From Chlamydiia bacterium (GTDB lineage Bacteria; Chlamydiota; Chlamydiia; Chlamydiales; Parachlamydiaceae), in the NCBI GenBank assembly GCA_038257035.1, contig JBBSJT010000051.1:1-16031 (forward strand): a stretch of 16,031 bases of DNA, in the 5' to 3' direction. The notes beneath the pieces are model-generated. The model had not been told where the DNA came from. It did no database searches and saw only the letters and a program-made list of their open reading frames with translations. Positions 1 through 16,031 of this stretch are shown here, in pieces (positions within the stretch are counted from its first letter, which is position 1; the number at the start of each line of letters is the position of its first letter). The position numbers and the translations under genes are program-made.

Positions 1-183
1 AATACTTACTGTCTGTACGTTCCAGTATTTATTCGCACAAGCTGATTCTTGTATATCAATAAGTTTTAAATGAGAAAACACAAGACCAAATAGATCCTCT
101 GGTAAAGAATTTCCCCAATTCATCTGGTTTTCAATTATCGGCTGTTCAATATTTTGTTCTACATAAGGGTTTAATCTAATCAT
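1..183 (-). CDS. F-box-like protein, N-terminal part only (runs off the window)
   Basis: Manual translation from ATG at 183, with GAGGA RBS upstream: MIRLNPYVEQNIEQPIIENQMNWGNSLPEDLFGLVFSHLKLIDIQESACANKYWNVQTVSI. It has an LPxxLxxxVFSHL...C..K.W F-box pattern and resembles the N-terminus of 480..2114. Confidence 0.85.
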   Translation of the reverse strand, partial: MIRLNPYVEQNIEQPIIENQMNWGNSLPEDLFGLVFSHLKLIDIQESACANKYWNVQTVSI

Positions 184-213
184 TTATTCCTCTTTTAGTT
201 ATTATTTACCAAA

Positions 214-242
214 ATAATATCAAAAATTTATTAATATGTAAA
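214..242 (-). promoter_or_regulatory. sigma70/sigma66-type promoter for the 1..183 gene
   Basis: Minus strand TTTACA (242-237), 17 bp spacer, TGa-TATTAT (219-214). Confidence 0.55.
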
Positions 243-378
243 GTTAATTTTATTTGGGATTTATCTTTTGCGTGTTATTATTTATCTGACTATTCAACAC
301 TTGATAGTAGATCGATATTTTAGATTAGTGCACTTATAAGAAAACGTCTCCAAATTTCTTTTCCAACGAGAGGAAATT

Positions 379-447
379 AATTGTAGCATCCCTCCGCGGT
401 GCAACAGTTATTTAAAAACCGCTGCACTACAGAGTGGTGCAACAATT
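379..447. repeat. REP-doublet-like imperfect inverted repeat with 31-bp arms
   Basis: AATTGTAGCATCCCTCCGCGGTGCAACAGTT (379-409) pairs imperfectly with 417-447, whose reverse complement is AATTGTTGCACCACTCTGTAGTGCAGCGGTT. Each arm contains its own small palindrome. GC-rich patch in an AT-rich spacer. Confidence 0.7.
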
Positions 448-479
448 TAGATCCCAATTATAATGATAGAAATTTTATT

Positions 480-2114
480 TTACGACACTTCTAAAAGGGT
501 GCGTGTTCTTATTTTTTCATCGGGGATTGTATTGGCAATATTAACTGCCTGATTGTTTTGAAATTCACCCTTATAATAATGAACGGTTTTGGATTTATAC
601 ACGTACTTAGCAAGGTCGCGCAGCGTGTAACTTCTAATTTGCACATCAGGGATTTCGTTTGCAAAGTCGATCGCTTCGTCCAAGCAGCCTGTTCCCATTT
701 TTTTACAAATGAATTGAAGGGCTAAACTCTTTATTTTTAGATTATCGATGACTTTAGTAGCTTCAATTGCTTCTTCCCTAAACCCATCTTCCATAAGCTC
801 CCTTGAAATATTTAGCAAAGCATGCCATTCATCTTCGTTGGTCAATAATGTTTTGCATTCATGGATCGCCTGTAGATGAAGAACAAAATTAAAAGTCTTT
901 TTTTTCAATTCCAATTGAGGTGTTTTGCGGAGCATAGCAATTGCTTCCAAAAAACGCTCTTTTGCCGCAAGTGCAATTGAAAGACCCTCATAGGGTGTTG
1001 TACCGGCTATTAAAACAGGCATCATTTCAGATACCTCAATTGCTTTATCTAAATCACCAGCCATTGTCAATGTGTAACATAGAAAATTAATAACAGGTAC
1101 TTTATTGCGAGATTCCATCTGAAGAGTGAATTTAATAGCATCTTCCATAAACCCCACTTTGACAAGGCATTTAACTAAGGTAAGATAGGCCTCTTCAGTA
1201 GCTTGAACGTTGTATTCAACGGATTGAACATAAGCAATCAATTCCTCAATTTGTTTTTTGTCGATCGGCTCTATTCCCTCTAAAAAATAAGTTGAAATGG
1301 CTAGTACGGTACGAACTTTTGTATGCGCGCTTGTCTTGTCTTTTTTAATAAGATCCATTGCTTTACTAAATAATCCTTGTTCTGTCATTGCTTTACAGAT
1401 GGAAAAAAAAATAAGTTCATGGGCCCCATCGTGTTGAAAAAACGGAAGATGCTCCAGAGCCTTATCGAAAAGAAAACGTTTGATTAGTATCTCACAAACA
1501 GTTTTTCGGATGAGATCATTTAAGGTTTCAGAGTTTTTTGACGAAGTAATATTCATTGCTTTTTTATAGTAGCCCCATTCAGCTAATTCTTCAGCGACTT
1601 CAGAAAGATTACTTTCTGCTAAAGATAGACTATGTTTTCTCTGAATTTTAGCTAAATCAAAAATATCTCCAAAAAAACTAGGGGTTTTTTCTGGTTTTGG
1701 CATATATTTTAAATTGAGAAGTCGATCGTCATGATAATTTTTTAAAACATTTAAAATATTTTCACGAATCTCTTCAATGACCTCTTTGACTTCCATTAAA
1801 TTTTTTGCGTGAGGCATTTCTGTGCTATTTGTATGTCCCAAAAATTTATCTTTTTGATTATATTCTATTTTGTCAGCAGTTGTTCCCATCCATTCTAGGT
1901 AGGTTTTAATCAATGAAAGTTCTTCTGATTTAGCAAATGTGACGCATTCAAAGGTCCATGATTTACATGTTTTGGCCGCTTGTTGCATGCCTTCTGCATT
2001 CAAAAAACTTAAAATATGCGAAGATATTTCTAGAGGAAAATTGTTTGGCCACATTCCAACTTGCAAAGCATTTATTATCGGGTGATTATTATTTTGAATT
2101 GTTGATCTTATCAT
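480..2114 (-). CDS. F-box-like protein with C-terminal alpha-helical (TPR-like) repeats; candidate host-directed effector
   Basis: N-terminal WPNNFPLEISSHILSFLNAEGMQQAAKTCKSW F-box pattern. C-terminal repeats of the type (G..DEAI..A..IPD..IRS..L..I). Confidence 0.8.
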   Translation of the reverse strand: MIRSTIQNNNHPIINALQVGMWPNNFPLEISSHILSFLNAEGMQQAAKTCKSWTFECVTFAKSEELSLIKTYLEWMGTTADKIEYNQKDKFLGHTNSTEMPHAKNLMEVKEVIEEIRENILNVLKNYHDDRLLNLKYMPKPEKTPSFFGDIFDLAKIQRKHSLSLAESNLSEVAEELAEWGYYKKAMNITSSKNSETLNDLIRKTVCEILIKRFLFDKALEHLPFFQHDGAHELIFFSICKAMTEQGLFSKAMDLIKKDKTSAHTKVRTVLAISTYFLEGIEPIDKKQIEELIAYVQSVEYNVQATEEAYLTLVKCLVKVGFMEDAIKFTLQMESRNKVPVINFLCYTLTMAGDLDKAIEVSEMMPVLIAGTTPYEGLSIALAAKERFLEAIAMLRKTPQLELKKKTFNFVLHLQAIHECKTLLTNEDEWHALLNISRELMEDGFREEAIEATKVIDNLKIKSLALQFICKKMGTGCLDEAIDFANEIPDVQIRSYTLRDLAKYVYKSKTVHYYKGEFQNNQAVNIANTIPDEKIRTRTLLEVS

Positions 2115-2150
2115 AGGTTTCCAAAATGTTTAAATTTTTTGATGCTTTTA

Positions 2151-2373
2151 TGGGGTCAGGCTTTACAGAATTACAGTTTCCGTTACGATTTAAACAGTTA
2201 TTTCAGTGAAACTGTCATTCTGTCAATCCAGACCCCATATATCGTAATTTTTTGCTTTGTTTTTTTACGTTTAAACCAAGCGCTCATTGGGGTCTGGATT
2301 GATAATATGACAGTTTCAGATCTTAAAGCTATTAATCATAACGGAAACTGTAATATTGTAAAGCCTGACCCCA
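2151..2373. repeat. Nested palindromic element (MITE/REPIN-like): two ~86-bp inverted arms, each itself bounded by TGGGGTC...GACCCCA
   Basis: 2151-2237 and 2288-2373 are close reverse complements. Four ~30-bp terminal motifs resembling TGGGGTC(A/T)GG(C/A)TT(T/G)A(C/T)A..AT(T/G)ACAGTTTC occur in alternating orientation. Confidence 0.85.
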
Positions 2374-2452
2374 ATTATTTTTCTGACCTCTCACTGATCT
2401 CATGTCTTTCTCACTGCCTCACTGGTAAAAAATCCTAAAGCTATAGAGCTAG

Positions 2453-4279
2453 TTAGAAGATATAATCATCCGCGATTTGGCGCTTATCGTGTCCATCCAA
2501 AACATGAAAGACGCGCAATTTATTTAAGGTAATGGGCGAAAATTGGCCGATCGGCATATAGACAATTTTTTTACCAAAGCGTTTGGCAAAGCTTTTTATG
2601 ATTGATCTTGGAGGCTTTGCAGCAACATAAACGATTAAAGGCTTTACCGCATAATCGATAGCTGCAAGTAAAAGCCTTTCAGCTTTAGTTTGGCATTCAT
2701 CATAATCGGGATCATGCCAAATATCTCTCATGCGTCTTGGAGGGTAGGACATCATGAACCCGCCATATTCTGAGCGGCAAATGCCGGGGCCTACAATGTT
2801 GCCCAAACCTTTTGCGTAAAAAGACATGTCGGATTCTTGAGCATGTTCACCAAGCCAGGTCACCTTCCACGGGTAGTTTTCTTCTATCTGTTGTTCTTGG
2901 ACTTCTGGTTTTGCATCTTTATCCACAACGCCCGAATCTTCATCAAAAATCACAACGATTGAGCCAACTTCGCCTTGGGGTTTGGCTTTAACTTTTACGT
3001 AAAGTTTCTTTTCATGCCAGTGCCTGATGGTTTCCCGGGTATCAATCCCATCTTCAATGCTCGTTGTAAAAGGTTGAACTCTGGCAGATTCCTCACGAAG
3101 AAGTTCCGTGCCTTTCTTTTTCAAAAAATTTCCAAAGCGCTCGATGATCAAATCTTCTTTTGGGTAAGAGCAAATACTAAAAAGTCCTGGGGATCTAAAA
3201 CGGTATTGGGTGCGGCTTTTGGCTTGTCGATCTGTAAACCCATTTTTGCGGCTATTTTGTTTTAAATCGAAGCGCACAATTTTGCTTTTACCCCAAATGT
3301 CCTCGATGGTTAAATCAACAACGGGCAGGGAATCTAAATTTTTCTGATATTCATAGCTTGTTGCAAGAGCCCAAACTTCATAGGCGTAATTGGAATCAAC
3401 GCACAATTTTGCAGCCGTTATGATCTGAAAAAGATCGGGCATTAAACGATCATAAATGATGGCGTAATTGCGTAAAAACTTCATGATATTTCTAAAATGA
3501 TAGCTTGGGAAAGGGTTACCGCTAGATTTTTTGTAAAGTGTGGCAGCTTCTTTAAAAAGCTTGAAGATGAATTTTTGGCGATCGGAAGGGGAGTGTACTT
3601 TTCGTGATTTTTCATAGAGTGTAGAAATAAATCCGCATTCGGCCATCACATCGCGGTTGGATTTTTCTGTAAGAGCGCTAAGTGTTACAGTTTTTCTTGG
3701 GGCATGCGCAAGGGTTGGAAAGGCATTTTTTTCGGTGAGTTTTAATACATTTTCAACATGTGCCATGCCGCCAACAAATAAAATGCGATCGAATGAAAAA
3801 GAAAGCTCTTTGAGGCGCTTTGCCATATAAAGTTCCCGTTTTTCATCGATTGCGTTAGGTTTCACTTTTGATAATGCTATATTTTTATAGGCCTCGTAAT
3901 ACTTTTTAAGACCTATACGAGTGATTGAGTAAGCATCCGGTAAAAATTCTTGGCAGTCAGGGTAGTGGTCAACATCAAGATCGATGCAAAATGCAGGAAT
4001 ATTTCTTTCAAGGGCGCTTCTTAACGCCTCAAAGCCAGCATCACAAGGCTCAGCAAGGTAATAGATAGGGGAGTCATTGCTATCGTAGGCAATCACAACA
4101 CTTGTGTCGGGCAACCTTGAGGCTGCATGTATAAGTTGCAATTGCATGGTCTCGGCAAATTCAACAGCGATGCAATCTGGCTTTAATTGATTAATGAGAA
4201 GACGTACCTGCTCTGCCATTTCCATGTTATAATGAGTGATGGGTAGAGCAAAGATATTGTTTTTGTTTAAATAAAACAA
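2453..4279 (-). CDS. Conserved hypothetical protein, probable TraB/ChaN(EreA)-like N-terminal fold; likely partner of the adjacent MoxR ATPase
   Basis: 608-aa ORF with motifs PITH, PDCIAVE, IDLD, RE..MA..L and LFVGGMAH, typical of the TraB/ChaN-like fold. Starts 3 bp after the AAA gene. Confidence 0.65.
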   Translation of the reverse strand: MFYLNKNNIFALPITHYNMEMAEQVRLLINQLKPDCIAVEFAETMQLQLIHAASRLPDTSVVIAYDSNDSPIYYLAEPCDAGFEALRSALERNIPAFCIDLDVDHYPDCQEFLPDAYSITRIGLKKYYEAYKNIALSKVKPNAIDEKRELYMAKRLKELSFSFDRILFVGGMAHVENVLKLTEKNAFPTLAHAPRKTVTLSALTEKSNRDVMAECGFISTLYEKSRKVHSPSDRQKFIFKLFKEAATLYKKSSGNPFPSYHFRNIMKFLRNYAIIYDRLMPDLFQIITAAKLCVDSNYAYEVWALATSYEYQKNLDSLPVVDLTIEDIWGKSKIVRFDLKQNSRKNGFTDRQAKSRTQYRFRSPGLFSICSYPKEDLIIERFGNFLKKKGTELLREESARVQPFTTSIEDGIDTRETIRHWHEKKLYVKVKAKPQGEVGSIVVIFDEDSGVVDKDAKPEVQEQQIEENYPWKVTWLGEHAQESDMSFYAKGLGNIVGPGICRSEYGGFMMSYPPRRMRDIWHDPDYDECQTKAERLLLAAIDYAVKPLIVYVAAKPPRSIIKSFAKRFGKKIVYMPIGQFSPITLNKLRVFHVLDGHDKRQIADDYIF

Positions 4280-4282
4280 AAT

Positions 4283-5146
4283 CTACCTATTGTCCATCAT
4301 ATAAAGTAAAGCTTCATCACCAAGTGTCATCAAGACTGCTTGTCTTAAAATGCCTTCAAAATTTTTATAGTCAGAACCTGTACTTTTGATTCTTTTTGCA
4401 GCGTAGCGTGCAATGTTAATACCGTCGCGAATGGTGTAATTTTCATTTCCTGCATGTGCTTTTTGTAAAAAATTGACCACGTAATCCATAATGTGTTCAT
4501 CAACAAAGGGAAGATTTTCACGCAAAATACGTTTTTCTTCTTCGGCTTCAGGAAAATCCAAATAAATTTGCGGTTGCAAGCGGCTGTGAATATATTCAGG
4601 AATCTCAAACGTTGAAGCATCATCATTCATGGTGGCACAAATTCGAAATTCGGGATGTGCCGTGATTTTTAATCCCGCAACGATCGATTCAATGTAACGA
4701 CGCGTATCAAGAAGGGGAGCAAGTGATGCCCAGGATTTTTCACTCATACGGTTGCCTTCGTCCAAAATGCAGACGCCGCCACGGATCATGGCCGTAACAA
4801 GTGCAGAGGCTACATAACGGATGCCGCCTGCTTTATCAATGACCGGCGTAATGAGTAAGTCTTCCGGTCTTGTGTCCATTGTGCATTGAAAAATGTAAAC
4901 TTCCTTTTCTAATTTTTTGGCAGCGGCATAAGCCAAAGTTGTTTTACCAACCCCCGGTTTTCCAATCAGGCGGGGATTTAAAGGGATGTCCCTGTCATCG
5001 ATCACAAGCCAAGCTGCAAGTAACTGATTTAAAACATCTTGCTGTCCGATCCACTCAAATTGAAAAACGTCCGGGAAACCAAGGGCAATTTCAACGCCTT
5101 GAATATTAATTTTGCTTTCGTGTTCGTTAGGTAGCGGGTGATTCAT
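4283..5146 (-). CDS. MoxR-family AAA+ ATPase (AAA_5 / CbbQ-NirQ-like)
   Basis: Walker A GKPGVGKT, Walker B CILDEGNR, sensor HPEFRICATMN, and SRL arginine finger. Confidence 0.9.
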   Translation of the reverse strand: MNHPLPNEHESKINIQGVEIALGFPDVFQFEWIGQQDVLNQLLAAWLVIDDRDIPLNPRLIGKPGVGKTTLAYAAAKKLEKEVYIFQCTMDTRPEDLLITPVIDKAGGIRYVASALVTAMIRGGVCILDEGNRMSEKSWASLAPLLDTRRYIESIVAGLKITAHPEFRICATMNDDASTFEIPEYIHSRLQPQIYLDFPEAEEEKRILRENLPFVDEHIMDYVVNFLQKAHAGNENYTIRDGINIARYAAKRIKSTGSDYKNFEGILRQAVLMTLGDEALLYMMDNR

Positions 5147-5153
5147 TATTTTC

Positions 5154-5888
5154 CTATCTTTTGGATGCTTTGTCTGAGCCGAATTTAAGTCCTGCTCTTG
5201 CGATATTTTCTCGTGCGTTAGGATAAAGGGTTTCTATATGTTTTAAAAGATCTTCCGTAACTTTGCGCATGGAATTTTGCCCGACAGGACATCTGCACAT
5301 AATGCGCATGAAGCCTTGCTGTTTTGCAAAATTAGTTATATCTTGTTCATTCACATAAATCAATGGCCGAATGATTGTGATTCCATAATCTACCATATGA
5401 ATTTTTGGCAAAGTCCCTGCAAATTCAGCTTTATGAAAAAGATTCATCATCACGGTTTGTGCCTGATCATCCAAAGTGTGTCCAAAGGCAATTGTTGTGG
5501 CACCAACAGAAAGTGCTGCATCAAAAAGCAGTTTACGTCTTTCTCGTGAGCAATTGTAACATTCAAGCGTTTCTAGTTTCTGGGTGGATTCACGGATGTG
5601 AAGCGGCACTTCAAGTTCATCGCATATGCCTTTTAAATAATTTTGATTTACACCGGCCCCACACGAAAAATCTCCGCTTACATGGACAGCTTCCATGTCC
5701 AAAACAGGAAACCCACGACCCGATATGGCTTTTAAAAGATAAAGTAGACTTAACGAATCTTTGCCCCCGCTCAAGGCAATTGCAATTTTTGAGACATCTT
5801 TTAACATCTCATAGTCATAAAGTGCTTTTCTTAGTGTGCTTTCTAATTTTTTGGCAAGGCCTGTATGGGCCAGATTAGTTCTTGTCAT
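5154..5888 (-). CDS. ttcA: tRNA 2-thiocytidine(32) synthetase, TtcA family (PP-loop ATPase)
   Basis: PP-loop ALSGGKDS, CYNCSRERR (CxxC), GHTLDD, IIRPL, and C-terminal CRCP. Confidence 0.85.
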   Translation of the reverse strand: MTRTNLAHTGLAKKLESTLRKALYDYEMLKDVSKIAIALSGGKDSLSLLYLLKAISGRGFPVLDMEAVHVSGDFSCGAGVNQNYLKGICDELEVPLHIRESTQKLETLECYNCSRERRKLLFDAALSVGATTIAFGHTLDDQAQTVMMNLFHKAEFAGTLPKIHMVDYGITIIRPLIYVNEQDITNFAKQQGFMRIMCRCPVGQNSMRKVTEDLLKHIETLYPNARENIARAGLKFGSDKASKR

Positions 5889-5954
5889 TTTGATCTTACT
5901 TAAAAAAGGATGAATTGATTATGATAAAGAAAACTTTTATTTAATTAAAGAGGG

Positions 5955-6182
5955 ATGATGAATAAAAAAATTGGACGTAACGATCCTTGTCCTTGCGGAT
6001 CAGGAAAAAAATATAAACAATGTTGTTTTTTGACGAAGGGCGGCCAGGGTGTAAAAAGAAAATTAACAGCTAAATGGATCAATCAGCCAAAACCAACAGA
6101 TTTGATGGAAAGAACGTTTGGCGCTGCAATTAAAGAAATGGAAAAACATTCCGAAGTAAAACCTGACGATAAAAAGGAATAA
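5955..6182 (+). CDS. SEC-C motif zinc-binding small protein
   Basis: [27 protein letters not shown] upstream. Confidence 0.9.
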
Positions 6183-6194
6183 AAAAACTTGCTC

Positions 6195-6218
6195 AAAACC
6201 CCTCTTAAACGGGGTTTT
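6195..6218 (+). terminator. Intrinsic terminator-like hairpin after the SEC-C gene
   Basis: AAAACCCC-tcttaaac-GGGGTTTT. Confidence 0.55.
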
Positions 6219-6249
6219 AACATTATTTTACTTTTTTATAAAAAAATAC

Positions 6250-6279
6250 TTGTGCCGAAAAATAAGAATTTGCTATAAC
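6250..6279 (+). promoter_or_regulatory. Probable tRNA operon promoter
   Basis: TTGTGC (6250-6255), 18 bp spacer, TGc-TATAAC (6274-6279), ~30 bp before tRNA-Thr. Confidence 0.45.
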
Positions 6280-6309
6280 CTACCCTTCAACAAGTGAATA
6301 ACTTGTTAC

Positions 6310-6382
6310 GCTGACATAGCACAGTTGGTAGTGCACCTGATTTGTAATCAGGGGGTCGTGAGTTCGAGTCTTACTGTCAGCA
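6310..6382 (+). tRNA. tRNA-Thr(TGT)
   Basis: Acceptor stem GCTGACA/TGTCAGC-A, anticodon arm CCTGA-TT-TGT-AA-TCAGG, T-loop GTTCGAGTC. CCA not encoded. Confidence 0.97.
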
Positions 6383-6389
6383 ATTTCTC

Positions 6390-6471
6390 GGGGGTATCGC
6401 CTAGCGGCAATGGCAAGAGACTGTAAATCTCTCGACTTCGGTCTGCGTTGGTTCGAGTCCAACTGCCCCCA
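6390..6471 (+). tRNA. tRNA-Tyr(GTA)
   Basis: Acceptor stem GGGGGTA/TGCCCCC-A, anticodon arm AGAGA-CT-GTA-AA-TCTCT, long variable arm GAC-TTCG-GTC, T-loop GTTCGAGTC. Confidence 0.97.
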
Positions 6472-6491
6472 TATTTCATTCAAAGGCTATT

Positions 6492-6516
6492 TCGGTTGAT
6501 TAAACTAGTCAACCGA
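6492..6516 (+). terminator. Stem-loop downstream of tRNA-Tyr
   Basis: TCGGTTGA-ttaaactag-TCAACCGA. No clear U-tract. Confidence 0.45.
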
Positions 6517-6536
6517 TCTCATCCAAAAAGCGGGTT

Positions 6537-6645
6537 TTCCCCACTTTTACCCCACTTGTCCACAACACATAACAATAATTAGCAAAAGACTAAAAACATG
6601 TGTGTTGATGACAAATTACTATTTTACTGGGGTAAAAGTGGGGAA
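6537..6645. repeat. 18-bp perfect inverted repeat upstream of the integrase; candidate integrase arm-type binding sites
   Basis: TTCCCCACTTTTACCCCA (6537-6554) and TGGGGTAAAAGTGGGGAA (6628-6645). CCCCACTT is repeated at 6539 and 6550. Inner partial pairing TTGTC..CAACACA / TGTGTTG..GACAA. Confidence 0.8.
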
Positions 6646-6769
6646 TTCGCGTATTATCTCCCTTCTAAATTTATCAATCTCCGAGAGATTCTTAAGTTTG
6701 CGTCAAGAGAATATGAATCTCTTGTCCGTAATTTTTCAATGAAAATTAAGCAAGAAGAAGGGTTATAAT

Positions 6770-7831
6770 ATGGCATCAATCAAAGAACTTCCGGATAAAG
6801 ATGGTAAGACACGTTATCACGTTCAGATAAGAATAAAAGGATTTCCTCCGCAATACGGTTCATTTAAACCTAAAACGGATGCTGACAGATGGATTCAACA
6901 AACTGAATCTGCTATCCGAGAAGGTCGACACTTTAAAACTACAGAATCTAAAAAACATACTCTTGGCGATTTAATTGATCGCTACATTCGAGATATTCTT
7001 CCCACTAAGAAAAAAGTAGAAGAGAAGCAAAAAACTCAATTACTTTGGTGGAAAAAACAAATCGGCACTTACTTGTTATCAGACGTGACTTCTTCTATGA
7101 TTGCCGAACAAAGAGATGTTCTTCTTCGTGAAACAACTACAAGAAAAACCCTCCGCAGCCCTTCTACCGTAGTTCGATACCTAGCAGCGCTTTCACATGC
7201 TTTCACAATTGCCGTTAAAGAATGGGGATGGATTGAAGATTCTCCCACAAGAAAAGTGTCAAAGCCACGTGAACCACGCGGTAGGGTAAGGTTTCTTGAT
7301 GAGAAAGAAAGGCTAAAGCTCCTCGAGGCGTGCAAACAGAGTACAAATAGCTATCTATACACAATTGTTGTTCTTGCTCTCTCAACAGGAATGCGACAAG
7401 CAGAAATACTCAATCTTAAGTGGAGATCGGATGTAGATTTGGAAAGGGGTCGGGTTATTTTGCATGAAACTAAAAATGGAGATATTCGTCAGATCGCTAT
7501 AAAAGGCCATGCACTTAAACTTTTAAAAGATCTAGATAAAGTTCGCCGCTTAGACACTCAACTTCTATTCCCCGGAAAGTATCCCAAAAAGCCAGTCAAA
7601 ATACGTTCTGCATGGGAGAATGCTGTTAAAAATGCAGGCCTTACCAATCTGCGTTTTCATGATTTAAGGCATTGCTGTGCCTCATACCTCGCCATGAATT
7701 CAGCAAGCCTTGCAGAAATTGCCGAAGTGCTGGGTCATAAAACCCTTGCGATGGTTAAACGCTACGCGCACCTATCGGACAGTCATACCGCCGATGTTGT
7801 ATCTAAAATGAACGAGAAAATTTTTGGGTAA
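6770..7831 (+). CDS. int: Tyrosine recombinase / phage-type integrase, intact
   Basis: Full catalytic set: STGMRQAE (R), ETKNG (K), FHDLRH (HxxR), LGHK (H), KRYAH (Y). N-terminal arm-binding-like segment RYHVQIRIKG. Confidence 0.95.
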   Translation: MASIKELPDKDGKTRYHVQIRIKGFPPQYGSFKPKTDADRWIQQTESAIREGRHFKTTESKKHTLGDLIDRYIRDILPTKKKVEEKQKTQLLWWKKQIGTYLLSDVTSSMIAEQRDVLLRETTTRKTLRSPSTVVRYLAALSHAFTIAVKEWGWIEDSPTRKVSKPREPRGRVRFLDEKERLKLLEACKQSTNSYLYTIVVLALSTGMRQAEILNLKWRSDVDLERGRVILHETKNGDIRQIAIKGHALKLLKDLDKVRRLDTQLLFPGKYPKKPVKIRSAWENAVKNAGLTNLRFHDLRHCCASYLAMNSASLAEIAEVLGHKTLAMVKRYAHLSDSHTADVVSKMNEKIFG

Positions 7832-7838
7832 ATATTTT

Positions 7839-8867
7839 ATGAAAGCAAATCCTGTCACGATACCCGAAAGTCAATCTTCACTGAAATTGACGAAAACAAA
7901 GAAACGGAGCGCTTGGATAACGGGGCGACTCCGAGCCATTGCGGAAGGTTCCGGATTAAAAATTATCCTTAATAAAGCTTTAGAGTGTTTTTTTGATTCT
8001 TTGAGAAATCAAACTACAAAAACAAACTACAAAAAGGCGTTTGAGGCTATGTCTTTAAATGATCTTCTTGTTGTGGAAAGCTCTCTAGATGACTTTAAAG
8101 GCAATTATCTAGCAATTATTGAGAAAATCAAAAGTTGTTCATTTAAAAAGGGGAAAAGCAGATCGATTCGTACTGCATTATCATCATTTACTTCTTATCT
8201 AAATTCGGAATTAGAAGGCGGCATCGACAGAGGAGATGATTTGATAGATAAAGACCGCAAGGAGTATGAGGAAAAACTTGTACCCTTAAGCATTGAAGAA
8301 TGGGAAAAGTTTATTGCCTCTCTTCGTCAACTCAACCAGCGCGATGCAATGATTGCAGAACTGCTCCAATTGGCCAACGGCTCTGTATTTGCTTGGCTGT
8401 CTGATGAATTTTTAGAAGAAATTAAAAGAAAAAGGCAACAAAGTTATAAGGATCTGAAGCTATCGTGCTTGAAAAAAAGGCGAAGAGATAAACCGGCAAA
8501 AGGGACACCATTAGTTTCTCTTAAAATGATTCTAGAAATGCCGATAGAATATGTTTCTTTCGATGAAAAATGGTTGAGATTTGATAGAGATTATTTAGGT
8601 GGCATTGTTGCTCAATGTTATCCGTTTCCAAGCCATATTTTTACTGAACTTGAAAAAATTATGAGACCCAACACAGAGTTTGTTTTTACAACTATTGAAG
8701 GCGCTCCTGTAGCTGAAAATCAGTTAAAGAGAAGTTGCAAAAGGGCATCAGAAAAAGCTAAATTAAGTAAGCATGTTTCACCTAAAATGATCCGAATACC
8801 TATTCCTGAACTTGTGTATTGCCCATATTGTGAAAAACCTCGATGGAATGGCGAATGTTATTGTTAA
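7839..8867 (+). CDS. Degenerate tyrosine-recombinase-fold protein resembling chlamydial plasmid pGP7/pGP8, with a C-terminal CxxC..CxC tail
   Basis: LSIEEWEKFIASLRQLNQRD..IAELL, FPSHIFTEL, FVFTT..G.PV...QL and SPKMIR match pGP8-type integrases as I recall them. The first catalytic Arg and the terminal His/Tyr are not seen. ATG at 7839 preferred over TTG at 7824. Confidence 0.7.
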   Translation: MKANPVTIPESQSSLKLTKTKKRSAWITGRLRAIAEGSGLKIILNKALECFFDSLRNQTTKTNYKKAFEAMSLNDLLVVESSLDDFKGNYLAIIEKIKSCSFKKGKSRSIRTALSSFTSYLNSELEGGIDRGDDLIDKDRKEYEEKLVPLSIEEWEKFIASLRQLNQRDAMIAELLQLANGSVFAWLSDEFLEEIKRKRQQSYKDLKLSCLKKRRRDKPAKGTPLVSLKMILEMPIEYVSFDEKWLRFDRDYLGGIVAQCYPFPSHIFTELEKIMRPNTEFVFTTIEGAPVAENQLKRSCKRASEKAKLSKHVSPKMIRIPIPELVYCPYCEKPRWNGECYC

Positions 8868-8998
8868 TGAAGTGTGTCTGTATGTGGCATGTGATGTAGT
8901 TATTATTGTGGTTTGTGGTAACTTTTTGTTTTATTGAGCATAGGCCTGTAGAAGCCTCGCCAATGATAAAATCGAAACCATAAAAAAAGGGCATCTTT

Positions 8999-9217
8999 AT
9001 GACGGCAGTTGTAAAACATGAAAATAAAATTGAAGACGAATATTTAACATTTAATCAAGCCACACATCGCTTTCCGGCATTTTCAGAAGGTTCATTGCGA
9101 TGGCATCGCTTTAATAATACCGGCGGTTTCAATCGTTGTGTCCGAAAAATCGGCAGAAAATGTGTCATTTCGCTTTCAGAATTTCTAAAATGGATAGAAG
9201 AACAAACAGATTTATAA
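8999..9217 (+). CDS. Excisionase-like winged-HTH DNA-binding protein
   Basis: YLTFNQA...FSEGSLRW...VRKIGRKCVISLSEFLKWIE is an Xis/AlpA-like pattern. Confidence 0.75.
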   Translation: MTAVVKHENKIEDEYLTFNQATHRFPAFSEGSLRWHRFNNTGGFNRCVRKIGRKCVISLSEFLKWIEEQTDL

Positions 9218-9422
9218 AATAATTGCAATAACCTAAAACAAATAACAAAAGAAGACTATAAATGACAATAAAAACAAGTTAAGGATATATCCAAGAGTCA
9301 ATTAAATATTTTGGAAAAATAAAGAATTTGATACAGTGATGATTTACATATTTTAACGAAAGTAAAACAAAAGAATAAAAGAGATCGCGTTATGCATTAA
9401 AGGTAAATATGAAAGAAGATAC

Positions 9423-9460
9423 AAAAAAAGCTATGAGAAAATCTGACCTTTCTCATAGCT
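9423..9460 (-). terminator. Intrinsic terminator, minus strand
   Basis: AGCTATGAGAAA (9429-9440) and TTTCTCATAGCT (9449-9460) form a perfect stem. The A-run at 9423-9429 gives the U-tail on the minus strand. Confidence 0.8.
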
Positions 9461-9498
9461 GAATAGCACGGTATGGAAAACACCTGTCGCTAGTTGTA
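9423..9498 (-). ncRNA. Putative ~76-nt antisense (counter-transcribed) RNA
   Basis: Has its own consensus promoter (9533-9505), a 5' stem-loop UAGC-GAC-AGGUGU-UUUCC-AUACC-GU-GCUA, then a 12-bp terminator stem and a U-tract. Confidence 0.65.
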
Positions 9499-9504
9499 TC
9501 TCTT

Positions 9505-9533
9505 AGAATAGCAAAGATTATCCTGAATTTCAA
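9505..9533 (-). promoter_or_regulatory. sigma70-type promoter, antisense to the element's genes
   Basis: TTGAAA (9533-9528), 17 bp spacer, extended -10 TGc-TATTCT (9510-9505). Confidence 0.7.
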
Positions 9534-9612
9534 TGTAAAATATTTTCTTGATAAACAGGCTTGTCTTAAAATTTTGCTTTTTTCACATAACGCCGACTCC
9601 AAAAGGGGTTAA

Positions 9613-9882
9613 ATGGCGCCTAAATTCATAAATGACTTAATTAAAGAGCTTGGCGAAAGCCAAACGGTCAAGATTGACCAACTTGTTAAAATCGGGCTTT
9701 TTGGCACTGCCCAATCTGCCCGTCAGGCAGTGCGTTCAGGCCGCCTCCCACACATAGCAATATCACCTCGACGTCGACTTATAACCCGTGAGCATGTAAT
9801 TCAATTTATTACAGAAAATTTCCGTGATAAAATAGCAAACACCGACCTCTTTTCAAAGGAAGGCGTCAGTAATGATAAATGA
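9613..9882 (+). CDS. HTH_17/AlpA-like DNA-binding protein
   Basis: QSARQAVRSGRLPHIAISPRRRLITREHVIQFI is an excisionase-type wing. AGGGG RBS upstream. Confidence 0.7.
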   Translation: MAPKFINDLIKELGESQTVKIDQLVKIGLFGTAQSARQAVRSGRLPHIAISPRRRLITREHVIQFITENFRDKIANTDLFSKEGVSNDK

Positions 9883-10036
9883 GCAATTATTTAAGCTTTT
9901 GAATCATCTTTCAGATGATTTTATTAACAATCTTGAAATGAAAATTAAAACAAAAAAGCCGCTGAGAGCTAATCAGTCGGCTTACTATGAATATAAAGTA
10001 ACATTTAACAATTGTGACATAGGGCTCGTTAATTGA
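9872..10036 (+). CDS. Small hypothetical protein (54 aa) overlapping the end of the HTH gene
   Basis: Manual translation MINEQLFKLLNHLSDDFINNLEMKIKTKKPLRANQSAYYEYKVTFNNCDIGLVN*. AAGGAAGG RBS upstream. Below the ORF-track size cutoff. Confidence 0.5.
   Translation: MINEQLFKLLNHLSDDFINNLEMKIKTKKPLRANQSAYYEYKVTFNNCDIGLVN
9952..9983 (-). terminator. Intrinsic terminator-like hairpin, minus strand
   Basis: aaaa-AAGCCG-CTGA-gagctaa-TCAG-t-CGGCTT, with the A-run giving a U-tail on the minus strand. Confidence 0.5.
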
Positions 10037-10075
10037 AACGTATACCACGAAGGAACACTTACAACGGATCTAATC

Positions 10076-12046
10076 ATGCCTGATAGCATAGCAGAAATAC
10101 AACAAGAAACGTTAGAAAACGACGTGAAACCTAAAGAACCCCTCACTACCGAATCGACGGAAGAAAATAGCGAAGAAATTCAAGACGGAGAAGAAGAAAC
10201 CACTAAGGAGAAGCCACCTGAAAAAATCTGTTATATCCTTGCAGGAGCCGGTACTAAAGACCTTAGGCTTTCACAAAAAAATGCAGGGAAAAAAGACTTA
10301 ACTTTTTTTGATAATGACTGGGGTTGGTGTTTTCAAAATGAAGAAGATGCATTAAAGATAGCTGAAAAATATACCAGAAAAGGCAAGGAAATTAAGGTTT
10401 CTCCTTGGTTTAGTGAAAGAGCCTATAGAAAATGGCACGGCACAAAATCAGAAAAAAGAGCAGTTGGAAAAGAAACTAAATATCTTATTTCATTACAGGA
10501 CGTGAATGAGAAAAAAAAACATATCGTTGATGCTTGCAACAAAGCAGGTTTTGATATCAGTTGCTTATATGAAGATAGCCCAACGGAAGACTTTAGCGAC
10601 TTAGAAAAGAAAACGTTCGAATTTTTAAAGAAGGACCGCTTTCCCGATTGGATAAAAGATAAGGAACTTTGCGAAGAGTTTAAAAAAGAATGGAAAGATG
10701 TCGAAGAGGAGATTAAAATTAATCCTTCTGGAGGTATAGAATATCAAATCGTCAAAAAACTCAATGAAACCCATGCCGTTGTTAGGCATACACAAACTTA
10801 TTTTTTGAGAGAAGAACCTCATGTTATTTTTGGCGGAATAGACTTTATCTTAGAAAGCAAACAGTCTGTAAAAGATTTTTATGAAAATAAAATTATTGAA
10901 TGTTCAGATGGAAAATTAAGGACTGAAGCTGAGATCTGGATTAAAAGTCCGCATAGAAGGGAGTATAAAGGGATCACATTTGACCCAACAGGCCATGCAG
11001 AAAAAAGAGGGCTTTATAACATATGGAAAGGATTTTCATTTACGCCTTCTAAAAATGGATCGTGCGAGTATTTTAAAGAGTTTGTCAAGAATGTTATTTG
11101 CTCTGGAAATTCAGCTTTTTTTGAGTACCTTTGGTCTTGGATGTCAATGTTAGTTCAAAAACCGCATATAATCCCAGAATCGGCTATTTTGTTAATGGGT
11201 TTACAAGGCACCGGAAAAGGCTTTTTTGCCAAGACCTTGGGCAAATTATTGGGTCAACATTTCCTTCATTTAGATAACATGGCGCGCCTGCTAGGCAACT
11301 TTAATAATCATATGAAAAACGCTGTCTTAGTTTTTGCAGATGAATCTATTTGGGAAGGCGGAAAAAAGGACATAGGAAAACTTAAAGCAATGATAACAGA
11401 AGAAACTGCTGTTATTGAGCAAAAAGGGAAAGATCTTTTTACAATAAAAAACTACAGGCACTTTATTTTTTCAAGCAATGAGGATTTGCCTGTCCATTTA
11501 GATCATGACGATAGAAGATTTTTTGTTTTAAAGGTTAGTGATAAGCATAAAGAGGACCATGATTATTTTAAGGCTATTTCCAAAGAGCTAGAAAATTGTG
11601 GGTGCGAAAGGCTTCTTTATGAGTTCCAAAAAGAAGATATATCAGATTTTAACCCTAGAAAAATCCCTTTAAATGTCGATGCTTTTGATGTGAAAATGCA
11701 AGACGCTTCATCTGCCGAAAATTATTTGTTCCATGCTTTAAGAGGGGGAAGTTTCGATATAGGAAACACATCGCCTTCATATGGTTGGAAAGATCAAATT
11801 ATGATTTCGTCAGTTTACAGTGATTACTTGGCCTGGTGCTTAAAAGAGCAGATTCTACAAAACAAAATAATTGAACGCCGGCTCTTTGGAAAACATCTCT
11901 CTAAACTCTTAAGATCAACAACAAAAACAAAACCTTCGGCACCTAAAGGAGAAACCAGACAAGAGTGTTACTGTTTTCCAGACTTACAAATCTCAAGAGC
12001 AGATTTTGAAAAGGCTTATAAAGTAGATTCTAGCATCTGGGATTAA
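10076..12046 (+). CDS. SF3/D5-like replicative helicase (DUF5906 / NrS-1-type helicase domain)
   Basis: Walker A GLQGTGKG, Walker B LVFADE, motif C FSSN, and DRRFFVL. Preceded by a FDP...YNIWKG segment typical of phage primase-helicases. The N-terminus is acidic and has no recognisable primase motif. Confidence 0.85.
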   Translation: MPDSIAEIQQETLENDVKPKEPLTTESTEENSEEIQDGEEETTKEKPPEKICYILAGAGTKDLRLSQKNAGKKDLTFFDNDWGWCFQNEEDALKIAEKYTRKGKEIKVSPWFSERAYRKWHGTKSEKRAVGKETKYLISLQDVNEKKKHIVDACNKAGFDISCLYEDSPTEDFSDLEKKTFEFLKKDRFPDWIKDKELCEEFKKEWKDVEEEIKINPSGGIEYQIVKKLNETHAVVRHTQTYFLREEPHVIFGGIDFILESKQSVKDFYENKIIECSDGKLRTEAEIWIKSPHRREYKGITFDPTGHAEKRGLYNIWKGFSFTPSKNGSCEYFKEFVKNVICSGNSAFFEYLWSWMSMLVQKPHIIPESAILLMGLQGTGKGFFAKTLGKLLGQHFLHLDNMARLLGNFNNHMKNAVLVFADESIWEGGKKDIGKLKAMITEETAVIEQKGKDLFTIKNYRHFIFSSNEDLPVHLDHDDRRFFVLKVSDKHKEDHDYFKAISKELENCGCERLLYEFQKEDISDFNPRKIPLNVDAFDVKMQDASSAENYLFHALRGGSFDIGNTSPSYGWKDQIMISSVYSDYLAWCLKEQILQNKIIERRLFGKHLSKLLRSTTKTKPSAPKGETRQECYCFPDLQISRADFEKAYKVDSSIWD

Positions 12047-12047
12047 A

Positions 12048-12361
12048 TTGGCATATTAAAAGTTAAGTTGGGCATATCTTGGGCATATTATCAAAATTTC
12101 ATAAATTGCTTATGTTTAATGCCTGGGCATATTAGGCGTATTAGACTTAAGAAAAGTAAATTACTAGAAAATCTGAAAAACGTGTTTTTTATCAATTTTT
12201 GCAAAAGCTTAGAAAAATGTAAAAAAAAGTGTTTTTTCAATCCTGGGCGATTAAATACACTGCCCAATATGTCTAATATGTCCAAGCATTAACAATTAAT
12301 GATTTAAGTGTTTTTTTAATATGCCCAAACAATATGCCCAAAGCTGTTTTGATATGCCCAA
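12048..12361. repeat. Putative replication origin: converging iterons around an AT-rich core
   Basis: TTGG(G)CATAT(T)-type copies at 12048, 12068, 12079, 12123, 12133. Inverted AATATG(C/T)C(C/T)A copies at 12266, 12275, 12318, 12331, 12351. Begins right after the helicase stop codon. Confidence 0.8.
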
Positions 12362-12746
12362 AAGGAAAAGAGTTTATGGAAGCGTAGATATTAAAATCAC
12401 GCAGTAGCGAGAAATCGTCCTTAAATGATGTAAGAAGGGACGGCCAGATAGAGGCGAAGAAAAAACTATGAAAAGCTAACATGAACAAAAGAAACAGCGT
12501 ACAGCCCGTAATTAATTCCAGAGGTTACAATGAAAGAGTATAGTGACCAGCCACAATTGAGGAAGAACTTTAAGAAGAGCGTGGCAGGCACGAAGCGAAA
12601 AGATAGGGAAAATTCAAAATCATTGAGAAAGCGGTTTAATCAGCGTACAATCGAATTTTACAATCTAACACCGAAGAGTCTAGGGTTAGTAAATTGTGAA
12701 GTGTCGCTAATTACACTAGCTTTCTGAAAGCTTTAAGCCATTCAAT

Positions 12747-12782
12747 CATTATGAAAATTACATGCATTATGAAAATTACATG
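12747..12782 (+). repeat. Perfect 18-bp tandem duplication
   Basis: CATTATGAAAATTACATG at 12747-12764 and again at 12765-12782. Confidence 0.9.
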
Positions 12783-12794
12783 GTAGGACAAAAT

Positions 12795-13175
12795 ATGACA
12801 GATAACGAAGAATTATCGGATAAGCAACGGTCAGCATTAATCCACCTTGTAAGTGGACATACTATAGAGCAAGGGTGCAAAGATGCAGGGATTAGTCGAG
12901 ATTGTTTTTATCGGTGGCTAGAGAATCCAACATTCAAAGCGGAGCTTTCAAGACTTAGGGATGCGATATTTCTTGATGCTATAGAGCAACTTAAACACTC
13001 AATGAAATTAGCTTGTCACACTTTACAGGCACTTTGTGAAGACCCAGAATGTCCCCCAGCCGTGAAGCGTGGCGCGGCTTCCGATATTATCAGCCATTTA
13101 ATGAAGTGGAGGGAGACGCAGGACCTAGAAAAAAGAATTACACAGCTAGAAGAGCATGTTAAGGGGGTAAAATGA
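12795..13175 (+). CDS. HTH protein resembling small terminase / phBC6A51-like HTH with a C-terminal coiled coil
   Basis: LSDKQRSALIHLVSGHTIEQGCKDAGISRDCFYRWL..P.F (HTH), a helical body, then DLEKRITQLEE. ATG at 12795 follows an AGGA RBS, so it is preferred to 12762. Confidence 0.6.
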   Translation: MTDNEELSDKQRSALIHLVSGHTIEQGCKDAGISRDCFYRWLENPTFKAELSRLRDAIFLDAIEQLKHSMKLACHTLQALCEDPECPPAVKRGAASDIISHLMKWRETQDLEKRITQLEEHVKGVK

Positions 13176-13471
13176 CAAAATTATCAATTCGTTTAGATCG
13201 TATTGAAGAAGGAATCAGGCCAAAAGAACGAATGGCTCTTTGTTTTGGTAGGTGGAATAAGCTTAATGAGGATTGTAAACGACAGCATGAAGAATTCAAA
13301 GCCTTACATGGTGAGCTAGGCAAGGTTACATTTTATCACATGCAAGACTATTGTGGATACAAAGGTGAAGAGGAAAGTTACGAAGATTTTATTAAACGCA
13401 AACGGAAAGGCACAGGAAAAGGGAATTGTTATTGTTGGTGGCCGGAACTCACAGAAGATGAAGAAGTTTAA
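13172..13471 (+). CDS. Hypothetical protein translationally coupled to the TerS-like gene
   Basis: ATGA start/stop overlap, AAGGGGG RBS, and an N-terminal RLDRIEE coiled-coil-like motif. Confidence 0.7.
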   Translation: MTKLSIRLDRIEEGIRPKERMALCFGRWNKLNEDCKRQHEEFKALHGELGKVTFYHMQDYCGYKGEEESYEDFIKRKRKGTGKGNCYCWWPELTEDEEV

Positions 13472-13660
13472 AAAAGGACGGCTAATTCATTCCCTATTAC
13501 GAGAGGCATGTTTTAAAATAATTAATTGCCGATTTGGCGGCTCTCAGAGTTATTTAATAAACATAAACATATGAAAATTAAATATTTAAAGTTGATTTTA
13601 AAGTAATTAAAATGTATTATTTCTTTTAGTTTAATAAATTTAAAACCATAAAAGGTATAT

Positions 13661-14454
13661 ATGTTTAATTTTTTTAAAATCGGCTTATTCGTGATTGTCG
13701 CATTTTTGTTGTGTATAGGAGGGTATTTCCTTTTAGAAAAAGAAGAATGGGAATGGCAAAAAGCTAAAAAACAAGTCAATCAATTTGCTGAATTCGCTTT
13801 CGAAGGTACATCCAATGAGAAACCAGATAAAATAGAATTCATGAACTTGCAAACAAAATTCATCGAAAATGATGTGGATGATGATTTCAAAATTGGTTTT
13901 ATATTAACTGCGTCAATAGCGGCGCAAGAAAGTAAAACAATAAAAAGGAACTTTTCTGAATTCCTTGTAAAAAGAAGGTCGCTGGATATTCAGACGATCA
14001 AATTTTAGATCAAATTTTAGATAAGTTTAATATTTTAAATGACGATATTAAAAACAAGGTTAATCTATCTAGGGCACATGGATATTCAAATGTACAAATT
14101 GTAGATTTTCTCGGCAGTACTGGACCTTTTTGTAATACTGTTAAAGAAATCATAGGATACCAAGTCGATTTAAATATTTGCTTATTAGACAAAGACGGTT
14201 TTTGTTTAAAGACATTATCTCATCAAACAGAAAAAAATGATATTTTTGATAATCTTAATAAAAATGAAGATATAATCAATATAATTGTGCCGGGAAAAGG
14301 TAAAAAAATTATTCAAAAAACCATTCCAACAACTATTCCGAAAAAATTAGCAAAAAAAGTGAAATCAGTAATTTTTTGGCCTGTTATTAGAGCAGAAACG
14401 AAATTGGTTGATTTCAGCCTAGATGGAGATGAATTAAAACGAGGAAGATCATGA
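13661..14454 (+). pseudogene. Membrane-anchored cargo protein split by a single frameshift (~264 aa if restored)
   Basis: The 115-aa ORF with an N-terminal hydrophobic helix ends at 14008. An overlapping frame is open from 13960 to TGA at 14454 (AGYSDDQILDQILDKF...RAHGYSNVQIVDFL...LLDKDGFCL...KRGRS*) and has no ATG of its own. Confidence 0.7.
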
Positions 14455-14685
14455 GGAAAAAAGCAGTATCTCTGATGAGGAATGAGGTGGGGTTAAGGTT
14501 ATCGTAACGTGCACGCATCATGTGGAGCATATGAGAAAGTTCGTACATTCACCTGACTTCGTGACTATTATTTAGAACCTAAAGACTGTAAGCGCTATCC
14601 GCCCTATAAACGAAGAAGTTGTGAGTTTCGTGAAGCATTAGAAGATTAATTTCCCTTTTTAATTTATCTCCCATTGAGGTCGTTT

Positions 14686-14868
14686 CTGGAATATTACAAG
14701 AAAGCCGATTTTTATGGATACTATGAGACGGGAGATTTTGCCAGATTACGAAGAGCTTAAATGTGTCCCCTATTACGATTATTCAGGTTATTCAGTGTCA
14801 TTTACAGAGAAAAACGTGTCGAATTTCGCCCATATTACGAAGCAGAGTTTTTGCCATATTACGAGAAG
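14686..14868 (+). repeat. Degenerate direct-repeat array, core (TTTT)GCCATATTACGA, spacing ~24-27 bp
   Basis: TATTAC-type cores at 14692, 14719, 14744, 14771, 14833 and 14857. Confidence 0.6.
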
Positions 14869-14990
14869 TTAAAATCTTTAAGGCGGTTTTCTGTTCCATT
14901 ACTCCCAAGACCCCAACCGTACGGGATGCTAATACAATAATAATAAAATATTGGTGATTTTTTTGATAAGAATGGGGGGGGGGGCTCCTC

Positions 14991-15056
14991 TTTTAGGTTT
15001 CATTGCGGCATACCCTCCAAAGCTTGGAGAGTAGCCGCGTCTTCTGGACCCTAAAA
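14991..15056. repeat. GC-rich stem-loop (REP-like or 3' hairpin of the 15064..15870 gene)
   Basis: GCGGC-a-TAC-c-CTCCAA-agc-TTGGAG-a-GTA-GCCGC (15005-15038), enclosed by TTTTAGG/CCTAAAA. Confidence 0.6.
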
Positions 15057-15063
15057 ACAACTC

Positions 15064-15870
15064 TTATTTTTCAATACCTAAGTACTCCATCATTATTTTG
15101 TGAAGCAGTTCGTGAGGCAAACATCTGAAGGCACTATCGGGATCTTTAAACCCCCGAATCATTTCTTTTGGAACAGAAAAAAGTATTTCTTTGCACAAAT
15201 TCTCTATACGGGACGCAAATTGCCCATTTTGAAATCTCTTAAAATGTAGAAAAGGACTTGGAAGACTTTTTATTAATTTCCGTTCAAATGAAGGGAGTGA
15301 GCTAATGTCACTGATCTCGGAGCGACAATATTTATTTAGGTAATTTTCCAAGTCTTCAAATCGGCTACTTGGAAAATTGGCGAGATTTTGACGCGTACAA
15401 GCATTTTGAAAGACTTCTATTTGCTTCATTGTTGAACTAAGCGGAGCTTCAAAAACCCCATCAAGAAGGCCCGTTTGATGGTAGTTTGATAATGCTTTTA
15501 CTAAATAACCAATTTGAAATAGTGACACCATACCTATTGCTTGAGCATGCGCGGGAAGATCGTAAGCTAAAAGCCAGGCTCTTTCTCTAAGAGGTAATTT
15601 GTCATGATCCTGCCTTAGATGCGACATTAAACTTCGAATGTCGACCCCTAATTTTAAGGCGGCAGCGTCAAACATATCTTCCTCCACTAAAGACGGTGGA
15701 GGGAGACTTTCTATAAGCTGTCTGCGCACAACTTCTTTTGTATGCTTGTCTACTGAACATAGATTCAAAAATTGTTTTCTTTCACAATTCAAGAAAATAT
15801 AATCAGTCAACTCTCTTGGAAAGTTTTCAGGAGAATTTAATTGATGGTTTTCTAAACTTGTAGATATCAT
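15064..15870 (-). CDS. F-box-like protein with a second F-box/SOCS-like motif at the C-terminus
   Basis: N-terminal NFPRELTDYIFLNC....FLNLCSVDK. C-terminal FRCLPHELLHKIMMEYL. Confidence 0.7.
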   Translation of the reverse strand: MISTSLENHQLNSPENFPRELTDYIFLNCERKQFLNLCSVDKHTKEVVRRQLIESLPPPSLVEEDMFDAAALKLGVDIRSLMSHLRQDHDKLPLRERAWLLAYDLPAHAQAIGMVSLFQIGYLVKALSNYHQTGLLDGVFEAPLSSTMKQIEVFQNACTRQNLANFPSSRFEDLENYLNKYCRSEISDISSLPSFERKLIKSLPSPFLHFKRFQNGQFASRIENLCKEILFSVPKEMIRGFKDPDSAFRCLPHELLHKIMMEYLGIEK

Positions 15871-15928
15871 ATTTGCCTTTTTGTAAATGTTTTAAAAATG
15901 GAACGTCCTTTTTCCGCACCAAATGAAA

Positions 15929-15957
15929 ATTATCCATTCATTTTAAATTAAAGTCAA
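15929..15957 (-). promoter_or_regulatory. Promoter for the 15064..15870 gene; its -35 lies within an inverted repeat
   Basis: TTGACT (15957-15952), 17 bp spacer, GATAAT (15934-15929). Inverted repeat AAAGTCAAT...ATTGACTTT spans 15950-15983. Confidence 0.55.
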
Positions 15958-16031
15958 TATTAATTTCAGAATTAATTGACTTTTATATAAATGTTTTATA
16001 TGGAATCTAATTTAACTGGTTCTTGGGAAGA

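Follow-up and report, generated by a model that had tools for sequence, protein, structure and literature searches.

A TerS-carrying island at a tRNA-Tyr gene of an environmental chlamydia: a candidate phage satellite

The island and its host

The window, meaning the whole 16,031-nt stretch of DNA analysed here, carries a compact island inserted at a tRNA-Tyr gene. It has a run of co-directional ORFs (ORF list), and the cassette that the first-pass annotation placed right after tRNA-Tyr is real, with the coordinates of its parts correct and its right end misplaced. The features are as follows.

6310-6382: tRNA-Thr (TGT) in the host flank, just 5' of tRNA-Tyr (ARAGORN)
6390-6471, plus strand: tRNA-Tyr (GTA), the integration target (ARAGORN; Rfam RF00005, 55.5 bits)
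6418-6472, plus strand: attL core, the 55-nt 3' part of tRNA-Tyr, with its direct repeat outside the window
6535-6645: integrase-proximal arm with putative arm or operator sites, a TTTACCCCACT tandem and an inverted repeat
6598-6768, plus strand: 56-aa ORF 5' of the integrase gene, no family match, within a stretch 85% identical to the sister element L040
6770-7831, plus strand: tyrosine integrase (PF00589, E 2e-34; phrog_1, E 3e-65)
7824-8867, plus strand: divergent second recombinase-like ORF, 347 aa, weak phrog_1 match
8999-9217, plus strand: small HTH protein, 72 aa, candidate excisionase or regulator (HTH_17, 17.4 bits)
9613-9882, plus strand: small HTH protein, 89 aa, candidate AlpA-type regulator (HTH_17, 18.7 bits)
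10076-12046, plus strand: replicative SF3 helicase (DUF5906; PF19263, E 7e-25)
12048-12360: candidate replication origin, with four TGGGCATAT iterons on the plus strand, an A+T-rich spacer of about 140 bp and four iterons on the minus strand
12762-13175, plus strand: small-terminase-family (TerS) protein, 137 aa (phrog_7344 and phrog_2538, E about 5e-6)
13172-13471, plus strand: 99-aa partner ORF that overlaps the stop of the TerS-like gene, no family match
13661-14008, plus strand: 115-aa ORF with a hydrophobic N-terminus, putative cargo, no family match, absent from L040
15064-15870, minus strand: 268-aa ORF, putative cargo, without a Pfam or PHROGs match, placed within the element by the revised boundaries
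16022-16031, plus strand: end of the window contig (C51), whose last 9 nt, TTGGGAAGA, are identical to the first 9 nt of contig C48 read in reverse complement

The host is an environmental, amoeba-type chlamydia. The closest helicase relatives lie in records titled Chlamydiae, Parachlamydiaceae, Chlamydiia, Parachlamydiales and Rhabdochlamydiaceae, one close relative being on a contig of a genome (G020) from the same family as the window's own. The left-flank order ttcA, SEC-C protein, tRNA-Thr, tRNA-Tyr is kept in 5/5 family genomes tested. Record titles and flank synteny together bear out the earlier assignment of the host to the chlamydiae, which are obligate intracellular bacteria. Hc1 is also found in the window's genome, a draft of 210 contigs that is 95.8% complete; the control also gave a match in Bacteroides.

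Boundaries of the island

No att repeat lies within the window, and a copy identical to the attL core at 55/55 positions sits on contig C48 of the same genome (14649-14595). The right end therefore lies beyond 14984, the boundary drawn in the first-pass annotation, and beyond the end of the window; with the C48 part, the element measures 11,979 bp (about 12.0 kb). Synteny with G002, a genome of the same genus, and with L040 marks the C48 copy as the predicted far end. In G002, tRNA-Thr and tRNA-Tyr are followed by 1.7 kb and then a second tRNA-Thr, and the region 5' of this second tRNA-Thr matches C48 (82% over 149 nt). L040 carries the TerS-like gene, its partner and then two membrane-protein paralogues on one contig, and these paralogues are homologous to C48:14869-16792. 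One arm of a 19-nt inverted repeat stands at the start of reverse-complemented C48, where C51 and C48 overlap by 9 nt. Related elements have tRNA-3' direct repeats of the same kind, 45-85 nt long.

A search for relatives with an empty tRNA-Tyr site, suggested earlier, leads to G002, where the element is absent and about 125 nt of integrase-proximal arm remains 3' of tRNA-Tyr. This remnant includes the TTTACCCCACT tandem and not the distal arm of the 18-nt inverted repeat. Circular junctions and raised coverage had also been proposed as signs of activity; the contigs of one public run yield neither a joint nor raised depth over the element.

Integration and replication modules

The integrase-proximal arm has its TTTACCCCACT tandem at 6535-6557 and a perfect 18-nt inverted repeat at 6537-6554 and 6628-6645. 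Integrases 42-79% identical to that of the window adjoin tRNAs in related loci, and dN/dS of the gene against L040 is 0.06. The following ORF (7824-8867), previously called recombinase-like, has no Pfam match, and it matches phrog_1 weakly (E 2.4e-5), in the N-terminal part of an integrase. Its positional equivalents in relatives align with PF00589 over about positions 17-132 of 172 (22-29 bits), ending before the C-terminal catalytic part. The case for the earlier name is weaker than the first-pass annotation had it. The ORF is probably non-catalytic, and may have an accessory recombination or DNA-binding role.

The two small HTH ORFs, annotated earlier as Xis-like and AlpA-like, reach just 17-19 bits on HTH_17, where the cut-off is 27, so that both names are weak. 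Homologues of ORF 8999-9217 occur in L023, L030, L027, L069, L070 and L040 (dN/dS 0.20), and those of ORF 9613-9882 in L023 and L040 (dN/dS 0.32).

Both phrog_1156 and phrog_1829 match only the helicase half of the 10076-12046 protein. Its N-terminal domain of about 220 aa has no recognised fold and no match in the Atlas or the PDB; in G033 a homologous domain precedes a P-loop region that is RepA/AAA_25-like by eye. No primase domain is recognised in the window ORFs, and a separate DnaG-like primase is present in relatives. The iteron array starts directly 3' of the helicase stop. With at most one mismatch, TGGGCATAT has 11 matches in the window, 8 of them within 12048-12360, and 0/200 shuffles reach 11. 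An array of the same layout, though of different iteron sequence, stands 3' of the helicase stop in the 8 related loci inspected (5 by k-mer count, the other 3 by eye). The PF19263 match and the shuffle test uphold the SF3 helicase and the iteron region of the first-pass annotation.

The TerS-like gene and its partner

The true start of the TerS-like gene is probably 12780 or 12795, because relatives begin MVxQNMTDNE or MTDNE. The window protein scores 27.1 bits against PF13022, below the cut-off of 27.9, and its match to PHROGs terS lies largely in the HTH half (residues 15-89). Its family, with 5778 representatives at E<=1e-3, gives a fuller match: 50/50 aligned members match phrog_2538 over their full length, with a best E of 2.8e-16. 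Structural comparison is weaker, with Foldseek against the PDB giving E>=0.18 and VIA giving Z 8.6 for T4-type TerS, within the helical-hairpin background. Profile membership thus sustains the earlier TerS-like call for this protein, but the fold matches lend it little. In a phage collection, 19/21 records matching the protein are Streptococcus satellite phages, at 22-28% identity and 77-95% coverage (18 at 82-95%), and the best match is a TerS-like ORF whose end overlaps the beginning of a TerL gene.

The TerS-like gene is translationally coupled to its 99-aa partner. A small ORF of the partner type lies 3' of the TerS-like gene in 8/8 chlamydial loci inspected and in L040; in those 8 loci it encodes 74-124 aa (74-105 in 7/8) and shares an N-terminal M..RLKRIE motif. 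The AF2 model of the partner is poor (pLDDT 52). Both genes are under purifying selection, with dN/dS of 0.11 for the TerS-like gene and 0.10 for the partner.

Cargo, absent genes and possible helpers

The cargo would comprise two paralogous membrane proteins on C48 together with ORFs 13661 and 15064. The 268-aa product of the latter is not found in 5 related genomes, and the C48 pair was assessed through its L040 homologues, which have no Pfam or PHROGs match. No long ORF lies in 14010-14460.

Pfam and PHROGs return no head or morphogenesis family among the 12 element ORFs, and no capsid, portal, TerL, partition ATPase or conjugation gene among the element ORFs. TerL, portal and HK97 capsid are likewise absent from the 210-contig draft genome for the families searched (PF03354, PF03237, phrog_2, PF04860, PF05065). 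The earlier statement that capsid, portal and large terminase are missing from the element therefore holds, and on these families extends to the genome; classification as a tailed prophage is rejected on the same absences. An integrative conjugative or mobilisable element was also considered and set aside, as the window's element ORFs contain no relaxase, coupling protein or type IV secretion family (Pfam, E<=0.01). Genes for capsid size or interference (cpm, ppi, rpp) are likewise not identified in the element.

Phages isolated from chlamydiae are small ssDNA microviruses, and we know of no tailed phage isolated from any chlamydia. Tailed-phage genes in environmental chlamydiae are already on record (PMC5010888, PMC7846284), the former naming only Chlamydiamicrovirus. 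The present survey points to possible helpers in the clade, with a TerL match of E<=1e-15 in 23/200 genomes (hand count of the result table). A TerL fragment adjoins a portal gene in G008, of the same family as the window's genome; some TerL genes of relatives contain internal stop codons (e.g. G008, G187), and TerS-TerL pairs occur in G168 and G211. Relaxing the cut-off to E<=10 still gives no TerS-profile match among the ORFs beside ten chlamydial TerL genes. The unknown tailed helper phage postulated by the first-pass annotation gains plausibility from the TerL homologues in relatives, but no helper was found and its existence stays conjectural. No paper describing satellites in chlamydiae was found.

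Related elements across Chlamydiota

The island is one of a broader set of tRNA-inserted 5-13 kb elements in Chlamydiota. The TerS-like gene occurs in 43/400 genomes of the order. Each of the 8 TerS-like loci inspected has the partner gene and an integrase, of the tyrosine type in 7 and the serine type in 1. Six kinds of replicase occur among them, and no virion-protein family is found among the 40 neighbouring ORFs scanned (Pfam). One of these elements, 9.1 kb in length, has a 50-nt att repeat at its ends. Helicases 33-49% identical to the window's define a further 16 loci, of which 10 have a window-type integrase and none a TerS-like gene, so the backbone can exist without TerS. Matching att repeats are present in 6 loci, and the compact 5-13 kb layout recurs across the related loci fetched. 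Pfam finds no virion-protein family in the ORFs of 16 related loci (8/16 helicase loci and 8 TerS-like loci), nor do Pfam and PHROGs in L040.

L040 is 85% identical to the window at the nucleotide level in the shared stretch; it retains the integrase, HTH, TerS and partner genes and has a different replicase. Across five shared genes dN/dS is 0.06-0.32. Relatives carry PvuII restriction-modification, AbiE and toxin-antitoxin pairs as cargo or defence, along with ankyrin, TPR and Fic proteins.

How the island may spread

The island is best read as a TerS-carrying PICI-like satellite that a helper phage would mobilise, a reading given a probability of about 0.5. Having no virion genes and its own integrase, origin and packaging gene, it probably spreads in the capsids of an unseen tailed phage. 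A signal, possibly helper infection or induction, would cause the small HTH proteins and the integrase to excise the island, after which the helicase would open the iteron origin and the island would replicate. The TerS-like protein and its partner would then bind a pac-like site on the island, and the TerS-like protein would recruit the helper's large terminase, packing island DNA into helper capsids that would carry it to other chlamydial cells. A more tentative generalisation, rated somewhat below even odds, is that environmental chlamydiae host a guild of true phage satellites, 5-13 kb long and inserted at tRNAs, whose sole means of hijacking is a two-gene module of TerS and a small partner from a new family, which redirects the TerL of tailed phages yet to be seen.

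Alternatively, the island might be an integrative plasmid-like replicon that is independent of phage, with the TerS-like protein and partner forming a DNA-binding regulator or partition-type pair, and with movement by, for example, chlamydial DNA exchange in one host cell. This is rather unlikely, yet several results fit it: the integration and replication modules are the best supported, helicase loci combine with an integrase (10/16) and never with a TerS-like gene (0/16), the window's TerS match is concentrated in the HTH half, and neither a helper in the genome nor a significant fold match for the TerS-like protein was found. Against it, the family aligns with phrog_2538 at full length in 50/50 members and has relatives both within satellite prophages and adjacent to a TerL gene, and the element ORFs include no relaxase, partition ATPase or conjugation gene. 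The TerS-partner pair also stays constant while the replicase is swapped, a pattern more in keeping with a transfer module than with a regulator tied to one replicon.

It is improbable that a once-mobile satellite or island has become fixed and domesticated, retained for the sake of its cargo while transfer has ceased. Such elements do decay, as G002 keeps only its 125-nt arm remnant at the same site, and the contigs of one public run show neither excision nor an increase in copy number; yet the genes for integration, replication and TerS remain intact and have low dN/dS, and the 85% identity of L040 combined with its swapped replicase points to recent recombination among active elements. An eroded tailed prophage that has lost its structural genes is very improbable: prophages too have a tRNA-adjacent integrase, a phage-type helicase and a TerS-family gene, and TerL genes of relatives do contain internal stop codons (G008, G187), but the two att repeats match exactly, every core ORF is intact and evolves under purifying selection, the compact layout recurs with no virion families matched in the loci scanned, and the longer version intact in relatives that the first-pass annotation had named as grounds for doubt appears in 0 relatives inspected, the 16 related loci and L040 being without virion families.

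If the islands are satellites, they would speak indirectly for tailed dsDNA phages that infect chlamydiae inside amoebae. They would then also be a hitherto overlooked path of gene flow for the cargo seen in relatives, which includes ankyrin, TPR and Fic proteins as well as defence systems. TerS with its small partner forms a minimal candidate hijack module, testable in vitro. The pairs of iteron origin and helicase might serve as small replicons for environmental chlamydiae, for which we know of no genetic tools. Even as plasmid-like replicons, these elements would make up a widespread, apparently undescribed integrative replicon family in Chlamydiota.

Comparison with known satellites

In SaPIs the replicase gene lies directly 5' of an iteron origin, and the island has the same arrangement. 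Its order and size, likened earlier to both PICIs and P4-like satellites, fit a TerS-carrying PICI. A tRNA-adjacent integrase, AlpA-type HTH candidates and an SF3 helicase (D5/DUF5906-type) are common to P4-like elements and the island, but P4 to our knowledge carries no TerS, and no primase domain is recognised in the island. P4-like membership is rejected, since general Pfam and PHROGs scans match no Psu, Sid, Delta or Ash among the ORFs; PMC10085698 lists seven components for that group.

The same text gives five PICI core components, namely integrase, regulation (alpA/merR/stl), primase-replicase, an optional capsid morphogenesis gene and TerS; it describes the morphogenesis gene as often absent outside Proteobacteria and still counts elements without it as PICI 'Type B' (PMC10085698). 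The island has the integrase and TerS and has no capsid morphogenesis gene. Regulation is represented by the two ORFs with sub-threshold HTH_17 scores (17.4 and 18.7 bits, cut-off 27), and primase-replicase by the helicase and iteron origin with primase domain unrecognised. With the TerS-PICI (SaPI type) of the SatelliteFinder model, as set out in de Sousa et al. 2023 (PMC10085698), the island shares an integrase beside att at one end, small candidate regulatory HTH genes, its own TerS, the lack of TerL and virion genes, a length of about 12 kb and cargo or defence genes in relatives. It differs in its obligate intracellular chlamydial host, its sub-threshold regulators, the lack of an identified primase, cpm, ppi or rpp, and a TerS-like gene always accompanied by a small partner of no known family.

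Among annotated proteins, the nearest relatives of the TerS-like protein are encoded by Streptococcus satellite prophages (Javan, e.g. MK448513.1), whose order of integrase, helicase and TerS-like gene resembles that of the island; these prophages differ in their Firmicutes host, their replicases and regulators, and their low identity. In Javan479 the TerS homologue is also followed by an overlapping ORF, of 91 aa and with a similar N-terminal motif; at 15% identity to the island partner, no homology is claimed. By description, the island can be set beside marine VEIMEs, tycheposons and PICMIs, which PMC11389934 presents as small, integrative elements without virion genes that are thought or shown to ride phage particles. 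Mobilisation of PICMIs seems, in that account, to need only a DNA motif (PMC11389934), whereas the island encodes a TerS-family protein of its own.

Extent of the element and its insertion site

The window is the whole of one contig (G000:C51) of a 2.37-Mb draft genome (210 contigs, completeness 95.8%). The two tRNA genes and the main element features, the last of them on C48, a second contig of the same genome, are:

6310-6382: tRNA-Thr, left of tRNA-Tyr
6390-6471: tRNA-Tyr, followed by a run of plus-strand ORFs
6770-7831, plus strand: tyrosine integrase (PF00589, E 2e-34; phrog_1, E 3e-65)
7824-8867, plus strand: recombinase-like ORF (no Pfam match; weak match, phrog_1 N-terminal part)
8999-9217 and 9613-9882, plus strand: small helix-turn-helix (HTH) ORFs (HTH_17, 17-19 bits only)
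10076-12046, plus strand: DUF5906 superfamily-3 helicase (E 7e-25)
12762-13175, plus strand: small terminase (TerS)-like gene (five PHROGs small-terminase families, E 5e-6 to 2e-4)
C48 14967-15488 and 16214-16795: paralogous membrane-protein genes (173 and 193 aa) at the element's right end, conserved in the sister element L040

The first-pass annotation read this stretch as a cassette resembling a phage-inducible chromosomal island (PICI). Its integrase, helicase, iterons and TerS-like gene stand, while the Xis-like and AlpA-like calls fall under threshold. The observation as a whole is real, but its right boundary needed correction: 14984, where the element had been taken to end, is the position of a poly-G terminator-like hairpin, and the att repeat lies on C48 instead.

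No repeat of the tRNA end occurs inside the window. The terminal 55 nt of tRNA-Tyr (6418-6472) have a copy of 100% identity on C48 (14649-14595), which also bears a second tRNA-Thr(TGT) 2.4 kb beyond the repeat. In G002, a genome of the same genus, the order is ttcA, a SEC-C protein, tRNA-Thr, tRNA-Tyr, 1.7 kb and a second tRNA-Thr, and C48 matches the sequence preceding the second of these tRNA-Thr genes (82% over 149 nt). C51 ends in the 9 nt with which the C48 reverse complement begins, at one arm of an inverted repeat that has no other occurrence in the genome. On metagenome contig L040, tRNA-Tyr precedes a sister element whose integrase is 85% identical at the nucleotide level. The two HTH genes, the TerS-like gene and the partner gene are present as well, and after them, on this one contig, come two paralogous membrane-protein genes, homologues of C48:14869-16792. 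Because of the G002 order, the 9-nt end overlap and the single-contig linkage in L040, C48 is taken as the right flank, and the element therefore spans from 6473 past the window end into C48. Its length is 11,979 bp, provided that C51 and C48 abut.

G002 is without the element, but its site is not clean: about 125 nt of the integrase-proximal arm remain directly after tRNA-Tyr (L015, G002:C105, 3557-3680), the scar of an element that once occupied this site. Extra copies of the tRNA-Tyr 3' end, 52-54 nt long, are found in two genomes of the family. The G013 copy (L016, G013:C11, 3654-3705) lies ~950 bp past the gene and encloses two small ORFs. The G008 copy (L018, G008:C103, 3362-3551) lies on a separate contig with toxin-antitoxin-like ORFs and is preceded by 135 nt resembling the window element's right end on C48. 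The tRNA-Tyr gene looks like an insertion hot spot.

One soil-metagenome run contains 67% of the element's sampled words. Its contigs on flank and element are short, with depths of 0.2-7 over both, and show no joints; a loose contig end at 6418 carries C48 sequence and represents either attR or attP.

The proposed chlamydial host is borne out by a left flank syntenic in 5/5 same-family genomes and by the chlamydial affinity of the helicase, whose closest relatives come from Chlamydiae, Parachlamydiaceae, Chlamydiia, Parachlamydiales and Rhabdochlamydiaceae records; one close relative sits on a contig of G020, a member of the window's own family. Hc1 is present in the genome, and the control matched in Bacteroides too. 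Two host-flank ORFs (480-2114 and 1-183, both minus strand) have only weak matches of F-box type, at 20.5 and 17.8 bits, under cut-offs. Amoeba symbionts typically carry eukaryote-type domains. A 268-aa ORF inside the element (15064-15870) appeared F-box-like by eye, but family scans gave no match and it is left unnamed.

Replication module and its relatives

When one mismatch is allowed, TGGGCATAT has 11 matches in the window, a count reached by 0/200 shuffles, and 8 of them lie within 12048-12360. These iterons directly follow the helicase stop, four on the plus strand, then an A+T-rich spacer, then four on the minus strand. The same plan, each time with its own sequence, follows the helicase gene in 8/8 related loci inspected (five flagged by k-mer count, three read by eye). 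This comparative pattern is the strongest support for a helicase-plus-origin replicon. PHROGs "DNA primase" families cover the helicase half only of the 10076-12046 protein, and its N-terminal domain has no match in the Atlas or PDB. A 488-aa ORF elsewhere (L004, G033:C4, 703-2169) joins the ~190-aa N-terminal domain of the window helicase to a P-loop region called RepA/AAA_25-like by eye. If that call is right, the domain would be a mobile module common to unrelated replicative helicases, and possibly an origin-binding domain.

A related-loci search with the single helicase sequence returned no loci, and one with a three-sequence helicase alignment returned 16. The window-type integrase (42-79% identical) is present in 10/16, in one case split into pieces. 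It lies directly after a tRNA gene in nine loci (Thr-CGT, Asn and seven times Leu-TAA), and in 5/9 tRNA-3' direct repeats of 45-85 nt bound elements of 7.2-13.5 kb. Besides integrase and helicase, the shared core comprises iterons, a DnaG-like primase, small ORFs and a truncated recombinase-like ORF. Among the cargo are ankyrin, TPR, Fic, MFS, methyltransferase and HicB genes. A few bins carry the labels Verrucomicrobia, Acidobacteriota, Thiotrichales or Desulfobacula. In L024 (CP058704.1, Parachlamydiaceae bacterium SSA5, 6609-20164), whose integrase is 79% identical to the window's, two successive copies of the tRNA-Asn 3' end lie at distances of 10.2 and 13.5 kb from the gene, an arrangement that suggests two tandem islands.

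The main rival to a PICI-like element is an integrative replicon that is independent of phage, a reading we regard as possible but doubtful. In its favour, a TerS-like gene occurs in 0/16 of the helicase loci.

The TerS-like gene and its partner

The case for a small terminase at 12762-13175 is carried by sequence profiles. The window protein scores 27.1 bits against PF13022 (cut-off 27.9). A word-based search finds four close relatives only, and a profile search of 1.84 billion representatives yields 5778 matches at E<=1e-3, of which 550 reach E<=1e-10; most are proteins of ~125-135 aa aligned over their full length. An alignment of 50 members combines the window protein with P0003 and 48 of the 57 proteins listed next; the nine excluded ones were longer or two-stretch proteins. 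Every member matches phrog_2538 (terminase small subunit; best E 2.8e-16), and 45/50 match PF13022. Although PF13022 is named after a transposase HTH, an insertion sequence or transposon was rejected, as no transposase adjoins the gene in any locus inspected.

In an annotated phage collection, 21 records match the family, 19 of them Streptococcus satellite phages (coverage 77-95%, with 18 at 82-95%; identity 22-28%); one Clostridium phage TerS is matched over the HTH only. In the best match, a "Bacteriophage sp." record of 11.5 kb, the homologue overlaps a large terminase (TerL) gene at its start (phrog_3717, E 1e-48). The single member P0006 finds no related loci among viral contigs.

The earlier TerS assignment is upheld by these profiles, and structure gives neither a clean pass nor a fail. 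The AlphaFold2 (AF2) model (pLDDT 75) has an HTH followed by two long helices. Foldseek (PDB, BFVD) and VIA return TerS chains (2ao9, PaP3, NV1, Sf6, T4-type gp16) at non-significant levels only, and a PDB sequence search with the TerS profile returns helical-repeat noise only, with 2ao9 at E 0.2.

The TerS-like profile matches 43/400 genomes of the order, several times in some, and 10/48 in the window's family, G000 apart. In 8/8 larger contexts a small ORF comes after the gene (74-124 aa; 74-105 in 7/8), and these partners have an N-terminal M..RLKRIE motif in common. An integrase lies within a few kb in each, a tyrosine integrase in 7/8 (36-64% identical to the window's) and a serine recombinase in 1/8. 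Replicases in the eight loci are varied (AAA_25 with DnaG-like primase, Toprim-AAA_25, DUF927 with DnaG-like primase, DnaB-like, DUF3987), and cargo includes PvuII restriction-modification, AbiE, ankyrin, NUDIX and YhcG nuclease genes. One element of this set, 9.1 kb long, has a 50-nt tRNA-Met repeat at either end. L040 shares integrase, HTH, TerS-like and partner genes with the window but has a different replicase; dN/dS between the two is 0.06 for the integrase, 0.10 for the partner and 0.11 for the TerS-like gene, and the HTH genes have values of 0.20 and 0.32.

The window's partner, a 99-aa ORF (13172-13471) overlapping the TerS-like stop, has no family match and a poor AF2 model (pLDDT 52). 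In the Streptococcus satellite Javan479, the TerS-like homologue is likewise followed by an overlapping ORF, of 91 aa with a similar start and 15% identity, which is only a lead towards a possible counterpart.

An 18-nt perfect tandem duplication, CATTATGAAAATTACATG (two copies, 12747-12782), lies across the annotated TerS-like start. Relatives start later, so it falls in the TerS-like leader, where it may act in regulation or binding. Past the TerS module, three listed copies, and a fourth by eye, of a 20-nt ..ATTACGA motif lie in a region free of long ORFs (14759-14864). The motif is not kept in L040; a pac-like site is only a guess.

Tailed-phage genes in chlamydiae

The element was first described as having no capsid, portal or large terminase gene. 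Pfam and PHROGs families for capsid, portal, tail and large terminase are not found among window ORFs, and five TerL, portal and capsid profiles (PF03354, PF03237, phrog_2, PF04860, PF05065) have no match in G000, where controls matched. Virion-protein families are likewise absent from the 40 neighbouring ORFs scanned with Pfam in the eight TerS-like loci. A prophage remnant is unlikely.

Across 200 genomes of the order, 23 have a phrog_2 match at E<=1e-15, and the window's family accounts for three of these. Most of the 129/200 phrog_2 "TerL" matches are weak P-loop cross-hits of 20-35 bits and were not counted. A TerL fragment followed by a portal gene is found in G008, and in G211 a phage-type DNA polymerase lies next to a TerS-TerL pair. 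In G168, such a pair lies ~6-9 kb from a window-type integrase adjacent to tRNA-Leu. That locus (L072, G168:C1:3462000-3481999, 4828-14269) runs from tRNA-Leu through the integrase, a truncated recombinase-like ORF, a DnaB-like helicase and a RelE-type pair to a convergent small and large terminase pair. No capsid or portal family was found in the 14 ORFs scanned with PHROGs. The 20 kb hold no att repeat, so integrase and terminase pair need not form one element; L072 may be a terminase-carrying relative. Of the ORFs flanking ten chlamydial TerL genes, none is matched by the window TerS profile.

Two published passages likewise place tailed-phage genes in environmental chlamydiae. For Protochlamydia naegleriophila, an island next to tRNA-Thr is described as having a putative large terminase (PMC5010888); for P. 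massiliensis and Criblamydia sequanensis, a terminase and tail tip protein L are described on plasmids (PMC7846284). Chlamydiamicrovirus is the sole isolated chlamydial phage named in the first of these papers (PMC5010888).

Comparison with known phage satellites

A PICI-like element is the best-supported mechanism, at a probability of roughly one half. A full-text literature search for chlamydiae with phage satellites or phage-inducible chromosomal islands gave nothing relevant, and "chlamydi" is absent from the main text of PMC10085698, whose supplements may list hosts. The suggested kinship with P4-like satellites fails. Passages of PMC10085698 list five core parts of a PICI. The element has the integrase and small terminase; for the replicase part it has a helicase and origin but no recognised primase; its HTH candidates for the regulator are under threshold; and it lacks the capsid-morphogenesis gene, an optional part. 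Accepting the regulator would make the element a four-component PICI, "Type B" in that source's terms. The new features are the obligate intracellular host and the constant pairing of TerS-like gene and partner.

What the first reader, a model, noticed from the sequence alone, without database searches (positions are those of the whole stretch)
7839..8867. Catalytically dead pGP7/pGP8-like recombinase with a basic insertion and a Cys4 tail, tightly linked to a live integrase
Seen: recombinase-fold motifs, but where the first catalytic Arg should follow RD..IAELL there is a ~45-aa basic insertion (~8382-8519, KRKRQQ...KKRRRDK). After SPKMIR the His/Tyr helices are replaced by CPYCEKPRWNGECYC. 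The ORF is intact and starts 7 bp after the int stop. From recall, not a run alignment: the closest pattern is the chlamydial plasmid integrases pGP7/pGP8. Inference: a plasmid-derived recombinase repurposed as a DNA-binding regulator, directionality factor or defence protein, which would link chlamydial plasmids to satellites.
Basis: partly seen in the sequence, partly recalled or inferred. Interest (0 to 1): 0.75.

Follow-up and report, generated by a model that had tools for sequence, protein, structure and literature searches.

The report
Dead recombinase riding chlamydial integrase islands
An environmental chlamydia carries a conserved gene for a recombinase look-alike that has lost its DNA-cutting residues and gained a cysteine tail; it sits directly behind a working integrase in a small mobile island and probably binds DNA as a controller or helper.

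Summary
ORF 7839-8867 (342 aa) starts 7 nt after the integrase stop. It folds as a two-domain tyrosine recombinase (AF2 pLDDT 82; XerA/XerH/XerD Z 12-13).

A profile of it and its relatives matches both Chlamydia suis plasmid integrases, of Pgp7 and Pgp8 size (hhalign 98.5-98.6%). It does not match the neighbouring integrase (0.2%).

Of six catalytic positions only Arg-II (R319) remains:
- Arg-I is S227, the hairpin Lys is V257, and His-I is K316.
- The His-II/Tyr segment is replaced by a CPxC-x8-CxC tail, kept in 4 homologues.
- A 45-aa insertion sits before the Arg-I position. Only its last 14 residues are conserved and basic.

Three further points:
- It belongs to a wider clade of Tyr-less Pgp7/8 derivatives.
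- In a search that did not use the integrase, 12 of 13 such genes lie directly downstream of an integrase of this family (order tRNA, int, dead recombinase, small HTH, primase). None of 18 active Pgp7/8-type genes do.
- In the closest island (integrase 91% identical, same tRNA-Tyr) the gene plus 115 nt is replaced by an unrelated gene.

Best reading (about 0.45): a non-catalytic DNA-binding regulator, like the recombinase-fold repressors MrpR/SroF. Main rival: a recombination helper of the integrase, like TnsF. It is a new variant of a known kind.

The parts
6310..6471 (+). tRNA-Thr (6310-6382) and tRNA-Tyr (6390-6471); the island begins right after tRNA-Tyr
   Evidence: ARAGORN. The related island L016 lies behind the same tRNA-Tyr.
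6770..7831 (+). Island integrase P0002 (353 aa), with catalytic residues intact
   Evidence: Pfam PF00589 2e-34 and phrog_1 3e-65. R209, K235, H297, R300, H323 and Y332 are invariant in 40 relatives.
7839..8867 (+). Dead Pgp7/8-type recombinase-like protein P0001 (342 aa)
7962..8279 (+). Core-binding (SAM-like) domain, residues 42-147
   Evidence: phrog_1 match on residues 42-176. pLDDT 86-97. VIA matches to integrase N-terminal domains, Z 8-10.
8382..8516 (+). Insertion, residues 182-226. The variable helical part is 182-212; the conserved basic end is 213-226 (nt 8475-8516). It includes invariant C210.
   Evidence: Alignments. Conservation and charge. Low pLDDT over residues 185-187 and 206-222.
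8517..8804 (+). Truncated catalytic-domain remnant, residues 227-322. S227 stands at the Arg-I column (8517-8519), V257 at the Lys column (8607-8609), K316 at the His-I column (8784-8786). R319 is the retained Arg-II (8793-8795).
   Evidence: MAFFT alignment A2. hhalign against C. suis plasmid integrases.
8805..8867 (+). Cys4 tail (C328, C331, C340, C342) plus stop, replacing the His-II/Tyr segment
8856..8899 (+). A 17-nt insertion (8856-8872) that supplies the present CYC-stop ending. It is followed by the out-of-frame remnant of the homologues' ending (8873-8899).
   Evidence: compared with P0003-P0005.
7833..8982 (+). Exchangeable cassette: P0001 plus 115 nt downstream. In the closest related island an unrelated 1271-nt segment stands here.
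   Evidence: blastn of L016 against the window: 85% identity over 6386-7832, 84% over 8983-9855, no match between.
8999..9217 (+). Small HTH_17-like gene (72 aa). It is conserved next to the slot in related islands and is a candidate excisionase/AlpA-type regulator.
   Evidence: Pfam HTH_17 0.005, below cut-off. 89% identical in L016 and found in 10 of 80 related loci.
9613..9882 (+). Second HTH_17-like gene (89 aa)
   Evidence: Pfam HTH_17 0.002, below cut-off. 80% identical in L016.
10076..12046 (+). Primase/helicase-type replication gene (656 aa)
   Evidence: Pfam DUF5906 7e-25. PHROG DNA primase 3e-43.

Best explanation
Identity (about 0.9 confident). P0001 is a real, conserved, non-catalytic descendant of the Chlamydiae-specific Pgp7/8 tyrosine-recombinase family. 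It is fixed as the second gene of the integrase operon of small tRNA-integrating, primase-encoding chlamydial islands.

Mechanism (inferred, about 0.45). It keeps the two-domain C-shaped DNA clamp of a tyrosine recombinase but cannot cut DNA.
- The pocket is remodelled by a conserved basic loop placed just before the former Arg-I position.
- The Tyr-bearing C-terminal segment is replaced by a four-cysteine knuckle that probably binds zinc.
- It is made together with the integrase from the same transcript.
- It binds specific sites in its own island and sets the state of the downstream HTH-primase module. In other words it works as an island-specific repressor or immunity factor, as the recombinase-fold repressors MrpR/YopR and SroF do in SPbeta-type phages.
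- The gene and the 115 nt behind it behave as one exchangeable unit, as expected for a regulator and its cognate control region.

Shown here: the fold, the loss of catalytic residues, the conservation, the linkage and the cassette swap. Inferred: DNA binding, zinc binding and repression.
For: Fold. The model built on 60 sequences has pLDDT 82.1 and pTM 0.73. Foldseek finds XerA, Tn1549 Int and lambda Int at E 3e-6 to 1e-4. VIA gives XerA Z 13.4, XerH 12.8 and XerD 12.4 over both domains.

Family. hhalign of the 7-sequence family profile gives 98.6% (7e-16) and 98.5% (1.7e-15) against the two C. suis plasmid integrases. It gives 0.2% against the neighbouring integrase.

Loss of chemistry. Five of the six catalytic columns are lost.

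Conservation. The tail and the basic end of the insertion are the best-kept parts at about 50% overall identity.

Add-ons in sister lineages. In one, the same C-terminal segment is replaced by DUF4096, found at the N-terminus of IS4/5-family transposases and taken here, from recall, to bind DNA. This was seen in the second island of this genome and in 6 representatives.

Slot occupants. The most common alternative occupant of the same slot (11 of 40 loci) carries an XRE-type HTH that PHROGs labels as repressor/regulator.

Cassette swap. The gene is exchanged together with its downstream 115 nt, while the integrase (91% aa), the tRNA-Tyr site and the HTH gene (89%) stay the same. The integrase therefore does not need this protein to use that site.

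Precedents. MrpR has a tyrosine-recombinase fold, has lost recombination and is the master repressor (PMC10516654, abstract). SroF binds DNA through its integrase-like fold (bioRxiv 10.1101/2025.11.27.690993, abstract). Both appear among the Foldseek hits.
Against: - No DNA binding, zinc binding or repression was tested.
- No operator was found. 12-mers from the cassette flank do not recur in the other intergenic regions above shuffled expectation.
- The match to MrpR/YopR/SroF is at fold level only and weaker than to active recombinases (Foldseek E 2e-3 to 0.1, TM about 0.3).
- The near-obligate position right behind an integrase (12 of 13 places), with a gap of 7 nt here and a 4-nt overlap in L036, fits a working partner of the integrase equally well.
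- The Tsy/TnsF precedent points that way.
- Most other occupants of the slot have no recognisable domain, so 'regulator slot' rests on one family.
Confidence: 0.45

Rival explanations
1. Recombination helper. The dead recombinase is a non-catalytic partner of the island integrase: an architectural or arm-site-binding subunit, a directionality factor or a site selector. It is made in step with the integrase and joins the intasome on att DNA. TnsF and the Tsy second recombinase work this way beside a YRec and a small HTH protein.
For: - 12 of 13 Tyr-less clade genes, found without using the integrase as query, lie directly downstream of an integrase of the P0002 family on the same strand. None of 18 active Pgp7/8-type genes do.
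- Both integrases of this family in the genome are followed by a dead recombinase.
- Gaps are very short or overlapping (7 nt here; a 4-nt overlap in L036).
- Precedent: the Tsy element has YRec + HTH + a TnsF-like recombinase, and the inactivated TnsF of Tn6022 acts as a target selector (PMC10293859, passages).
Against: - The closest island has a 91%-identical integrase at the same tRNA-Tyr with an unrelated gene in the slot.
- 34 of 40 related loci with an abutting ORF carry other families there.
- Thousands of integrase relatives exist against a handful of close homologues of P0001.
- Two HTH_17-like genes downstream are more ordinary candidates for the excisionase role.
Confidence: 0.25
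2. Interference cargo. The protein keeps the site specificity of an active Pgp7/8-type recombinase and blocks it as a dominant-negative. It would act against chlamydial plasmids or competing islands, or work as another kind of exclusion or defence factor in a variable hotspot next to the integrase.
For: - The slot behind the integrase is highly variable: 18 unrelated clusters in 40 loci.
- The protein descends from a family carried by chlamydial plasmids (PMC7846284).
- No active Pgp7/8-type gene was found in this 95.8%-complete genome, nor in 2 genomes of the same genus.
Against: - No PADLOC match for P0001 or for 16 other slot proteins, apart from HTH modules.
- The strict position and the conserved gene order int, dead recombinase, HTH, primase look like a core module rather than cargo.
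- Plasmids may simply be missing from a binned assembly.
Confidence: 0.15
3. Replication accessory. The protein binds the island's origin and helps load the downstream primase/helicase.
For: - The gene order int, dead recombinase, HTH, primase recurs.
- A block of GGGCATAT-type direct and inverted repeats, a candidate origin, lies just after the primase gene.
- Pgp7/8 are counted among chlamydial plasmid maintenance genes (PMC7846284).
Against: - The primase type changes (DUF5906, DUF927, prim-pol-like) while the dead recombinase stays.
- In L016 the slot gene changes and the replication genes differ too.
- No tie between the repeats and this protein was found.
Confidence: 0.07
4. Decaying remnant of a second integrase with no function.
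For: Loss of five catalytic positions. N-terminal shortening relative to P0004/P0005. A 17-nt insertion at the 3' end.
Against: - The 342-codon frame is intact.
- Homologues at 46-51% identity keep the frame, the tail cysteines and the basic loop.
- The Tyr-less state is shared by a clade spread over 12 genomes of the order.
Confidence: 0.03

Closest known systems
Pgp7/Pgp8 integrases of chlamydial plasmids (Chlamydiae-specific tyrosine recombinase family)
   Same: Clear sequence homology over both domains: hhalign 98.5-98.6%, 232-233 aligned columns. The best plasmid tblastn hit is the Waddlia pWc recombinase at 2e-5. Same phylum.
   Different: Arg-I, Lys, His-I, His-II and Tyr are lost. A 45-aa insertion and a Cys4 tail are gained. 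It lies in a chromosomal tRNA island behind an unrelated integrase, not on a plasmid.
MrpR/YopR (SPbeta) and SroF (phi3T): master repressors with a tyrosine-recombinase fold
   Same: Recombinase fold without recombinase chemistry, carried by a mobile element. Both are in the Foldseek list (8a0a, 8bj6, 9rd5). Function as in the abstracts read.
   Different: No detectable sequence relation, and weaker structural scores than to active recombinases. Different phylum and element type. Those elements use a serine integrase (abstract of PMC10516654). Here the gene is coupled to a tyrosine integrase and bears a Cys4 tail.
TnsF of Tn6022 and the TnsF-like recombinase of Tsy elements
   Same: A second recombinase-like protein with zinc-binding cysteines beside a YRec and a small HTH gene. 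TnsF is catalytically inactive and serves DNA-site recognition (PMC10293859, passages).
   Different: TnsF has N-terminal zinc fingers and tandem CB-like domains and works with Tn7 TnsABC/TniQ. None of these is in the window.
Active recombinases XerA, XerH, XerD, lambda Int, Tn1549 Int
   Same: Best structural matches over CB and catalytic domains (Z 11.7-13.4).
   Different: They keep the full catalytic set and the C-terminal Tyr helix.

Membership tests
Tyrosine recombinase superfamily (fold) | Two-domain architecture: helical core-binding domain plus catalytic-domain fold | tested here: met
   AF2 pLDDT 82.1. Foldseek XerA 3e-6. VIA XerA Z 13.4 with 225 aligned, XerH Z 12.8 with 251 aligned.
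Tyrosine recombinase (as an enzyme) | Catalytic Arg-I, Lys, His-I, Arg-II, His/Trp-II and the nucleophilic Tyr | tested here: not met
   Alignment A2: S227, V257, K316, R319 kept, no His-II or Tyr columns. hhalign ends at R319. The Arg-I column was unstable in hmmalign.
Pgp7/Pgp8 family of Chlamydiae | Significant sequence similarity to plasmid Pgp7 and Pgp8 across both domains | tested here: met
   hhalign 98.6% (7e-16) and 98.5% (1.7e-15) against the two C. suis plasmid integrases.
Pgp7/Pgp8 family of Chlamydiae | About 305-340 aa with an intact HxxR...GH...Y box | tested here: not met
   18 of 18 active-type loci have the box. P0001 ends 23 aa after Arg-II.
MrpR/YopR/SroF-type recombinase-fold repressors | Recombinase fold that has lost recombination | tested here: met
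   Fold. Loss of catalytic residues. Inactivity is inferred from sequence, not assayed.
MrpR/YopR/SroF-type recombinase-fold repressors | Homology to MrpR/SroF | tested here: inconclusive
   Foldseek 9rd5 at 1.9e-3, 8a0a at 3.5e-2, 8bj6 at 7.5e-2, TM about 0.3. VIA 8a0a Z 9.0, 9rd5 Z 8.3. No PDB sequence hit.
MrpR/YopR/SroF-type recombinase-fold repressors | Binds repeated operator elements and represses the element's lytic or replication genes | not testable with these tools
   No repeated motif tied to the cassette was found. Needs EMSA, ChIP and reporters.
TnsF-type target selector | Works with Tn7-type TnsA/B/C and TniQ | tested here: not met
   No such genes among the 16 window ORFs scanned with Pfam.
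TnsF-type target selector | Inactivated recombinase domain plus zinc-binding module | tested here: inconclusive
   The dead domain is present and a Cys4 motif is at the C-terminus. TnsF's fingers are N-terminal. Zinc binding was not tested.
Recombination directionality factor (Xis/AlpA type) | Small (under about 120 aa) winged-helix or HTH_17 DNA-bending protein | tested here: not met
   342 aa with a recombinase fold. The HTH_17-like ORFs 8999-9217 and 9613-9882 fit that type better.
Phage satellite (P4-like or PICI-like) | Integrase, AlpA-type regulator, primase/replicase, packaging-redirection genes and a helper phage | tested here: inconclusive
   Integrase, HTH_17-like genes and a DUF5906 primase are present. 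The small-terminase-like HTH is weak (PHROG 4.5e-6; Pfam below cut-off). No helper is known and no excision joints were seen.

The most novel reading that the evidence does not exclude
The integrase and the dead Pgp7/8-type protein form a natural 'one live, one dead' recombinase pair drawn from two different tyrosine-recombinase subfamilies. The dead subunit is co-translated with the integrase. It supplies site recognition or synapse architecture through its clamp, basic loop and zinc knuckle. The gene behind the integrase would then be an exchangeable specificity module of chlamydial tRNA islands. This would be a Tsy/TnsF-like division of labour in obligate intracellular bacteria.
Probability: 0.2. 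Interest if true: 0.75.

Novelty: new variant of a known kind. Interest (0 to 1): 0.55.

Why it matters
Recombinase folds turned into pure DNA-binding proteins are known from only a few cases: the SPbeta-type repressors and TnsF, plus Ndc10 (in the structure hits) and ALOG (PMC3537659, abstract start only), whose place in this list is recalled.

This would add a whole clade in Chlamydiae. It is derived from the phylum's own plasmid integrase family and has modular C-terminal replacements (nothing, a Cys4 knuckle, or DUF4096). It also has an almost obligate place behind the integrase of small tRNA islands.

Mobile elements of environmental chlamydiae are poorly understood and genetic tools for the phylum are scarce. 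A defined int, accessory, HTH, primase module with an exchangeable second gene is a concrete system to rebuild in a surrogate host. Doing so would test how such islands are controlled.

Four literature searches turned up no description of Tyr-less Pgp7/8 derivatives. These searches were not exhaustive.

Tried and rejected
- First AF2 run on a 3-sequence alignment: poor (pLDDT 48). Replaced by a 60-sequence alignment.
- PDB sequence search: nothing significant (best E 0.68).
- The search for related loci with the family alignments found no locus in genome contigs, metagenome contigs or viral contigs.
- Complex prediction (integrase plus P0001) was not available, so no statement on binding can be made.
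- Sequencing runs: one soil DNA run kept as contigs holds the stretch, and no RNA holder is listed. Laid contigs show no joints and no excised or empty-site form, at depth about 5. This is uninformative.
- attR: no copy of the tRNA-Tyr 3' end elsewhere in the window with up to 3 mismatches, and no convincing direct repeat. The right end of the island is undefined. Likewise for L035 and L036.
- Operator search: 12-mers with 1 mismatch shared between the cassette flank and the other intergenic regions are not above shuffles.
- PADLOC: no defence-family match for P0001 or the slot proteins, apart from HTH modules.
- ESM Atlas: the nearest clusters to P0001 are integrases (0.93-0.94). Nothing useful for the L016 slot protein.
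- hmmalign to an active-family HMM placed different residues at the Arg-I column in different dead members. I rely on MAFFT and hhalign for that column and treat it as the least certain of the six.
- Considered and dropped: a tandem duplicate of the neighbouring integrase (hhalign 0.2%) and a private frameshift origin of the tail.
- The quick tree groups the Tyr-less sequences (SH-aLRT 96-98) but has many long branches. I do not claim a single origin of the dead state.
Full report
**What is in the window.** The window is a whole 16,031-bp contig of a 2.37-Mb, 210-contig genome that is 95.8% complete. Named relatives of the integrase are from Parachlamydia and other Chlamydiota.

tRNA-Thr and tRNA-Tyr (6310-6471) are followed on the same strand by these genes:
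- a tyrosine integrase, P0002 (6770-7831; Pfam PF00589 2e-34, phrog_1 3e-65);
- the ORF in question, P0001 (7839-8867, 342 aa);
- two small HTH_17-like ORFs, both below the Pfam cut-off;
- a DUF5906/primase gene;
- a weak small-terminase-like HTH gene.

P0001 starts 7 nt after the integrase stop. The integrase keeps R209, K235, H297, R300, H323 and Y332, which are invariant in an alignment of 40 relatives. 'Live' is an inference from these residues only.

**Fold and family.** Pfam finds nothing in P0001. PHROG phrog_1 (integrase) matches residues 42-176 (3e-5), and NCBIfam XerA weakly matches residues 261-319.

A word-based search of 5.8 billion proteins gave two homologues. An exhaustive profile search gave 140 representatives at E <= 1e-3, of which only 4 reached 1e-30. 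Of 60 aligned members, 47 carry PF00589.

With that alignment AlphaFold gives pLDDT 82.1 and pTM 0.73. A 3-sequence alignment had failed. Foldseek finds XerA, Tn1549 Int, lambda Int and XerH at E 3e-6 to 1e-4. An independent all-against-all alignment gives XerA Z 13.4, XerH 12.8, XerD 12.4 and IntI 12.4 over both domains.

A 7-sequence profile of the family was compared with the two integrases of a Chlamydia suis plasmid. It matches the 330-aa one at 98.6% (7e-16, 232 columns) and the 304-aa one at 98.5% (1.7e-15, 233 columns). Against the adjacent integrase P0002 it scores 0.2%. Calling these two Pgp8-like and Pgp7-like rests on their lengths as I recall them; the record names both only 'site-specific integrase'. 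The best plasmid tblastn hit is the Waddlia pWc recombinase (2e-5).

P0001 is therefore not a duplicate of its neighbour. It descends from the Pgp7/8 family. Köstlbacher et al. describe that family as confined to chlamydial plasmids and chromosomes (PMC7846284, passages read).

**Catalytic positions.** The MAFFT alignment with four active relatives and P0002 gives the following.

| Catalytic position | In P0001 | In the other dead members |
|---|---|---|
| Arg-I | S227 | Ser or Thr in all |
| Hairpin Lys | V257 | Val or Ile in the close homologues |
| His-I | K316 | Lys, Val or Ala |
| Arg-II | R319 | invariant in all 11 rows |
| His-II | absent | absent |
| Tyr | absent | absent |

The protein ends 23 residues after Arg-II. 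The hhalign alignments agree and stop at R319. The Arg-I column is the least certain, because hmmalign to an active-family model placed different residues there in different members. With no Tyr, Lys or either His, strand cleavage by the known mechanism is excluded. This follows from established knowledge of the family, not from an assay.

**Insertion and tail.** Residues about 182-226 have no counterpart in active relatives or in the shorter homologues P0006 and P0008. In the model they form a helix (189-207) followed by a low-confidence loop.
- The first 31 residues are poorly conserved (8-9 of 31 identical). Their charge is +2, -7 and +1 in the three close members.
- The last 14 (KKRRRDKPAKGTPL) are conserved (11-12 of 14) and basic.
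- C210 is invariant.

The tail is CPxC-x8-CxC. It is invariant in P0001 and P0003-P0005 and shortened to CPFC-x3-CVC in P0006. It occurs in 5 of the 141 sequences examined.

One detail qualifies the tail. The bases 8873-8899 lie just past the stop and in another frame. They still read CVCMWHVM-stop, which is the homologues' ending. The present CYC-stop therefore lies in a 17-nt insertion (8856-8872) that re-creates the CxC spacing. The tail as a whole is old; its last codons are a local rearrangement.

**A wider Tyr-less clade.** The 141 sequences are the 140 representatives plus P0004. They were retrieved with a profile of the dead family, which biases the sample towards dead members.
- 63 show Arg-I, Arg-II and Tyr.
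- 51 are aligned through the HxxR box but have nothing at the His-II and Tyr columns.
- Some of the 51 may be cut by contig ends.

The 51 have varied architecture:
- an extra N-terminal domain, recognised by motif in 13 sequences, all of them Tyr-less;
- a core-binding domain that is present or deleted;
- a C-terminus that ends at Arg-II, carries the Cys4 knuckle, or carries DUF4096 (Pfam: putative transposase of the IS4/5 family). That DUF4096 binds DNA is my recollection, not a result here.

P0001 keeps only the last motif of the N-terminal domain. A quick maximum-likelihood tree groups the Tyr-less sequences (SH-aLRT 96-98). It has many long branches, so I do not claim a single origin.

**Linkage, seen from the dead recombinase.** The genome holds a second island on contig C16. 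tRNA-Leu is followed by an integrase 47% identical to P0002. Directly after it comes a 380-aa protein with three parts: the N-terminal domain, a truncated catalytic domain (hhalign 98.5%, 2.6e-15) and DUF4096 (2.6e-16). An HTH gene and a DUF927 primase follow.

A profile of the Tyr-less clade was then run on 301 genomes of the order. The integrase played no part in this query.
- It gave 13 places in 12 genomes with clade-type hits.
- In 12 of the 13 an integrase of the P0002 family (44-58% identical) lies directly upstream on the same strand.
- The exception is L107.
- In L101 and L105 the integrase looks broken. In L103 and L109 it is cut by the contig end. In L103 a 540-nt gap separates the two genes.
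- The 18 next-best loci all carry the intact HxxR...GH...Y box (18 of 18). None has such an integrase within 1.5 kb.
- Targets differ: tRNA-Tyr, Leu, Asn and Met.

**Linkage, seen from the integrase.** The integrase family is very large: 7985 proteins at E <= 1e-20 among the 8000 candidates scored. Eighty metagenome loci were fetched with it.
- 54 can be judged: the 3' end of the integrase is present and at least 900 nt follow it.
- 40 of these have a co-directional ORF of at least 150 aa abutting the integrase stop.
- These ORFs fall into 18 BLAST clusters.

The main clusters are:
- 11 loci with a ~610-aa family ending in an XRE-type HTH;
- 6 loci with a second Tyr-less recombinase family, which ends about 20 aa after the former HxxR box and has also lost Arg-II;
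- 4 loci with the L016 family;
- small groups and singletons without any recognisable domain.

The closest island, L016, lies behind the same tRNA-Tyr and has an integrase 91% identical. It is colinear with the window at 85% over 6386-7832 and at 84% over 8983-9855. Window 7833-8982 (P0001 plus 115 nt) is replaced there by 1271 unrelated bases holding a 376-aa ORF of unknown kind. The place behind the integrase is thus an exchangeable slot. The dead recombinase is one family that lives almost only in that slot.

**How it most likely works.**

Shown:
- a recombinase clamp without the chemistry;
- conservation of a basic loop next to the former active site and of a four-cysteine tail;
- replacement of the same C-terminal segment by DUF4096 in a sister lineage;
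- co-orientation with the integrase and near-abutment to it;
- exchange of the gene together with its downstream flank, while the integrase, the att site and the next HTH gene stay the same.

Inferred: the protein binds specific DNA in its island and acts as the island's own regulator, in the way MrpR/YopR and SroF use a recombinase fold to repress SPbeta-type prophages (abstracts; both are in the structure hits). From my own knowledge, co-transcription of a repressor with the integrase is also the design of P2/186-type phages and SaPIs.

I put this reading at about 0.45. Three things keep it no higher. No operator was found. Only one alternative slot family shows an HTH. The near-obligate place behind an integrase fits a recombination partner as well.

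The partner reading (0.25) has the Tsy/TnsF precedent. It is weakened by the L016 swap, and by the two HTH_17-like genes that are more usual candidates for the excisionase role. Interference with Pgp7/8-type recombinases or another defence role (0.15), an origin-binding role (0.07) and decay (0.03) are not excluded.

**Comparison and novelty.** By descent the protein belongs to the Pgp7/8 family and to the tyrosine-recombinase superfamily. It fails the enzymatic definition of both. It works most like the known recombinase-fold DNA binders (MrpR/YopR/SroF, TnsF), but no sequence relation to the solved MrpR/YopR/SroF structures was found, and no TnsF sequence could be compared here. It also differs from them in architecture and context.

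I class it as a new variant of a known kind. Four literature searches found no description of Tyr-less Pgp7/8 derivatives, but the searches were limited.

**Limits.**
- The contexts of the close homologues P0003-P0008 could not be fetched.
- The complex predictor was unavailable.
- The only run holding the sequence is a low-depth soil DNA assembly without informative joints.
- The right end of the island is not defined.
- Model coordinates could not be inspected, so the clustering of the four cysteines is not verified.

Noticed in passing
G000 contig C16 (L096:4313-11085, minus strand): A second island in the same genome. tRNA-Leu is followed by an integrase 47% identical to P0002 and a 380-aa Tyr-less recombinase remnant fused to DUF4096. 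A 104-aa HTH-like ORF, a DUF927 primase and a CHC2/Toprim primase-like gene follow.
   Followed up: yes
window 12047-12400: A block of GGGCATAT-type repeats, direct on one side and inverted on the other, flanks an AT-rich stretch just after the primase gene. It is a candidate iteron-type origin of the island.
   Followed up: partly
window 6537-6554 and 6628-6645: A perfect 18-nt inverted repeat with arms 73 nt apart, between tRNA-Tyr and the integrase start. It could be an integrase or regulator binding site.
   Followed up: no
window 14759-14864 (and 13490-13503): Three to four copies of a TATTACGA-containing 20-mer near the presumed right part of the island, followed by a run of 11 G at about 14975-14986. 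These may be arm-type sites or an end of the island.
   Followed up: no
window 13172-13471: A 99-aa ORF contains GNCYCWW near its end. This resembles the G-x-C-x-C-x-W ending of the homologues' tails (P0005 has GCVCMW). It may be chance.
   Followed up: no
window 480-2114 and 15064-15870 (both minus strand): The genes flanking the island look like F-box-type host-interaction proteins. Pfam F-box-like scores 4e-4, below cut-off, for the first. The second has an F-box-like N-terminal motif by eye only.
   Followed up: no
L051, L055, L058, L059, L061, L064, L070, L071, L084 (slot behind the integrase): A ~610-aa protein family of unknown N-terminal part with a C-terminal XRE-type HTH. It is the commonest occupant of the slot directly behind integrases of this family in metagenome contigs.
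   Followed up: partly
L016:1452-2579: A 376-aa protein with no recognisable domain occupies the slot in the closest related island. Three other loci carry relatives (L018, L023, L049).
   Followed up: partly
L101 (G189:C1), upstream of the partial integrase: The integrase of this island matches only from residue 176 on. A 304-aa ORF of another kind, possibly a transposase, abuts it. This suggests an insertion into the integrase gene.
   Followed up: no
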